Positions 1 through 64,000 of a stretch of 64,000 nucleotides of DNA are shown in pieces. Where the stretch lies: assembly GCA_041697335.1 (NCBI GenBank), contig JBGUGD010000007.1:96001-160000 (forward strand), written 5' to 3'. The DNA comes from Vampirovibrionaceae bacterium NZW_1234. Lineage in GTDB: Bacteria > Cyanobacteriota > Vampirovibrionia > Vampirovibrionales > JAGQHJ01. The notes below the pieces were generated by a model that saw nothing but the letters and a program-made list of their open reading frames with translations, had not been told where the DNA came from and did not search any database. Positions within the stretch are counted from its first letter, which is position 1. Each line of letters begins with the position of its first letter. The position numbers and the translations under genes were made by a program.

Positions 1-449
1 CCATATAAGCCGCTAAATCGTGCTGTTGTCAGCGGCTCGTTAACGGGTGTATACCGATTGGCCCAAGGGTATCGGGATGCCACCGCTTCAGCGTAATCGG
101 CAAGTTTCTCTGGAAAAGCAGGATCGATGAGACTGGTTGAGCGGGGGCCGCTGCCATGATGGACCAGGCCGATGATAGGGTTAATATTTCGCTCTCGAAG
201 GCCAGAAAGGCGTTCGTCCGGCCATGACCAATCGGCAGATTCGAGGCCTTCAGGTGCGATATGCTCCCACAGCACCGGGTAGCGTAGCGTCCGGATGCCG
301 AGTTCGGCAAACAAGTCCAGATCGCTCTGTCGGTAGAGATGTCCATTGCGTTCGAGTTGATTGAAATAGATATCACCAACCCGGTTGATGGTGCATTCTA
401 ATCCACCCCAAATCTCGAGGGCGGATCCTCGCGTGGCGATTGGAGCCAT
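1..449 (-). CDS. GH1-like glycoside hydrolase domain protein, partial (runs off the left edge; such domains are often fused to dTDP-4-dehydrorhamnose reductase next to glf)
   Basis: Not in the ORF track. Manual translation from ATG 449 (RBS AAGGGGG): MAPIATRGSALEIWGGLECTINRVGD...LGIRTLRYPVLWE...GLVHHGSGP...YTPVNEPLTTARFSGLYG, carrying the NEP acid/base motif. Confidence 0.85.
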   Translation of the reverse strand, partial: MAPIATRGSALEIWGGLECTINRVGDIYFNQLERNGHLYRQSDLDLFAELGIRTLRYPVLWEHIAPEGLESADWSWPDERLSGLRERNINPIIGLVHHGSGPRSTSLIDPAFPEKLADYAEAVASRYPWANRYTPVNEPLTTARFSGLY

Positions 450-471
450 AACGCTATACCCCCTTGGTTGT

Positions 472-2823
472 TTATGCCTGTACCAGTTGTACTTTGCTTT
501 TGCTGGTTTTTTCTCCCTTGAGCTGTTTATAGGTGGCCAGCGCCTGTGCCACAACCTGGTCCATGTTGTAATATTTATAGGTCCCCAGGCGCCCTACAAA
601 ATGTACGTTTGGTAAGGCATCCGCCAGGAGCTTATAACGGTTATACAACACGTTGTTTTCGGGTCGAGGAATGGGATAGTAAGGATCGCCCTCTGAGCGG
701 GAGTATTCATACACGATGCTGGTTTTTGGGTGCTGCTGACCCGTGCAGTGCTTGAATTCCGTCACGCGGGTGTAGTCATAATTATTGGGATAGTTGACTA
801 CCGCCACCGGCTGGTGCCATTCCTTGTTTAACGTCTCATGACGAAACTCCAGCGAACGATAAGGCAGTTTGCCATATTTAAAATTGAAAAACTCATCAAT
901 GGGTCCTGTATAAATGAGCTCCTGATAGGGGATCATCTGGATGATGTCCTTGTAATTGGTGTTCAGCATAATTTTAATGTTTGGATGCGACAGCATGTTT
1001 TGAAACATCCGGGTATACCCATGCAACGGCATTGCCTGATAGGTGTCCCCAAAATATCGATCGTCGTCATTGGTTCGCGTGGGGACTCGTGCCGTGACGC
1101 ATTTGTCTAACTCGTGCGGGTAAATTCCCCATTGTTTTTTCGTGTAGCCTTTAAAGAATTTCTCGTACAAGTCCCGTCCCACGACATTTAAGACAACATC
1201 TTCCGATGTCAGGATGGGATCGCGCTTTTCGGCGACGTTTTCCAAAAACGCCTTGGCCCCGTCCTGATCCAGGTTCAGATTATAAAGTGTATTAATGGTG
1301 GTCAGGTTAATGGGAATCGGAACAAGTTGACCGTCCACGTAGGCCAAAACCCGATGCTCATAATCCCACCACAAGGTGAATTTCGAAAGATAATCGAAGA
1401 CCTCTTTTGAATTGGTGTGAAACAGGTGGGGGCCATAGCGATGCACTAAAAGCCCTGCTTCATCATACTCATCGTAAGCGTTTCCCCCAATATGAGAGCG
1501 ACGATCCACGATCAATACCTTATTGCCTGCAGTGGCCAGGCGCTCTGCCAAAACACTACCTGCAAAACCTGCACCGACAATTAAGTAGTCAAACCCCTTG
1601 TATTCATGGATTTTAATAATGCTGTTATTGGTAATGACTTTATAATTGGGGTATTTTTGCTTGTGTTCAATGGTCTCTCGGATATGCTGTTTCATCGATG
1701 CCCAGGTTTTATCCCACGAAGTGCGCGATAAAAATGCTTCTACGGCCTGGCTCCATTGGGTGTTATCCTGACTTTCCTCCAATGACGAGGCAATGGCGTC
1801 GACAAACCCCTCTGGTGTGTCGGCTATTTTAACCAGGTTCAAGGCTTCATAGGGTACCACAACATCCTGAATCGGTGTCGAAACGACTCGCTTACCCGCC
1901 GCTAAAAACTCGGGCGTCTTGGTCGGGCTAATGAACCGGGTGGATTCATTGAGGGCAAAAGGCATCATGGCTACATCCCATCCCGCAATATATTGGGGCA
2001 GCTCTTCGTAATGTTTGCCTCCTAAATAATGGATGTTTGGCATATTGGGCAAGATTGCCGGATCAATCTTGACCACGGGGCCAATAACCACCAGTTGCCA
2101 GTCAGGGCGCATTTCGGCCATGCCCTTTAAGAGATCAATGTCCATGCGCTCATCGATAACACCAAAGAAGCCGATACGCGGATGCGGAATATGGGCTTGA
2201 TCCGCAGGCTCCTCATGGTGTGATTTGGCTTTGGCAAAGTGGTGAACATCTACGCTACTGGGAAACGCATGGACATTGTGATGACATTCTTTTTTGGCTT
2301 CGTAGAGACTCTGGCCACCGGTAAAGATGATGTCCGCAATTCCAAATAGCTCTCTTTCCCGATCCACTAATTCCGGTGGGGCCCCTTTAAAGGCAGATAA
2401 CTGATCCATGCAATCGTATACAGTTGCCAATGGCTCCAGGTGTGACGAAAAGGGCAACGCCATGGGCGTATAATACCAGGTCACATAGTGGGTAATATTT
2501 TCACGCTCCAGAAGCTCATCTACCAGCTTTGTCAGAGCTTCATGCCTTTCAGGTTCATCTAACGTATCGGGTAAGTGCGGAATCACCACAATGACACCGT
2601 CCTGATTCGGAAAACTGACATGCAGCAACGGTTCTGGATGGGTGTGGATGACGGGCTCCTCAACATAAAAAACCCGATGCTCTTTGGCATAGCGGCTTAA
2701 TAAGTGTTGTGGACGCTGGAAAACAAAGTTCCAGCGCAGGTGTGAAAAACAAATCAAGTCATACGATTGCGGGAGGTGTCGATTGCCCAAAGGGCCGTGT
2801 GTTGACATATCAAAATCAGCCAT
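472..2823 (-). CDS. glf: Fusion of a GT-B glycosyltransferase (GT4-like) and UDP-galactopyranose mutase
   Basis: N-half: FSHLRWNFVFQRPQHL, SPTKTPEFLAAG. C-half: FAD motif IVGAGFAG, HIGGNAYD, YGPHLFHT, GRLGTYKYYNMDQ. Confidence 0.92.
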   Translation of the reverse strand: MADFDMSTHGPLGNRHLPQSYDLICFSHLRWNFVFQRPQHLLSRYAKEHRVFYVEEPVIHTHPEPLLHVSFPNQDGVIVVIPHLPDTLDEPERHEALTKLVDELLERENITHYVTWYYTPMALPFSSHLEPLATVYDCMDQLSAFKGAPPELVDRERELFGIADIIFTGGQSLYEAKKECHHNVHAFPSSVDVHHFAKAKSHHEEPADQAHIPHPRIGFFGVIDERMDIDLLKGMAEMRPDWQLVVIGPVVKIDPAILPNMPNIHYLGGKHYEELPQYIAGWDVAMMPFALNESTRFISPTKTPEFLAAGKRVVSTPIQDVVVPYEALNLVKIADTPEGFVDAIASSLEESQDNTQWSQAVEAFLSRTSWDKTWASMKQHIRETIEHKQKYPNYKVITNNSIIKIHEYKGFDYLIVGAGFAGSVLAERLATAGNKVLIVDRRSHIGGNAYDEYDEAGLLVHRYGPHLFHTNSKEVFDYLSKFTLWWDYEHRVLAYVDGQLVPIPINLTTINTLYNLNLDQDGAKAFLENVAEKRDPILTSEDVVLNVVGRDLYEKFFKGYTKKQWGIYPHELDKCVTARVPTRTNDDDRYFGDTYQAMPLHGYTRMFQNMLSHPNIKIMLNTNYKDIIQMIPYQELIYTGPIDEFFNFKYGKLPYRSLEFRHETLNKEWHQPVAVVNYPNNYDYTRVTEFKHCTGQQHPKTSIVYEYSRSEGDPYYPIPRPENNVLYNRYKLLADALPNVHFVGRLGTYKYYNMDQVVAQALATYKQLKGEKTSKSKVQLVQA

Positions 2824-2827
2824 CGTC

Positions 2828-3064
2828 TTAATTTTCCGTATTCTTTGCTAATAATGTTTCGAGTTCCTCAAAGAGGGTCTGAATGCTTTCAAATGATTGA
2901 GGAGAATCTTTGGACAAAACGTTATTCAGCAAGACCGGTTCTTCCTGATACCAGAACATGGCAGTTTCGCCATGCTTCTCCAGAAGTTCCATGGACGAAA
3001 TGGGAAACTGAAGCTCAAGAACTCCTAACGAGGCGGTTAACCCCTGAGCGGCTTTTCTAATCAT
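2828..3064 (-). CDS. Small hypothetical protein
   Basis: RBS AAGGAG before ATG 3064 (MIRKAAQ...); abuts the glf-fusion start. Confidence 0.55.
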   Translation of the reverse strand: MIRKAAQGLTASLGVLELQFPISSMELLEKHGETAMFWYQEEPVLLNNVLSKDSPQSFESIQTLFEELETLLAKNTEN

Positions 3065-3307
3065 GCATTCTCTCTCCTTTGCCAAAATACATGTTGGCTC
3101 TATCTTGAGCCCAACCCTGCGTGGCAAACGATACCTTTCGAATGTGTCCATTGATTCCGTTTATGGACAGTGATTATGGCTTAACCGCATTCAACAAGGA
3201 ATTGCCCATGGTGCTATTTATAAAATAGTCATCTGGACAGTGACAGTTTGAGATAAATTCTCGTCGTTTTATAGGCTGAAAGGCTTTTTGGGAGAGAAGG
3301 ATAGCTT

Positions 3308-4546
3308 TTAGAAAATTTCATGAACACCTTGGCTTGCCCGTGTGGTAAAAAAACGAGGCACACGGGAAAAATGTTGATGATAGGCTTCAGAAAGGGTCTG
3401 TTTAAACGACCCAATGGCATCGTTGGCCACGAGGTTGATGGTGCATCCCCCAAATCCTCCTCCAGTCATCCGGGCACCCAAAACCCCAGGGATTGTGAAG
3501 GCCGTGGATACCAGAACATCCAACTCGTCACAGCTCACCTGATAATCATCTCTCAGCGATGCATGTGAGGCACCCATCAGCTCCCCCAGTTGGGGAATAT
3601 TCCCAAGTCGAAGCGCTTCGGCTGCCCGGAGCGTCCGATCGTTTTCACTGACGACATGATGAACGCGCTGGCGAATGATGGGATCGGGAATTATTGCTGC
3701 GTATTCTTCAAGCTGAGTCAAACTCACTTCTCTCAATGATTGCAGACCCGGAAGAACGGAAGACAGGAACTCAACCCCGGTTCGACATTCTTGTCGGCGC
3801 TGATTATAGGCTGACGAAGCCAGGTTGTGCTTTACTCCTGAATCGCACACCACAAGGGCATGGTTGCCCAGTTGCATGGGAATCGGGGTGGGCGTTAGAC
3901 TCTGGCAATCAATCAAGAGGGCATGATCTTCAATGCCCAACGCACTGATAAATTGATCCATAATTCCGCACTGGGTTCCCACATAGCGATGTTCTGCTGC
4001 TTGCCCAGCCAGCGCCATTTTGATCCGATCAATCTCGTCATAGCCCGAAAGTTTTAATAGCGTGTAGGCCACCGCATTTTCCAATGCCGCCGAGGAAGAT
4101 AATCCCGCCCCGGAGGGGACGTTGCTGTCGATAAGAAGATTTGCCCCCTTGAGCTGCCAGCCGGCTTCTTCCAGACTGTAGGCTACGCCACGGACATAAT
4201 TGCGCCACGAGCTTTTTTCGGCAGCCTCTGGGGTATCCAGTGAGAAAATATCCCCTTGGGAACGGCTGATAGAATGGACCTGAATCGTCCGATCCGAGCG
4301 GGGGGTTGCTACAATCAGCGTTCCCCACTCGATGGCCATGGGCAGGACAAAGCCGTCATTATAGTCGGTATGTTCACCAATCAGGTTTACCCGGCCTGGG
4401 GCTTTAAAAAAACGAGGGGCGCAGTCGGTTTCAAACAACCCAGCAAAGAGTTGCTGCAAAGCCGGAAGGTCGAAAGCCTTTTCTGGTTCTGCTAAAACCG
4501 AGGCTCCCTTTGACATCGATGTTGTTGGAGAACTGGGATTTTCCAT
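3308..4546 (-). CDS. galK: Galactokinase
   Basis: APGRVNLIGEHTDYNDG, PSGAGLSSSAA, CGIMDQ, GARMTGGGFGG. Confidence 0.97.
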   Translation of the reverse strand: MENPSSPTTSMSKGASVLAEPEKAFDLPALQQLFAGLFETDCAPRFFKAPGRVNLIGEHTDYNDGFVLPMAIEWGTLIVATPRSDRTIQVHSISRSQGDIFSLDTPEAAEKSSWRNYVRGVAYSLEEAGWQLKGANLLIDSNVPSGAGLSSSAALENAVAYTLLKLSGYDEIDRIKMALAGQAAEHRYVGTQCGIMDQFISALGIEDHALLIDCQSLTPTPIPMQLGNHALVVCDSGVKHNLASSAYNQRRQECRTGVEFLSSVLPGLQSLREVSLTQLEEYAAIIPDPIIRQRVHHVVSENDRTLRAAEALRLGNIPQLGELMGASHASLRDDYQVSCDELDVLVSTAFTIPGVLGARMTGGGFGGCTINLVANDAIGSFKQTLSEAYHQHFSRVPRFFTTRASQGVHEIF

Positions 4547-4629
4547 AGAACGGACTTCTTTCCAAACAGGCCAGATTCAGCCCTAGTTTCACTCACGTAG
4601 AGCTATGATAGCGTTCGAAGGACAAAATG

Positions 4630-6291
4630 CTATTGGTCGAAGTACCCAATTCGTTCAAGGGGATCCTCGTGCAATGTATCCAGTAAGTCCGGAAGAATCG
4701 TTTTGGTAAAATTCCGGGGCTCATAATCCGGCAACCGAATCAACCCAACGGGGTGAAGCCGTAAATCGTTAGGGGAGCCCATCATGGCGTCGTCCCAATT
4801 AAATTGATCCATGAGGCTGTACCAGGTAAAACCGAGGACCGGAATGCCAAACTTCATCAGTTGGGCCAGTTCCACCAATTGCTTTACGCCCCAGTCTTCA
4901 CTGCCATGATCAAAAAAGTTGGTTTCGGTATGGAGAATGGGCAATTGATAGCGGTTCCAATAGTCCACACACATCCGGGCCAGGCCCTTGCGGTGACCTG
5001 CCAGAATTTCTTTTTCGTAGGTATCGACACAGGTTTTGGTCAACGGAAACACATGATCCGGTTGCACGATTTCGCAGGCCAGATAGTAATCGACGCCAAA
5101 CACCGTGTCGGCCTTCATGGTTTTTTGAAATTCCTGTTGAAATCGCTGGTGGTATTCTCGAATCACTTCCAATTGGTGGACCAGCGATTCCACATCTTCC
5201 CGTAAATGGTCTTGGCGCACATATTGACGGGCCATCCATTTATACATATCCGAGCTTTGGTAATCGCCATCTAACAGCCAATCCTGCCCCAAAATCAAGT
5301 CACTGGTCAAAAAGCGCCGGTACTCGTTAAAGTTGAAATCATCGGGTTGATACTCGCAACTTTCGTTATGAATAAACAACAAACGCCGTTCTTCTTTTTG
5401 GAGCTTCAACTCAATGGCATAGCGTGTCGTCACGGCAGCTTTTGCGATGAGGAGAGCACGCTTGATAAAGTAATGATCGTACATGGGGTGATCGTAGCGT
5501 CCGGGCATGGCTTCATTCCAAACCACCGAACTAAAGCGGTTGGTGATCAGCGGTTCATTCACCAAGGTAACCGCATCCAGTTCATCCAGATAGCGATGGA
5601 TGACGCCCATGGAAAATTCGGTAAAATAAGTTGGCCATTTGGGGTTCAGATAAATACTTTCATCCGGGTGCGCATCGTTGCGAAACTCTGACGGGAGACC
5701 GAAATGCTGTAAGTCCAGGCTAATGCGGATGTTCTGCTCTCGAAATTCTCTTAAAATCGTATCGAATTCATTCCATTCTTCCGGTGTGTCGAGCTGATGG
5801 GTTGGCATACCCAGGCGAACGTTATGAATTTTTAACAGGGGAAGCAAATCCACTTGCTTGCGGCGATGATCGGGATCATAGATTCCGGCTAAAGCCAACT
5901 GATCCCAACGCTCACCCTCGGGGCTTTCAGGGTTGCTGCATTCAATGCCGGTCCAGAGAAAATCAGTAAAGGTTTTTTTAAATAGCGACAGCGTTTCCTG
6001 ATTTTCAGCTTGGCGGGTTTCATCCAGGTGCGTTATGGGATCCAAGGGGATGGAGGCTATGTAGCGGTACTCCGGCTGACGAAGCTTTTTTTCCGACCAG
6101 CGGAAGAAGTTATGAATCTGTCTGTCCAGCGCCGTATGCCCGGTCGGCAAGACGTTGATATGCAGCAATTCATCAGTGACTTCCTGAACAGGCTGAATAG
6201 TCGGAGGGACCGTTGACAGCACCACCGCGTTCGGTTCAGGCTGTTCAGCCTCCGGAGGAATGGAATTTAAGACGCTCTCCTTTTCAATCAT
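4630..6291 (-). CDS. GH1-like (clan GH-A) glycoside hydrolase
   Basis: TGIECS, LQHFGLP, VNEP acid/base motif, HTETN nucleophile region, GFTWYSLMDQFNWD. Confidence 0.75.
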   Translation of the reverse strand: MIEKESVLNSIPPEAEQPEPNAVVLSTVPPTIQPVQEVTDELLHINVLPTGHTALDRQIHNFFRWSEKKLRQPEYRYIASIPLDPITHLDETRQAENQETLSLFKKTFTDFLWTGIECSNPESPEGERWDQLALAGIYDPDHRRKQVDLLPLLKIHNVRLGMPTHQLDTPEEWNEFDTILREFREQNIRISLDLQHFGLPSEFRNDAHPDESIYLNPKWPTYFTEFSMGVIHRYLDELDAVTLVNEPLITNRFSSVVWNEAMPGRYDHPMYDHYFIKRALLIAKAAVTTRYAIELKLQKEERRLLFIHNESCEYQPDDFNFNEYRRFLTSDLILGQDWLLDGDYQSSDMYKWMARQYVRQDHLREDVESLVHQLEVIREYHQRFQQEFQKTMKADTVFGVDYYLACEIVQPDHVFPLTKTCVDTYEKEILAGHRKGLARMCVDYWNRYQLPILHTETNFFDHGSEDWGVKQLVELAQLMKFGIPVLGFTWYSLMDQFNWDDAMMGSPNDLRLHPVGLIRLPDYEPRNFTKTILPDLLDTLHEDPLERIGYFDQ

Positions 6292-6467
6292 GGTATGCCT
6301 TCTTCTCTTAGGTCGTTAAGTGTGGGGCCTCGGAAAAAAACGCTTATCTTAATGGATTATGCCATTTCTTTTTTCCAAGACTAGGGGTTTTTCAAAGAAT
6401 TTTTAGGGATCTCGCGGCGAATCTCGGAGGTCCCATTGAACTTGGCTTTGGAGCTTCAAAGTCCTGC

Positions 6468-7799
6468 TTATGGTGACGGTGTCCGAAGCACAACCATATT
6501 GCCTTTTAAACTGCCTCCCAGCGATTGAACCTGAGCCTTGGCATCGTGCCAATACACGACGCCTTGGTCATAGAATGCTTCAGGGTGAGGTGGGAGCGTC
6601 ATTCCCAGGAGGCCGCAATAAAGATCTTTCACCGTGGCCAGGTACTGATCGGGTCTGCCGATGTCGCTCCAGTAAAAGGGCTCTTTGAGCACATGAGCCC
6701 ACATGGCCGGGGACGAGGACGAATGGGGCGGGGTATGTTGCTTGCCCTCTACCAGACTGGGAAAGTAATCCATTGCGTAATCAAATTCCGGGCTTTTGTT
6801 CCATTTAGCCAACCCGGTTTGAACGAAGCCATCGTAGGCTTCTGGAGCAATGACGTAAAATCCGATGCTGCCGGTCCGGTTATCACCGGCTTCGGCCAAT
6901 GAGGGTTTTTCCTTGAAATACAAAATGGATCCCGACTGTTTGTCTTCGCCGGATTGATCCGTCACCACAATGGCCATCTGATTCACTTGTTGATCCGTGA
7001 TGGTTTTAACGCCGATGGTCACTTTGGCATGATGGGCCGCATGGGCTTCGAGCAATTCCGAGATGTCGGCGTTGGTTACCGCATCTCCTTGCATAATTAA
7101 GATAGGCTGGTTTTGATCGATCCACTGATTTTGCAAGGCTTTTACCAAGCCCCCTGCGGTTCCGGACGGGGCCTCCTCGTCAATAAATACAAAGCTGAGC
7201 CCGTCAATGGCCGTCAGCTGGGATTTAATGATGTGGGGTTTATAGTACGTGTTCACATAGATCCGTCGAATGCCGTGGGCATACAAATGTTTGGCCAGGA
7301 CGACAATCACGGAATCCTCTCCGAGCAACGGGACCCCGGGTTTGGGATAGCCGGTGATATCGCCGGATATGGGGACAAACCGGCTGGCCAGCCCGGCCCC
7401 CAGGATCATGGCCTGATCCGTGACCTGTTGAACGGAACGCCGCGCTGTGGGAATAAGCGGGGCTTGGCTGAATCCCTGGATTGGGTCTCCTGGCATATCG
7501 ACCTGGGTATCGGGCAGACGAATCTGACTGCCGGGCATGGCAATACAGGTAATGTCGCCTGTGCGCAGAATGCCGAAATAACCAGCTTTTTCTTTCCGAA
7601 ATTCGATGGTTGTTTTGGCATTGGTGGATTGCCGAACGCGTGCCAGAATCGGATGGGTCTCTGGCGGGGTGTCCGGCGATACGGGGAGCCAGATGGTGCT
7701 CTTCTGCCATCCTTTCTCATCGGCTTCCGTTTGCATGGTGAGAGGGCTTGAGCCTTGTCTGGCGGATGCTTCCAGCCGTACTGTTTCCGATACCGTCAT
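6468..7799 (-). CDS. NDP-sugar synthase (sugar-1-phosphate nucleotidyltransferase) with N-terminal extension
   Basis: AMILGAGLASRFVP...PKP, GTAGG, QGDA, FKEKP, YWSDIGRPDQY. Confidence 0.85.
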   Translation of the reverse strand: MTVSETVRLEASARQGSSPLTMQTEADEKGWQKSTIWLPVSPDTPPETHPILARVRQSTNAKTTIEFRKEKAGYFGILRTGDITCIAMPGSQIRLPDTQVDMPGDPIQGFSQAPLIPTARRSVQQVTDQAMILGAGLASRFVPISGDITGYPKPGVPLLGEDSVIVVLAKHLYAHGIRRIYVNTYYKPHIIKSQLTAIDGLSFVFIDEEAPSGTAGGLVKALQNQWIDQNQPILIMQGDAVTNADISELLEAHAAHHAKVTIGVKTITDQQVNQMAIVVTDQSGEDKQSGSILYFKEKPSLAEAGDNRTGSIGFYVIAPEAYDGFVQTGLAKWNKSPEFDYAMDYFPSLVEGKQHTPPHSSSSPAMWAHVLKEPFYWSDIGRPDQYLATVKDLYCGLLGMTLPPHPEAFYDQGVVYWHDAKAQVQSLGGSLKGNMVVLRTPSP

Positions 7800-8121
7800 T
7801 GTCTTCTCTATCCTTTGTTATCCCTTTGTTCGCTCCCGGATGTCGAATGTTTCTTTTCATCAATGTCATCCGTCTCTGCAAAGAATCATTTTGGGACGAG
7901 TACTCGCCTCTGGCTATTGCCCGCTCCGGTGTGATTTGAAGTGATGGCCATGTTTTTTTCGGATGAGTCTGCTGTGATATGGAAACTCAGTCTGTCAATG
8001 GGAAAAATACGGCTCCTCAAATTTTTTGTCCTAACTTTTGAAATTGGTCGTTCAGGATGCAATTGGGCAAGTGGCTAACTTTCATACTCAACGTTTTATG
8101 ACACAGTAGCGTTATGTATTC

Positions 8122-9162
8122 ATGTCAACAGGAGCAATGCCTATGATTCTCGTCACCGGTGGTGCTGGCTATATCGGCAGCCATTTTGTGAAAACCTACT
8201 TGGATACTCACCCGGATGAATCGGTTGTAGTGGTGGATAACCTGTCCGAGGGCCATCGTGATGCGGTGTCCTATTCTGATCGCATTCAACTGATTCAGGA
8301 AGATATTGGCGATGCACGCGGCATGCATGCCGTGTTTGCTCAATACCCCATTGATGCCGTCGTTCACTTTGCGGCCAGTTGCTATGTGGGCGAATCGCAA
8401 GTAAATCCCACCAAATATTTTCAAAATAATGTGGTCCAATCCTTGCATCTGTTTAAAGCCATGGATGAGGCCGGGATTAAGCGCATCGTCTTTTCTTCGA
8501 CCTGTGCCACCTATGGTCACCCGGTACGTCTGCCCCTGGATGAAACCCATCCGCAAGCACCGATCAATATCTATGGTCTCACCAAGTTGATGATTGAACA
8601 GGCCTTGCAAGGGTACTGTAGTTCATTAGGCTGGTCTGCTGTTGCGCTTCGCTATTTTAATGCTGCCGGTGCCGATTCAAGCGGGTTGCTGGGTGAAGCC
8701 CATGAGCCGGAAACCCATTTGGTTCCTCTGGTGCTTCAGGCTGCTTTGGGAAAACGCCCCAGTATTGATGTCTATGGCGATGACTATGATACGCCCGATG
8801 GCACCTGTATTCGTGATTACATTCATGTGACGGATCTGGCTTATGCGCACTGTCGCGCTCTGGAACATCTATCTGAGCAGCAGGGCTTTGATGCCATTAA
8901 TCTTGGAACCACCTACGGTACTTCGGTTAAAGAGATTATTGCTCTGTGTGAAGAGGTGACCGGACATTCTATTCCTGTCAAAGTCGTCCCCCGTCGTCCG
9001 GGAGACCCGGCCCGCCTGGTCGCGAATGCGGATAAAGCCTTGACGCGTCTGGGATGGCAAACCCAAATTTCCATGAAAACCATTATTGAAACCGCATGGC
9101 AGTGGGAAACCAATCGGAAGTATTCAGGTCATGACTCACTTGTCGCCACACCTCGGGCTTGA
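8122..9162 (+). CDS. galE: UDP-glucose 4-epimerase
   Basis: VTGGAGYIGSH, FSSTCATYG, YGLTK, LRYFNAAGA, DGTCIRDYIHV. Confidence 0.97.
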   Translation: MSTGAMPMILVTGGAGYIGSHFVKTYLDTHPDESVVVVDNLSEGHRDAVSYSDRIQLIQEDIGDARGMHAVFAQYPIDAVVHFAASCYVGESQVNPTKYFQNNVVQSLHLFKAMDEAGIKRIVFSSTCATYGHPVRLPLDETHPQAPINIYGLTKLMIEQALQGYCSSLGWSAVALRYFNAAGADSSGLLGEAHEPETHLVPLVLQAALGKRPSIDVYGDDYDTPDGTCIRDYIHVTDLAYAHCRALEHLSEQQGFDAINLGTTYGTSVKEIIALCEEVTGHSIPVKVVPRRPGDPARLVANADKALTRLGWQTQISMKTIIETAWQWETNRKYSGHDSLVATPRA

Positions 9163-10339
9163 ACGACGATTAAACGAGCAGTTTGATGGGGTCTTTGATT
9201 CGGGACGCCTGGGTGCGTTTATGGCATTTGCTCAGCAAGTGCTGCCCTCGCTGGTTCCAATTCCCGATCCCCATCCGGTTGAGGCGCTTGTGATCCGGGA
9301 TACGTCAGAGGTTCTTCCGGAACGAGCCCAACTGCATAGTGGTCAACTGACACTGGTTGTCACGCGGGAATTGGGAATTCGCCTGGTGTATCAAGGCCAG
9401 CAAGTGACAACGGACACGGTAAATATTCCCTTTCACTATCCCTGGTTTTGCCCCGATCCCACCGATCAAGAGCGGGTGGCCGAATTTGCGGCGAAACACG
9501 TAGCCCGAGGAACACGGGCCGATACCTGGCCGGAAGATCAATGGCCACAGGTGGGGGGTGTCAAGCAGGGGGAACAAAATTGGCCGCCTCGTAGCGTGGC
9601 CTTTGGCCCTTATAATTTAATGCTCCTGACGGATGGGCCAGCCCGGGCAATCTCCGTGACCTTGCCACCGGATTCAACGGGCCGCATTGCTCCAAATGCC
9701 TATGGCGTCATCCCTCGGGGATTGTTTTCGGTGACCCCGGAAGGGCAAGTGCTGTTGGCCTGGCAGAACGATAACCAGTCAGAACTTGGCCTGCACTGGG
9801 CAGCCTGGTTAATTTTAGGCTTTGCCATGCCCAAGGTGGCCCCCTCATACCACAATCCTTCAGTTATTTTTGCCTTTCCCGACGATGAGAGCCCGGATCC
9901 GGTGACGAATCGCATGGGACGGGTATGGAACTACTATGAGGTCGAGGGGCAGACGATAGCCCTGATCAATCCCCATATCAAGACCTTGAACGAGCCCTTC
10001 AAGAAGTTTTATCGCAATACCAACTGGGCTATGGTTGCAGTCAAAGGGGCAGACCATGTGATTGTGGCACGGAGCATCTTGCAGCATGAGGAGCAGTTTT
10101 TTCCGTTTCTCGAGCACGGGGCTTATTTTATCGAGGCTGAGTTCACTGGTCCGCGGGTGCCTCCGGGAGAAAAAAGTACCGTTTTGAGCCAATACGATTT
10201 TCTTTCCGTACATCGACTGACGCAAGGAAGTATGACACGATTGTCTACCGAGGACGGCCTGTTTGAAAGGGATGTGCTGGCTATTTTACGATGCCTGATT
10301 CAGGCATTTCATGTCGGTAATGTTTCTGCAGACTCTTGA
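9131..10339 (+). CDS. Hypothetical protein, possibly galactose-mutarotase-like beta-sandwich
   Basis: About 400-aa ORF overlapping the galE end; start 9131 chosen; beta-rich, with C-terminal YFIEAEFTGP. Confidence 0.6.
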   Translation: MTHLSPHLGLERRLNEQFDGVFDSGRLGAFMAFAQQVLPSLVPIPDPHPVEALVIRDTSEVLPERAQLHSGQLTLVVTRELGIRLVYQGQQVTTDTVNIPFHYPWFCPDPTDQERVAEFAAKHVARGTRADTWPEDQWPQVGGVKQGEQNWPPRSVAFGPYNLMLLTDGPARAISVTLPPDSTGRIAPNAYGVIPRGLFSVTPEGQVLLAWQNDNQSELGLHWAAWLILGFAMPKVAPSYHNPSVIFAFPDDESPDPVTNRMGRVWNYYEVEGQTIALINPHIKTLNEPFKKFYRNTNWAMVAVKGADHVIVARSILQHEEQFFPFLEHGAYFIEAEFTGPRVPPGEKSTVLSQYDFLSVHRLTQGSMTRLSTEDGLFERDVLAILRCLIQAFHVGNVSADS

Positions 10340-10522
10340 GAGGCGCAACTCGGCCAACATATCCGTATTGCTTGAACTTGCCCCTAAGCTCGAAATTTAC
10401 ATCGGGTCAGCCTAAATGCCCGATATCCGGGCAATGTCGAAGTCTAGAAATCCTGGGTACACTAATTAACATGGGGATTAACCAAAAAGTACAATTATAA
10501 ATACGTAATTAGGAGAGGGACC

Positions 10523-10918
10523 ATGGCAACCACAATGGGTGTTACTCGGGTCGATCCGGCCAAAGCCAAAGCGTTTTTTGAAGCCGAGATGGCTTTTACA
10601 ACCGGACCTGTTGAATTAGATCGTCTTCGCAGGCAGCATCCCGATGATATTGTGATTGTGGATGTTCGAGAGGCCGAGGATTATTTACAAGGCCATATTC
10701 CGGGTGCCGTTAACTTACCCAAAGAAAAATGGGCCACGCTGGAGGGATTGAGCAAAGACAAGCAGAACATTTTGTATTGTTATTCCGCAGTTTGCCACTT
10801 AGCGAAAACGGCGGCCGTTGAATTTGCCAATCAAGGCTATCCTGTCATGGAAATGGATGGAGGCTTCCGCTCCTGGAAAGAGCATGACCTCGATATTGAA
10901 TCTATTACCCAGCGCTAA
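10523..10918 (+). CDS. Rhodanese-like domain protein
   Basis: IVDVRE..DY..GHIPGA, YCYSAVC, MDGGFRSW; RBS AGGAG. Confidence 0.92.
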   Translation: MATTMGVTRVDPAKAKAFFEAEMAFTTGPVELDRLRRQHPDDIVIVDVREAEDYLQGHIPGAVNLPKEKWATLEGLSKDKQNILYCYSAVCHLAKTAAVEFANQGYPVMEMDGGFRSWKEHDLDIESITQR

Positions 10919-10930
10919 CGAGGGTGATGC

Positions 10931-11368
10931 ATGACGGCTCAAAAGAAAACATATTCCTTTGGGCAGGTGTTCCTAATTGGAATCTTGTTTTTAATTGGGT
11001 TGCGGATTGTGTCCGGGGTATTGTGGATGCTGATTGTGACTTTTCAGCCTTCACCAGGACAGATCCATGCATTTGAGCAGGTTACGCAACGGGTTCCAGT
11101 GCCGTTTCTGTTTTTGCTGATTCCCTTTGTGTTGGCGGCAATCATTATTTTTGTTTCCAGGCCAAAGCCTCAACGACCCTACTCGTTGCATTCCGTGCCA
11201 ACGGTCCCGCTTGATGAAACGGAGACTCAACTGAATGAGCGCTTATTTCGTCCTACCTACTCGCAGGCCCATTTGCTGCAAATTTTAAAAATCATAACCA
11301 TTCTTTGGAGCGTTATTTTCTTAACCCAGCTGATGTTTTATTTCGCCTTTAGTAGCTATCGCAACTAA
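10931..11368 (+). CDS. Hypothetical membrane protein (3 hydrophobic segments)
   Basis: Hydrophobic helices; directly follows the rhodanese gene. Confidence 0.65.
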   Translation: MTAQKKTYSFGQVFLIGILFLIGLRIVSGVLWMLIVTFQPSPGQIHAFEQVTQRVPVPFLFLLIPFVLAAIIIFVSRPKPQRPYSLHSVPTVPLDETETQLNERLFRPTYSQAHLLQILKIITILWSVIFLTQLMFYFAFSSYRN

Positions 11369-11692
11369 ATTCACGGAGTTCTGTCCTCCCAGATGTTTTT
11401 ATCACGCTAAAAGTGCTATCCAGAGAAAATTCTATTAAAACACGGTCGTGTCAGGCTGATCTCATAGGGGGGCTCGAAAAACTAAACAGCAAGGCAGTTG
11501 TGATGCCGTGGAAAGACCTTCTATTATCTTAAGACACGGACTCAAAATACCGATGCTATGCTTCGGGAGTATCTCATAGGTGACTCGGGTTGGAGATTAA
11601 AATCCTGTTTCAGCCTCTGCAAATACATCATTCTTATGGGATTTATAGTTGGTGATCTCAGATTCTAATAATGAGGTAAAGGAGAAATAGCG

Positions 11693-12142
11693 ATGACCAT
11701 GAAACTGTTTACCTTGCTTAAAGACGATCATGAAACCGTCAAACGTGGCTTTAAAGATCTGATGAGCGAGGAGGAAATCAATGTCCAGGATCTTGAGGTA
11801 ATCTGTAACCAGTTGACCTTGCATATGCAATTAGAAGAGAAATTCCTCTATCCAGTGATGCAGGAGCAGGAGTCGGCCCGAGAGTTAACCGAAGAGGCTA
11901 TTTTGGAGCATAAAGAAGCTGAACGTATTATGAAGGAAATTCAGGGCGGCAAACTGGATCCGATGGAACTGAAAGTCAAAGCCGAAATGTTGCAGTTGGC
12001 CATCGAACATCATGTTGAGGAAGAAGAATCAACATTTTTTGAGGAAGTTCGAAATTGTTTGTCTGAAGATCAAATAGATGAAATTTCTCAGCAAATGGTT
12101 GCCTTTAAGCAACAAGCCGAGAAGAAATCGGTTCGCAAGTAA
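11693..12142 (+). CDS. Hemerythrin domain protein
   Basis: DDH, LHMQLEEKFLYP, EH, HHVEEEE motifs; RBS AAGGAG. Confidence 0.9.
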   Translation: MTMKLFTLLKDDHETVKRGFKDLMSEEEINVQDLEVICNQLTLHMQLEEKFLYPVMQEQESARELTEEAILEHKEAERIMKEIQGGKLDPMELKVKAEMLQLAIEHHVEEEESTFFEEVRNCLSEDQIDEISQQMVAFKQQAEKKSVRK

Positions 12143-12170
12143 CACGATCTATTCCAGTCTTAGTGCAAGG

Positions 12171-12207
12171 AACCTACTGTGTCTTTTTAATGCACAGTAG
12201 GTTTTTT
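12171..12207 (+). terminator. Intrinsic terminator after the hemerythrin gene
   Basis: AACCTACTGTG...CACAGTAGGTT followed by a T tract. Confidence 0.85.
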
Positions 12208-12377
12208 GTTACTCCTTTCCTATCAAGGGTAATCAGGCTTAATGTATATTCATGACAGAGTTGGGATGCCTGTGAAGTAGATCTGGTATTTCTGGTAATG
12301 CTTAATGGTTTAGAACCCGATAGGGTATACATAAGGGGTTTTTAAGAAGAGATTTGAAGACAAGAGGAGAGGTATTG

Positions 12378-12836
12378 ATGAATGCGTTTTTACACGAGAT
12401 TGTGCAGCGGACTCACCCGGCTTTAGTGCATTTTCCGATTACTCTCTTTCCGGTGAGCCTGTTTTTTTTGCTCCTCTACTGGTGGCGTCAAGATGGGACC
12501 TGGCTGGAGTCGAGCTATGCGTGTTACATGATTGCCGTGGTTTTTATCATTCCCGTGGCCATTACAGGGATAATGGATTATGTACGGCTGAAGCCGCATG
12601 ATGATAAAGCCCATGGGGCCCTGATGTGGCATGTGTATAATGGGGTTTTAATTACACTCATCAGTTTGGTTTCAGGGATTTATTTCTGGCAACGGTCGCC
12701 TATCGAGAATGAGTTTCAGCTGCCGGGCTACACCTTGTGTACCGTTGTTCTAAGTGCCCTGGTGCTCATTCAAGGGGCCATTGCGGCTCTTATGATTTAT
12801 CAACACAAGTTGGGCGTCGAAGGCGAGACTCGCTAA
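12378..12836 (+). CDS. DUF2231-like membrane protein
   Basis: HPALVHFPI signature, 4 TM segments, GAGGAG RBS. Confidence 0.85.
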   Translation: MNAFLHEIVQRTHPALVHFPITLFPVSLFFLLLYWWRQDGTWLESSYACYMIAVVFIIPVAITGIMDYVRLKPHDDKAHGALMWHVYNGVLITLISLVSGIYFWQRSPIENEFQLPGYTLCTVVLSALVLIQGAIAALMIYQHKLGVEGETR

Positions 12837-12840
12837 ACTG

Positions 12841-13560
12841 CTATTCGGCCAAACAAGATTTTCGATAAAGACCGGCTGTGTTGTGAGCAATTCTTGTGGG
12901 CTCCGGCAAACGGTATTGTTTAAGACAGCGTAAAACCCATTCGATGGCTGTGGGTAGGGAAACCTTGTGCCCAATGGAAATATAGACCGGATTCGCCCGT
13001 GGCCTCGTACGCAGGCACATCGCAATTTCCTGTTTTTTCCAGATCAAAGGGACTGTGCTTCCGGGTTCTTCCGGGAGCGGTCCTGCAGGTTTGCCGACCA
13101 ATATAGATTTTGCAACGCCAATGGTTGGACAATCCAAGACCACGCCCAAGTGGCTGGCGATTCCCAATTGCCGCGGATGGCTGATGCCATGCCCATCCAC
13201 CAAAATCAGATCGGGTTTGGGGATGAGTTTCTTATAGGCCTCAACCAGGGCCGGAACTTCTCGAAATGCCAGAAATCCCGGAATATATGCCAAGGTGCTT
13301 TTGCCGGTCACCGTCGCCGAATTTAACATGGCAAGCCCTGTGACATCGAGACTGACCATGGCCGCATAAATCTGGTTTTCCGGGTCAAACCGCGTGGTAC
13401 TCACATCTGCTCCGCCGATATAGGCGACTGTCGCCGGGAGTGCGTCATGCCGAATCACCCGCTGAGCCAACTCCTGTTGAATCCGCATAGCCTGATCCAG
13501 CGAGGTGGGATATAACCACTCTTTCGGGAACGGTTTTAAGATGGGCATGATATGAGACAT
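12841..13560 (-). CDS. nfi: Endonuclease V
   Basis: GADVS, YIPGFLAFRE, LVDGHGISHPR..GIASH, GVAKS, RLPEPTR. Confidence 0.96.
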   Translation of the reverse strand: MSHIMPILKPFPKEWLYPTSLDQAMRIQQELAQRVIRHDALPATVAYIGGADVSTTRFDPENQIYAAMVSLDVTGLAMLNSATVTGKSTLAYIPGFLAFREVPALVEAYKKLIPKPDLILVDGHGISHPRQLGIASHLGVVLDCPTIGVAKSILVGKPAGPLPEEPGSTVPLIWKKQEIAMCLRTRPRANPVYISIGHKVSLPTAIEWVLRCLKQYRLPEPTRIAHNTAGLYRKSCLAE

Positions 13561-13598
13561 AACCAGACTCGATCGTTTTTTGGGAGTGTATCAGGGCA

Positions 13599-14432
13599 TC
13601 AGGTGCACCGGAAGCGCCCACCATTGGGGTGAAGAATCTGCCCGAGCAGGTAGGAGGATTCTTCACTGGCCAGAAACAGAAAGCAATGGGCCACTTCCAG
13701 TGGCTCTCCGGCACGTTTGAGCAGCGTATTTTTACCGAAGGTTTCCAGATGCTCCGGCGTAAAGGTGGATACGACCAAAGGTGTCCAAATCGGGCCAGGA
13801 GCAACCCCGTTAACCCGGATTCCTCGTTCGGCCAAATTTTCAGCCAAGGAGCGAGTAAAGGCTACGATAGCCCCTTTGGTTGAGGCATAGTCCATTAAAT
13901 GCGCAGAGCCTTCATAAGCCGTAATCGAGGTGGTATTAATAATGCTGCTCCCTGCTTTCATGTGCGGCAGAGCGGCCTTCGTCAAGAAAAACATGGAAAA
14001 GATATTGGCCTCAAAGGTTTTTCTCAGCTGGTCTTCGCTAATATCTTCCAATCGCTGCTGTTCAACATGGGTTCCGGCATTATTAATCAGGATATCGATT
14101 TTACCATAGTGCTTCACAACATCGTCGATGACCTGGCGACAAAAGGCTTCGCTGCCTAAATCTCCGGCAATGGAAATGCAATCTCTGCCCATGTCCGTAA
14201 CGGTGTGTTTGACCTCGTTGGCATCGGCATGCTCTTCCATGTAGACAAAGGCAATATCGGCGCCCTCTTTGGCAAAAAGCGTGCAGATGGCTTTTCCAAT
14301 CCCACTATCGCCACCCGTCACCAAGGCGACTTTATTTTTTAATTTATCTGACGGACGATACCGAGGGTCATCGGTAATGGGTTTGGGATGCATGGTTTGT
14401 TCCGAGCCTGAGGGTTTCAGTTTGGTTGACAT
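13599..14432 (-). CDS. SDR oxidoreductase, general stress protein YdaD/YhxC-like
   Basis: TGGDSGIG, NNAG, YASTK, GVAPGPIWTP, LHPNGG. Confidence 0.92.
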   Translation of the reverse strand: MSTKLKPSGSEQTMHPKPITDDPRYRPSDKLKNKVALVTGGDSGIGKAICTLFAKEGADIAFVYMEEHADANEVKHTVTDMGRDCISIAGDLGSEAFCRQVIDDVVKHYGKIDILINNAGTHVEQQRLEDISEDQLRKTFEANIFSMFFLTKAALPHMKAGSSIINTTSITAYEGSAHLMDYASTKGAIVAFTRSLAENLAERGIRVNGVAPGPIWTPLVVSTFTPEHLETFGKNTLLKRAGEPLEVAHCFLFLASEESSYLLGQILHPNGGRFRCT

Positions 14433-14473
14433 GGGGTCTTCCTCCTGACCGTTGCTACAGACATGGCTTTTTA

Positions 14474-14884
14474 TTAGTGATTGGATTTGTCGCGGTTTTT
14501 CGCTTCATGTGGCGGGAGCTGTGTTGTTTCCTCCGAGGCTCCTCCTCCGGCATAGACTGTATCATCAGGATCCACAGGCGCCCGACTGTGCTTACTTCCT
14601 AGATTACCGCTGGAACCGGCACCCATGCCGCGCTCTTCGTTCAGGCCAAGTTCTTTGGTGCGCTGTCCGGTGGCCAAATCAGAAATCCGGCCGCCAGGTG
14701 TGCCGCGTCCGGTTAGGTCAGGAACGGTGTCATTCACTTTTTTAAGGCTGGCTGTTACTGCTTCGGCATCCAGGTTTTCTTCAGGCAGATCAATATCCAA
14801 GACATCATCCGTGCCTTCCGTGCGATTCGATACGGTTCCACCGCCTGGGGCACCGGGATTTGATTTATGGGCTTTTCCAACCAT
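14474..14884 (-). CDS. Hypothetical hydrophilic, probably disordered protein
   Basis: Strong RBS GGAGGGAAGGAG; G/D/E-rich; same strand as neighbours. Confidence 0.7.
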   Translation of the reverse strand: MVGKAHKSNPGAPGGGTVSNRTEGTDDVLDIDLPEENLDAEAVTASLKKVNDTVPDLTGRGTPGGRISDLATGQRTKELGLNEERGMGAGSSGNLGSKHSRAPVDPDDTVYAGGGASEETTQLPPHEAKNRDKSNH

Positions 14885-15041
14885 GGGACTCCTTCCCTCC
14901 TTCTCTGTTTTAAAGTGCCATAGGTAGTATAGAGTGTTTTTTAGCGGGCGTTATGCCTCCGTGTGGCTATTCCGTTTTCTTCCCTATACAAGCAACGATG
15001 ACATTAGTGACGGCATACAGATGCTGATGTGTGATTCCAAA

Positions 15042-15788
15042 TTACGGGGACTCGATGCCCCAAGAAGCCGCTGTGTTTCGAGGTACAACCGTTCGGGGCT
15101 GTGCAAACCGAGGGGCTTTTCTTGGGGTGACCCCAACCTGCTGGCAGAGGTGGCTGACGGGGCAGATATCGCATTTGGGAAAATTGGCCACGCAAATGTC
15201 TTGCCCATGACGGACCAGGACGCGATTGATGGTGTTCCAGTATCGACGCGGCAAAATGGCTTCCAGGGCTTCTTGGGTGGCTTCCGGTGTCCGTGTCAGG
15301 ACGTAGCCCAGCCGATTGCAAATACGGTGCACATGGGTATCCACGCTGATGGCTGGTAACCCAAAGCCCATAGATAGCACCAGACTGGCAGTTTTTGGTC
15401 CCACCCCACGAATGGAGAGCAATGCCTCTCGTGTATCAGGAACCTGCCCATCAAACCGGGTCAGCAACTCATGGCACACATGCTTTAAGGTTCCCACTTT
15501 GCCTTGCCAGAACTGAACCGGTCTGATGAGCTGTCCCAGAGTTTCGTCAGACATGGCGATCAGATCTGCCGGTGTTTGGACTTGCCTGAACAACTTGCCA
15601 CAGACCGGCATCGTTGCTCTATCCGGACTGCGGATGCTGAGCAGGCAACAGATGAGAACTTTAAAGGGTTCCTGCTGGGTCACGTCGGCCATGGGATGAT
15701 ACGGATACACCTTTTCCAGAATCTCCATCAGGGCATCAATGGGATAGGATGTGGAGAGAACGGGAGTATTTTCATCAAATGGCAACAT
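15042..15788 (-). CDS. nth: Endonuclease III (HhH-GPD, 4Fe-4S)
   Basis: RGVGPKTA, VDTHVHR, C-x6-C-x2-C-x5-C cluster. Confidence 0.93.
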   Translation of the reverse strand: MLPFDENTPVLSTSYPIDALMEILEKVYPYHPMADVTQQEPFKVLICCLLSIRSPDRATMPVCGKLFRQVQTPADLIAMSDETLGQLIRPVQFWQGKVGTLKHVCHELLTRFDGQVPDTREALLSIRGVGPKTASLVLSMGFGLPAISVDTHVHRICNRLGYVLTRTPEATQEALEAILPRRYWNTINRVLVRHGQDICVANFPKCDICPVSHLCQQVGVTPRKAPRFAQPRTVVPRNTAASWGIESP

Positions 15789-15809
15789 AACCCCCCCAAG
15801 GGACGCGGC

Positions 15810-17042
15810 TTAACGGCCACGTCCCTGTAATGCCATTGGGCGTTGAAAATTCGGGACCGGGTGTTCACCGTTGATTTCCAGCCGGTAATCGGACCCGGAT
15901 ACCCGGACAATTTCATCAATAACGGCTTCGCTCGGTACAAACCCGTCCCCATTGACCATTTGCTGGTACATCCGATAGCGCTCTGGGGCCTGCTCCATGG
16001 GGACCACGTTTTCCAGGTCGGCCGTCAGGTTCACCTGTTCAGCCAGGACCCGTCGCACATAGTCTTTGTTGGATTGAAATACCAGAGGCTGTGGCATGGT
16101 TTTGGGCAGAAATTCCGCCGGATCGCGATTTTCAATCTGTTTCATCAACTCGCATGCCATCCGCAGGTGCTCGATTTCCATCATCAGGTGAATTTCCCAC
16201 ATCCGGCGCAAGCGGCTATCGGACTCCTGGTTCATAAAGGAGTGGTACAAATAGCATTCGTTATATTCGTGCCACACGAGGCCTTCGGCCCAACTGGTCG
16301 TGGGATCCAGGAGTGATTCGTAGTGAGTGACGTGCTGTTCTTCGATCTGGGCAATCTCCTGATACAAGGCTCGGGCAATGGGTTCCGTTGGGCGGTTGCC
16401 AACGTTCATATAGTAGTTCATGGTCTGCTGCTCTGCGCCCAGAATGGTTAAGGCATGCAACACGGATTCGGGTGCGGCTGTTTTGGCATCCATGGGCATG
16501 CGCACATCGTCATACGGGTGTCGGTGTTCCATGATGGTCGGACGCCCCGGCATGATTTCAGTCAAGGTGTCCACGATTTTTTCGGCTTTTTTATGCTCCA
16601 ACAGATCCATCAAGTCGGCATAGCGATACAAATGATCAAAATCTTCCAGTAAGCCAAATTCATAGGCCTGGCGCAAATAGGCGTCGGGTTCTTTTTGTGC
16701 AACGGCGGCAGTCAGATCTACGGCCACTTGTTCATAGCCGATGGTCACTTCCAGGTTGCTGGCATCGCCCGGAGTCAGCCAGTTAACAGCTTTTTGCTGC
16801 TGCTGCTCGACACGGCGAACGAGGGCCAGCTGTCGCCGAATCTCGTTGCTGGGGCAATGACGTGCAAATTGGTGGGAATAGACGATGCTCTCCATTTCGA
16901 GGCCATTTAACGTAATGACCCGGGTTTGGGTGTAAGGGTCTACTTTTTCCTTGTCGTAGGGCATGACGTTCAGTTCGGCCCAATTACGGAATTGCTTTTC
17001 CATGGGCATGCCTTTTTCTTCAAGCGGGTTAAAGCTCGTCAT
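15810..17042 (-). CDS. Ferritin-like (di-metal carboxylate) protein
   Basis: Repeated ExxH-type motifs: EDFDH, EEQHVTH, EIEH. Confidence 0.7.
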   Translation of the reverse strand: MTSFNPLEEKGMPMEKQFRNWAELNVMPYDKEKVDPYTQTRVITLNGLEMESIVYSHQFARHCPSNEIRRQLALVRRVEQQQQKAVNWLTPGDASNLEVTIGYEQVAVDLTAAVAQKEPDAYLRQAYEFGLLEDFDHLYRYADLMDLLEHKKAEKIVDTLTEIMPGRPTIMEHRHPYDDVRMPMDAKTAAPESVLHALTILGAEQQTMNYYMNVGNRPTEPIARALYQEIAQIEEQHVTHYESLLDPTTSWAEGLVWHEYNECYLYHSFMNQESDSRLRRMWEIHLMMEIEHLRMACELMKQIENRDPAEFLPKTMPQPLVFQSNKDYVRRVLAEQVNLTADLENVVPMEQAPERYRMYQQMVNGDGFVPSEAVIDEIVRVSGSDYRLEINGEHPVPNFQRPMALQGRGR

Positions 17043-17191
17043 GACAGTTACTCCTCATTCATTCTCTATCATTCTCTATCGCCAGCAATTTTTAGCGGAT
17101 ACGGACACGGCTATCCAGGTAGGTTTGGTGTGTCTTACCTTCGCGTGTCTTTTCGAATTCCACCATCCCTCAACGGAGGATGGATTCGTTT

Positions 17192-18916
17192 TTAACGACG
17201 TCGCCGCAAGGTTCTTTCGAGCTCGGTCCATGTCAGCGTGTTTAAAATGTCCTGGGCTTCTAACCAACCCCGTCGGGCCTGGTCGAGCCCGTAGGAAATA
17301 TTATGAAGCCCTTTAACCGTGTGGGCATCGCTGGAGAGCACCAGCTTGACGCGATGGTCTTTGGCCAGTTTGCAGTAAATGTCGTTTAAATCCAATCGCT
17401 TGGGTTGGGCGTTTAATTCTAAAAAACAGCCTCGTTGGGCGGCAGCCTCAATCACTTTGTCCAGATGAACATCGTACCCGTCTCGTTCGTCAATGAGCCT
17501 GCCTGTTGGATGGCCGAGAATGTGAAAAAAAGGATTGTCCATGGCGCGAAGTATGCGCTCGGTCTGTTGTTGGGCAGGCAGGTGAAAGTTGGAGTGGATG
17601 GAGCACAGAACCACATCCAGCTCCTTCAGGAGCCAATCGGGGAGATCCAAGGAGCCATCTTCCAGAATGTCGACTTCGGCTGACTTGAGAACAACAATTT
17701 TGTCAAAGCGCTTGTTGACAGAGTCAATTTTTCGCAAGTGCTCTACCATGCGGTTTTCATCCAGCCCGTGGGCTATGGTGGTCTGTTTCGTATGATCCGT
17801 GATGGCTACGTATTCATACCCTTTGTCCTGGGCTGCTTGGACCATTTCTTCCAGCCGGTGGCGCCCGTCACTGGCACGGGTGTGAGTATGCAAATCGCCA
17901 CGAAGCTGCCTTAAGTTCACCAGGTGTGGTAAACGGCCCTCTTGGGCCGCCTCGATTTCGCCGCGATTTTCTCGCAGTTCCGGTACCACATAGGCGAGGC
18001 CCAGTTCACGATAGAGCGCTTCTTCACTATTGATGCCCATTCTCTTGCGCGCACGATACAACCCATATTCATTGAGCTTTAAGCCCTGTTGTTGCGCCAT
18101 GGTTCGAAGAACAATGGTATGGGCTTTTGAACCCGTAAAGTAGAGTAGTGCCGCCCCGTAGCTCTGGGGAGGCACCACGCGAAAATCCACCTGAAGACCG
18201 GCCTTCAGGATGACTGAGGCGCGGGTTGGGCCTTGCCATAAAATTTCATGAATATCCTCGTATTTTAAAATGCGAGGCATCAGTTTTGCTCGGGTCTTGC
18301 CTGTAATTAAAATGTCCAGGTCGCCGACGGTTTCTTTTCGGCGTCGATAACTTCCTGCCACAACAGCTTGTTCGACACCAGGAAGTGTTTGAATATAGCG
18401 CAGTAACGGTTGTGCCAGCTGATCGGCCACGGTCAGAAGAATGCGCTTAGGGGCAAGGGCCCTCTTCTCCAGTTCGTTTCGGATTTTGTCTTCCATCTTG
18501 GGGCCAAAGCCCTGGAGCGTCTGGATTTTATGTTTTCGGGCCGCTTGTCTGAGATCGGCTAGTGTATTGATTCCCAACTGATGGTGCAGAATGCTCACTC
18601 GCTTGGGACCCAATCCGGCAATCTGTGTCAGTTCGAACAGAGTTGGCGGCAGTTGATGCTCTAGTTCGTCCAGTGCCTGTATATGGCCTGTGACGACGAG
18701 CTCTGTAATTTTTTCGGAAATGCTTTCGCCAATTCCGGGTAAATGTGGCAGTGTTTGCCCTTCTAAAATAACTTCGGCCACGGGAATGGGACTATCTTCA
18801 ATGGTTTGTGCCGCATTTCGGTATGCGCGCACTTTAAAGGGATTCTCGCCGGCAATATCGAGTAAATCGGCCAGGGTTTCCAATTTATTGGCAATATCCA
18901 CATTGGCGAGTGCCAT
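17192..18916 (-). CDS. polX: DNA polymerase X with PHP 3'-5' exonuclease domain
   Basis: ENPFKVRAY, GSYRR.KETVGDLDIL, YFTGS, HTHT..SDG, ITDH, GHPTGR, SDAH. Confidence 0.96.
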   Translation of the reverse strand: MALANVDIANKLETLADLLDIAGENPFKVRAYRNAAQTIEDSPIPVAEVILEGQTLPHLPGIGESISEKITELVVTGHIQALDELEHQLPPTLFELTQIAGLGPKRVSILHHQLGINTLADLRQAARKHKIQTLQGFGPKMEDKIRNELEKRALAPKRILLTVADQLAQPLLRYIQTLPGVEQAVVAGSYRRRKETVGDLDILITGKTRAKLMPRILKYEDIHEILWQGPTRASVILKAGLQVDFRVVPPQSYGAALLYFTGSKAHTIVLRTMAQQQGLKLNEYGLYRARKRMGINSEEALYRELGLAYVVPELRENRGEIEAAQEGRLPHLVNLRQLRGDLHTHTRASDGRHRLEEMVQAAQDKGYEYVAITDHTKQTTIAHGLDENRMVEHLRKIDSVNKRFDKIVVLKSAEVDILEDGSLDLPDWLLKELDVVLCSIHSNFHLPAQQQTERILRAMDNPFFHILGHPTGRLIDERDGYDVHLDKVIEAAAQRGCFLELNAQPKRLDLNDIYCKLAKDHRVKLVLSSDAHTVKGLHNISYGLDQARRGWLEAQDILNTLTWTELERTLRRRR

Positions 18917-19080
18917 GGCTGTTTACCCCTTGCGGTTGTGTCATCGCAAACTCTTTTTAAATGGCTGGATGACTCTGGTCACACCGAAGTTGCTCATTTC
19001 CAATTACCGATATTTTGGAAGTGATGTGGCCCAGAATTCAACTGCTCGTTTGGCCAGTTTCGAGGGGATTGGGGCGGATC

Positions 19081-19821
19081 TTAGCCGGGTTCAATAAACA
19101 GGGAATTGCCCAGGACTTCCGGAAATCGGAGGCTGATGGGATCGCCCGGCCTGAGGTGGGCATTGGGATAGACATGGAAGAAACTGACAAGGGTTGGCAC
19201 ACCCAGCGGTGATAATAAGCCCAAGGCAATGCGTTGGGTTGTTGTACTGTTTTCCAGGGTGGGGGAATAGAGTTGGGTAAGGACCCCGGCTGCGGCTGTA
19301 ACCGGAGTTGTCAGGGCCCAAGTTTGAAACCCGCTTAAATCGGTTGTACTGTGTAAAATAATGGCTGTGGTTGATCCGGCAAGGAGGGGGGGTAAGCTAC
19401 GTAATACTGCTCTTTGGCCGGTAATGGCACTTTTGTCGTGCATGGTTTTGCTACTCAAGTGAGCTACGGTTTGATCGATCTGAAGTCGGTTCCGATTGGG
19501 GAAGATGACTTCGCGAATTTCAATGGTGAGATACCCGGGGCGCCAATAGCGGCGAGAAGCGTCAGCCTTGATGATTTGGCCTTTAAATTGGGTTTGTGCT
19601 GGAATGCAATGATGATGGACACAGTGGCGTTCCTGAGTGATGGCAGAGAAGCTTTCTCCTGTTTGACTGGTTTGAGAGTGATGCTCGGTCTGCATCACCA
19701 TGCGAATGGGACGGTCCATGGCTTTCAGCTCAACATCAGCCCAACTGGCTTGAGCCCTAAAGAAACAAAGCAATAACGACATGGCAATGACGATTTTTGT
19801 AACTGGCTGGGTGCGATTCAT
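19081..19821 (-). CDS. Hypothetical exported protein with Sec-type signal peptide
   Basis: N-terminal KIVIAMSLLLCFFRAQA-SWA; beta-rich core. Confidence 0.65.
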   Translation of the reverse strand: MNRTQPVTKIVIAMSLLLCFFRAQASWADVELKAMDRPIRMVMQTEHHSQTSQTGESFSAITQERHCVHHHCIPAQTQFKGQIIKADASRRYWRPGYLTIEIREVIFPNRNRLQIDQTVAHLSSKTMHDKSAITGQRAVLRSLPPLLAGSTTAIILHSTTDLSGFQTWALTTPVTAAAGVLTQLYSPTLENSTTTQRIALGLLSPLGVPTLVSFFHVYPNAHLRPGDPISLRFPEVLGNSLFIEPG

Positions 19822-20000
19822 TTGGCCACGCTCCTCGACCGATGCTAAAGCACCCTTCTAACATGACCAGCTGATGTGCCCTATAGCCACGTCGACTAAA
19901 GCCTTTGTCGAGGATCGGATCGCAAGCCTGTTCTTGCGAGTTACGAGTGTTTTTGATACCGTAGCGCTGTTGGAGCATTTGGTTTGGGAGTTCTTGTTCG

Positions 20001-20390
20001 ATGCGCATCCATCCACCAGCACCCCGGTTTGGGAGTCGCTATTCCTTTCCAGTCGATATTTTTAAAACCAATGTGAACCCATTGACCCAGGATCTCTATG
20101 ATCGGGTCTGGTACCCCCACACCCACCACTGGAGCAGTGAAGATAACTTCGTGACCCTTGATTTGATATCGGGCAAGCGCATCACCACGAAAGTAGAGCC
20201 CAAGGTATTTTACGTTCACAGCGGGGTGCTAAACGATCGTCCCTGGTTGCGCCGCCTCTCCAAGCTATTGCCGGGAGGCATCGCAAGGAAGCTTGAAGCC
20301 GCAGCCGATCGCCAGGTAGAGTCGGTTCTGCATCGGCATCGCATTGAATTTAAAAAAGAAGCCTTTTCGGATCTAAGAACCATTCCATAG
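20001..20390 (+). CDS. Hypothetical protein with RFG leader
   Basis: RBS GGGAG; starts MRIHPPAPRFG. Confidence 0.65.
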   Translation: MRIHPPAPRFGSRYSFPVDIFKTNVNPLTQDLYDRVWYPHTHHWSSEDNFVTLDLISGKRITTKVEPKVFYVHSGVLNDRPWLRRLSKLLPGGIARKLEAAADRQVESVLHRHRIEFKKEAFSDLRTIP

Positions 20391-20593
20391 CCCTGACCCG
20401 AACAATAGCGAACAGGTGTTAGTGCAGGGATGCCAGAGTCTGTTGGAACAGTTCCAATTGCGGAAGAATGCCGTACTGGATAATCAGCCAAGTCAAGGCC
20501 CCGAGGAGGACAGCGGTGAAAAGTTGCTTTCGGGCTTGGGCGATATGTCTCATGCGTGGGTATTCTCCCAGGGGTTATCTTTCAACAGAGTGA

Positions 20594-21604
20594 CTAGTGG
20601 CCGAAATAGTGATTAAACCCGTATAGTAATGAGAAGACGGTCACCGATCCTATCAGGCCAAGGGTGCTGAGCTTCATGCACAAGGCGGGCAGAACCGGAC
20701 GATAGTTGACATAGGGGACTTTTTCGAACTGCTCCTGGATGGGGATAATGTCGGGGGTGTCCATAAAATTCCAGTTCAGGGGAAAGGTAAATTCGCTTTT
20801 GAGGGCGCTGCCCAATGCCGCGATAATGGGTGGCTCATGATGGGACCCATAGAGCGGACTCAGTTTCATAGGGGATGCTGGGGCGCCCAGTGTTTGCGAT
20901 GTCAGAGCAATCAAGGGCTTTTCGGAGGCTTCTTGCCAGGTCAGCCAATGGGCAATGCCATAGCGTTTTGATTTTTCTTGAGCCAGGGTTGTGATCTGCT
21001 GTGGTGAAATTTCAGCGGGGAATTGCTGGAACTCAATCAATGTGTTGCCTTGCCAGATCATCCACCAGGCGTGTTCATCTGAACCATGAACACAGCCCCA
21101 ATAGGCTTGGGAGCCAATCGTCTGAATTAATTTGTCCAATACGCCTGAGGCGGCTAAAGCCCGCACGCCACACAGAGGGGTTAGCTCGATGGCAGAGAGC
21201 TTATAGCCCACTTCATAAAAGAGGGTCATCAGTTCCAGAATCAGAGATTGGGGTAGCTCGCTATAAATCTCCTGTTGGCGGTGAACCTCATGCGCACACA
21301 GTGTGCTTTGCTTCACCACGGTATTTTCGAATGCTGATGAACCGGGTCGTTCGTGACCCACGGCAAGTGGGGAGAGGTTGAGGTAAATGTTCTGATAGAA
21401 ATCCGGGTAACCCAGCGACAGCATCAAGGCTTCCAATTGATGCTTGAAATAGTCCGGTGCCGTTAAGCCGCTGAGGTCGTGTTTAAACAGGGGCTGTGTG
21501 AGTGAAATGCTGACCGTGTTCAGGATGGAAAAATTCTGCATCGAAACCACCACCGCTTCTAAGCGGCGTGGCAGTAAGGTAATGCCAATTGAAATCTTTT
21601 CCAT
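20594..21604 (-). CDS. Hypothetical protein, divergent PilM-like, with C-terminal TM
   Basis: SIGITL start and LSAIELTPLCGVRAL resemble PilM segments; weak. Confidence 0.5.
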   Translation of the reverse strand: MEKISIGITLLPRRLEAVVVSMQNFSILNTVSISLTQPLFKHDLSGLTAPDYFKHQLEALMLSLGYPDFYQNIYLNLSPLAVGHERPGSSAFENTVVKQSTLCAHEVHRQQEIYSELPQSLILELMTLFYEVGYKLSAIELTPLCGVRALAASGVLDKLIQTIGSQAYWGCVHGSDEHAWWMIWQGNTLIEFQQFPAEISPQQITTLAQEKSKRYGIAHWLTWQEASEKPLIALTSQTLGAPASPMKLSPLYGSHHEPPIIAALGSALKSEFTFPLNWNFMDTPDIIPIQEQFEKVPYVNYRPVLPALCMKLSTLGLIGSVTVFSLLYGFNHYFGH

Positions 21605-21787
21605 GGGCCTTGCGCCATTCCTCTTCTCTCACCAATGGAGCGGACCCCACGCGACCAGGGTACTCCACCAATACAATAGTCAATTTCTACCGAAGGGAGA
21701 TCAATTGTTAAGTGGACATCGGCGGTTTAACTCAAAATCTCCGGTGGATGGAGTAGCCTTTCCGGAGGAGTGTGGATGGTGTCGGGA

Positions 21788-22915
21788 TTAAAAGTCGCGA
21801 ATCAGATAATTGGCCAGGCTGCGTGGGGCTGCCAGAGACACACCGCAGAGTTTTTTACCTGTTTGAATCCGGGGAGAAGACAGTTCGGATGCCGTTGTGT
21901 CGGCCTGCCCGTCGCCAGTATAGTCGGCGCCGGTCAAGGTGTTGGTATCGGGATTCAACAGTGGTGTGACGACGAACTCGCCGCGTTCGCGTTCGGTGTC
22001 TAAGGATGAATTGCTGGCCCATCCCAAGGGCCGTCCGGCGGCATCAACTCCTCCAACCACGTGGATATGCGGTCCTTGGGCTAGACTCAGGAGATTGATA
22101 TGATCCCGGCTGTTACCGGCTCCGATAAAGATGGCTGTGGTGGGGCCAAACCCTTCCAGCTGCTCTACCAGCTTTTTCCCTGGGCCTCGCCACAAGTGGA
22201 CTATGCTTTGGGCCTCAGTACTTAGCCCCGAAAGGTCCTGCTGGGCCGACCAGCTATCCAGCTTTTGCCTTAAAGTGGCCTGGTGTTGTTTTAAGGTTGA
22301 GGCTGTCATGCTTGGAATGCCTGCAATTTCGGCCAGTGAATCTATTGGCAGATAAACGGCAAGCGAGAGGTTCACGGCTTTCCAGGGGCCGGATGTTTTT
22401 AACCTGGTCAAGGCCTGCTGTATTTCCCACACCGACTGTTGCGGGACATGAATTTCGGCAATGTCAACCCGGGGGACGTGGGGGCCAAGTTGGCTTTTCA
22501 GATGGTCGACCACCGTGCGTCCGTGGGTTAAATCGCCGTGCCCGTCGCCATCGATGTCCTCATCCCGATCCTCGAAATTATCCAGCACTGCCACGCGAAC
22601 CTTGAATGGCCCCTGGGGTGCAAGTTTGGATGGAGACACCTCTGCCGAATCTCTTGCAGCCGGTTTTGTCGGTGCAAGTGGAGTTGATTCATCCCCTCGC
22701 AAGGTTCCTAAGAGCAAGGCCACGGGGAGCAAAAGCCATCGAAATCGCTGGGGCGAGATGCGTGCTTCTGAGCGATTTGCATGGTCAAGACCCTGACCGA
22801 AACGAGTGAAGCCGGGCGCAAAACTCACCGTGTTTGCACCGCCTCTCAGTGGGAGGTGCCCCGCCATGGCGTTGCTCCTACCATAGTACCCGCCTTGTAC
22901 CGGCTGAATCGTCAT
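21788..22915 (-). CDS. S8/subtilase-like serine peptidase
   Basis: VAVLD (Asp), THG (His), VNLS, GAGN (oxyanion), GVSLAAP (Ser); DIDGDG and DYTGDG loops. Confidence 0.75.
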   Translation of the reverse strand: MTIQPVQGGYYGRSNAMAGHLPLRGGANTVSFAPGFTRFGQGLDHANRSEARISPQRFRWLLLPVALLLGTLRGDESTPLAPTKPAARDSAEVSPSKLAPQGPFKVRVAVLDNFEDRDEDIDGDGHGDLTHGRTVVDHLKSQLGPHVPRVDIAEIHVPQQSVWEIQQALTRLKTSGPWKAVNLSLAVYLPIDSLAEIAGIPSMTASTLKQHQATLRQKLDSWSAQQDLSGLSTEAQSIVHLWRGPGKKLVEQLEGFGPTTAIFIGAGNSRDHINLLSLAQGPHIHVVGGVDAAGRPLGWASNSSLDTERERGEFVVTPLLNPDTNTLTGADYTGDGQADTTASELSSPRIQTGKKLCGVSLAAPRSLANYLIRDF

Positions 22916-23032
22916 ACCAAACTCCCGAATAGGTATCAGAGGATCTGGCTTTAAACCTCTGTCTGCTTCCCTGAGGGTAGCTCAGCGGTACCGGTGTGTC
23001 AATGACACTTGTAGGAGTAAAAAGGCTGTGTT

Positions 23033-23812
23033 TTAGAAAAATTTGGCAAACTCAAACGTGAGACCTGGTTTTCCATACACCCGGCCGCTGTTGGGGATTT
23101 GGTAGCCCAGATACATCGTGGCTGAAATTTTGGGAAAGGCATAACTAAAGCCAGATGTTAACAAGCCCAGTCCATGAGAGCCGGAGTACCAGTCCGTGAT
23201 GAGGCTGAATCTTGACGTCAGGGGTTGCTCAATGCCTCCGATAAAATGGATCGTATCTCGCCCGAAGAGCTGGTTGGTCCCGGCGCTGATTCCTGCTGTC
23301 AGGCGGGTTTTCAATTTAGGTACACGGCCGCTCAGGTGTCCGTAGGACCAATTGCCCACACCTTGGCCGTCCAGAGACGTCAGTATCTGGCTACCCGTGG
23401 TCAATTTGAATTCGCGCTCAGGAAAGGTTTTTTGAAGCAGCGGCCATGCGGTTTTAAATCCCACCCCCACAGACACATTATCAGACGGGGGGGAGCTGAG
23501 GTTGTATTGCGAGATATTGAGATCCGTGTTGTGGCCCAGGCCATAGGCAAAATAGTGAGTGCCGTTCCAATAAGCTCCCGGGCCATAAGGCCGGGTCTGG
23601 GTTTCATGTTCCAGGTAAATGACCCCGCGCTCGGTTACATCGGCCGATGGGACATTAAAAATCGTCTGCTGGGCCAGCCCTGGCGTTCCGGTCGTCAGGG
23701 CGCTCATCAGAAATGTGCCCCCTAGAATTTTGGCGCAACAACGTTGGTGTCGGGACAAAGTACCTTTTGAGAGAAGCATCTTTTGTAAACAATCAGCTAT
23801 CAGTGACATCAA
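23033..23812 (-). CDS. Putative outer-membrane beta-barrel protein
   Basis: Alternating beta strands and C-terminal aromatic FEFAKFF; start uncertain. Confidence 0.6.
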   Translation of the reverse strand: MMSLIADCLQKMLLSKGTLSRHQRCCAKILGGTFLMSALTTGTPGLAQQTIFNVPSADVTERGVIYLEHETQTRPYGPGAYWNGTHYFAYGLGHNTDLNISQYNLSSPPSDNVSVGVGFKTAWPLLQKTFPEREFKLTTGSQILTSLDGQGVGNWSYGHLSGRVPKLKTRLTAGISAGTNQLFGRDTIHFIGGIEQPLTSRFSLITDWYSGSHGLGLLTSGFSYAFPKISATMYLGYQIPNSGRVYGKPGLTFEFAKFF

Positions 23813-24001
23813 CGCCCTTTAAAACGAACTCAACAGCGCTAAGCCCAGTGTAAGGCCCGGTATTTCATAGTCAGTGATTCAGAGAGTCATCCTACATATC
23901 ATCCCCGATTTTACACCAGTGGCCAATGACATTCTGGGTAATATCCATTAGTCTAGGGCAGTCCAGGGAATGGGGCTGAATCAACCTATCGGAGCAGCAA
24001 C

Positions 24002-24784
24002 ATGTGGAGCCGCAAGACACCTCTGTCGATTACCTCGTTTGATGCCAATCGAGTCTATATCGGGACATCCGGCTGCTCCTACGATGACTGGCATGGGCGG
24101 TTTTATCCGGAATCGATCCGTTCGGACCGCTATTTAGCCTATTATGCTCGTTATTTTCAGTCGGTGGAGGTGAACCGGACATTCTATCGCCTGCCTTCGG
24201 TAGAGCAGGTAGAAGACTGGGCTGCCAGTGTGCCTCGGGATTTTGTGTTTTCAATCAAGGCCAGTCGCTTTATTACCCACATGAAGAAGTTATCCGACCC
24301 CGAGGAACCCCTAGAACGGCTTTTTCATTGTCTTCAAGGCTTAGGCCCCTCTCAGGTGGGTCCCATATTGTTTCAGTTGCCTCCGCGCTGGCACATCAAT
24401 CCGGAGCGACTTGAGTCGTTTCTGACGTCTTTGCCCGATACCTATCGCTATGTGTTCGAGTTTCGGGACCCCAGTTGGGTGGTGCCAGAAATCGAAGCAC
24501 TTCTGGCGCAGTATCACTGTGCTTTTTGTTTGTATGATTTGGCTGAGGAGGCCACGCCATTTATTCGCACAACGGACTTTGTCTATTGGCGACTTCATGG
24601 GACGCAAAGCCTTGGCCATGGGGTCTATTCCAAGAGTCGGCTTCAGCAGGTAGCGCGCCAGATTCGGGCCTGGCAATCGGAGGGGATTGCCGTATTCTGC
24701 TACTTCAACAACGATGCCCATGGGGCAGCACTTGAAAATGCTCAAACGTTGCAAAATCTTTTGGAACAGGCGGTCCTGATATAG
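24002..24784 (+). CDS. DUF72 (YecE-like) protein
   Basis: IGTSG, VEVNRTFY, LFQLPP, EFR, RLHG, YFNND. Confidence 0.93.
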   Translation: MWSRKTPLSITSFDANRVYIGTSGCSYDDWHGRFYPESIRSDRYLAYYARYFQSVEVNRTFYRLPSVEQVEDWAASVPRDFVFSIKASRFITHMKKLSDPEEPLERLFHCLQGLGPSQVGPILFQLPPRWHINPERLESFLTSLPDTYRYVFEFRDPSWVVPEIEALLAQYHCAFCLYDLAEEATPFIRTTDFVYWRLHGTQSLGHGVYSKSRLQQVARQIRAWQSEGIAVFCYFNNDAHGAALENAQTLQNLLEQAVLI

Positions 24785-24881
24785 ACTGCTCCTTGCCTCC
24801 TTGGCGGTAAGTGCTGCAAATATTTGCAGCACTCCGGCTCAAGCGGCTGCTGTCTTTCTCGGGGGATTCAATAATACGGCA

Positions 24882-25091
24882 TTAGGCCAGTGGGCTTGAC
24901 CCCCATGGGTTAAGGGCGCTCATACAGAACGAGTCCACCTTCGGGGCTGACATACCTGAAAAAGACAACCCGCTATCACGGCCACTGAAAGGTATAGGCG
25001 CTTGTGGGTCCGACCAAGCGGCCGATGCGCTTTGTGACGCGCCGAACGCGCCGGAACTTAAAATTTGGCTTGCAAGTGATAAATTTGACAA
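24882..25091 (-). CDS. Small Ser-rich hypothetical protein
   Basis: RBS GAGGAG before the TTG start; contains PFSG/SFSG/VDSF segments. Confidence 0.55.
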   Translation of the reverse strand: MSNLSLASQILSSGAFGASQSASAAWSDPQAPIPFSGRDSGLSFSGMSAPKVDSFCMSALNPWGSSPLA

Positions 25092-25208
25092 TGCTGTTCT
25101 CTCCTCAATCCTCTTCCGCTGCTTTAATAAAAAATTTGAGATCGTAAAAATTGATTGTCTTTTTCGTAATTGTTACATTTTTTTATCGAGTCCGATTTAT
25201 TGCAGAGG

Positions 25209-25237
25209 AGAGGAACGGAAAACTTTTCCGTTCCTCT
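25209..25237. repeat. Perfect 14-bp inverted repeat (hairpin)
   Basis: AGAGGAACGGAAAA-c-TTTTCCGTTCCTCT; no U-tract after the stem on either strand. Confidence 0.8.
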
Positions 25238-25961
25238 TGCATCGCTTTAATGATGGAGGCCGGAAATCTTAAGGTTTTGTGAATTGCCGCTCGGAATAGC
25301 AATGGTGTCCAGGCCAACGTTTTTATTGAAGTAGTTCCAACCGATTCGGAACGTCATGAAGACAATAAAAAAGACAGAAAAGACACAGAGAAGAGAAGAC
25401 GCGAGAGAGGAACGAGATGGACCCAGGTTTAATGCAATCCATATCTTGGCATTCCGGTGTGACCAGTCGGGAGATGGTCTCGGTCATTCGCCAGGTGCAA
25501 GATAATGCGTTGTCTGCGTTTCATCGGCAGCAACAAGGCAACCCCCTGCATCAGGTGGATACCTTTCATCTGAGCTCGTTTCAAGATCTGCCTCAACCCA
25601 AGCCATCCCCATTTCGTTGATTCTCAAGGTTTTGCTAAATAAAGCACAATTCAGTTTTGTTTTTAATCCGGTTTCTCCGTACGCGCAATTTGCGCGTACG
25701 GAGAAACCCAACCAAAGGTTCACCCATGTGTCATTTGGTTAGAGCCCTATGTAGAGTTTGACTTTAAAATCCGCCACTTGGTCAGGCTTCTGATTTGGTG
25801 TAATTGAGTATTTTAAAGTAGATCAATTGATCCCTTGTCGCTCTCAGGTGTTGCGTAGTTACCAAGTTCACTCGCAAGGCTGTCGTAACGGCATCGATTG
25901 ATGACAATGGGGTTCAACGGAAATATATCCGAAAAAGCAGACACGATAGGAGGAGTGGGCA

Positions 25962-26180
25962 ATGTCCAAACGACGCCATTATCAGAATATGCCGGCGACG
26001 GATGCTCCCCAGCAAAAGCCCGGGACAGAACACCAGGCTCAAACCACACAAGAGCACATCGATGCTGCGCTTCATGCCGAACCCGGGCATCTGGTGTTTC
26101 GAAAGGCCAATCGGGCCGGACACCGGGGCCATGTGGGTGAAGAAGGGCCTGAATTTATCGATGACATTGAAATGCCTTAG
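25962..26180 (+). CDS. Small hypothetical protein
   Basis: RBS AGGAG, 72-aa hydrophilic ORF. Confidence 0.55.
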   Translation: MSKRRHYQNMPATDAPQQKPGTEHQAQTTQEHIDAALHAEPGHLVFRKANRAGHRGHVGEEGPEFIDDIEMP

Positions 26181-26530
26181 GAAACGTGCTCTTCGTTGGA
26201 TTTATCACACCACTTTTTAGCCACGTCGTACAATTGATCCAACGCCCCGACAATATCCTGGCCTTTTTCGGAGAGTCCGTATCCGACCTGTGGCGGGGTT
26301 GAAGGGATGACGTTACGGTAAATGATGCCGCTTTCTTCCAGCAGGCGAAGCCGTTCTGTCAGGACCTTGGCTGAAATACCATGGATGGCCCGCTTGAGTT
26401 CACCAAAACGGGTTTCGCCGTGACGGCTTAAGATCCAAAGTATATGGATGGTCCATTGTCCCATTAACAGGCGTAAAAGCGAATCCATGGGGCAACCAAT
26501 GGGACTATTGGGAAGCTGAAGCCGATTCAT
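26177..26530 (-). CDS. HxlR-family winged-helix regulator
   Basis: CP...L.L..GQW, RFGELKRAI.GISAKVLTERLR.LE..G, PPQV.YGLS. Confidence 0.93.
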   Translation of the reverse strand: MNRLQLPNSPIGCPMDSLLRLLMGQWTIHILWILSRHGETRFGELKRAIHGISAKVLTERLRLLEESGIIYRNVIPSTPPQVGYGLSEKGQDIVGALDQLYDVAKKWCDKSNEEHVS

Positions 26531-26592
26531 GGTGTGGTTACCTGAAAGTACCTACTTACAATTCGAAACCAGATTTAGTATGGTAATAACGA

Positions 26593-26611
26593 TAGTTACT
26601 TATAGTTACTA
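26593..26611. promoter_or_regulatory. Candidate HxlR operator
   Basis: TAGTTAC-ttata-GTTACTA imperfect palindrome in the divergent intergenic region; related GGTTAC/GTACC site near 26537. Confidence 0.45.
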
Positions 26612-26675
26612 ATGTACTTCAGACTGTCCAAAAAAGAAAGCGGCCTCAAAGGCTACAACAAAGGAGAACAGTGCA

Positions 26676-27140
26676 ATGGCAACACACACGGTATCCGACA
26701 CTTTAAAACATCTGGCCAAGGATTTGACCCGGGATTTTCCGCGCAGCCCTCGGGAAACCTTGGGTGGGTATGTCCTGGCGGCTCGCATGCTGGACAAGTG
26801 CCGAGCGGTCATCAATGAAACCAACGGTGAATATCACTTCAACTGCCCCTTGGATCGTATCATTTTGGATTTTACCGGCATTGATGCTGAAGAGTTGAGG
26901 GCCTATGTCGCAACCGGGGCGTCTGACCAAGAAGTGGGCGAATGGATCAAGACCCATTCTAAAGTGCAGGATCGCACCGAAATCGTCAAGTGGAACAACA
27001 AGTTGCGTGACACCCGCCTCAGCGATTTACCGGAGAACCTGCAGGTTTATATGGAAGACTACATCGACCAGTATGTTCCCAAGGGCAAGGTGGTGTATCA
27101 CTGGTTTGATGTGTATGACTACGAGGAGCAACGCCTTTAG
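26676..27140 (+). CDS. DUF5069-like protein
   Basis: PRSPRE.LGGY..AARMLDKCRA...GEYHFNCPLD. Confidence 0.85.
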   Translation: MATHTVSDTLKHLAKDLTRDFPRSPRETLGGYVLAARMLDKCRAVINETNGEYHFNCPLDRIILDFTGIDAEELRAYVATGASDQEVGEWIKTHSKVQDRTEIVKWNNKLRDTRLSDLPENLQVYMEDYIDQYVPKGKVVYHWFDVYDYEEQRL

Positions 27141-27190
27141 TTTCAGATACCCTGTTCTTGGTTGAATTGTCATTGTTGTTCGAAGGAGAC

Positions 27191-27664
27191 ATGGTAATGT
27201 CGCAATCGACCCCTGCTGTTACAAAAGCGCCCCATGCCAGCGTCATGCACACGGGTGCCATGGCCGACTGGGGCCAGTACAGCTTTAGTATCCCCAATAC
27301 CCCCATTACGGCCCCGGGGAAATTATTTTTAAAAGAAGCCCTGGGGCTAACCGGGTGTGAAATTTCCTTGAATCAACTGCCTCCTGGAGGGAAAGTCCCC
27401 TTCTGGCACCGGCATGAAGCCAGCGAAGAAGTCTACCTGTTTCTGGGTGGCGAAGGTGAGTTTTATGTCGATGACGATATGATTGCGGTGACGCAAGGCA
27501 CCGTCATTCGTGTGGCCCCTCAAGCCCGCCGAACCTGGCGCAACACGTCGGCCACTGAGCCCCTCTATTACATCGTGCTTCAGACGGTTGATGGTTCGTT
27601 TTCGCAAACCACCATCGGAGATGGCCAGATTGTTCAGCTTGCTTTGCCCTGGGATAACGAATAA
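27191..27664 (+). CDS. Cupin domain protein
   Basis: PFWHRH..SEEVY.FL.GEG, RVAP..RR; RBS AAGGAG. Confidence 0.88.
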   Translation: MVMSQSTPAVTKAPHASVMHTGAMADWGQYSFSIPNTPITAPGKLFLKEALGLTGCEISLNQLPPGGKVPFWHRHEASEEVYLFLGGEGEFYVDDDMIAVTQGTVIRVAPQARRTWRNTSATEPLYYIVLQTVDGSFSQTTIGDGQIVQLALPWDNE

Positions 27665-27670
27665 GGCCTG

Positions 27671-28594
27671 CTAGGCCCAATCCGAAGGATTTTGAGCGGA
27701 CCACACGTCGCATTCGCCTTCTTGGGTTTCACAAACCATGCCCTTGTGTCTGGGATCGAAGCCCATGGGAAACCGGGTATTCATATTGTATTTGGACCCG
27801 CTTAACCGGGCTCCGTTCAACAAGGCATCGGTGAGTAAGGCACCTTTAAGGATGGCTCCCTGCAAGTTTGAACCTTGTAAGTTGGCCCCTCGAAGATCGG
27901 CCCCGTAAAGATTAGCGCCCTGCAAGTTGGCTCCCTCAAAATTGATGCCTTGAAGTTGGGCAGCTTCCAGTTCGGCATGTGGCATTTCAGCTTGGCTGAA
28001 GTCGCTGTTGATTGTTTCTGTTGCGGTTTCGTAGGCCATCGTGGTCAGTTGAATCTGGGATAGATTGGTGCCCTTCAGGTTGGCGTCGGCAAACTTGGCA
28101 CCTTCCAAATCGGCGTTGGTCAAGTTTGCATTTTCCAGATCGGCGCCATCGAAGACAGCTTGAAACAGGTTCGTTCCCTGGAGGTTCGCCCCGCGCAGAT
28201 TGGCATTGGCAAAGCAGGTCCCGTTCAGTTGGGCTCCCTCTAATATGGCGCCCTCCAGATTCGCATGGCCGAAGTTGGCTGCCGGCATCTCCGCATGGGT
28301 TAGGTTTGCGCCTTGCAAAAACGCACCCTGAAAGTTAGTGGCCTGTCCGACGGCTGATTCCAGATTCGCACCTTCCAAATGAGCTTCCTGAAGTTGAGTC
28401 TCTCTCATTGAGGAGCCTTTCAGAACAGCTTGTCTCAGATCCGTGTAGCTTAGGTCGGCCTGGGTCAAGTCCTGAGATGCAAAACTTTGGCCTGGAAAAG
28501 ACCGATACCGATAAACTCCAGAGGCTTCAACTTCTCGCGGGGAAAACTCTTGAGAAGTATCAACGTAGTTATGTTCATTCTCGTGGTTGTGCAT
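27671..28594 (-). CDS. Pentapeptide repeat protein
   Basis: Long A(N/D)LxG pentapeptide arrays, C-terminal TRFPMGFDP. Confidence 0.93.
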   Translation of the reverse strand: MHNHENEHNYVDTSQEFSPREVEASGVYRYRSFPGQSFASQDLTQADLSYTDLRQAVLKGSSMRETQLQEAHLEGANLESAVGQATNFQGAFLQGANLTHAEMPAANFGHANLEGAILEGAQLNGTCFANANLRGANLQGTNLFQAVFDGADLENANLTNADLEGAKFADANLKGTNLSQIQLTTMAYETATETINSDFSQAEMPHAELEAAQLQGINFEGANLQGANLYGADLRGANLQGSNLQGAILKGALLTDALLNGARLSGSKYNMNTRFPMGFDPRHKGMVCETQEGECDVWSAQNPSDWA

Positions 28595-28808
28595 GACGCT
28601 GCTAATCTCCTCCCGATACTGGATTTTTCATAAAAATCAGAATGCCTGGTTTTGGTATTTTGACGGATGTCTTCGCCTTGTCCCACCCACCGGATGTCTA
28701 ATTCTCGTTCTGACTTTCCGAAGCAGGCTTATTGGTATAATGGCCTTATAGAAGGGTGTCTGGGCTTATGCCCTGACGTTTTGTTGAAATCAATAGGGAG
28801 ATTGCTGT

Positions 28809-29141
28809 ATGACTCATTTGACCGCTGTTCTCACATTAAGTGTTTACCTGACCTTGTGTCTTCAGGGTATTGCTTCGGCTGCTGGAGCACACCAGGACAA
28901 TATTCCGGCCCATCATCATGATGCCCAGGAGGCGCACCATCACGATGCCGATCCTGCTCATCATCATGATGCCAATCCGGATCACCATCATGATTGCAAC
29001 CCCAAGCATCATCATGATTCCGATCCGTCCCATCATCACGACTGTGACCCCTCACACCATCATGATGCCAAACCCGGCCATCATCACGATGCGGATGCCG
29101 GGCATCACCATGACCAGGTTCCTGAGCACAAGCATCAATAA
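28809..29141 (+). CDS. Secreted His-rich repeat protein (9 x HHHD octapeptide)
   Basis: Signal peptide ending IASA-AG, then nine 8-aa/24-nt repeats; RBS GGGAG. Confidence 0.8.
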   Translation: MTHLTAVLTLSVYLTLCLQGIASAAGAHQDNIPAHHHDAQEAHHHDADPAHHHDANPDHHHDCNPKHHHDSDPSHHHDCDPSHHHDAKPGHHHDADAGHHHDQVPEHKHQ

Positions 29142-29187
29142 GCTGTCGCTTATTCGGCCGTTGCCGAAAACTTCTTTTGGACGGGCC

Positions 29188-29595
29188 CTAGCTGTTTAGC
29201 GGGGCCCGTACTTTGGGTTCTAACAGTTCAATGGGGATGCCGTTAGGGTCTTCAATAAAAGCAATGGCCCGGCTCCCCCCGGGAGAGCGCTTGGGTTCCT
29301 TGATAATTCTGACCCCCTGTGACCGGAGCCGTTCGATAACCTCTACCAGGTTGGATTCATCCAATTCAATGGCAAGGTGTTCATAGCGATTACCCAATGC
29401 GTAGGGATCGTGTTCCTCCAGGTCGTAGACCAGTTCAATATAAGAATTCCAATCGGCCCCGACAAAAGCCATGTCGGCGTTGCCCGGATAATGGTTGGGG
29501 CCTTCCAGAAGCTTGAGTCCCAACTTTTGGGTGTAAAATTCAATGGACTCGGCCATATTGTTGACGAAAATCGAGGTGTGCAAATAGCGTGGCAT
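29188..29595 (-). CDS. VOC family protein, lactoylglutathione lyase-like
   Basis: YLHTSIFV, IELVY, YEHLAI, AFIEDPNGIPIELLE; start 29595 has a GGAG RBS. Confidence 0.88.
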   Translation of the reverse strand: MPRYLHTSIFVNNMAESIEFYTQKLGLKLLEGPNHYPGNADMAFVGADWNSYIELVYDLEEHDPYALGNRYEHLAIELDESNLVEVIERLRSQGVRIIKEPKRSPGGSRAIAFIEDPNGIPIELLEPKVRAPLNS

Positions 29596-29816
29596 GGGGC
29601 TTCTCTCCGCTGATCTGACCATGGTGTAATCCATGTTTTCGTATTCTATAGAAAAGGCATCCTCCACAAAAGAGCCGTGTGCCTGATCGCGCTTCAGGCG
29701 GCATAGGTTGCTTGTGATAGTCCGTTTGGATACTAGTAAAGCCGGTTTTGGTTCGACACAATTTTAGTTTAGAGTATCGACATACATAGAAGCCTTACTT
29801 ATAAGAGGAGAAAGAG

Positions 29817-29996
29817 ATGGTATCTCATACGGACCGAAGCAAAACCCGCTTGAAGCCCGGCGAGATTGTGACTGACTCGGGGATTTATGAAGATGTGCAG
29901 ACGGGGCAACGGGCCACACTAGTTAAAGGTGAACATGCCCCACCCACGCAGGAAGCTGAGAGCGCATGGCAGTTGATTCTGGCCACTCACACGTGA
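29817..29996 (+). CDS. YjzC-like small protein (59 aa)
   Basis: Below the ORF-track cutoff. RBS GAGGAG; LKPGEIVTDSGIYE...TLVKGEHAPPT...W pattern. Confidence 0.75.
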   Translation: MVSHTDRSKTRLKPGEIVTDSGIYEDVQTGQRATLVKGEHAPPTQEAESAWQLILATHT

Positions 29997-30280
29997 CTGA
30001 CCACCGACCCGTCTGAGGCGGATGATACTCTGAACATCGTTTTATACCCGACAGCGTTATTTTGGGTTTGGCAGGAACAGGTTGCCCGGTTTTGGGGACA
30101 GAGTTCACTGTTGTTTATGATGCCTTGGACCTGGTCCGGCCCAGCCGACGGATGATGCACAAAAATAGCATGGCTTCGGGGATACGGGTCTCACACGCTT
30201 GATATTGAAAGTACCTGGAAGATGTGTTTTCGGTTTTGGAAAGGATGGCCCATTCCGGACGCTTTGCTTACAATAGCACC

Positions 30281-31129
30281 ATGAGCTATGCCGTTGCCAT
30301 CGTATCCCCGGAAGGGTATGTGCACAGCCTGGCCTTTCAGGAGGTGGCTGAGTCGATTCATTATGCGCTGTTGGCTTTGGGATACGACTCGGTGATGACA
30401 ACCAATTTCGATGACCCTACACGGCGCTATATCGTGTTTGGAAGCAACTTGGTGTCTATGGTGCCTGGATTGACCTTGCCTGCCAATGCCATTTTGTTCA
30501 ATCTGGAGCAGTTTAGCCCGGAGTCTACGTGGATTGAGCCTTCCCTGCTGGATCTGTTCCGGTCGTATGCCGTATGGGATTATAGCCCGGTTAATATCGG
30601 GTTGTTGGCCGAGCAGGGCATTACCCACGTGCGCCATGTTCCCATTGGGTATGTTCCCGAGTTGACCCGGATTCCTCAGGATGTTCCCCAGGACATCGAT
30701 GTCTTGTTCTATGGCTCCTATAACGATCGCCGCCGGGCCATTTTAGTGGCTCTTGAAGAGCGAGGGGTCAATGTTCAAACCTTGTTTGCCGTTTATGGCG
30801 CAGAGCGGGATGCTATGATTGCTCGATCCCGCATTGTGTTGAATCTTCACTTTTTCGAGTCCAAGATCTTCGAGATTGTGCGGGTCTCGTATTTGTTGGC
30901 TAATGGCCGCTTTGTGGTCTCCGAGCGTGGATCAGACGCCGCACATGAGGCCCTGTATGAATCGGCATTGGCGTTTTCTGAGTACGAAGACCTGGTGGAC
31001 ACGTGTATCCACTATCTGAATCATGAGGACCAACGCCAGGCGATTGCCCAGGCAGGATTTAATCTTATGCGAAATCACCTGCAGACCGAATTTCTGAAAC
31101 CGGTATTGGCAGCGTATCCGCCACACTAG
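30281..31129 (+). CDS. Glycosyltransferase (GT-B, CgeB-like C-terminal domain)
   Basis: DIDVLFYGS.NDRR, SRIVLNLH, FEIVRVSYLLAN..FVVSE. Confidence 0.75.
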   Translation: MSYAVAIVSPEGYVHSLAFQEVAESIHYALLALGYDSVMTTNFDDPTRRYIVFGSNLVSMVPGLTLPANAILFNLEQFSPESTWIEPSLLDLFRSYAVWDYSPVNIGLLAEQGITHVRHVPIGYVPELTRIPQDVPQDIDVLFYGSYNDRRRAILVALEERGVNVQTLFAVYGAERDAMIARSRIVLNLHFFESKIFEIVRVSYLLANGRFVVSERGSDAAHEALYESALAFSEYEDLVDTCIHYLNHEDQRQAIAQAGFNLMRNHLQTEFLKPVLAAYPPH

Positions 31130-31144
31130 ACGTTAAATAGGGCT

Positions 31145-31354
31145 CTAGCAGTTGGGTGCCGGTCCCCGGTTCGGGTTGGGGCATTTTTCCCGTTTCGGCT
31201 CCGAGGGAACCGTCACGGGAAGGGGTGGATTGCGCCGAGGCTGAATGGGAGCGGGCTGATTCGGCGGTTTCTTTGGGGTTTCCGGTTTGGTTTCAGGCGG
31301 GGCTTTTGGGGGCGCAGAGGTATTGCTGGTAAAGCGCGTGAAACTAAGACGCAT
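31145..31354 (-). CDS. Small Pro-rich protein (69 aa)
   Basis: RBS AAGGAG before ATG 31354; overlaps the end of the upstream gene; starts MRLSFTRFT. Confidence 0.65.
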   Translation of the reverse strand: MRLSFTRFTSNTSAPPKAPPETKPETPKKPPNQPAPIQPRRNPPLPVTVPSEPKREKCPNPNRGPAPNC

Positions 31355-33581
31355 GGGATTGGTCTCCTTGGGTTTTAGGGGGCTGAGGGGAAGTCTTTTT
31401 AGCATCAACAATGGTTAAAACAGAATCGGCGTAGGCTAGGCCACCGTTTAAAAAGCGGACCCACTGGGATTGGGGATATTTTTCATCGCTCCATGAGCCA
31501 TTCAAGCGATCGCTGATTTCGTCGAGGACAGCGTCGGTTAGCTCCAGTTGCGTGATCTCCTGATCGTCCACGTTGAGGAAGGGGAAGCCGCCATAGGGTG
31601 GGAAATTGCGGTTGCTGAACATCAGTGACGGGCGTCTGGAGGGGTGGGTATACTGCATTTCTTCCACAAATGCTGCCAACCCCGGGCTGGTTAAATCGCC
31701 ATCAAAGTTGCCGTCCCCATCGCGTGAGGCCAGGTTGAGCTTCCAATCGCCTTCGGCATTCAGCAGGTCTTGGAGTTGTCCGAGCAGTCCGCTCAGCTTG
31801 GCATTGAAGGCCAGCATCGACGGAGGGTATAGCCCGGACACGTCTGAGCTGGGGCCGAACACATATTTGTCTATTGCTGGAGATGATTTTGCCGAGTCGG
31901 ATGACCCCAAGACGGGCTTTTTGAGAATGTCCAGGAGGTCGCTCTCTATGTCGGGGACTTTAAAAAATTCGTCAAAAATCAGCCCCGATTTGGTGTCATA
32001 TGCGGGGAGTGTTGGTTTGGAAGTATCGGTTTTGGCTTTCTCTGTCACTGACTTAGTGGGCTCTGTTTCCGGAGGGACGGAATCGGAGGCTGTCGAGGTT
32101 TTTTCGGTCTTTGCTTTTTTTGTGATAATTCCGAGAAGGTGCTTTAAGGTGTTGTTCTTGGTCGAGGGAGTCGATGACGAGGGTTTTTTGTCGCCTGTGG
32201 GCTCGATAGGATTGAGTTTTTCATAGATTGTTTTATAGGCGTCCGCCCCGATGGCATAGGGGTTGTCCTTTCCGGCGGTCAATTTTGCTAGTAATTCGCC
32301 ATAGTCTTTAGAGGGCTTACCGCTATCCGAGAACGTCATCAAATCCGGGCTCAATGATTTTTTACTGTCCATTTCGTCAATGAACAAGAGTGCTGAGGGA
32401 TACTCCTTTTCATCGGTCGCAGCCTGGGGTGAGGTGTAGAGCGTGGGATCGAGAATGTGCTTCAGCGTCTCATCGGTTTTGGGATCGTAGGTCTTCAGGT
32501 CGGTTGGGGTCAGGTAGCGGGGTGTGTAATAGGCCGGATGATCCAGCAAATCTCGCCCAAAGACTTTGGAGGAATTGCGAATGATGAGGGTTCCATGAGA
32601 CGGGTGGGAGACCAGCTTCAGGCCATGAAGCAGCAGGACTACGGTTTCCTCATCCAGAGGGAGAGAGGGGGTTAGTTTTTTGGAAAAGAGAAAGCCGTTG
32701 CCAAAGGTCTGGGTGATGGGATGACCGTGGAAATAGACACCACCAAACTTCGCCAATAGGGCGTTTTCCTTGCCCATGGCGTCATATTTCAAATGGCGAA
32801 AACCCAGACTTAAAGCACCAATGTGCCCCCAGTTGTCCAGGACCTCGGGTGGCGTCTGGAAAAGGCCATGCCGGATAAATCGGGTGATGCTGGTAAGGGA
32901 TTTGACCAATTGGTCTTTGTGCGCTTTTTGGGAAACGTCGTGAAACATGGGATGACGCATCAGGAGCATCATCTCAACTTCATTGGGGTGCTGCCCGATA
33001 ATCTTCCGGGAGGCAGCCAGATGATCGCTGGCCTGTTCGATGTGCTGAATCAACGGGGTTACGCCTTCCAGCGTGGGGGCTGCCAACAGGTGATGTACGT
33101 TATCCTGAAGGGTGGCTGTATGCTTCTGGAGGAACTTGGCAAATGCCCCCGCATCCACAGTCCAAGGTTTGCTTAGGGCCAAGGCTTTGGTTAGAGGTGA
33201 TAGTTTACCGTATGATCCGCTTTTTCCTGAGGTTGGAACCCCGATTAAAATCTTCATTTTGGTGGATAATTTGTCGTAAGGGGTCTCAGAGGGGCTTTTG
33301 GGAGCCGACCCCGGGGCTGATGCGGAAGCCGTGGAAGCGTCCTTGTTCGGTTCGGATTTCGGTGTTTCGTCCTTGGGGGGACTATAGAATAGCTTGATAT
33401 CAACTTTGCTAAGGTCCGGCGGTGAAGGTTCCCCTGATTTTTCACCTGTCTCCGGTAACTCTGAGGCGGGAGGAGGGGGATTATCCCCGGGCTTCTTTGG
33501 TTCGTCGGCTCCAAAACGCAGCGGCCGGGTAACGAGCATCCCGGTCGATGGAGAATAAGGACGAAATGGCGTGATTCTCAT
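31344..33581 (-). CDS. Large hypothetical protein with RFG leader and P/K/S/T-rich linkers
   Basis: 745-aa ORF from ATG 33581, MRITPFRP...PLRFG; no recognisable domain. Confidence 0.8.
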   Translation of the reverse strand: MRITPFRPYSPSTGMLVTRPLRFGADEPKKPGDNPPPPASELPETGEKSGEPSPPDLSKVDIKLFYSPPKDETPKSEPNKDASTASASAPGSAPKSPSETPYDKLSTKMKILIGVPTSGKSGSYGKLSPLTKALALSKPWTVDAGAFAKFLQKHTATLQDNVHHLLAAPTLEGVTPLIQHIEQASDHLAASRKIIGQHPNEVEMMLLMRHPMFHDVSQKAHKDQLVKSLTSITRFIRHGLFQTPPEVLDNWGHIGALSLGFRHLKYDAMGKENALLAKFGGVYFHGHPITQTFGNGFLFSKKLTPSLPLDEETVVLLLHGLKLVSHPSHGTLIIRNSSKVFGRDLLDHPAYYTPRYLTPTDLKTYDPKTDETLKHILDPTLYTSPQAATDEKEYPSALLFIDEMDSKKSLSPDLMTFSDSGKPSKDYGELLAKLTAGKDNPYAIGADAYKTIYEKLNPIEPTGDKKPSSSTPSTKNNTLKHLLGIITKKAKTEKTSTASDSVPPETEPTKSVTEKAKTDTSKPTLPAYDTKSGLIFDEFFKVPDIESDLLDILKKPVLGSSDSAKSSPAIDKYVFGPSSDVSGLYPPSMLAFNAKLSGLLGQLQDLLNAEGDWKLNLASRDGDGNFDGDLTSPGLAAFVEEMQYTHPSRRPSLMFSNRNFPPYGGFPFLNVDDQEITQLELTDAVLDEISDRLNGSWSDEKYPQSQWVRFLNGGLAYADSVLTIVDAKKTSPQPPKTQGDQSHAS

Positions 33582-33673
33582 CAGGCATTCCATACTATCT
33601 GAAACAAGCGTTCTAATAAACGCCGTTCAAGAGGTGAAATTGCCTGGGCAGATTGATTGTTTTCTTAAACGTG

Positions 33674-34384
33674 CTAGAACGACACGCGAATGCCTCGGGC
33701 TCGAAGGGCCGTTAAGACGTCTTGATCGGACCTGCTGTTGGCCACGATTTGCATAAATGTGTTGGAGTCAATGCCCAGTTGCTTGTGCAGGGCCTGATCC
33801 TGAGGGCAGGGGTAGAGCAAATACAGATCGTCCAGTTTGCCTTGGGCTTTCAGGCGGGCTTTGTCCATAGAGCGGCCCAGCCAGCGATAGCCTCCCACAA
33901 TCAGTTCCCCGTCACGAGGCTCGGTGATGCCGGTGCGATCCGAGGTCAAGGTCATCTCGCCGGATGTGCCCCCCGTCGTTGCCGAAGTGTCCGTTACAGC
34001 GGGGGCATTGGGTACGCGATCCGACACGGGCTCGGTCATCGGAGCCAGGCTGGAGAAGCTGCTGCTCTGGGCAGAGGATGTTTCGGCGGAGGCTGGTGTT
34101 TGTGTCGGCTCTGATGGCCTGTTTGTGGTTGCTCCTACACGAAAACCGGCGCCGTTACCGCCGGTGCTCTGGATGTCACGAAAACCCTCGTTACGGGATT
34201 CGAGAAATGTTTTTAATAAAAACGTCAATAACATCATTTGCTGGGAGCTTCCGGTGCTTCGTGTCAGTCCCATGGTGCGGTTGTTGCCGGGATTCAAGCT
34301 TCGCCCAAATGATGGCAACGCGGGTTGAGACCGCAGCAACGAGGTTGACAAGAGCGGCGAAAAAAGCGAACTCACGATAGACAC
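33674..34384 (-). CDS. S/T-rich N-terminal extension plus C-terminal DUF5069-like domain
   Basis: C-terminus PRDGE..VGGYRWLGRSMDKAR...YPCPQD..L...GID resembles 26676..27140; RBS AGGAG. Confidence 0.78.
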   Translation of the reverse strand: MSIVSSLFSPLLSTSLLRSQPALPSFGRSLNPGNNRTMGLTRSTGSSQQMMLLTFLLKTFLESRNEGFRDIQSTGGNGAGFRVGATTNRPSEPTQTPASAETSSAQSSSFSSLAPMTEPVSDRVPNAPAVTDTSATTGGTSGEMTLTSDRTGITEPRDGELIVGGYRWLGRSMDKARLKAQGKLDDLYLLYPCPQDQALHKQLGIDSNTFMQIVANSRSDQDVLTALRARGIRVSF

Positions 34385-34848
34385 AACAAGAACTCCTAAC
34401 TCATCAATAACCTAACGTTTAGCAGGAAAAAAAGCAGGGGAAAAAGGGGTGAGAACACAAGCCTAGAGAAAGAGAAGAAGAATAGTAAAAGAGAAGAAAA
34501 GAGAAAATACAACATAGCAAAGCGAGAAGAAGCGAACCTCACCGATAACCTGAGATGAAAAGAGAAAACTATTTAAGGCTGCAGGACACATTCACCTCAG
34601 CAAATCCTCACGGGCTCCCTTTTGGCATAGGGAAGGAAGACTTGCTCAAGTCAGAGCTGTCAGTCTGTTTACTATTTAACCGAGTACACAATTACGAACC
34701 TTACTAATATAAAAACAATCTTAAGAAAGTTGGTGTCAAAATGTTGCGAATTATAAAATAAATATTAAAAATTGGCTAAAATCCCCGCCACGACTGATCA
34801 ACGTTTCAGGGGCCTTAAAACCCATCTGGGGATTGCCGGGTAAAACGT

Positions 34849-36108
34849 TTATGAAAGTAAGGGTTCAAGCAGTGTACATGCATTTATCACGCCATTCTCC
34901 GCCTGAATCCGTTGGCCGATAGCCTCGGCTTGGGTGGCGAATTCGGGAGTGTTCAGCATCGGCGTTAAGGCTTTAATGGCCGCAGGTGCGTTGTAGTTTT
35001 TCCGCAGGATCGTTTGGGAAATCCCAAGGCGTTTCAGGCGGGCGGCATTGTCAAATTGATCGAATCCGAATGGGACGATAACCATTGGTTTTCCGGCTCG
35101 CATGGCTTGAGCTGTCGTGCCTGCACCGCCTTGATGGACGATGGCAAGGGCATGGGGGAACAGCAGTGAATAGGAGACATAATCCCAATGAAGCACGGTC
35201 TCAGGCAGCGGGCTGGTAAGGACATTGTCACCAGCCACAAAAATGGCCCGACAGCCAAGGGCTTTAACTGCTTTCAGGCTTTCCTCGAAGAATGGACCGG
35301 CTGTTCGGACAGCACTACTGCCCAGGGTAAAGACCACCGGAGGTGACCCTTGGGCCAGAAAGTCCTGAATGCCTTGAGGCAATGTTTTTTCGCCTGGGGT
35401 CATTTCGTCGAAAAATAAAAAGCCCGTGGCCGCAGTATGGGGTGGCCAGTCTTTTTGAGGAGCCCCCAGGATTGGAGAGAACAGCCCCAGGTTGAGATAG
35501 GGGGAAAAAGAGCCTTCGAAAATCGGGTTGCCGTAGGGGGCGACACCGGCTTCTTGTTGTAATTTGTAGAAAGCCTTACCCCAGCTGTGGGTGGTGCTTT
35601 TCATAAAGCGCATCAGGGGGCGCCAAAACCATGGGCCGAAGTGTCGCCAGGATTCACTGATGGGGGCCTGGGCCAGGACCGGGGGATCGAAGGCGGAAAA
35701 GTACAGAAACGGCTGTAAACCTACCGACGCCCATGGCAGGTTCAATTCTCGTGCCAAGAGTGGCCCGGGCAGAATCAAGGGGGAGTTGATCAGAACATCC
35801 GCACCGCTTAAGAGGCGCTTTAGATCTGCGTAGGTCTCATGGATATAAGGAAAAATGTACTTTCGAAACATCGTTTCCGGTCCTCGAACCGGATCAAAAA
35901 GTTCCTGGTAGACTCGATCGTCGTCCATGCTTATTTCGGGTCGAAGGGCATAAAATCCGAGGCCAACAGCTTCAATCTTTTCCCGATAGTGAACGGTAGT
36001 GGCCATGGTGACCCGGTGCCCACGGGCTTGAAGTTCCATCCCCAGGGCAATCAGTGGGTGTAAATCCCCTAGGGAGCCAAACACGGTGATTACAATGTGT
36101 TTTTGCAT
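34849..36108 (-). CDS. GT1-family UDP-glycosyltransferase (RhlB/sterol glucosyltransferase-like)
   Basis: GSLGDLHP..ALG..L..RGH, TLGS, VHQGGAGTT, FDQFDNA. Confidence 0.92.
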   Translation of the reverse strand: MQKHIVITVFGSLGDLHPLIALGMELQARGHRVTMATTVHYREKIEAVGLGFYALRPEISMDDDRVYQELFDPVRGPETMFRKYIFPYIHETYADLKRLLSGADVLINSPLILPGPLLARELNLPWASVGLQPFLYFSAFDPPVLAQAPISESWRHFGPWFWRPLMRFMKSTTHSWGKAFYKLQQEAGVAPYGNPIFEGSFSPYLNLGLFSPILGAPQKDWPPHTAATGFLFFDEMTPGEKTLPQGIQDFLAQGSPPVVFTLGSSAVRTAGPFFEESLKAVKALGCRAIFVAGDNVLTSPLPETVLHWDYVSYSLLFPHALAIVHQGGAGTTAQAMRAGKPMVIVPFGFDQFDNAARLKRLGISQTILRKNYNAPAAIKALTPMLNTPEFATQAEAIGQRIQAENGVINACTLLEPLLS

Positions 36109-36282
36109 CGGGTTGCACGCTCCGTTTTGTTGCCGTTTCTATCATACGCCAAAGCCATGGTGACGATTCAAGTGGCTTCCTAGGGTCATCCTATCCAGAG
36201 CGGATCTCTGTCGATGAAAGGATTTTTTGAAATGACCCTCCCCTACATAGCGGAGCTTTGATCTGGGGGGGCGGCTTTTGAA

Positions 36283-36309
36283 TAAAGAATAGAAAGCCTC
36301 CGCCGATAA
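36283..36309 (+). promoter_or_regulatory. Sigma-28 (FliA/SigD) consensus promoter
   Basis: TAAA (36283-36286), exactly 15 nt, GCCGATAA (36302-36309), about 90 nt upstream of the fad operon. Confidence 0.7.
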
Positions 36310-36399
36310 GTCGAATAGTGGATTCTCTCAGTTGGTTTCCGGTTTATTTTGACTCGCTCCGACGTGCCGGAAAATGGCCCAGACGATGCCGCAAGGTAA

Positions 36400-39300
36400 A
36401 TGAATGCCCAGGAGGTTTTACTCGTGTCAGCCTTGGTTCATGCTTTCTACAAGGTGTTGGTGTCCACGGTACTCGCACCCTTACGAGACAGTGCGTTTGA
36501 AAATACCCGCAAAGCCAAAATTTCGACCACCGAACAGGAAGCCCTGGCTTCGGGTTCGGTTGGGTTTGAAGGCGAGATTTTACGCGGTCATCCACGCTGG
36601 GACCAGTTGACGGGGCTGCCGAAACCGGCCTTGAGCGAAGAAGAACAGGCCTTTCTTGACGGGCCCGTAAACGAGCTGTGTGCCATGCTCGATGATTGGC
36701 AAATTCGGAGCCAGTTGCATGACCTGCCTCCGGATGTCTGGGCGTATATGAAAAAAGCCGGTTTCTTTGGCATGATTATTCCCAAAGAATTTGGTGGCCT
36801 TGGGTTTTCTGCCATGGCGCATTCGGAAGTGATTTTAAAATTGGCGTCTCGCAGTACCACGGCATGTGTGACGGCCATGGTGCCCAATTCGCTGGGACCG
36901 GCTGAATTGCTGATGCGCTATGGTACCGATGAGCAAAAACAGTACTATCTGCCACGCCTGGCCCGCGGTGAAGAAGTCCCCTCGTTTGCGCTGACGGAGC
37001 CTAACGCCGGGTCCGATGCCTCTGGCATGACCTCTCGCGGGGTGGTTTGTGAAAAAGACGGCGTGCTTGGCATTAAATTGACCTGGGAAAAACGCTACAT
37101 TACGCTGGCCCCGGTGACCACGCTCTTGGGCGTGGCCTTTAAACTGGTCGATCCGGACGGGTTGTTGGGCGATAAAAAAGATCTGGGCATTACCCTTGCA
37201 TTAATTCCAGCAAAAACACCCGGGGTGCAGATTGGCCGTCGCCACAATCCCTTGGGCACGCCGTTTCAGAACGGGCCGACCCGGGGCGAAGAGGTGTGGA
37301 TTCCATTGGATGCCGTGATTGGCGGGAAGGACTATGTGGGGCAAGGCTGGCGGATGTTGATGGAATGTCTCTCGGTTGGCCGCTGTGTTTCGCTTCCGGC
37401 TTTGTCTACGGGGTCTTCCAAATTGATGTGCCGTTTAACGGGCGCTTATAGTCGTATTCGTAAGCAATTTAAACTGGCCATTGGCAATTTCGAAGGCATC
37501 GAAGAATTACTGGCCCGAATTGCCGGGACCACGTATATGATGGAAGCCACTCGGGTGGCAACCCTTCAGATGCTGGATCGGGGTGAACATCCCACAATTC
37601 TGTCCGCCATTTTAAAATACCATCTCACCGAGTTGGCTCGCCAAAGTGTGAACGACAGCATGGATATTTTAGGGGGCAAAGCGATTTGTGAAGGCCCAAC
37701 CAACCTGATTAGCTCCATGTATCACGCTATTCCCATTGGGATTACCGTGGAAGGCGCCAACATTCTGACCCGCAATATGATTATCTTCGGTCAAGGCTCG
37801 GTGCGCTCGCATCCGTTTATTCTGAAAGAAATGCTGGCGGCCCGTCTGCCGGACAAAGCCGAAGCAAAGCGAAAATTCAGCGATTTAATGGCCTACCACG
37901 TTCAGCACACGAACGAAAATGTGTTCCGGACATTGTGGTACGGTTTAACGTTCGGGGCCTTCAGTCCGGTTCCCCAATGTGCATCTTCGCAAAAAGGTTA
38001 TTACAGGCATATTAATCGTTTATGTGCTGCCTATGCCACGGTGGTTGATGTGACGTTAATGCTGTTGGGTGACAGCGTAAAGCGCAAGGAACGTATTTCG
38101 GCGCTTCTGGGGGATACCATGAGTTACCTTTATCTGGCATCAGCCACGTTGCGCCATTATTCTTCCCAGGGGCATCTTAAGGACGATGAGCCTTTAATGC
38201 ATTGGGCCTGCCGGTTTGCCCTGTTTAAAGCTGAAGAAAGTTTGGATCTGCTGCTTCAGAATTTCCCAGTCGGGTGGATTGGCTCCGGTTTGCGGATGCT
38301 GGTCTTCCCACACGGTCGTGTACTCAAACGGCCTTCACATCGTCTGGATCGGAAAGTGGCCAAAACCCTCGTGTCTCCTGGAGAGGTGCGTAATCGTCTG
38401 ACGCAAGGGATTTATCTTCCCGCAGAGAAAGCCGAACCTTTGGCTTTGCTGGAGGAGACCTTTGGAGCCGTGGTGGAAGCCGAGGCCTTGGAAAAGCGCA
38501 TTCGCCAGGCCCACAAGGACGGCATCCTGAAGTCGGAGACCCCGGAAAGTCTTGTGACCGAAGCTTTGGACAAATCGGTTGTCAGCTTTGAAGAAGTCTC
38601 TCGCATGAAGCGGGCCGAATCCCTGCGGCGCCAGATTATTGATGTGGATGATTTTGATGCCTCTTTCGGCATGGCAAGTGAAAAATGGGCGGTGACTTCT
38701 GAAAAGGTTCTGCGAGACACCTATCCCATTGGAACTTCGTGGGCGATTGATATCCCCGCCACCACGCTGGTGGCCATGATGAATGAGGTGTTTGAGCAAT
38801 ACAAAGCCAACTCCTGTATGGACTTTCTGGGTAAACGTTACACCTACAGGGAAATTAAACAGCTTGTCGATAAAGCCGCTGCCGGGCTTCAGGCGATGGG
38901 TGTGGTGAAAGGGGATAAAGTCGCATTGCTGATGCCCAATACCCCTTACTATCCTATTATGTTGTTTGCGGCACTTCAGGTGGGTGCCGTGGCGGTGAAT
39001 GTCTGTCCGATGCAGACACCGGCTGAGTTGCGGGAACAGTTTCTTGATTGTGAGCCTCGGCTTCTGGTGACCCTGGACTTGAAAGACATGTTCCAGAAAG
39101 CATCGCTCCTGCATGCCGAAGGACTGGTGCAGCAGACGATTCTGTGTCGTATGGAAGAAGTGTTGCCCTTTTTTAAGGCCCATGCCTATCGGTTTATTAA
39201 AAACTCTCAGATTGCCAAGCCTGAAGAGATGGGCTTAACGACTTCTCAACAGGAAAAAGGTCTTGCGGCCACCATTGTCTATTTTAAGGATTTGACGGAT

Positions 39301-40491
39301 GTGGCCAGTACCTATCACCCCGTGCCTTTATCGCCCGAGGATGTGGCCATTCTGCAATACACTGGAGGCACTACGGGGACCTCGAAAGGGGCCATGCTGA
39401 CCCATCAGAATCTGGTGGCCAATGTCTGCCAGATGGAGGAATATTTGAGAGTGTCTGCCGACAAGCCTCAGGCCGATTCGCTCCTTCGCCTGGGTAAAGA
39501 ACGTGTATTGGCCACAATTCCCTTCTTCCACGTGTTTGGCTTAACGGCGGCCATGATTATTGGCCTCAAATTGGGCAGTGAGCTGATTATTCTGCCAGAT
39601 CCCAGAAATATCAAAGAGCTGCTAAAAACCATTCATGAAAAACGTCCTACGTTGTTTCCGGCTGTGCCTCGGTTATTGCAGGCGATTGTGGAACATCCCC
39701 AAGCCCGGGCCTTTGATCTGTCCAAGCTGGAAATGGTGATCTCCGGTGGGGCCGCATTGCCGGTTGCCTTAAAGGCTGATTTTGAAGCCCTGGTCCAGAA
39801 GCCGGGTCTTGTCAAACAGGGCTACGGTTTAACGGAAACCTCACCGGTGGCATCCTGTATTCCTGCGTATGGTCTGAATAAGCCTGGTTCCGTGGGTCTG
39901 CCTATGCCGATGACTGCAATTCGCATTGTCGATCCTGAAAATCCAAGCCATGTGATGGCGCTGGGTGAAATTGGCGAAGTTTGTATCCAAGGTCCTCAGG
40001 TGATGAAAGGCTATTACAATCACCCGGAAGAAACCCAGGCCATTATGCATCTTGGGTGGCTTCGCACCGGGGACTTGGGGTATCTGGATGAGGATTATTA
40101 TCTCTACCTCGTGGACCGTAAAAAACGGCTGATTCTGGTAAACGGTCTGAATGTGTATCCGACTCAAATTGAACAAGTCATTATGAAACATCCTGCCGTG
40201 GTGGAATGCATTGTCATCAGCGTACCGGATTCACGTTCCGGTGAGGCGGCCAAGGCTTTCATCCGATTGAAGCGCGATGCGCAACATCAGATGACGGAAG
40301 TCCAGATGAAAGAGTTTTTGAGTCAAAACCTCGGGCGGTTTGAAATTCCTAAATTTATCGAATTTGTGGATGAGGAACTGCCCAAGACCACTGTGGGTAA
40401 ACCGGACTGGCGTGGTCTGCAAGAGCAGGAGCGCCAAAAAGGATCCATCGCTTTCGGCGATTCCGATCTGGATATGGAGCAAGCATTATGA
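36400..40491 (+). CDS. Fusion of FadE-type acyl-CoA dehydrogenase and long-chain fatty acid-CoA ligase
   Basis: N-half: FALTEPNAGSDA, ITVEGANILTR, ends IIDVDDF. C-half: QYTGGTTGTSKG, QGYGLTETSP, TGDLG, PKTTVGK. Confidence 0.93.
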   Translation: MNAQEVLLVSALVHAFYKVLVSTVLAPLRDSAFENTRKAKISTTEQEALASGSVGFEGEILRGHPRWDQLTGLPKPALSEEEQAFLDGPVNELCAMLDDWQIRSQLHDLPPDVWAYMKKAGFFGMIIPKEFGGLGFSAMAHSEVILKLASRSTTACVTAMVPNSLGPAELLMRYGTDEQKQYYLPRLARGEEVPSFALTEPNAGSDASGMTSRGVVCEKDGVLGIKLTWEKRYITLAPVTTLLGVAFKLVDPDGLLGDKKDLGITLALIPAKTPGVQIGRRHNPLGTPFQNGPTRGEEVWIPLDAVIGGKDYVGQGWRMLMECLSVGRCVSLPALSTGSSKLMCRLTGAYSRIRKQFKLAIGNFEGIEELLARIAGTTYMMEATRVATLQMLDRGEHPTILSAILKYHLTELARQSVNDSMDILGGKAICEGPTNLISSMYHAIPIGITVEGANILTRNMIIFGQGSVRSHPFILKEMLAARLPDKAEAKRKFSDLMAYHVQHTNENVFRTLWYGLTFGAFSPVPQCASSQKGYYRHINRLCAAYATVVDVTLMLLGDSVKRKERISALLGDTMSYLYLASATLRHYSSQGHLKDDEPLMHWACRFALFKAEESLDLLLQNFPVGWIGSGLRMLVFPHGRVLKRPSHRLDRKVAKTLVSPGEVRNRLTQGIYLPAEKAEPLALLEETFGAVVEAEALEKRIRQAHKDGILKSETPESLVTEALDKSVVSFEEVSRMKRAESLRRQIIDVDDFDASFGMASEKWAVTSEKVLRDTYPIGTSWAIDIPATTLVAMMNEVFEQYKANSCMDFLGKRYTYREIKQLVDKAAAGLQAMGVVKGDKVALLMPNTPYYPIMLFAALQVGAVAVNVCPMQTPAELREQFLDCEPRLLVTLDLKDMFQKASLLHAEGLVQQTILCRMEEVLPFFKAHAYRFIKNSQIAKPEEMGLTTSQQEKGLAATIVYFKDLTDVASTYHPVPLSPEDVAILQYTGGTTGTSKGAMLTHQNLVANVCQMEEYLRVSADKPQADSLLRLGKERVLATIPFFHVFGLTAAMIIGLKLGSELIILPDPRNIKELLKTIHEKRPTLFPAVPRLLQAIVEHPQARAFDLSKLEMVISGGAALPVALKADFEALVQKPGLVKQGYGLTETSPVASCIPAYGLNKPGSVGLPMPMTAIRIVDPENPSHVMALGEIGEVCIQGPQVMKGYYNHPEETQAIMHLGWLRTGDLGYLDEDYYLYLVDRKKRLILVNGLNVYPTQIEQVIMKHPAVVECIVISVPDSRSGEAAKAFIRLKRDAQHQMTEVQMKEFLSQNLGRFEIPKFIEFVDEELPKTTVGKPDWRGLQEQERQKGSIAFGDSDLDMEQAL

Positions 40492-41663
40492 AAAACGTGG
40501 TGATTGTGGATTATGTCCGCACCCCTTTTACCCGAGCATTTGAGCCCAACGCCGGTAAGTCTAAGCAAGGTAAACTGGCACAGGTCCTTCCGGATGATAT
40601 GTTGGTTGCGCTCATTCGCACCTTACTGGAGCGGACCGGCGTTAGCCCCAATGATATTGAAACCCTGCTGACCGGGTGTGTCCACCAGGAAGCCGAACAG
40701 GGCTTGAATATGGCTCGTCTTGTGGTTTTGCATCCCGAATCCGGTTTGCCGCAATCCGTGGGGGGGATTACTCTGGATCGGTTTTGTGGTTCCTCGATGC
40801 AAGTCATTGCAGATGCCAAGAATGCTATTATGGCCGGTGAGGCCGAGATGATGCTGTGTACCGGCGTCCAATCCATGAGCCGAATTCCCGTGGCCGGGTG
40901 GAACGGCATGGTCAATCCGAAAGTGTATACCGGCAATGCCAGAAGCTTTATGAATATGGGCATCACCGCAGAGCATCTGGCAAAAATGTATGACATTGAT
41001 CGTCTTGCTCAGGAGAAATTTTCCTTGGGGTCCCATCAAAAAGCGGCCACAGCGCAAACCAATGGTTGGTTTAAAGATGAAATTGTTCCTATTCAAGGAG
41101 TGAGTCAAGACGATGGTGTACGTGCCGATTCAAGTCTGGAGCAGATGGCCGGGTTGAAGCCTGCCTTCGTCAAAGACGGCACTGTTACGGCAGCAACGTC
41201 ATGTCCTATTACCGATGGGGCTTCTGCGGTGTTGGTGGCTTCAGAGGAGTATGCCCGGGCCAATGACCTGCCAATTTTGGCTCGTATTAAGTCCTTTGCC
41301 AGCTCCGGGTGCGCTCCGGAGATTATGGGGATTGGCCCGGTGGAATCCAGCCGTAAAGCGTTGCAACGTGCCGGTCTAACGATGGCTGATATGGATATTG
41401 TTGAGATCAACGAAGCCTTTGCTGCTCAGGTGCTGGCGGTGCTTAGTGAAATGGAGAAACAAGGTATGCCACTGCCTCAGGAAAAACTGAACCTGGATGG
41501 CGGTGCTATTGCTTTGGGGCATCCCTTCGGAGCGTCCGGTGCACGCCTGGTGGGCAAGGCATCCAGTCTGCTGAAACGAACCGGCAAGCGCTATGCGCTG
41601 ACGACGATGTGTATCGGTGGTGGTCAAGGGATCGCCATGGTGTTGGAAAACCCTGAGGCCTAG
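40488..41663 (+). CDS. fadA: Acetyl-CoA C-acyltransferase (thiolase)
   Basis: RFCGSS, INEAFA, GHPFGASG, MCIGGGQG; ATGA overlap with the upstream gene. Confidence 0.93.
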   Translation: MKNVVIVDYVRTPFTRAFEPNAGKSKQGKLAQVLPDDMLVALIRTLLERTGVSPNDIETLLTGCVHQEAEQGLNMARLVVLHPESGLPQSVGGITLDRFCGSSMQVIADAKNAIMAGEAEMMLCTGVQSMSRIPVAGWNGMVNPKVYTGNARSFMNMGITAEHLAKMYDIDRLAQEKFSLGSHQKAATAQTNGWFKDEIVPIQGVSQDDGVRADSSLEQMAGLKPAFVKDGTVTAATSCPITDGASAVLVASEEYARANDLPILARIKSFASSGCAPEIMGIGPVESSRKALQRAGLTMADMDIVEINEAFAAQVLAVLSEMEKQGMPLPQEKLNLDGGAIALGHPFGASGARLVGKASSLLKRTGKRYALTTMCIGGGQGIAMVLENPEA

Positions 41664-41672
41664 GAGTTAACG

Positions 41673-44312
41673 ATGGAGACTGTCGCAGAAACAGTTGCGC
41701 TTAAACCCCGCTTTGAGATTCAACAGGCTGTGGTTATCGGAGCGGGTGCCATGGGCTCCGGGATTGCCGCTCATTTGGCCAATGCCGGTGTGAATGTTTG
41801 GTTATTGGATATCGTTCCCGAAGGTGCTTCGGACAGAAATGTCATTGCCAACAGTGCCATTCAGCGCATGCTGAAGGCAACCCCCAGTACGGATCCCTTA
41901 AGTGCCGGGTTTATGGAACCCAGTCATGCCCAGCGCATCAAACCCGGCAATATTGAGGATCACCTGGCTGAGGCAGTGGGGGATGCCGATTGGATTGTAG
42001 AAGTCGTCCTGGAAGATCTGCCGACCAAGCGCGAGTTATTTGCAAAGCTGGATGCCCTAAAAAAGCCGGGGGCCATTGTTTCTTCCAATACTTCCACCTT
42101 GCCCTTGAAAGACTTAATTGAAGGACGTTCCTCGGAATTTAAGCGCCAGTTTGCAATAACCCACTTTTTTAATCCCCCGCGCTTTATGCACCTTCTGGAA
42201 GTTGTAGGCGGGGTGGATACCGATCCGGCCGTTGTTGAGGCATTGCGTGATTTTGGTGACGTGCGTCTGGGGAAAAATGTCATTCTCTGCAAAGACACCC
42301 CGGCCTTTATTGCTAACCGCATCGGTATATTTTATATGTTTCGCACTGTGGTGGAGGCTATTGAACAGCAACTCCCTATTGAACAAGTTGATGCCGTTCT
42401 GGGCACACCGATGGGGTATCCCAAAGATGGTATTTTCGGTCTGTTGGACCTGGTTGGGATTGGCATTTTGCCCCATATCTGTGAAAGTCTCCTGAGTACC
42501 TTGCCTCCGGAGGATGCGTTCTGTCGATTAAACCGTGAAAAGACCCTGGAACTGGTTTCGGGACTGATACAGGATGGCCGTACCGGCCGGAAGTCCTCAA
42601 AAGGTGGTTTTTATCGGATGCAGAAACTTCAGGATGGGAAAAAGCAGAAACAAGCCCTGAATTTAAAAACCGGTGACTATTATGATGTTGGCAAGGTCCG
42701 CCTGGAAAGCTTGAAGCGGGCCAAGAAGCTTGGTCCCAAAGCAGTTTTTGAAGCCAACGATGCCATCGGGCGCTTTGCCTGGGTAGTGATGCGGGATACA
42801 TTGTTGTACGCTGCTTCCTTGATCCCCGAAATTGCCGATGATATTGCTGATGTGGATGCGGCCATGCGCGATGGCTACAACGCGAAATGGGGACCCTTTG
42901 AGCTTTTGGATCAGCTTGGCGTCCAATGGTTTTGTGACAAGGTATTGGCTGATGGCCTAGCCTTGCCGCCTTTATTGACCTTGGCCAGTGGTCGGTCTTT
43001 TTATCGAGATTCCAGTGGTACTCGGCAACGCTTGATGTTGGATGAACACGGGGTTTCCGTCTCGTATCAAGCCTTCCCAGACACCCCCGGTGTATTGCGA
43101 TTAGCGGATGTAAAACGCCGTAGCAAGCCTGTTTTATCCCACTATTCAGCCGCTGTGTGGGATATTGGGGATGGGGTCTTGTGTTTTGAATTCCAGTCTA
43201 AGATGAACACTTTGGATCCTTCAATTTTATGGGTTTTAAATCAGACCATTGAATTGATACAAGCTCAGCCGGACTATAAAGCTCTTGTGATTTATAACGA
43301 GGCAAAAAACTTCTCCCTGGGGGCTAACCTGGGACTGATTTATGCGGGTGTACAGGCGGTTCAGTCGCGCTGGTTAAAAAATCTTGGGCTCTCCCACCCG
43401 TTGGCTTCAGCGTTTTACAATCTCGTCAATGCCATGGTGTATCATGGTCAATCGGTTTTTAAGGCGCTTCGGGATGCTCCTTTTCCTGTCGTTGGGGCTC
43501 CCCATGGGATGGCCTTGGGTGGCGGTTGTGAAATCCTGCTTCATTGTGATGCCATTCAAGCCAGTGCGGAGACCTACATGGGGCTGGTGGAAGTGGGTGT
43601 TGGTGTTGTTCCCGGTTGGGGTGGGTGTGTTCGCTTTTTGGAGCGTATGCAACAGTCTCCAGATATCAAGGGTGGCCCCTGTCCTGCTTCTCGGCGTGCT
43701 TTTGAAGCTATTATGATGCCACAGTTATCGGTGAGTACCTCGGCTCACGATGCTTGCCAAAAAGGATGGCTGCGCCCCGGGGATGGGATTACCATGAACC
43801 CGGATCGGTTATTGGCGGAAGCCAAGGCACGTGCTCTTGCAATGGTGGATGAGTATACACCTCCGGAGCCTACGGTGTTTCACTTGCCGGGTCCTGGAGC
43901 CAAGGCCTTATATTCGATGGGAATCGATGATTTTTATGCCAAAGGCGATGCAACCTATGTGGATGTCATGGTGGCCGATGCGCTGTTGGATATTGTGACC
44001 GGCGGGAATACTTACGCCGGTCAGGCGCTGACGGAGAGTGATATTGCCCAATTGGAGCGCGAGCATTTTCTGTCGTTGTTAAAAACCAAGCAAACTCAAG
44101 CACGAATTGCTCATACCTTAAAAACCGGCAAGCCCCTTCGAGAGGACCCTTTAGCGACGAATCCCTCTCTGGACGAGATTCGTGCCACACGGCGAGTAAC
44201 TGCGCTACCCAGGAAAGTGTTGACCGGGCACCCATTAAAAGGTCCTGAAGCGCTCAAGCTTCGGCTTATGGCAGAGATGACGGCGACGCTCTTAAAACAG
44301 GTGGCTCGCTAA
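41673..44312 (+). CDS. 3-hydroxyacyl-CoA dehydrogenase / enoyl-CoA hydratase (FadN-type domain order)
   Basis: GAGAMGSGIA, SNTS, THFFNPPR, FIANRIG; C-half ALGGGCE, GLVEVGVG. Confidence 0.93.
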   Translation: METVAETVALKPRFEIQQAVVIGAGAMGSGIAAHLANAGVNVWLLDIVPEGASDRNVIANSAIQRMLKATPSTDPLSAGFMEPSHAQRIKPGNIEDHLAEAVGDADWIVEVVLEDLPTKRELFAKLDALKKPGAIVSSNTSTLPLKDLIEGRSSEFKRQFAITHFFNPPRFMHLLEVVGGVDTDPAVVEALRDFGDVRLGKNVILCKDTPAFIANRIGIFYMFRTVVEAIEQQLPIEQVDAVLGTPMGYPKDGIFGLLDLVGIGILPHICESLLSTLPPEDAFCRLNREKTLELVSGLIQDGRTGRKSSKGGFYRMQKLQDGKKQKQALNLKTGDYYDVGKVRLESLKRAKKLGPKAVFEANDAIGRFAWVVMRDTLLYAASLIPEIADDIADVDAAMRDGYNAKWGPFELLDQLGVQWFCDKVLADGLALPPLLTLASGRSFYRDSSGTRQRLMLDEHGVSVSYQAFPDTPGVLRLADVKRRSKPVLSHYSAAVWDIGDGVLCFEFQSKMNTLDPSILWVLNQTIELIQAQPDYKALVIYNEAKNFSLGANLGLIYAGVQAVQSRWLKNLGLSHPLASAFYNLVNAMVYHGQSVFKALRDAPFPVVGAPHGMALGGGCEILLHCDAIQASAETYMGLVEVGVGVVPGWGGCVRFLERMQQSPDIKGGPCPASRRAFEAIMMPQLSVSTSAHDACQKGWLRPGDGITMNPDRLLAEAKARALAMVDEYTPPEPTVFHLPGPGAKALYSMGIDDFYAKGDATYVDVMVADALLDIVTGGNTYAGQALTESDIAQLEREHFLSLLKTKQTQARIAHTLKTGKPLREDPLATNPSLDEIRATRRVTALPRKVLTGHPLKGPEALKLRLMAEMTATLLKQVAR

Positions 44313-44370
44313 CGGATCAACTGGCAGAGAAAAGTTTAGGCTGGCAGAAGCCCGACACACTTATTCGGGG

Positions 44371-45783
44371 TTACGGATTTTTCGTAAGGAGCATGTGTTT
44401 CAGATAGCGGGGAGCTGCATAAGAGGTTCCCTGTAACACACTGACTGCATTGGGCTTTCCTGAACCATCGGGATCATAGGTGATAGTGCCATGAACATTG
44501 CGGAAATGAAAAAAGCGGTTGAGCTCCATCAGTTCTCCTTGAGCCGGATGAAACTGGATTCCCGGGAGACTGATGATCTCGGCATCACACAGGCGTTTGA
44601 TGAACTGGACCGGGTAGAGTTTCTGAAAAAGCGGGTGAGTCTTTTTTAGGGTATCTAGTGCCGATGCCAAGGCAGGCTGCTCCAATAGCTTAAAGTCACT
44701 GTATTGTGTGCCAATCAATGAGACGAGGGCTTTTACATCATTCGGAGTGGCCAACATGACATTGCTCGAATGTCCTGCATACTGTTTTACGATGGATCCT
44801 TGTCCTGAAACCTCGTGAGGCGAAATATCGGCTTTACCGTCACCATTCATGTCATAACCTTCCAACTGGCCATTCTCATTGTGAACCTCTGTTACGGCAA
44901 GGGTTCCCTGAGCATACCCGTGGACAAGGGCCCGGCTGCCGGAGTAGGGAGTAATTTGGCCTTTTGCATTGGTGGCTCCCACGATATGCGTGCCTTCGGC
45001 AAGTGCAAAGATATTGATATCATCAGGTCCTTCGTTACCGCCTCCGATGGTTACCTTTGGCTTTGGTTGGCATTCGTATAGATATGCCAGCATCAGGTCT
45101 TCAATCCGAGTCGTTGTTTCAAACTGACTCCGATGTTTCTCCAAAAGGAATCTCGATGCGTCAGGCTGGCTTTTTAGAGGACTGACAATATGATGGCGCA
45201 GTGGTTTCAGCTTGCTATTTGATAATAGTGGTTTTGGAAGGTCATCCCGATAGCCGTATTTGAGGAGTTGGCGATTGATTAGGGTACGGGTTGCGTCAGG
45301 TCCATGGTGGTCTCGAATCTGAACGAGTGGGTTTAGGTGTAAGCTGGCCTCGAATTGATTTTGGCGCAGCATGGCCTTATCGCGGAGGGAAAAATTAATG
45401 CCGTCAAAAAATGGGAACGTGTTTCCCAATTTCGAAATAATATCTTCGCATGCCATCTTGATGGCCAAGTGCTCGGGAAATTTTCGAAGGAGCGGCCCGA
45501 TATCATACCGATGGGTTGTGATGGCCTTGTTCTTCAGCTGAGCTTCAACGACTCGTCCATGGCTGATGTCGGGGATTCCATCCCCATCAATGTCCACATG
45601 TTTGGCTTCCAAAGCTGGCACTGACAGGTGTTCTCTTGAAACGCCAGATGAGCTTATAGGGGTTTCCCGGGCCTTGGAAAATTCGTCCACGATTAGGACG
45701 TGGTACTGCTTTCGAGGGCCCATCGTTTTGTTGTTTCCAAAGCGCGGGATTGTTGTTCTTTCAGCGTTAGGGGGCAGGATCAT
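44371..45783 (-). CDS. S8/subtilase-like serine peptidase with RFG leader
   Basis: LIVD, DIDGDG..SHG, INFS, GGGN, VGAT, GTSYAAP. Confidence 0.8.
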   Translation of the reverse strand: MILPPNAERTTIPRFGNNKTMGPRKQYHVLIVDEFSKARETPISSSGVSREHLSVPALEAKHVDIDGDGIPDISHGRVVEAQLKNKAITTHRYDIGPLLRKFPEHLAIKMACEDIISKLGNTFPFFDGINFSLRDKAMLRQNQFEASLHLNPLVQIRDHHGPDATRTLINRQLLKYGYRDDLPKPLLSNSKLKPLRHHIVSPLKSQPDASRFLLEKHRSQFETTTRIEDLMLAYLYECQPKPKVTIGGGNEGPDDINIFALAEGTHIVGATNAKGQITPYSGSRALVHGYAQGTLAVTEVHNENGQLEGYDMNGDGKADISPHEVSGQGSIVKQYAGHSSNVMLATPNDVKALVSLIGTQYSDFKLLEQPALASALDTLKKTHPLFQKLYPVQFIKRLCDAEIISLPGIQFHPAQGELMELNRFFHFRNVHGTITYDPDGSGKPNAVSVLQGTSYAAPRYLKHMLLTKNP

Positions 45784-45927
45784 CTTGCGGCTTCTTTATG
45801 GTTTTTTCCCTCTGGGTCGGAATGAGATTACAACGCGGGTGAAGGCTGAAAATTGCCTTACCGGTTGAGCCTGGCTCATGGCGCTCATGGACCAAGGGGT
45901 TGTCAAAGTCGAAAAACATGTGTATTA

Positions 45928-45954
45928 TTGCAAATGAGAATCATTATCAATAAG
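45928..45954. promoter_or_regulatory. Fur-family box 1
   Basis: GCAAATGAGAATCATTATC (45930-45948) matches the 19-bp GATAATGATAATCATTATC consensus at 16/19. Confidence 0.7.
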
Positions 45955-46087
45955 ATGTGAGGCGGTCGTTTTGTAAAGCCGATATTAATGGAATTGGTAG
46001 GGGAAGAGCGGGGCAAGTGGCCGATATGCATGACCCGGTAAGCCTCGCTTGCTTTCCCTTATTTGCAAATAAATCAGGGAGTGTTTC

Positions 46088-46558
46088 ATGTCTCGTTCCA
46101 GGCAACGTTATTACCTGAATTACTTTGAAATTATGGATCCTCCCAGCCGGGAGGCACTCAGTGCAATTTATCATCTTGCGCACGATGCCTCTCAGTCCAT
46201 TGGTCAGCATGTACTTTGTGCCATGCACTATTCGGTCAAGAACCCCGCATTGTTTCGTTTGACCATCCAGAATGTCAGTCTGCGGTTGGCCTTAAAATAT
46301 GCCTATCAGCGAAGTCAAACGCATAAAGTGGCGCAGTTGACCCAAGCGCTGGAGGATTTTCACATTGCGTTGGATGCGTTTATGCTTGGTCTTTCTTTGC
46401 CTGAGGTGGAGCTGATGAGACAAGCTCGTCCCTATGTTCCTTCCTCGGTGCGTCAGCGATCCACCCCGTTTGCGATGGACACCTTGGTTCAATATAAATA
46501 TTTAATGCGCCCATTTTTGCATCGGCTCAAGCAGGCCTTACAACATCAGGCTGCTTAA
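46088..46558 (+). CDS. Hypothetical helical protein
   Basis: RBS GGGAG; 156-aa ORF downstream of Fur-like box 1. Confidence 0.65.
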   Translation: MSRSRQRYYLNYFEIMDPPSREALSAIYHLAHDASQSIGQHVLCAMHYSVKNPALFRLTIQNVSLRLALKYAYQRSQTHKVAQLTQALEDFHIALDAFMLGLSLPEVELMRQARPYVPSSVRQRSTPFAMDTLVQYKYLMRPFLHRLKQALQHQAA

Positions 46559-46671
46559 CACAGGAACAAGGTTATCGGTTTGATATTCACTAGTCTGGCA
46601 ATGGTTTCTTCTTTGAAGACAGATAATCTTGAAAGGAGGAAGAGAGGTTAAATTATGGGAGTTTGATACGT

Positions 46672-46980
46672 ATGGAAAAGATAAACCCTCAGGAGTTTAT
46701 TGCGGAGGCCTGTCCCAATACTCAGGTTGATATTGAAGAAATTGTTCATGTGGTTGAGGTGACCAAGTCCGAAGCCGATGCTGCTGCGGAAAGGGCTGGT
46801 ATTGCAGAGGCTGAGTCTGCCTTTGTCCCTGATGCCGGCATGAAGGAAGTCGAGATGAAGACGGCAATAGCAAAAAAAGAGGCGAACCGGGCTTTGATTG
46901 CTGAAGAGGTTGTGACGACCATTATACAGGCTGTGGTTTGCGAAGAAGAAGACCCCTCGAATCCCTCAAAGCAACAATAA
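46672..46980 (+). CDS. Hypothetical acidic Ala/Glu-rich protein
   Basis: GGGAG RBS; followed by a terminator. Confidence 0.65.
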   Translation: MEKINPQEFIAEACPNTQVDIEEIVHVVEVTKSEADAAAERAGIAEAESAFVPDAGMKEVEMKTAIAKKEANRALIAEEVVTTIIQAVVCEEEDPSNPSKQQ

Positions 46981-47013
46981 TTGGCGCACAGCGTAGAGGT
47001 GTGACACACAGAA

Positions 47014-47047
47014 AAAACGAGGTGTGATAACTATCCCACCTCGTTTT
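47014..47047. terminator. Bidirectional intrinsic terminator
   Basis: AAAACGAGGTG...CACCTCGTTTT between convergent genes. Confidence 0.8.
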
Positions 47048-47069
47048 CGTTGCTTTCCTACCTATAGTT

Positions 47070-47981
47070 TTATTTCTTTTTTAAACCCGTAAAGTCGAAG
47101 TTAATGGTATCTGCAGTTTGCCCATTGGTAAATTCGGCAGTGCTGCGACCTTTTTCCTCAACCCCTTTTGTGCCGGTTTGCCCGGGTTTTGTGAGGTTGT
47201 AACCAAAAGACTTAATCCCAGGTTTGCCTCCCGGACCTTCCTCACCAAAGCCCCGAACTTGCTCTTTACCCGTATTTTTATCGTAAGACACAAATTTGAG
47301 GTTTCCGGCCTTGGCTTCGGCCTCGTCCAGTTTGCCATCATTATTTTTATCAAACCCGGACTTTTTAATGGCCTCAGGGTCCTTGGTACTTTGAATTTCA
47401 TCCGCCTGGAACTTGCCGTCGTTATTTTTATCTTCGAACAGCATGTCGTCTTCCCATTTGTTGACTTCTTTTTCGCCCGTGCCGTCATCAATTTTGACTT
47501 TGCCTTTATCGTCACCCAAGAGGGTCATTTTGCCGTCGCCATTAGAATCGACGGCAAAGGGATCGGCCTTGCCTGTGCCGATATCTTGTTTTTGCTGTTC
47601 AGATAAACCGCCCATGGGTTCCCATTGGTCATGATTTTTGGACCATACCCATTCCGTTCCGGGTGGTGGATCTTCTGTCGGTTTCGGCTTGGTCGGGTTA
47701 ATACCGCCAGCGCCACTATCGCCGCCCATGCCGCCAGCATCGGAGGCTTCTTCGCCACCGCCCAGACCGCCGCCTTCACCGAAAATGTCATCTTCTTCAA
47801 AGTCGTTCCACAATGTGTCTGCGTTCACATCGATCTGATCTTGAGGGTCCTCCTCTAAATTGAGCATCATCATCAGGGGATTCATCGACTCACGACGTGC
47901 CCGCAGATCTCTGTTTTGTTGTTGTAAATCTTGTACAAACGCCTCGTCACCACGAGCGCGCATTGCTGCTCCTATTGCCAT
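47070..47981 (-). CDS. Gly/Asp/Lys-rich protein with DxNxDG calcium-binding-like loops
   Basis: DSNGDG, DKNNDGKF, DKNNDGKLD; no Sec signal. Confidence 0.75.
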   Translation of the reverse strand: MAIGAAMRARGDEAFVQDLQQQNRDLRARRESMNPLMMMLNLEEDPQDQIDVNADTLWNDFEEDDIFGEGGGLGGGEEASDAGGMGGDSGAGGINPTKPKPTEDPPPGTEWVWSKNHDQWEPMGGLSEQQKQDIGTGKADPFAVDSNGDGKMTLLGDDKGKVKIDDGTGEKEVNKWEDDMLFEDKNNDGKFQADEIQSTKDPEAIKKSGFDKNNDGKLDEAEAKAGNLKFVSYDKNTGKEQVRGFGEEGPGGKPGIKSFGYNLTKPGQTGTKGVEEKGRSTAEFTNGQTADTINFDFTGLKKK

Positions 47982-48211
47982 AAATTATACCCACCTGTTA
48001 ACTAACCTACCTATATCCAATCTTAAATATAACAGTAAAAAAACAATTATTTAAAATGTGATGGATTTTTTTTAGACCTATAAAAAAAATATTAATGTAC
48101 GCGTAGGTCACTAGAGCTTAAAGCATTGTTCTTAGCGGGTTTGCTTTGCGTTCATCGAAATCGGTAGTGACATGATAGGCTAATGAAATTCAAGCGGTGA
48201 CCGTATTTAAA

Positions 48212-49420
48212 TCACACCACTCGTGCAGGTTCCCAGAAATCATTCTGGTTGACTTGATGTGTCACTTGGTCCAGTGCTTTGGAAATATCCTGGATCAGAT
48301 CCTCCGCTGCCTCCAGGCCGACGGAGATGCGAAGGAGTTGGTCCGATATTCCCGCTGTTCTTCGGGCTTCTGGGTCCATGGCGGCATGGGTCATGGTGGC
48401 CGGGTGGGCAATGAGGCTCTCAACGCCACCCAATGACTCGGCGAGACTAAAAAGCTCTAAGGCATTTATGAACGAGATGATTTCATCATCACCGCCAATG
48501 AGCTCAAAACTCACCATGCCGCCATAGCCTTTTTGTTGCCGACATGCCAAAAGATGGTTCGGGTGGCTGTTTAGACCTGGATAGTAGACTTTATGTACTG
48601 CAGGGTGTTCCTCCAGAAGTCGTGCAATTTGCAGCGCGCTGGCTTCTTGTTGTCGAATGCGAATATCCAGTGTACGAATTCCGCGTAAGGTTAGATAGCT
48701 GTCAAAGGGTGCACCTGTATTCCCGATACAGTTACTCCACCAGGAAAACAGTTGATGTAATTCCGGGGTTTTCGACACCACTGCCCCACCGACAACATCG
48801 CTGTGGCCATTGATATATTTGGTTGTGGAGTGAACAACAATATCGACCCCCAGATTTAGAGGTTGCTGAAGGGTGGGTGATAAAAATGTATTATCTGCAG
48901 CGCATAACGTTTTGTATGGTTTGGCCAGACGGGTTACGGCCTGAATATCCGTTAAGCGTAATAAGGGGTTACTTGGGGTTTCGATGAGGAGTAGTTTTGG
49001 GGCTTCCCGTTCAAATTCTTGATTTAAGGCTTCCAGGTTGGTTAAGTCCACAAATTTAACCCGGAAATACCCTCGTTCGGCTTTATGTTTCAATAATCGA
49101 TAGGTTCCGCCATAACAGTCATGAGGCGCAAAGATAAGTTCTCCTGGTTCTACGGCATAGAACAGGAGATCGAGCGCTGCCATGCCAGATGCCGTGAGCA
49201 CGGCGCCAAACCCGCCCTCTAAGTTGGCAATGGTTTGAGCGGCATCATCACGTGTGGGGTTTCCGCTTCTGGTGTAGTCATAAGGGCGTTTGCCTTTAAA
49301 CCCGTCAAACGTAAAGTTGCTTGACAGATACAAGGGCGGTATAACGGCTCCATGAGCCGTGTCGGTTTCCACGGCGGATCGTGCGGCAATGGTTGCGGGT
49401 TGATAGGGACGGACTGTCAT
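48212..49420 (-). CDS. metB: Cystathionine gamma-synthase
   Basis: YTRSGNPTR, ASGMAA, DCYGGT, ETPSNP, DNTF, HSTTKYINGHSD, AESLGGVESL. Confidence 0.92.
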   Translation of the reverse strand: MTVRPYQPATIAARSAVETDTAHGAVIPPLYLSSNFTFDGFKGKRPYDYTRSGNPTRDDAAQTIANLEGGFGAVLTASGMAALDLLFYAVEPGELIFAPHDCYGGTYRLLKHKAERGYFRVKFVDLTNLEALNQEFEREAPKLLLIETPSNPLLRLTDIQAVTRLAKPYKTLCAADNTFLSPTLQQPLNLGVDIVVHSTTKYINGHSDVVGGAVVSKTPELHQLFSWWSNCIGNTGAPFDSYLTLRGIRTLDIRIRQQEASALQIARLLEEHPAVHKVYYPGLNSHPNHLLACRQQKGYGGMVSFELIGGDDEIISFINALELFSLAESLGGVESLIAHPATMTHAAMDPEARRTAGISDQLLRISVGLEAAEDLIQDISKALDQVTHQVNQNDFWEPARVV

Positions 49421-49444
49421 GGTCGGATCCTCTCTGATATCTTG

Positions 49445-50467
49445 CTATCGTGTACCAATAGTGTGATGCGCCAGGATTACCTGACGAAAAATGCTTTCGA
49501 GATAGGGAATTTCTTTTAAGAAGGCATCATGGCCATAAAGCGAATGGTGGGTATAACACTGCTTTTTCATGGGAAGTGCATCATACAGATCAGTGATCGA
49601 TTCAATAGGAACCAGTTGATCGTGTGTGAAGCCAACCACAGTGACAGGCACATGGATTTGTTTGGGATCAACATGATGCAAGTCGATGGATTCGGACAAG
49701 GCAAGGTAACGTTCTGGAGACATTCTTCCAATAAACGCCCGGCCTTGGCTTTGTAAGTATGCTTCCAACTCAGTACGATCGGAAAAGCGTTGGCGAAATT
49801 CCTGAGAGGTTCTGTAGGTCGTCATGCCCAACTCTCTCGCCAGGCTCAACGCTCGATCCGGTTGTTGGGTTTCCATGCCAAAGCGAAGAATTTTTCGCTG
49901 AATACTGCGCCAGGCCGATCCCAACGGATCCGGATGATGGGCCGCACAAAGTACCAGGAGCTCTTGAACTCTCTCTGGAAAGAGTTCGCCAAAACTCAGG
50001 GCCACCATTCCCCCATAGGAGGCCCCGATAAAGGCGGCGAGCTGCTTGATGCCGAAATAATTGCATATCACAGCTGCAATACGGGCTTGATCCGTGGGTG
50101 TCACCGGTAAGTTCAGTGCTGTTGCTTCTGCGTCAGACGGAAAAAACTCAAAGGATAAAATTCGGAATTTGCGGGTATCTAAAGTTTTTTCAGGGCCACA
50201 TAATGCAGACCACCACCCCGACTGTTGGGTTTCTGGATTGGGGGATACGAACCGGTTGGCCGAAATGCCTCCTAAAACACAAAAAACGGGGGCTTTCACA
50301 GGACCCACCAATCGGGCGCGAACAGAAACCGGGAAATCAAAGAGCCCATACTCCAAACGAAGGGGTGTTGGAAGTGTTATCTGGCAATCAATATCCTGAT
50401 AAGATTCTCCAGAATACCAGGATTTTGTTGTCTTGAGTGATGATTTGAGGGCCGTTTTCATTGACAT
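49445..50467 (-). CDS. metX: Homoserine O-acyltransferase (short MetX type)
   Basis: LGGISA, GWW, GASYGG nucleophile elbow, TYRT..EF..RF, DQLVP, YGHDAFLKE; start 50467 or 50461 after GGAG. Confidence 0.88.
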   Translation of the reverse strand: MSMKTALKSSLKTTKSWYSGESYQDIDCQITLPTPLRLEYGLFDFPVSVRARLVGPVKAPVFCVLGGISANRFVSPNPETQQSGWWSALCGPEKTLDTRKFRILSFEFFPSDAEATALNLPVTPTDQARIAAVICNYFGIKQLAAFIGASYGGMVALSFGELFPERVQELLVLCAAHHPDPLGSAWRSIQRKILRFGMETQQPDRALSLARELGMTTYRTSQEFRQRFSDRTELEAYLQSQGRAFIGRMSPERYLALSESIDLHHVDPKQIHVPVTVVGFTHDQLVPIESITDLYDALPMKKQCYTHHSLYGHDAFLKEIPYLESIFRQVILAHHTIGTR

Positions 50468-50550
50468 TCTCCGTTGAAATGGCTCTTCCATTTTTGGCTT
50501 AGGTTCCGATTTGCCATATCTGGGATTCTGCTGATTAGGGTCATCGTCAT
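50458..50550 (-). CDS. 30-aa upstream ORF coupled to metX
   Basis: RBS AAAGGA; MTMTLISRIPDMANRNLSQKWKSHFNGECQ; its TGA overlaps the metX ATG at 50461 (ATGA). Confidence 0.4.
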   Translation of the reverse strand: MTMTLISRIPDMANRNLSQKWKSHFNGECQ

Positions 50551-50580
50551 TAATTTCCTTTGCATTTTTCTTGAATTAAG

Positions 50581-50622
50581 AACAGTTAAAAGCCCCTCCG
50601 GACGAACTGTCTGGAGGGGCTT
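50581..50622 (-). terminator. Attenuator terminator upstream of metX
   Basis: Minus strand AAGCCCCTCCAGAC-AGTTC-GTCCGGAGGGGCTT-TTAACTGTT. Confidence 0.88.
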
Positions 50623-50650
50623 GTCAAATCTGATGAGCTTTTGAGTAGGA

Positions 50651-50782
50651 CTAATGCGACAAGAAAGTTCCTCCGGACAGCCTGAACGGCATCGGCATCA
50701 TCATCATCGCCATGGTGGAATGACCCAAGCGCGAAGAAACAACTTGGGAGGGCATGTGTTGAATTGTGGTTAACAACAACAT
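50651..50782 (-). CDS. Met-rich leader peptide of the metX-metB operon
   Basis: MLLLTTIQHMPSQVVSSRLGHSTMAMMMMPMPFRLSGGTFLSH; 6 Met in 8 codons at 50690-50713; alternative in-frame starts exist. Confidence 0.8.
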   Translation of the reverse strand: MLLLTTIQHMPSQVVSSRLGHSTMAMMMMPMPFRLSGGTFLSH

Positions 50783-50840
50783 CTGTATCTCATTCCAGCC
50801 TAAGGTATTATATAAAAACACTTGATGCGTTTGAGGAACC

Positions 50841-50869
50841 ATCGTTGCAAATTTTCAGGGACTTGTCAA
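50841..50869 (-). promoter_or_regulatory. Candidate sigma-70 promoter for the met leader
   Basis: TTGACA-17 nt-AACGAT with upstream TG; an alternative TATAAT lies near 50807-50812. Confidence 0.45.
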
Positions 50870-50905
50870 ACAAAAATTAAAAAACGTAACAGCCAACTCA
50901 AGCGG

Positions 50906-51697
50906 TTATATGGGTTGAAGCAGGGGTGTTGACGCTTGTTGTGCAACAAAATCCCAGAGGGTTTTCCGAGCATTTAGCGCCTCTTCAATGGCCGCTTCTG
51001 CCACTGGAATCAGTGCCGGTGTTTGAGTCAAAAGCTCATCCAGAATTCGATGGGCTCGTGGGCCGTGCTCTTCCCCATCCAGTTGAATGTGACGCTCAAG
51101 GTAAATAAGAAATGAGGCGCAATTTAAGCCGTGACGATGGAGTTCCGAGACCATTTCCATAAACATTTTGGGAATAATATCTTCACGGGCATGAAAGAAC
51201 ACGGCAGCCTGGACTTCCGGTGGGGCCTCCAACACGCGGAACGTGGTTAAGATGAAATTTTGAACTTCAGCAGGTAATGCTGCTTCTGCCAGTGCATCAG
51301 CCAGGGGGTGTCCTTTGTCCAGGGCAGCAATTACTGTTGTAATGGGGCCAAGGTCGCATTTTGCTTCGTCCATTGCGTTTAAATAAAGCTGAAAGTGACT
51401 CAATGTCTGGTTATTAATTCTATCCGTCTCTTCATCTAAGATGATTTCGTTGATCAGGCGAGCCAGTTCCAAGTTTTTGGGAGGCCGCCAAGGGAGGATC
51501 ATGCCTGTCAAATGAAGCTGAAGACTCTTGACCAGTGACATAAAATCCCAGACACAAAAAATGTGATGCTCCATGAACAGTCTTAAGGCTTGAGGAGAAT
51601 CTATCTGGGCGTAAACCGGATGGTCTTTTAACGCGTGTTTAAGCTCAACAATCCGGGACGAGGAAAAGAGTGGCTGTGTCATGGGGCTGACTTTCAT
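50906..51697 (-). CDS. DUF3050-like heme-oxygenase-fold iron enzyme
   Basis: MEHHIFCVWDFMSLVKSLQ, INEIILDEETD, SHFQLYL, YLERHIQLDGEEHGP. Confidence 0.88.
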   Translation of the reverse strand: MKVSPMTQPLFSSSRIVELKHALKDHPVYAQIDSPQALRLFMEHHIFCVWDFMSLVKSLQLHLTGMILPWRPPKNLELARLINEIILDEETDRINNQTLSHFQLYLNAMDEAKCDLGPITTVIAALDKGHPLADALAEAALPAEVQNFILTTFRVLEAPPEVQAAVFFHAREDIIPKMFMEMVSELHRHGLNCASFLIYLERHIQLDGEEHGPRAHRILDELLTQTPALIPVAEAAIEEALNARKTLWDFVAQQASTPLLQPI

Positions 51698-51726
51698 TGA
51701 TTAAGGGGGCCAATTTATCGTAAGGC

Positions 51727-53814
51727 TTACCCGGGGGATTGTCCAGTTGCATGCTGAAGGGCGGTCTTCAGAACGGTCCTGAGGGATTGGGCCATGTCTT
51801 TGTGCGTGTCAGGCAGCCCTGCCAAGTTCCCTTTGACCGGATCGCAAGCAGCGATATATAAGTTCTTGAGCTCAGATTCACTCAACTGCTTCACGCGAGC
51901 TGAGTAATGTTCACTAATGGCCAAAAGCTCTTCACGTATGGCAGGCAGTGGCTCCGGATCTCGCAGTAGTGAAAGTACTTTGGTCTGTGCTGCCGGTGAT
52001 GGAAAGGCAGTTGCCGGAATGCTTTTTTCAATGAATTCAGCAAATTGAGTTGCGAAAGATTTTGCCAGATCGGTTTCATGTTTCTCACCGTCCATAACCA
52101 CGGTAGAGCGCAACGCATTGGCCATACGCTGCAGGACTTTTAAATACTCATTGGGGGCGGTTGAAATACCGCCACTCGACTTTACGATGTCGCTGAGTTC
52201 TTCTTGAAGAATCGATTTCATTGTTTTTCCATTCATCGACAACTCGACCCCTAAGCCATCCGTAAATGATTCCACCGTGTTCATGACGCGACGGTTGAGA
52301 AGTTCAATCCCTTTGTCTGTAGGGCTTTCCCAGGGGCGTTTGTCTTGTTGGAACCGTTCGCTCACCACTTGGCGGATCAGCCCCGCAATTTCACCATCAT
52401 CCAGCGGTCGGTTAAACAGTTTGAGTTGGAACTGGGTGACGGGATCCAAAGGCTGATTTTTCTGTTTGGAAGCGTTGACCTCTTTCACAACCGCTTTAAC
52501 CACACTGATGATGCTGCGAGTACTGTAGCCGGGATTTTGATTAAGAATGGCAATGATGGTTGGGCGCTGGATGGCTTTATTGAGCTTTATTCCACCTTTG
52601 GCCAGCTCATTTAAAACGATTTCTGCCAGTTTATCCTTGGCTGCGTAATCAATAAACAGGATGCCTTCATGGACACGGCTTTTGGCTGCCCCATCAAAGG
52701 CAGGGAGTTGGTTACTGGTTGCCAGAATGCGTAATTTGGGGAGTCGCATCTTTCCACTGGCATTGCCCATGGCATTGACAATGGTTTTGTTCAGTTCCGG
52801 GAACTGCTCCATTTCATTGACGACCAGTAGAATTTCATCAAACGGTTTGCCATGAAGTTTTTCCAAGATTTTTAAGGCATGCTTGGATTCCACCTCATCG
52901 CCCCCGTAGACACGGTAGAGTAAATCTCGCGTACGAGCATCAAAGCCGGGATCGAGGCAAACGACATTTCCCTTTTCGAGACGCTCTCTGGCGACGGTTT
53001 GTAACAGGAATGTTTTGCCTGTACCGGGTGGACCTTGGGCAATGAGAAAATCTTTATGGCCTTTGCGAAAATCGTTGACCATGTCTTGAGTTGCTTGGTC
53101 ATAATAGCGCAAAGATTCCGTAACCGGGGTTTTAACATCTTCGAAAGTTTTAATGGAACGTTTCAGCGCATCTTCAATCGGGCCTTTTTCCATCATGGGC
53201 CGAAAGACATGGCGGAACAACAACCATCCGGCCAGGGAGGTCAAACCAAAAATCAGGATGGGCACAAATGTTTCTTTCAAGGTTTCTGTAAGTGCACCCG
53301 CCGCTTTTTCCGATATGGGTGTAACACGAGCTTGGAATTGATACGGAATGCCCTGCTTGTCGAGGGCATGGGTAAATTCTTTTGTGTTCTTCGGCAGGGT
53401 TGTTTTGAGCCACTGTTGATCGGCTAACTGTAACTTTGCGACCGGCAAGGCCATTAATGCGTGAGTATCGGTTTCAATGATTGCTCCAGTCACTGCATTG
53501 GATTGAATGAGTGTCATAGCATGCGTATAGGGCACAGTGCGAGAAGCACCCGAAGAAGGAGGGTCAATCTTGTCTCGTGTCTCTTGTGGTTGTTGTTTTT
53601 CTACCGCCAGTTCATCGGTGAATGGCTGTGCGGAGATTGAAGCGGTAGGTAATTCCTGCGAGGTTTGGAAAGTACTGTAGTAAGGTTGTGGTGGCCAATA
53701 GGGGCCAGGGTAGTTAGCTTGCATGGGTGTTGAGGAATAGTAGGGTGAAGAATAGGTCGGATAACCCCAGAAGGGATAACGAGCTGAATTGGCATACATA
53801 TAGGGAAACGACAT
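51727..53814 (-). CDS. Membrane-anchored AAA-type ATPase with Y/P/S-rich N-terminus
   Basis: Single TM, Walker A GPPGTGKT, variant Walker B LLVVNE, ATSN; no HExxH seen. Confidence 0.75.
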   Translation of the reverse strand: MSFPYMYANSARYPFWGYPTYSSPYYSSTPMQANYPGPYWPPQPYYSTFQTSQELPTASISAQPFTDELAVEKQQPQETRDKIDPPSSGASRTVPYTHAMTLIQSNAVTGAIIETDTHALMALPVAKLQLADQQWLKTTLPKNTKEFTHALDKQGIPYQFQARVTPISEKAAGALTETLKETFVPILIFGLTSLAGWLLFRHVFRPMMEKGPIEDALKRSIKTFEDVKTPVTESLRYYDQATQDMVNDFRKGHKDFLIAQGPPGTGKTFLLQTVARERLEKGNVVCLDPGFDARTRDLLYRVYGGDEVESKHALKILEKLHGKPFDEILLVVNEMEQFPELNKTIVNAMGNASGKMRLPKLRILATSNQLPAFDGAAKSRVHEGILFIDYAAKDKLAEIVLNELAKGGIKLNKAIQRPTIIAILNQNPGYSTRSIISVVKAVVKEVNASKQKNQPLDPVTQFQLKLFNRPLDDGEIAGLIRQVVSERFQQDKRPWESPTDKGIELLNRRVMNTVESFTDGLGVELSMNGKTMKSILQEELSDIVKSSGGISTAPNEYLKVLQRMANALRSTVVMDGEKHETDLAKSFATQFAEFIEKSIPATAFPSPAAQTKVLSLLRDPEPLPAIREELLAISEHYSARVKQLSESELKNLYIAACDPVKGNLAGLPDTHKDMAQSLRTVLKTALQHATGQSPG

Positions 53815-54653
53815 TAGTGTTGACTCCGTTTTTTAGCCAGTTCAAAGCGACTGAGGAAAATACCAATCATCCCGACGGCAACAGTACCAGCAACGATCAT
53901 GGCCATGAGGTTGCTGGCTCGTCTTAATTCGGAAAAGAGTTTGGTGAAAAATGCTTGATTGTACCTGGGGTTGGTTAGCCCTTTGCTAAGCAGCGACTTG
54001 ATAAACAACGACGGATTTTGACGAGCCATTGCTTTAACTTCGTGAGTTGAAATGCCCAGTGGTTTGGCAATGATAGGAATCGCCAGTTTTTCCAGACCGG
54101 AAGCATTACCTACAACCCGATGAAATTGCTGGGTATACCCAAGCACTTCCCGCTCCATTTGAATGACTTGAGCGGTCATCGGATTGCGCAGCTTGAGGCG
54201 TTTGATGGGTTCAGCCATTTCCAGGGGGGAAGCACCCATGGTTAGTGCCAGGTTTACTCGGGATAGTGTTCCGGCAGAATCGGGATGAAGAATTGTTTGA
54301 CCCATGGGACGAGACATACCATGTTGGGTCAGCCATTGCCCGAGGGATAATGCTTTGTCCCGATGGTGGGTTAATTGGGCAAAGTCTTGGACTATTTGAG
54401 ACTCGGCATTATAGGACTTGTACAGGAGGTAGGCGAGACCACCGGCCATTAAGGATAAAGGAATGTCTGTTCTTACCAAGCGTTGCTGCATGGTTTTTAA
54501 ACGCACTTGTTGTTGAAGAATATGAAAGGAGATGATCTCCTGCTCCATGTCGTCTTCGGGCTCGGATGAATGTTTTTTGGGTGAGGCGGCTCTCAGACTA
54601 CTCCGATGTAATGGAGTAGTGACTTGAGGATAAGGACTCATGAAGTGAACCAC
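53814..54653 (-). CDS. Hypothetical protein with two TM segments
   Basis: 1-nt overlap with the AAA gene; hydrophobic segments near both ends. Confidence 0.7.
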   Translation of the reverse strand: MVHFMSPYPQVTTPLHRSSLRAASPKKHSSEPEDDMEQEIISFHILQQQVRLKTMQQRLVRTDIPLSLMAGGLAYLLYKSYNAESQIVQDFAQLTHHRDKALSLGQWLTQHGMSRPMGQTILHPDSAGTLSRVNLALTMGASPLEMAEPIKRLKLRNPMTAQVIQMEREVLGYTQQFHRVVGNASGLEKLAIPIIAKPLGISTHEVKAMARQNPSLFIKSLLSKGLTNPRYNQAFFTKLFSELRRASNLMAMIVAGTVAVGMIGIFLSRFELAKKRSQH

Positions 54654-54668
54654 CAGGCGGGTCTCCTG

Positions 54669-55934
54669 TTAATCATTCAGATTGAGTGTATAGCGCTCAT
54701 TGGGGTCAAATGTGAGTTTGGGCAGTGGTGCTACGTCTTCCTCATGTTGGTGGGATTGCCCGTTTAACATGGTTGCGCCCGCAGCGGGAGGAACGTGAAA
54801 CAAGGAAACAAACTCCAGCCCTGAAAGTCCTGTTTGATTTGCAGAAGGTACTTTTGAGCGTAAATCCGGATCCGCTTTAACCAGTGCGCGAATGGTTTCG
54901 CTTGGAAGACCGTTTTTGAGCCAATGCTTTATAGGTTTCAGATCCACTTGATACACAGAGGGGGCTTGTTTGGGAAATAAGCGTTCAATCGTTGTCTGAT
55001 AGGTGGATGGCAGTTTGAGGCTATTTGGTATTTGAGCCGGATTGCCGACGTAAGGTTTTACAGGTATACCCACGGCCTTTAAATGGTTTAAATAGCCTTT
55101 CAAATCCTCTTGCTGAGGCTCAACCACAACGGCCAATGTGTCGAATTTCCCAAACTGTTCATGAGCCAGGAGTCCCAGTAGATTCGTTAATCCTGTGGGT
55201 GCAATGTCCATGTTTTCCATGGTTGGGAATTCACGTGCGGAAACCATAACCAGTTCGTTGGATTTTGGTTCAAGAACCTGGGTTAGAACGTATCCCATAG
55301 AGACTGGTGTGGTGTGGGGTTTGTTGTCTTCGGGAAACATCTGATGCACGATTGACAGGAGTGTCGGTTGAGTGGGATCCGCTGGGGGCGTCAGTGAAAT
55401 GTCACATAAGGGGACCGTGTCCATGGATTTGGGATAGGTCCGATATTGGACGGGTTTTTGAGGCACTTTGGCAAAGGCGCCACAGACTGTTGTAAATAAG
55501 CTGCCTTCCGCAGGAATCTCCAGTTTGATTTGGTTCTTGGCAGCGCCATGAAGGGCTTGGCGTTCCATAACCGCCGCCTTGATGCGGTTATCATCACATT
55601 GCGCCGGGGTGACCAGGCGAGTGGCATGGTCATGAACCATATAATCGTGCTGGGTTTGAGCGGAAATATTTCGCATCAATCCGCCAGCTTCAATGGTTTC
55701 ACCTTGTTTAATCTTATCAATACTGTTATAGGCGTTTTCAATAATGCCAATGGATAAGCAAATGGGACACATACAGCCTGCAAAGCGGAGATGGCCTGAG
55801 GGCGAGTTACCAGGCGCTTTGGTTGCAATGAAGCGATCCGTCATGTTGGGCTGCCATGTCAGAGGTTTTTGCCCCGGGATAGGGATCTTCTTCGCAGGGA
55901 ACTGAGAGGATGCTTGAAAAGACTGGACTTTCAT
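54669..55934 (-). CDS. Hypothetical protein with RFAG leader and CMCPIC motif
   Basis: Start set to ATG 55934 (MKVQSFQ) because the upstream ORF extension covers the promoter and Fur-like box. Confidence 0.7.
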   Translation of the reverse strand: MKVQSFQASSQFPAKKIPIPGQKPLTWQPNMTDRFIATKAPGNSPSGHLRFAGCMCPICLSIGIIENAYNSIDKIKQGETIEAGGLMRNISAQTQHDYMVHDHATRLVTPAQCDDNRIKAAVMERQALHGAAKNQIKLEIPAEGSLFTTVCGAFAKVPQKPVQYRTYPKSMDTVPLCDISLTPPADPTQPTLLSIVHQMFPEDNKPHTTPVSMGYVLTQVLEPKSNELVMVSAREFPTMENMDIAPTGLTNLLGLLAHEQFGKFDTLAVVVEPQQEDLKGYLNHLKAVGIPVKPYVGNPAQIPNSLKLPSTYQTTIERLFPKQAPSVYQVDLKPIKHWLKNGLPSETIRALVKADPDLRSKVPSANQTGLSGLEFVSLFHVPPAAGATMLNGQSHQHEEDVAPLPKLTFDPNERYTLNLND

Positions 55935-56006
55935 TGAATTCACAAGCCAATAATGTATTTTCAACGTTGATTTCTTTTGTGGCTGATTGAGGGTGGAGAA
56001 TTTGAG

Positions 56007-56033
56007 TTGCAAATAAGAATCATTCTCAATAAG
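56007..56033. promoter_or_regulatory. Fur-family box 2
   Basis: TTGCAAATAAGAATCATTCTCAATAAG, 25/27 identical to 45928-45954. Confidence 0.7.
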
Positions 56034-56127
56034 CCTGGGTCCACCGTAAGAGAAAAGTACTATGTATGTCAAGTCAAAGAAAAATCGGGCTACTGTCGGT
56101 TTTATATACTTTTCTCTGCCAAAACCT

Positions 56128-57813
56128 TTAATTTGTAGGTTTCGATTGGATACCAAGTCGCTTTACTTCTCGATACAAAGCACTTCGGGTTAAACCGGAG
56201 TCTTCAATCATATTATTGATGCGGTAGTCATGACGCTTGAGCAATTGTTCCAAATAGGATTTTGAAGCTAGATCGACAACGGTTGTCAGTGGCTTCGTAT
56301 CCAAATGCTCGACAGCCTGCTTTAATGATTCAAGCCTTGCTTCAATGGGTGGAATAGGGATAGCCGGATCTGCCTGGAGAGCATTTGTTTTACCTTTCAG
56401 TTCGGTTGGGAGGCCGATACCCAATCGTGACAACTCCCGATAAAAGGTCATCACAGCCAATCCTGATTTTGTAGCTGCCTTTGGGACCTTAAAGTCGTTT
56501 TGCTTCAAGGCATGAAGCAGATAGGTTTTTGCCACAAGGTCTCTTAAGGGAGGCAAGGGGCCATCGATGAATTCGCTGACCGCATGATGGAGTTGCTCTT
56601 CGGTGTCGGCAGGAGCCGCTTCATCTTGAGAACGATTGATACGGAGTAAATCCAAGCGGACCTTGTCATCCCACAGCCCCATATTCTTCGCCGTTGCGGT
56701 AATCACGCCGCCGCACAGCTGGTGACGTTGTTGAAGCACCGTTTGATAGACCAGGGCATGAAGTTTATCCCAGGTCAGGTCACCAAAGGCGGCAAGGACC
56801 TGCGCGAGAACACCATTACGAGTATCTGGGGTCAAATTATCTAAATTCATCGGTTTTGCTGAAGGCGGGCTTATTCCCAGATCAGTGGCCTGGATTGCGG
56901 ATTCTTCTCCATTAATCACTGCGCGTTCAATCACGTTCTCCAATTCGCGAATATTGCCTGGCCATGGAGCATTTTTTAAAGTATGGAGGGCCTCTTCAGA
57001 AAACCCACCCGGAAAGGGCTTCCCATATCTTTCGCTGAATTTTGCCAGAAAGTGGTTTGCCAACAGCGGAATATCTTCCTGGCGCTCTCGTAACGGGGGC
57101 ACCCGAATGGGAAACACATTGAGTCGGAAGAACAAGTCATCGCGAAACTTTTTTTCGTCGACCATTTTGGGGAGATCCTGCTTGGTGGCCGTGATGACGC
57201 GAACATCAACGGGGATTTCATCGTTACCCCCCACCCGTTTGATGGTTCGCTCCTGAAGTGTGCGCAGCAGATCCGATTGACACTTGGTCGACATATCACC
57301 CACTTCGTCGAGAAACAATGTTCCACCTGAAGCTTGCTCAAAGATGCCAATACGTTGGCCCGCTGCACCACTGAAGGAGCCTTTCTCATGGCCAAACAGC
57401 TCCGATTCTAAAAGACCTTCCGGGAACGCTGCACAATTCAGGGCTTTCAGCTTTTTACGCGGGCTTAATCCATGAATGGCTTTTGCAACCAGTTCTTTAC
57501 CTGTCCCTGTTTCACCGAGGATGAGTATCGTGGCCGTGGTTGGAGCCACTTTCTGTATTGTTTTGCGGACCTGCTGCATGGCCGGGCTGGTGCCGATGAG
57601 AAAGCGGTCCAGATTGGCTGGAGTAATTTCCTGCGTTTTTATGGATACGCTTTGAAGCGGCTCGTTTCCGGTAAACCGGAATGAAGCTGAATAGAAATAT
57701 GTGGCGGTAGATTGAGGCTTTTGATCTCGATAATGGGTACGGCTTGCACTTGTGTAAAACGACTGAGGCACATAACTATGCCCTAGTGTGCTATATGAAC
57801 CAAGTCGCATCAT
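56128..57813 (-). CDS. Sigma-54-interacting AAA+ activator (bEBP) with repeated Fis-type HTH
   Basis: [51 protein letters not shown]. Confidence 0.92.
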
Positions 57814-58170
57814 TACCGAACCCATCTATGAATCGCTCATTCGGGGGATTAGTTAGTGTCAGCGCTTTGAAACAGAGGCCTTACCGTCCCCAACCAATTC
57901 CATTGTATGTAAGTCATCACGGCGACTTCAAGCTTAGGTTTTAAAACTGTTACAATATTGAACTAAATTTGAAGGTCTAAATGATAATTGAGATCGTAAC
58001 CGTTAAAGCCTGAAGTGGTTATTCTGTTTAAGTTCGGAACAATTTCTGTTGGGGCCACCCAGTATTGATTTACTCTAAAGATCACGCCTTCTGCTTTACG
58101 GTAGAAGATGCCCCTTATTATTTTGATAAGCGGGTTCGTATCCTATAGTAGGCTATGCCCAATTCGCTTT

Positions 58171-58788
58171 TTAAGCCATCCAGAAGGGTTGTGGATTGAT
58201 TTGGGCGTTCGGTACAACAACGCGTATGGCATCGGTTGCAAGAGGGCCTGCCGGGGTGGTGATATTTTTGTAGGAATCGATGTACGAATCGAGGACCCCT
58301 TTGGCTTCGAAGGTTGGGACGTAAATATCAACGCCGCCTTGAGCCCCTTTGACTGTTAGTCCCGGAACCAATGGGACTGCGGGTCTTTCCTGAACTCCCA
58401 TAACGAGATGGCGCAAATTATTGGCCGATAAAAACTTTTCAACGGCCCCACGAGCCGACAAGATGGCCGGATCAATCCCTCGGGAATACATCGGTTGGCT
58501 CACCGGCATATAAGACGCATAACTTTGCTGGAATGCCGGGTTCGGGAGGGCCGGTGGAGCATTAAATGCTGTGCTTGTGTATGCGGCTTGGCTTGGGGGG
58601 AACATATTTTGCATCGGCTGAGCTGCTGCATAGGCCGATGGAAAGCTTGGTGTCGGCAGGGCCGGTGGAACAAAAGCGGGTGGATTATTAAACGCATTTT
58701 GCTGAGCGGCGTATGGCGACATTTGCGGATTCAATGCATTTTGTTGTTGCATCATTGGATTGGGTAATACTGGAGAGAGGCTGTACAT
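58171..58788 (-). CDS. Hypothetical protein with P/Q/A/N-rich low-complexity N-half
   Basis: RBS GGGAG; 205-aa ORF. Confidence 0.7.
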   Translation of the reverse strand: MYSLSPVLPNPMMQQQNALNPQMSPYAAQQNAFNNPPAFVPPALPTPSFPSAYAAAQPMQNMFPPSQAAYTSTAFNAPPALPNPAFQQSYASYMPVSQPMYSRGIDPAILSARGAVEKFLSANNLRHLVMGVQERPAVPLVPGLTVKGAQGGVDIYVPTFEAKGVLDSYIDSYKNITTPAGPLATDAIRVVVPNAQINPQPFWMA

Positions 58789-59373
58789 GTTCCGAAAACT
58801 CCCAGGCCATTAGTAAACTAGACTGTACCCCATATAAACCCCCACGTCTTCTAAAATTGTCATAAGGATGAATTTTTGTTGCAATATTCTGAAATGTTCC
58901 AATATAACAGAGGGTTTGAGCTGTTTACGACTCAAAAGCCCTCAGTCTTTCATTAAGATTGAGGGCGTCGTGGTTGTGTTTTCAGGGATGGAAAGGGTTA
59001 TGGCCGAGATTCCAAAATCAATTGGCCATAAGTCTCTAACCACTGAACAAGTTGTGTAAGTGCACTTCTCATTGCCGTAGCTCCTTTTGTTTACTGTGTG
59101 AGCCTATGATAAAAGGGATACGGCAATCAGAAATCAACTGTTCACAGTATTTGGCCATGCGGTTGAGTTGTCAAGGTTGTCAGCCTAGAACAGATGCTTT
59201 TCTCTCAGTATTTAAAAATATTTTCAGGATTCATTTTGCTCAATGCTAGACCAGTTTCGTGTTTTATCGAAAGAGATGTGAATGTTCGATTTCGAGGATC
59301 GAACGCATGAATCCATAAGCGTCGGGGTGGTTCTGTATGGAGAGTCTGTTGCTCGAATTCGTCTCGAATTCGA

Positions 59374-59450
59374 GCCTCGTTTTTTCGGAGGATTTACGCT
59401 ATGCTGAAGTCCCAATATTCACGTATTGATCTGTCTCGATAAGATCAAAA
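59374..59450 (+). repeat. About 75-bp direct repeat, copy 1
   Basis: GCCTCGTTTTTTCGGAGGATTTACG.TATGCTGAAGTCCCAATATTCA..TATTGATCTGTCTCG shared with 60292-60365. Confidence 0.93.
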
Positions 59451-59497
59451 AGTTACGAAAATTGGTGATCAGAAACGCCCAGGAGTCATGTCATCAA

Positions 59498-60199
59498 ATG
59501 TTTTCGTTTTTGAAACGCTCGAAGCTTAGCCCAGAAGAGCCAGATGGCCATTACGACATAGAAGGGATTCGTTTATATCGTGATGGTTTTAATCTCTCGT
59601 GGCTTGTGGAACTCAATGTTCAGCCTGAGGTTATTGTTGATGTTGGGAGTTATGATGGTGGGGACGCCATTCGTTTCAAGCTTGCCTATCCAACCGCTAG
59701 GGTTGTGGCTATTGAGGCTGATCCAGATAGAGCTCCAATTGTTCGCTCTAATGCTGAGCAACATGGCGTAGTAGTAATCGAAGCTGCAGCGTTTAAAATA
59801 GATGGCTCAATTCCTTGGTATCAGGCCACTATAAACGGCTTAGTCCATGCACAGGGCTCTGCTTATCTACAAACTGATGAGATGAATGAGAGATATCCTC
59901 ATGTATGTCAGAAAACTGTTCCGAGGACTGTTCCTGCTGTAAGGCTGGATTCTATATTCTCGCATATTGACGTTCTGCACGTTGATGCTCAAGGTTCTGA
60001 ATACGATGTATTGATTGGCTTAGGAGATATACGCCCTGCTATTGTATTCCTTGAAACTATGGACGGTTGGGTTGGAGCCAAAAGCGTTAAAGAACTCTGT
60101 AGTTTAATGCAAAATCTAGGCTATGTCCTTGGAAGAGATTTAGTTTCTGATCGTCTGTATATTAGAAAGAATCTTTTCTTACGATGGCCCTGGATATAA
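59498..60199 (+). CDS. FkbM-family SAM methyltransferase
   Basis: IVDVGSYDG, VVAIEADP, VRLDS, LHVDAQGSEYDVL. Confidence 0.88.
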   Translation: MFSFLKRSKLSPEEPDGHYDIEGIRLYRDGFNLSWLVELNVQPEVIVDVGSYDGGDAIRFKLAYPTARVVAIEADPDRAPIVRSNAEQHGVVVIEAAAFKIDGSIPWYQATINGLVHAQGSAYLQTDEMNERYPHVCQKTVPRTVPAVRLDSIFSHIDVLHVDAQGSEYDVLIGLGDIRPAIVFLETMDGWVGAKSVKELCSLMQNLGYVLGRDLVSDRLYIRKNLFLRWPWI

Positions 60200-60291
60200 T
60201 GTAATTAATGAATTTTGCTTTTGATAATTTGACTAACTTACTCTGATGGTAGATGAAATCTCTTGCAATGCAAATTTAACCCTCGAGTCGC

Positions 60292-60365
60292 GCCTCGTTT
60301 TTTCGGAGGATTTACGGTATGCTGAAGTCCCAATATTCAATATTGATCTGTCTCGTAAGATAAAA
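60292..60365 (+). repeat. About 75-bp direct repeat, copy 2 (tpx upstream region)
   Basis: Near-identical to 59374-59450; contains the palindrome CAATATT-c-AATATTG; runs into the tpx RBS. Confidence 0.93.
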
Positions 60366-60378
60366 GGAGTGTACTACA

Positions 60379-60909
60379 ATGAGCGAACAAGAACGCCAAG
60401 GGGTGATTACCTTTAAAGGCAATCCGTTAACCTTGATTGGGCCGGAAATCAATGTGGGGGACCAGGCTCCCGATTTTACCGTATTGGCCAACGACCTGTC
60501 TCCCGTGACGCTTGAAAGCACGAAAGGCAAAACCCGACTCATCGTCACTGTTCCTTCTCTGGATACTCCGGTGTGCGATACCGAAGTCCGCCGCTTTAAC
60601 CAGGAAGCCTCTCAGTTGTCCAATACCGAAGTTTTGGTTATCAGCATGGACTTGCCTTTTGCCCAAACCCGCTGGTGTGGTGCTGCTGGAATCAGCAACG
60701 TTAAAACCCTGTCCGATCACCGGGACGCTTCTTTTAGCAAAAACTTCGGCGTTCTGATCAAGGAGCTCAAGTTGACTGCTCGGGCTATTTTTGTTTTAGA
60801 TGCCAACAATAAAGTGGTTTATAAGGAAATTGTTTCCGAAGTAACCCAAGAGCCTAACTATGAAGCGGCTTTAAAGGCGGCTTCCGCTCAGCCTGTTGGC
60901 GCTCGTTAA
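60379..60909 (+). CDS. tpx: Thiol peroxidase
   Basis: [29 protein letters not shown]. Confidence 0.96.
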
Positions 60910-60935
60910 TCAAACGCCTGATTTGTAGGACCCTT

Positions 60936-60970
60936 AACCCCCTTGGGCATTTTGTCCAAGGGGGTTTTTG
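60936..60970 (+). terminator. Intrinsic terminator after tpx
   Basis: AACCCCCTTGGGCA-ttt-TGTCCAAGGGGGTT followed by T residues. Confidence 0.88.
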
Positions 60971-61145
60971 TTTATTTATAAACGTAACCCTAAAGGATGG
61001 ACTAAAACTTGTTGAGTCGAGCGCAACATTTTTTTCCTTCAGTGGCCTTAATTTGATTAATCCGAATTGATCCCTTTTCAATCCGGTTTGTTTCTCCTTT
61101 AATCATCCAATGAACATATCTTGAGGAACGGTGGGTATAATCTGA

Positions 61146-63491
61146 ATGGGTATAATTACGTTTCAAAATTTAAATGTCGGCGCGTTGCTTGCTCAGAAGT
61201 CTAAGAGAGCCTCAACGCAACGAGGCACCCCAACAGAGGCCCCCATTAACAGGCGTTTGGGGGCGTTTGCAACGTCTTCCTCTATTTCCCCTCAAAACTG
61301 GAGAGCCTACAAGCTCCAGGTACCCCGGTTTGGACGCCACTTGACCCAAGGGGATCGCAATCATTTGCAGTATTTAGGTGCACATTACCTTGGCAATAAT
61401 CGGGCCGTTTTTCGGGTTTTTGCTCCTGCTGCCAAACAAATGCAGCTTCAACTGACATCTTCCAGTCATCACGGGGCCTACTATGATCCAGTGGCTCCCG
61501 ATGATACGCGAACACTCCCGATGAAACCTCATCCGAGAGACCCTCGGGTCTTTGAAATTGAAGTGGATCAGGTGGTGCCGGGCCACTTGTATCGGTTTGT
61601 TCTTGAGGCAGATCAATCCCGTCGGTACTTGAAAGATCCCAGATCGCAGTTTCAACCCAATGATACGTTTGGTTGGTCGCAACTGATCGATCATGGGGCT
61701 TTTCAATGGACTGATTCTCAATGGAAATCTCCATTTTCCCATCGCAATGACTCTGGTCAGTCAGGAATTCCACCCGGTATGGTGATGGCGGAACTCCATC
61801 TGGCGACCTTGGGGGGATATGATGCTGCTAAAAAAGAAATTGATCGACTTGCGGCAGAAGGTGTCTGTAATACGGTTGAGATTATGCCAATCGGAGAAGG
61901 CTATGGCAAGCTGGGGTGGGGGTTTGATGAGGTGGATAAATTTGCCCCTGAAAGTGGTTTAGGGAGTCCGGAAGCCTTCAAATCACTGGTGGATTACAGT
62001 CATAAAAAGGGTTTAAGTGTTGTTTTGCATGTCGTTCCCAATCACTTTGGACCCTATGGGAATGTCGTTCATGAGTTTGGTGAAGCCTTGGCCTCCAAGG
62101 ATACGGGGTGGGGCCGTCGGCTGAATTTTGACAGCCATAATCGTGACTATATGCGTGATTACATGGTTGACATGATGATGAACTGGGTCGTGAATTATCA
62201 TGTGGATGGATTTCGCATGGATGCGTTGCAAGAGGTGGATTCCGATCAGGCGATGAAACTGATGACCTCCGAATTGCGAAGTCATCCCGAGACGTCGAAG
62301 ACAATCCTGATCGCCGAAAGTATGACCAAATCCAAGCGTCTTACGGCACCTCTGGAAGCTCATTTTATTAACAATCCCGAAGATGAAGTCAACAAGGCCC
62401 AAGCATGTTCTACAGCGCTTCTAAAACAAGGTTATGATGCGCAAGAGATTTTTGATTTTCGAAGTGTCGTGACTGCTTTGGCGATGGATTGGACCATCTA
62501 CGACTGTTCCCCGAGTATTGATGACTTGGCGACAGTATTTCGTCAAGGACAGCGCTACTTTGAACCTTATGGTCAGCATTTACCAACACCACCAGGGTCA
62601 AACAATGTGATCTATGTCAGTGCCCACGACGAGAACGATACGTTCGGGGGAACAAGGCTAGTGCCTCGCTTAATTGCGACTCGGTTAGGTCTGACCCCGG
62701 ATCGACAGTTGACAGATGCCCATAAGCTTAACAAGAAGCCGTTTCGAGATGTATTACCCCTTTTAAAACTGTATCTTCAGCCTAATATGACAGAACAGCA
62801 ATGGAACCAACAGACGGGTGCTCTGGGGTTATCGTTTCAGGTTCCATTGAGTCGGTTTGCTCAGGCCTATCATGAGGCAAAAGCGCTTAATCGTTTAACC
62901 ATGGGGACAATGTTTGTCCATCCTGGACAGAAACGTGTCTTTATGGGCGATCAGCGAGGTGAACTGGCACCTTTTAATTTTAATGGCGAATATCCACCAG
63001 ATGCGAAACATGGGGATAAACCTCTGGCAGATTATGTTTCCGAGCAAAAAGGGTATCGACTGGGCCATGAGGCCTATGCTCAATCTTTGCTGGATCAACC
63101 CGAACTGACCGATCCGATTTGGCAGCGCCAAATGCTTTTATATAGTCAAGATTTGGCGAGATTGCTTCGTACGAACAAAGCTCTGAATAATGGGAGCTTC
63201 ACAAACCTTAAAACCGCTGTGAATCAGCAGCATAAGTTGTTGTTTGTTCATCGCTGGCAGGATAACCATGAGGTGATCGCTGTGATGAACTATGGAGAAA
63301 AGGACTTGCAGAATTTTTCTCTCAATAGCTTTGGCATTTTTCCTCAAGGAACTTGGGAAGAGGTCTTAAACAGCAACGAGGCCAAGTATGGGGGAGACGG
63401 CCAGAACGTGAACGGTGCAAAAGGTATTACTCAACAACAATCTCAAGTGTCGGTTCCTCGACATAGTCTTTTAATTTTTCAAAAGCGATAA
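61146..63491 (+). CDS. GH13 alpha-glucan enzyme (TreZ/branching-enzyme-like) with CBM48-like domain and RFG leader
   Basis: GAH..FRVFAPAA, VVPNHFGP, DGFRMDA, LIAES, SAHDE, WEEVLNS..YGG. Confidence 0.88.
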   Translation: MGIITFQNLNVGALLAQKSKRASTQRGTPTEAPINRRLGAFATSSSISPQNWRAYKLQVPRFGRHLTQGDRNHLQYLGAHYLGNNRAVFRVFAPAAKQMQLQLTSSSHHGAYYDPVAPDDTRTLPMKPHPRDPRVFEIEVDQVVPGHLYRFVLEADQSRRYLKDPRSQFQPNDTFGWSQLIDHGAFQWTDSQWKSPFSHRNDSGQSGIPPGMVMAELHLATLGGYDAAKKEIDRLAAEGVCNTVEIMPIGEGYGKLGWGFDEVDKFAPESGLGSPEAFKSLVDYSHKKGLSVVLHVVPNHFGPYGNVVHEFGEALASKDTGWGRRLNFDSHNRDYMRDYMVDMMMNWVVNYHVDGFRMDALQEVDSDQAMKLMTSELRSHPETSKTILIAESMTKSKRLTAPLEAHFINNPEDEVNKAQACSTALLKQGYDAQEIFDFRSVVTALAMDWTIYDCSPSIDDLATVFRQGQRYFEPYGQHLPTPPGSNNVIYVSAHDENDTFGGTRLVPRLIATRLGLTPDRQLTDAHKLNKKPFRDVLPLLKLYLQPNMTEQQWNQQTGALGLSFQVPLSRFAQAYHEAKALNRLTMGTMFVHPGQKRVFMGDQRGELAPFNFNGEYPPDAKHGDKPLADYVSEQKGYRLGHEAYAQSLLDQPELTDPIWQRQMLLYSQDLARLLRTNKALNNGSFTNLKTAVNQQHKLLFVHRWQDNHEVIAVMNYGEKDLQNFSLNSFGIFPQGTWEEVLNSNEAKYGGDGQNVNGAKGITQQQSQVSVPRHSLLIFQKR

Positions 63492-63606
63492 GGTGATTAA
63501 GAGAATCACATGAATTAATTAAGGCTATAGGACAAGTGTTTAGTATTCTTTTGTCATCCTTACGGGTACAGTAGATGATGAGTCTCAGCCAAACTGAGTG
63601 GTCTAC

Positions 63607-64000
63607 ATGTACCGATTCTTTCAGAATTCTGCCTATTCAGGGGCGGATAATCGATTTACTCGCCAAATGCAATCCGGGCTAACCTTTCTAAAATTGTTGT
63701 ACAAGAAAATCATGCGGGATGATTGTACCGGGTTGGCCAGCCAGATGGCCTATAACCTAATTATGTCATTGATCCCGGCACTGATTTTTTTAATCTCGCT
63801 TTTCGGAATCATTGGTCAACAGACCACTTTTTTGCCCTTATTGTTGAATAGCCTGGAAAAATTGGCTCCAGCACCTACATTCCTTCTTCTTAAACAGACC
63901 ATTCTATCGATTGTGGAAACAAGTTCTACACAGCTAACAATTTTGGGGCTTATTTTCTCTCTGTGGTCTGCTGCAAGAGGCTTAGGAGTTTTGGTTAAAG
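63607..64000 (+). CDS. YihY/BrkB-family membrane protein, partial
   Basis: Not in the ORF track. Manual translation: ...DDCTGLASQMAYNLIMSLIPALIFL...GLIFSLWSAARG; start 63607 or 63667. Confidence 0.85.
   Translation, partial: MYRFFQNSAYSGADNRFTRQMQSGLTFLKLLYKKIMRDDCTGLASQMAYNLIMSLIPALIFLISLFGIIGQQTTFLPLLLNSLEKLAPAPTFLLLKQTILSIVETSSTQLTILGLIFSLWSAARGLGVLVK

Follow-up and report, generated by a model that had tools for sequence, protein, structure and literature searches.

A putative Met-codon leader attenuator upstream of metX-metB in a member of the Vampirovibrionales, at a place held by the SAM-I riboswitch in relatives

Introduction

In the classical attenuators of trp, his, thr, leu, ilv and phe, a short ORF rich in cognate codons is followed by an antiterminator that competes with an intrinsic terminator, and biosynthesis genes lie downstream. 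Among the amino acids methionine is the textbook exception, with genes under the control of repressors, SAM riboswitches or T-boxes. Met codons were reportedly predicted in the thrA attenuator of Pasteurellales by Vitreschak 2004, and Lopatovskaya 2010, or related work of the same group, is said to have possibly predicted them at metX of Hyphomonas. Our searches of the open-access literature found no experimentally tested Met-codon attenuator. An earlier note on the DNA studied here had likewise known of no characterised example, which holds for experimental work within these searches; however, a predicted one exists in metL of Streptomyces lividans, a proposed methionine-dependent attenuator with Met and Cys codons upstream of metNIQ (PMC8079986). 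As described in the available text of that paper, metL is leaderless, carries two internal Met codons, has no typical intrinsic terminator, precedes transporter genes and was predicted from RNA-seq.

Several other described systems come close in one respect or another. In mycobacteria, experiments on leaderless polycysteine short ORFs indicated that stalling controls several operons (bioRxiv 10.1101/834739). According to the available text of the preprint, these leaders use Cys only and act on translation by hiding a ribosome-binding site, with no terminator involved. For Actinobacteria, the available text of PMC1262725 has Cys leaders among its predictions and reports no structure conserved at met operons, and that of PMC1183508 holds nothing on methionine. 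In Xanthomonas campestris, the met operon carries a SAM-I riboswitch that is reported to respond to uncharged initiator Met-tRNA as well (PMC7270179). Finally, hisS genes are described with either a T-box or a His leader, a sensor exchange within one gene family (PMC2965389).

Here we analyze a leader upstream of metX-metB in Vampirovibrionaceae bacterium NZW_1234 (genome G000), within a stretch of 64,000 nucleotides that we call the window. This leader is very probably a ribosome-mediated Met-codon transcription attenuator that would read charged Met-tRNA. It resembles the classical attenuators in its codon-rich short ORF, its antiterminator and intrinsic terminator and its downstream biosynthesis genes, and differs from them in that the sensor codons are Met (Met/Cys in relatives). 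Judged by its sequence, it belongs with classical ribosome-mediated attenuation and not with the narrower trp anatomy. Compared with metL, the leader has six Met codons, a clear predicted switch between an antiterminator (segments 2 and 3, 2:3) and a terminator (segments 3 and 4, 3:4) and biosynthesis genes downstream, and it occurs in a different phylum. Similar to the mycobacterial polycysteine leaders, it would use sulfur-amino-acid codons as its sensor. The Xanthomonas operon is of the same kind and carries its sensor at the same position, but that sensor is a ligand-binding aptamer; the window has none, and Met-tRNA would be sensed via the ribosome instead. As in the hisS case, a riboswitch-type sensor would have been exchanged for a leader peptide, although the available text of PMC2965389 does not name an exchange of SAM-I for a Met leader.

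Results

The leader ORF and the metX-metB operon

The features of the leader ORF, its candidate promoter and the genes that follow are listed below.

50841..50869, minus strand: candidate sigma-70 promoter, read from the sequence and below the threshold of the promoter scanner
50651..50782, minus strand: leader ORF, with candidate starts at 50782, 50755 and 50713 and a TAG stop at 50653-50651
50690..50713, minus strand: sensor codons, six Met among eight codons
50458..50550, minus strand: 30-codon ORF directly after the terminator, with a ribosome-binding site of -4.0 kcal/mol
49445..50461, minus strand: metX, homoserine O-succinyltransferase of the PRK08775 (Xanthomonas) type (NF006449/PRK08775, 311.9 bits, cut-off 296)
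48212..49420, minus strand: metB, cystathionine gamma-synthase (TIGR02080, 567 bits, cut-off 505)

Both genes score above their curated cut-offs, in agreement with the metX-metB assignment of the earlier note, and the Met-rich short ORF that it had described is present with its stop and with six Met codons at 50713, 50707, 50704, 50701, 50698 and 50692. The leader frame is open 5' of 50713 and contains more in-frame ATGs at 50755, 50782 and 50842, so that the start of the leader is not fixed; the last of these ATGs overlaps the candidate -10 box. Depending on the start, the peptide would comprise 43 (50782), 34 (50755) or 20 amino acids (50713). Starting at 50755 gives a 14-codon spacing to the Met run, equal to that of a second leader in the same genome (described below). 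Predicted ribosome-binding sites at 50782, 50755 and 50713 are weak or absent (-3.3, +3.5 and -3.6 kcal/mol, respectively), and the second leader (G000:C13) has no ribosome-binding site at its start.

The candidate promoter consists of a perfect -35 box (50869-50864), a 17-nt spacer and a weak -10 box (3/6; 50846-50841), with a predicted transcription start near 50834. A perfect -10 hexamer also occurs at 50812-50807, without a good -35 box. Across the order, a -35 box lies 68-199 nt 5' of the Met/Cys run in 23 of the 24 located leader candidates. DNA contigs from four runs, with partial coverage and none across the leader, list no substitutions.

The likely start of metX is 50461, where the ribosome-binding site is predicted at -6.6 kcal/mol and lies ~120 nt downstream of the terminator; the first possible ATG is 50491, and the MetX database protein has 338 aa. 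The stop of the 30-codon ORF overlaps this likely start, which suggests either translational coupling to metX or a remnant of the leader's original gene. Upstream of the leader lies a gene for a DUF3050 protein (50906-51697, minus strand) with a weak haem-oxygenase-like match.

The earlier note had seen no SAM-I or T-box signature, and Rfam bears this out: nowhere in the window did a family reach its gathering score, and near the leader the best match was to His_leader, below threshold and on the opposite strand. SAM-I (RF00162) was not found in the genome, which is 94.75% complete, and the other SAM classes have no match in the window. The T-box (RF00230) has no match in the window or the genome, and the MetJ repressor (PF01340) was not found in the 94.75% complete genome. 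Additionally, metE was not found in the genome, and by eye there is no Met-rich leader upstream of metH, hom or the genome's three other Cys/Met PLP enzymes. We also considered that the genome might lack SAM synthetase, which would make SAM uninformative as a signal, since metK is missing here and present in 47 of 49 genomes of the order. This idea was rejected: dnaG, a neighbor of metK in 2 of 4 same-family loci, is missing as well, and the neighboring rpoD is truncated where contig C18 ends. The missing metK thus points to an assembly gap and not to gene loss.

Antiterminator and terminator

Downstream of the sensor codons, the predicted switch is formed by three elements.

50670..50680, minus strand: segment 2, the 5' arm of the antiterminator, which begins 9 nt downstream of the last Met codon and lies within the leader ORF
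50607..50621, minus strand: segment 3, the arm common to the antiterminator (2:3) and the terminator (3:4)
50588..50621, minus strand: predicted intrinsic terminator, with a hairpin at 50621-50591 of 12 pairs and -23.3 kcal/mol

The 10/11 pairing first noticed between segment 2 (50680-50670) and segment 3 (50617-50607) was reproduced, with -13.7 kcal/mol as an intramolecular helix. In the automatic pairing test the window's 2:3 scored -17.2, which was equalled by 1 of 300 shuffles and 2 of 40 non-cognate pairings. A GC-rich terminator followed by U residues had also been proposed; the hairpin stands, but the U tract is short, with four U at 50591-50588 before a U-rich stretch, and a consensus terminator scanner requiring 5 T in 8 did not list it. 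The stability of the whole 156-nt region was not above that of shuffles (z -1.04).

The further helix proposed between segments 1 and 2 is not supported. At -7.8 kcal/mol it was matched by 235 of 1000 shuffles, and in none of the modelled states of the leader does the probability of its four outer pairs exceed 0.03. Only in an isolated 57-nt fragment does the helix as a whole come to 0.49. No pause or protector helix that would synchronize ribosome and polymerase was found in the folding models.

Rarity of the leader and a second copy in the genome

Short ORFs enriched in a single amino acid were sought in 1871 upstream regions of the genome, which gave 133 matches. At least five Met within 10 codons occur in 2 of the 1871 regions, the window leader and one other. 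Both of these leaders are followed by a strong hairpin (-22.9 and -27.8) and precede methionine-yielding genes, and a chance origin of the window leader is unlikely.

G000:C13:181485-181375 (L197:7486-7376), minus strand, outside the window: second Met-rich leader, six Met

The second leader has a clear promoter, and its terminator (-27.8 kcal/mol) is followed by a long U tract. Its segment 2 differs from that of the window leader and fits its own terminator arm (-20.1, 4 of 300 shuffles). It precedes a long (422 aa), divergent DUF62 gene (L197:6015-7283), whose protein matches the two SAM hydroxide adenosyltransferase domains, PF01887 and PF20257, above cut-off and has weak matches to solved DUF62 proteins. 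DUF62-family enzymes convert SAM to Met and adenosine (bioRxiv 10.1101/2025.08.29.672840), and the divergent long protein would be SAM-hydrolase-like. The same genome also carries a canonical DUF62 gene on C5.

One alternative is that a Met-rich frame came to be next to the terminator of the upstream DUF3050 gene by chance. Met runs are indeed common in the low-complexity proteins of this genome, with 13 runs of four or more ATG. Eleven of the 13, however, sit in frames of at least 100 codons, and both intergenic cases precede methionine-yielding genes. Another reading is that the leader is a real member of its family but has decayed into an untranslated remnant with a leaky constitutive terminator. 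Such decay would account for the four-U tract, the uncertain start and the occurrence of the leader at metX in one genome only, but the frame, the Met run, the 10/11 pairing, the spacing and the hairpin are all intact, and segment 2 fits its own terminator while differing from segment 2 of the second copy. We judge decay to be very unlikely.

Elsewhere in the genome, an Ile/Leu/Val-rich leader with a terminator lies before ilvB (L199 upstream of 4944; G000:C14), and a Tyr/Phe-rich short ORF followed by a terminator-like hairpin lies before a DAHP synthase gene (L201 upstream of 541; G000:C26). Therefore, the genome appears to use leader attenuation at other genes as well. Upstream of 4423 in L200 (G000:C37), a tandem pair of short ORFs both carry a Gln run and then an Arg run, and a hairpin follows each of them; the 502-aa gene after the pair has no Pfam or NCBIfam match. 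A His-rich short ORF with a hairpin upstream of 826 in L198 (G000:C7) may be due to chance, and the 563-aa gene after it likewise has no Pfam or NCBIfam match.

Met/Cys leaders across the order

A search pattern built from the two G000 leaders proved too strict, matching just G000 and one other of 49 genomes of the order, and was abandoned. The long DUF62 gene is found in 14 of these 49 genomes and metY in 19. A single locator was run on all loci with enough upstream DNA, which 2 of the 14 long-DUF62 loci lacked; as a control, we took 30 of 38 ilvB matches. At least five Met or Cys within 10 codons were located at 13 of 19 metY loci, 6 of 12 long-DUF62 loci and 1 of 7 metX-metB loci (that of the window), and at none of the 30 ilvB loci. 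The remaining 6 metY and 6 long-DUF62 loci fall below this threshold. Conversely, at least seven Ile, Leu or Val were found at 26 of 30 ilvB loci, versus 3 of 19 metY, 1 of 12 long-DUF62 and 2 of 7 metX-metB loci. The metY leaders are not independent, as 10 of the 13 come from one genus, and one of them (L300) looks spurious by eye.

The 2:3 pairing was also compared across leaders. In the 21 leaders with a terminator, cognate 2:3 pairing averages -18.1 kcal/mol, compared to -11.4 (sd 3.0) for 364 non-cognate pairs from unlike loci; four of the 21 (L287, L288, L298 and L300) do not exceed the non-cognate pairs. When 10 metY leaders are aligned, the 2:3 helix pairs in 94.5% of cells, against at most 66% in slid controls, and 3 of 11 pairs are changed on both sides. 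These compensatory changes trace to about three lineages, and the 2:3 helix is thus supported but not proven. Pairing of the metY terminator is 84%; three rows that are out of register by one base bring this figure down. Taken with the rarity of the leader, the cognate pairing and the gene specificity, this covariation largely refutes a chance origin, to which we assign a negligible likelihood.

Two long-DUF62 loci, L212 and L213 (G020 and G038), have leaders that are Cys-rich rather than Met-rich and a weak hairpin, perhaps reflecting a shift to cysteine sensing. At L214 (G022:C1:288537-291673), ilvB immediately follows the long DUF62 gene on the same strand, and the leader of the DUF62 gene mixes Ile with Met and Cys codons.

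Because the ribosome-binding sites are weak and TRAP-like proteins are able to bind triplet repeats, we considered whether the switch might operate independently of translation, with a protein on the AUG/GAU repeats or an undescribed riboswitch driving the choice between 2:3 and 3:4. Against this, the runs are kept in one short open frame with an upstream start, and they are interrupted by Cys codons of both spellings (19 TGC and 17 TGT), a mixture that fits the runs being read as codons. Additionally, no sequence or fold conserved upstream across the gene families was found, nor an Rfam match. A translation-independent switch is therefore very unlikely.

Model of the ribosome on the leader

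We modelled the leader with an assumed ribosome footprint of 28 nt and a transcript that reaches to segment 3. The modelled probability of 2:3 is at least 0.88 whichever Met codon the ribosome occupies. It drops to 0.52 and then 0.14 on the two codons past the last Met, is at most 0.04 over codons 34-41, and climbs back to 0.77-1.0 at the last codons and the stop. In the model, a stall on the sensor codons leaves segment 2 free, and onward translation covers it. In the absence of a ribosome, 2:3 forms with a modelled probability of 1.0. Once segment 4 is complete, 3:4 wins in every modelled state, with similar results at 50 C.

These results agree with one half of the attenuation logic originally proposed, in which a stall on Met frees segment 2. 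The other half, in which a ribosome reaching the stop disrupts 2:3, requires revision, as a 28-nt footprint at the stop is already past segment 2. The prediction is instead that termination is decided during passage of the ribosome over segment 2. The choice between the two helices must be kinetic, since at equilibrium a complete 3:4 prevails. And since 2:3 can re-form in the model when the ribosome is on the last codons or the stop, termination would depend on timing or steric hindrance beyond the model.

From the elements and the model we infer a sequence of translation, stalling and termination as follows. RNA polymerase would initiate near 50834 and a ribosome would load onto the leader ORF. 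When Met-tRNA is scarce, the ribosome would wait on the Met run with its footprint ending at or before 50680, leaving segment 2 free to pair with segment 3 as it emerges; the terminator would then come too late and metX-metB would be transcribed. When Met is plentiful, the ribosome would be over segment 2 (codons 34-41 of the 43-codon frame), allowing 3:4 to form and transcription to stop near 50585. A ribosome moving over segment 2, or positioned between segments 2 and 3, would leave segment 3 to the terminator.

The predicted mechanism departs from the classical attenuators in that segment 2 lies deep in the ORF; in most copies, 13-40 nt separate its end from that of the stop codon. It differs from the narrow trp/his type in having no 1:2 helix and in that segment 2 is uncovered with the ribosome at the stop. 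Because there is no protector (1:2) helix and 2:3 forms without a ribosome, an untranslated leader is predicted to be ON (read-through), unlike trp.

A stall on the leader could also be brought about by the nascent peptide, arresting the ribosome in response to free Met or SAM and not to empty Met codons. TnaC is an arrest peptide that senses tryptophan, proline is known to slow elongation, and the Met run ends in alternating Pro and Met codons in many leaders of relatives as well as in the window. However, beyond the Met/Cys run and this frequent ending, the leader peptides share neither sequence nor length, Met and Cys interchange among leaders, and a stall on the Met codons as such agrees with the modelled switch point. 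Peptide arrest thus seems improbable, and the preferred reading remains a Met-codon leader attenuator, as first proposed. It is supported by the rarity of the leader, the second copy, the gene specificity across the order, the covariation of 2:3 and the footprint model.

SAM-I riboswitches at the orthologous operon

MetX of the PRK08775 type occurs in just 7 of the 401 genomes of the class that were searched. In all 6 other genomes of the order that have it, RF00162 lies directly upstream of metX (62-75 bits), and these six are the only SAM-I matches among the 49 order genomes. The comparison with relatives suggested by the earlier note gave a divided result: Met/Cys leaders recur at metY and long DUF62, with 2:3 covarying at metY, but none was found at the orthologous metX of the 6 relatives, and none was convincing at 160 further loci. 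Four Met-rich matches among the 160 were set aside as the ends of frames of 104-176 codons. Since no orthologous metX has the leader, its conservation rests on leaders at other genes. Rfam was run on 20 of the 160 loci, chosen partly because a crude SAM pattern had missed them, and identified 13 SAM-I, 3 SAM-alpha and 4 with nothing. The SAM-alpha cases (L065, L110 and L141), in place of SAM-I, represent a third sensor on the same operon.

A quick MetX tree was built from 53 of 87 rows, the search being unfinished, with SAM labels assigned by Rfam because the crude pattern had mislabelled L006, L115 and L174. In this tree the window MetX falls within a 10-row clade (SH-aLRT 99), beside proteobacterial sequences, and the other nine members have SAM-I by Rfam. 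Given SAM-I at this place in all 6 order relatives, the leader probably replaced the riboswitch here. We infer the direction of the swap by parsimony and from the quick, unfinished tree; the simplest reading is that the operon arrived with SAM-I and that the lineage then swapped in a resident Met leader. Two genomes, G040 and G044, hold both sensors, with SAM-I at metX-metB and a Met/Cys-containing leader at long DUF62.

Discussion

A broader reading of these leaders is a Vampirovibrionales methionine 'ribulon', in which Met/Cys leaders govern metY-metX, the SAM-hydrolase-like gene and a gained metX-metB operon whose SAM-I was swapped out, and in which both Met tRNAs are sensed. The operon would have been gained horizontally, and an elongator-Met stall and a failure of fMet-tRNA initiation would both lead to read-through. 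Sensing of both tRNAs is suggested by two features of the leader, its lack of a protector helix and the fact that all of its sensor codons double as start codons. Such a ribulon would be a ribosome-based counterpart to the sensing of SAM and initiator tRNA reported for the Xanthomonas operon riboswitch (PMC7270179). We offer the ribulon tentatively and regard it as doubtful in its full extent.

The proposed attenuator itself works by a mechanism of known kind. What it adds is the predicted ON default and the comparison with SAM-I on the same operon. The shared leader ties the divergent DUF62 family to methionine supply. Additionally, the operon that SAM-I precedes in six relatives is preceded here by a Met leader, a natural comparison in which the sensing of SAM and that of Met-tRNA can be compared side by side.
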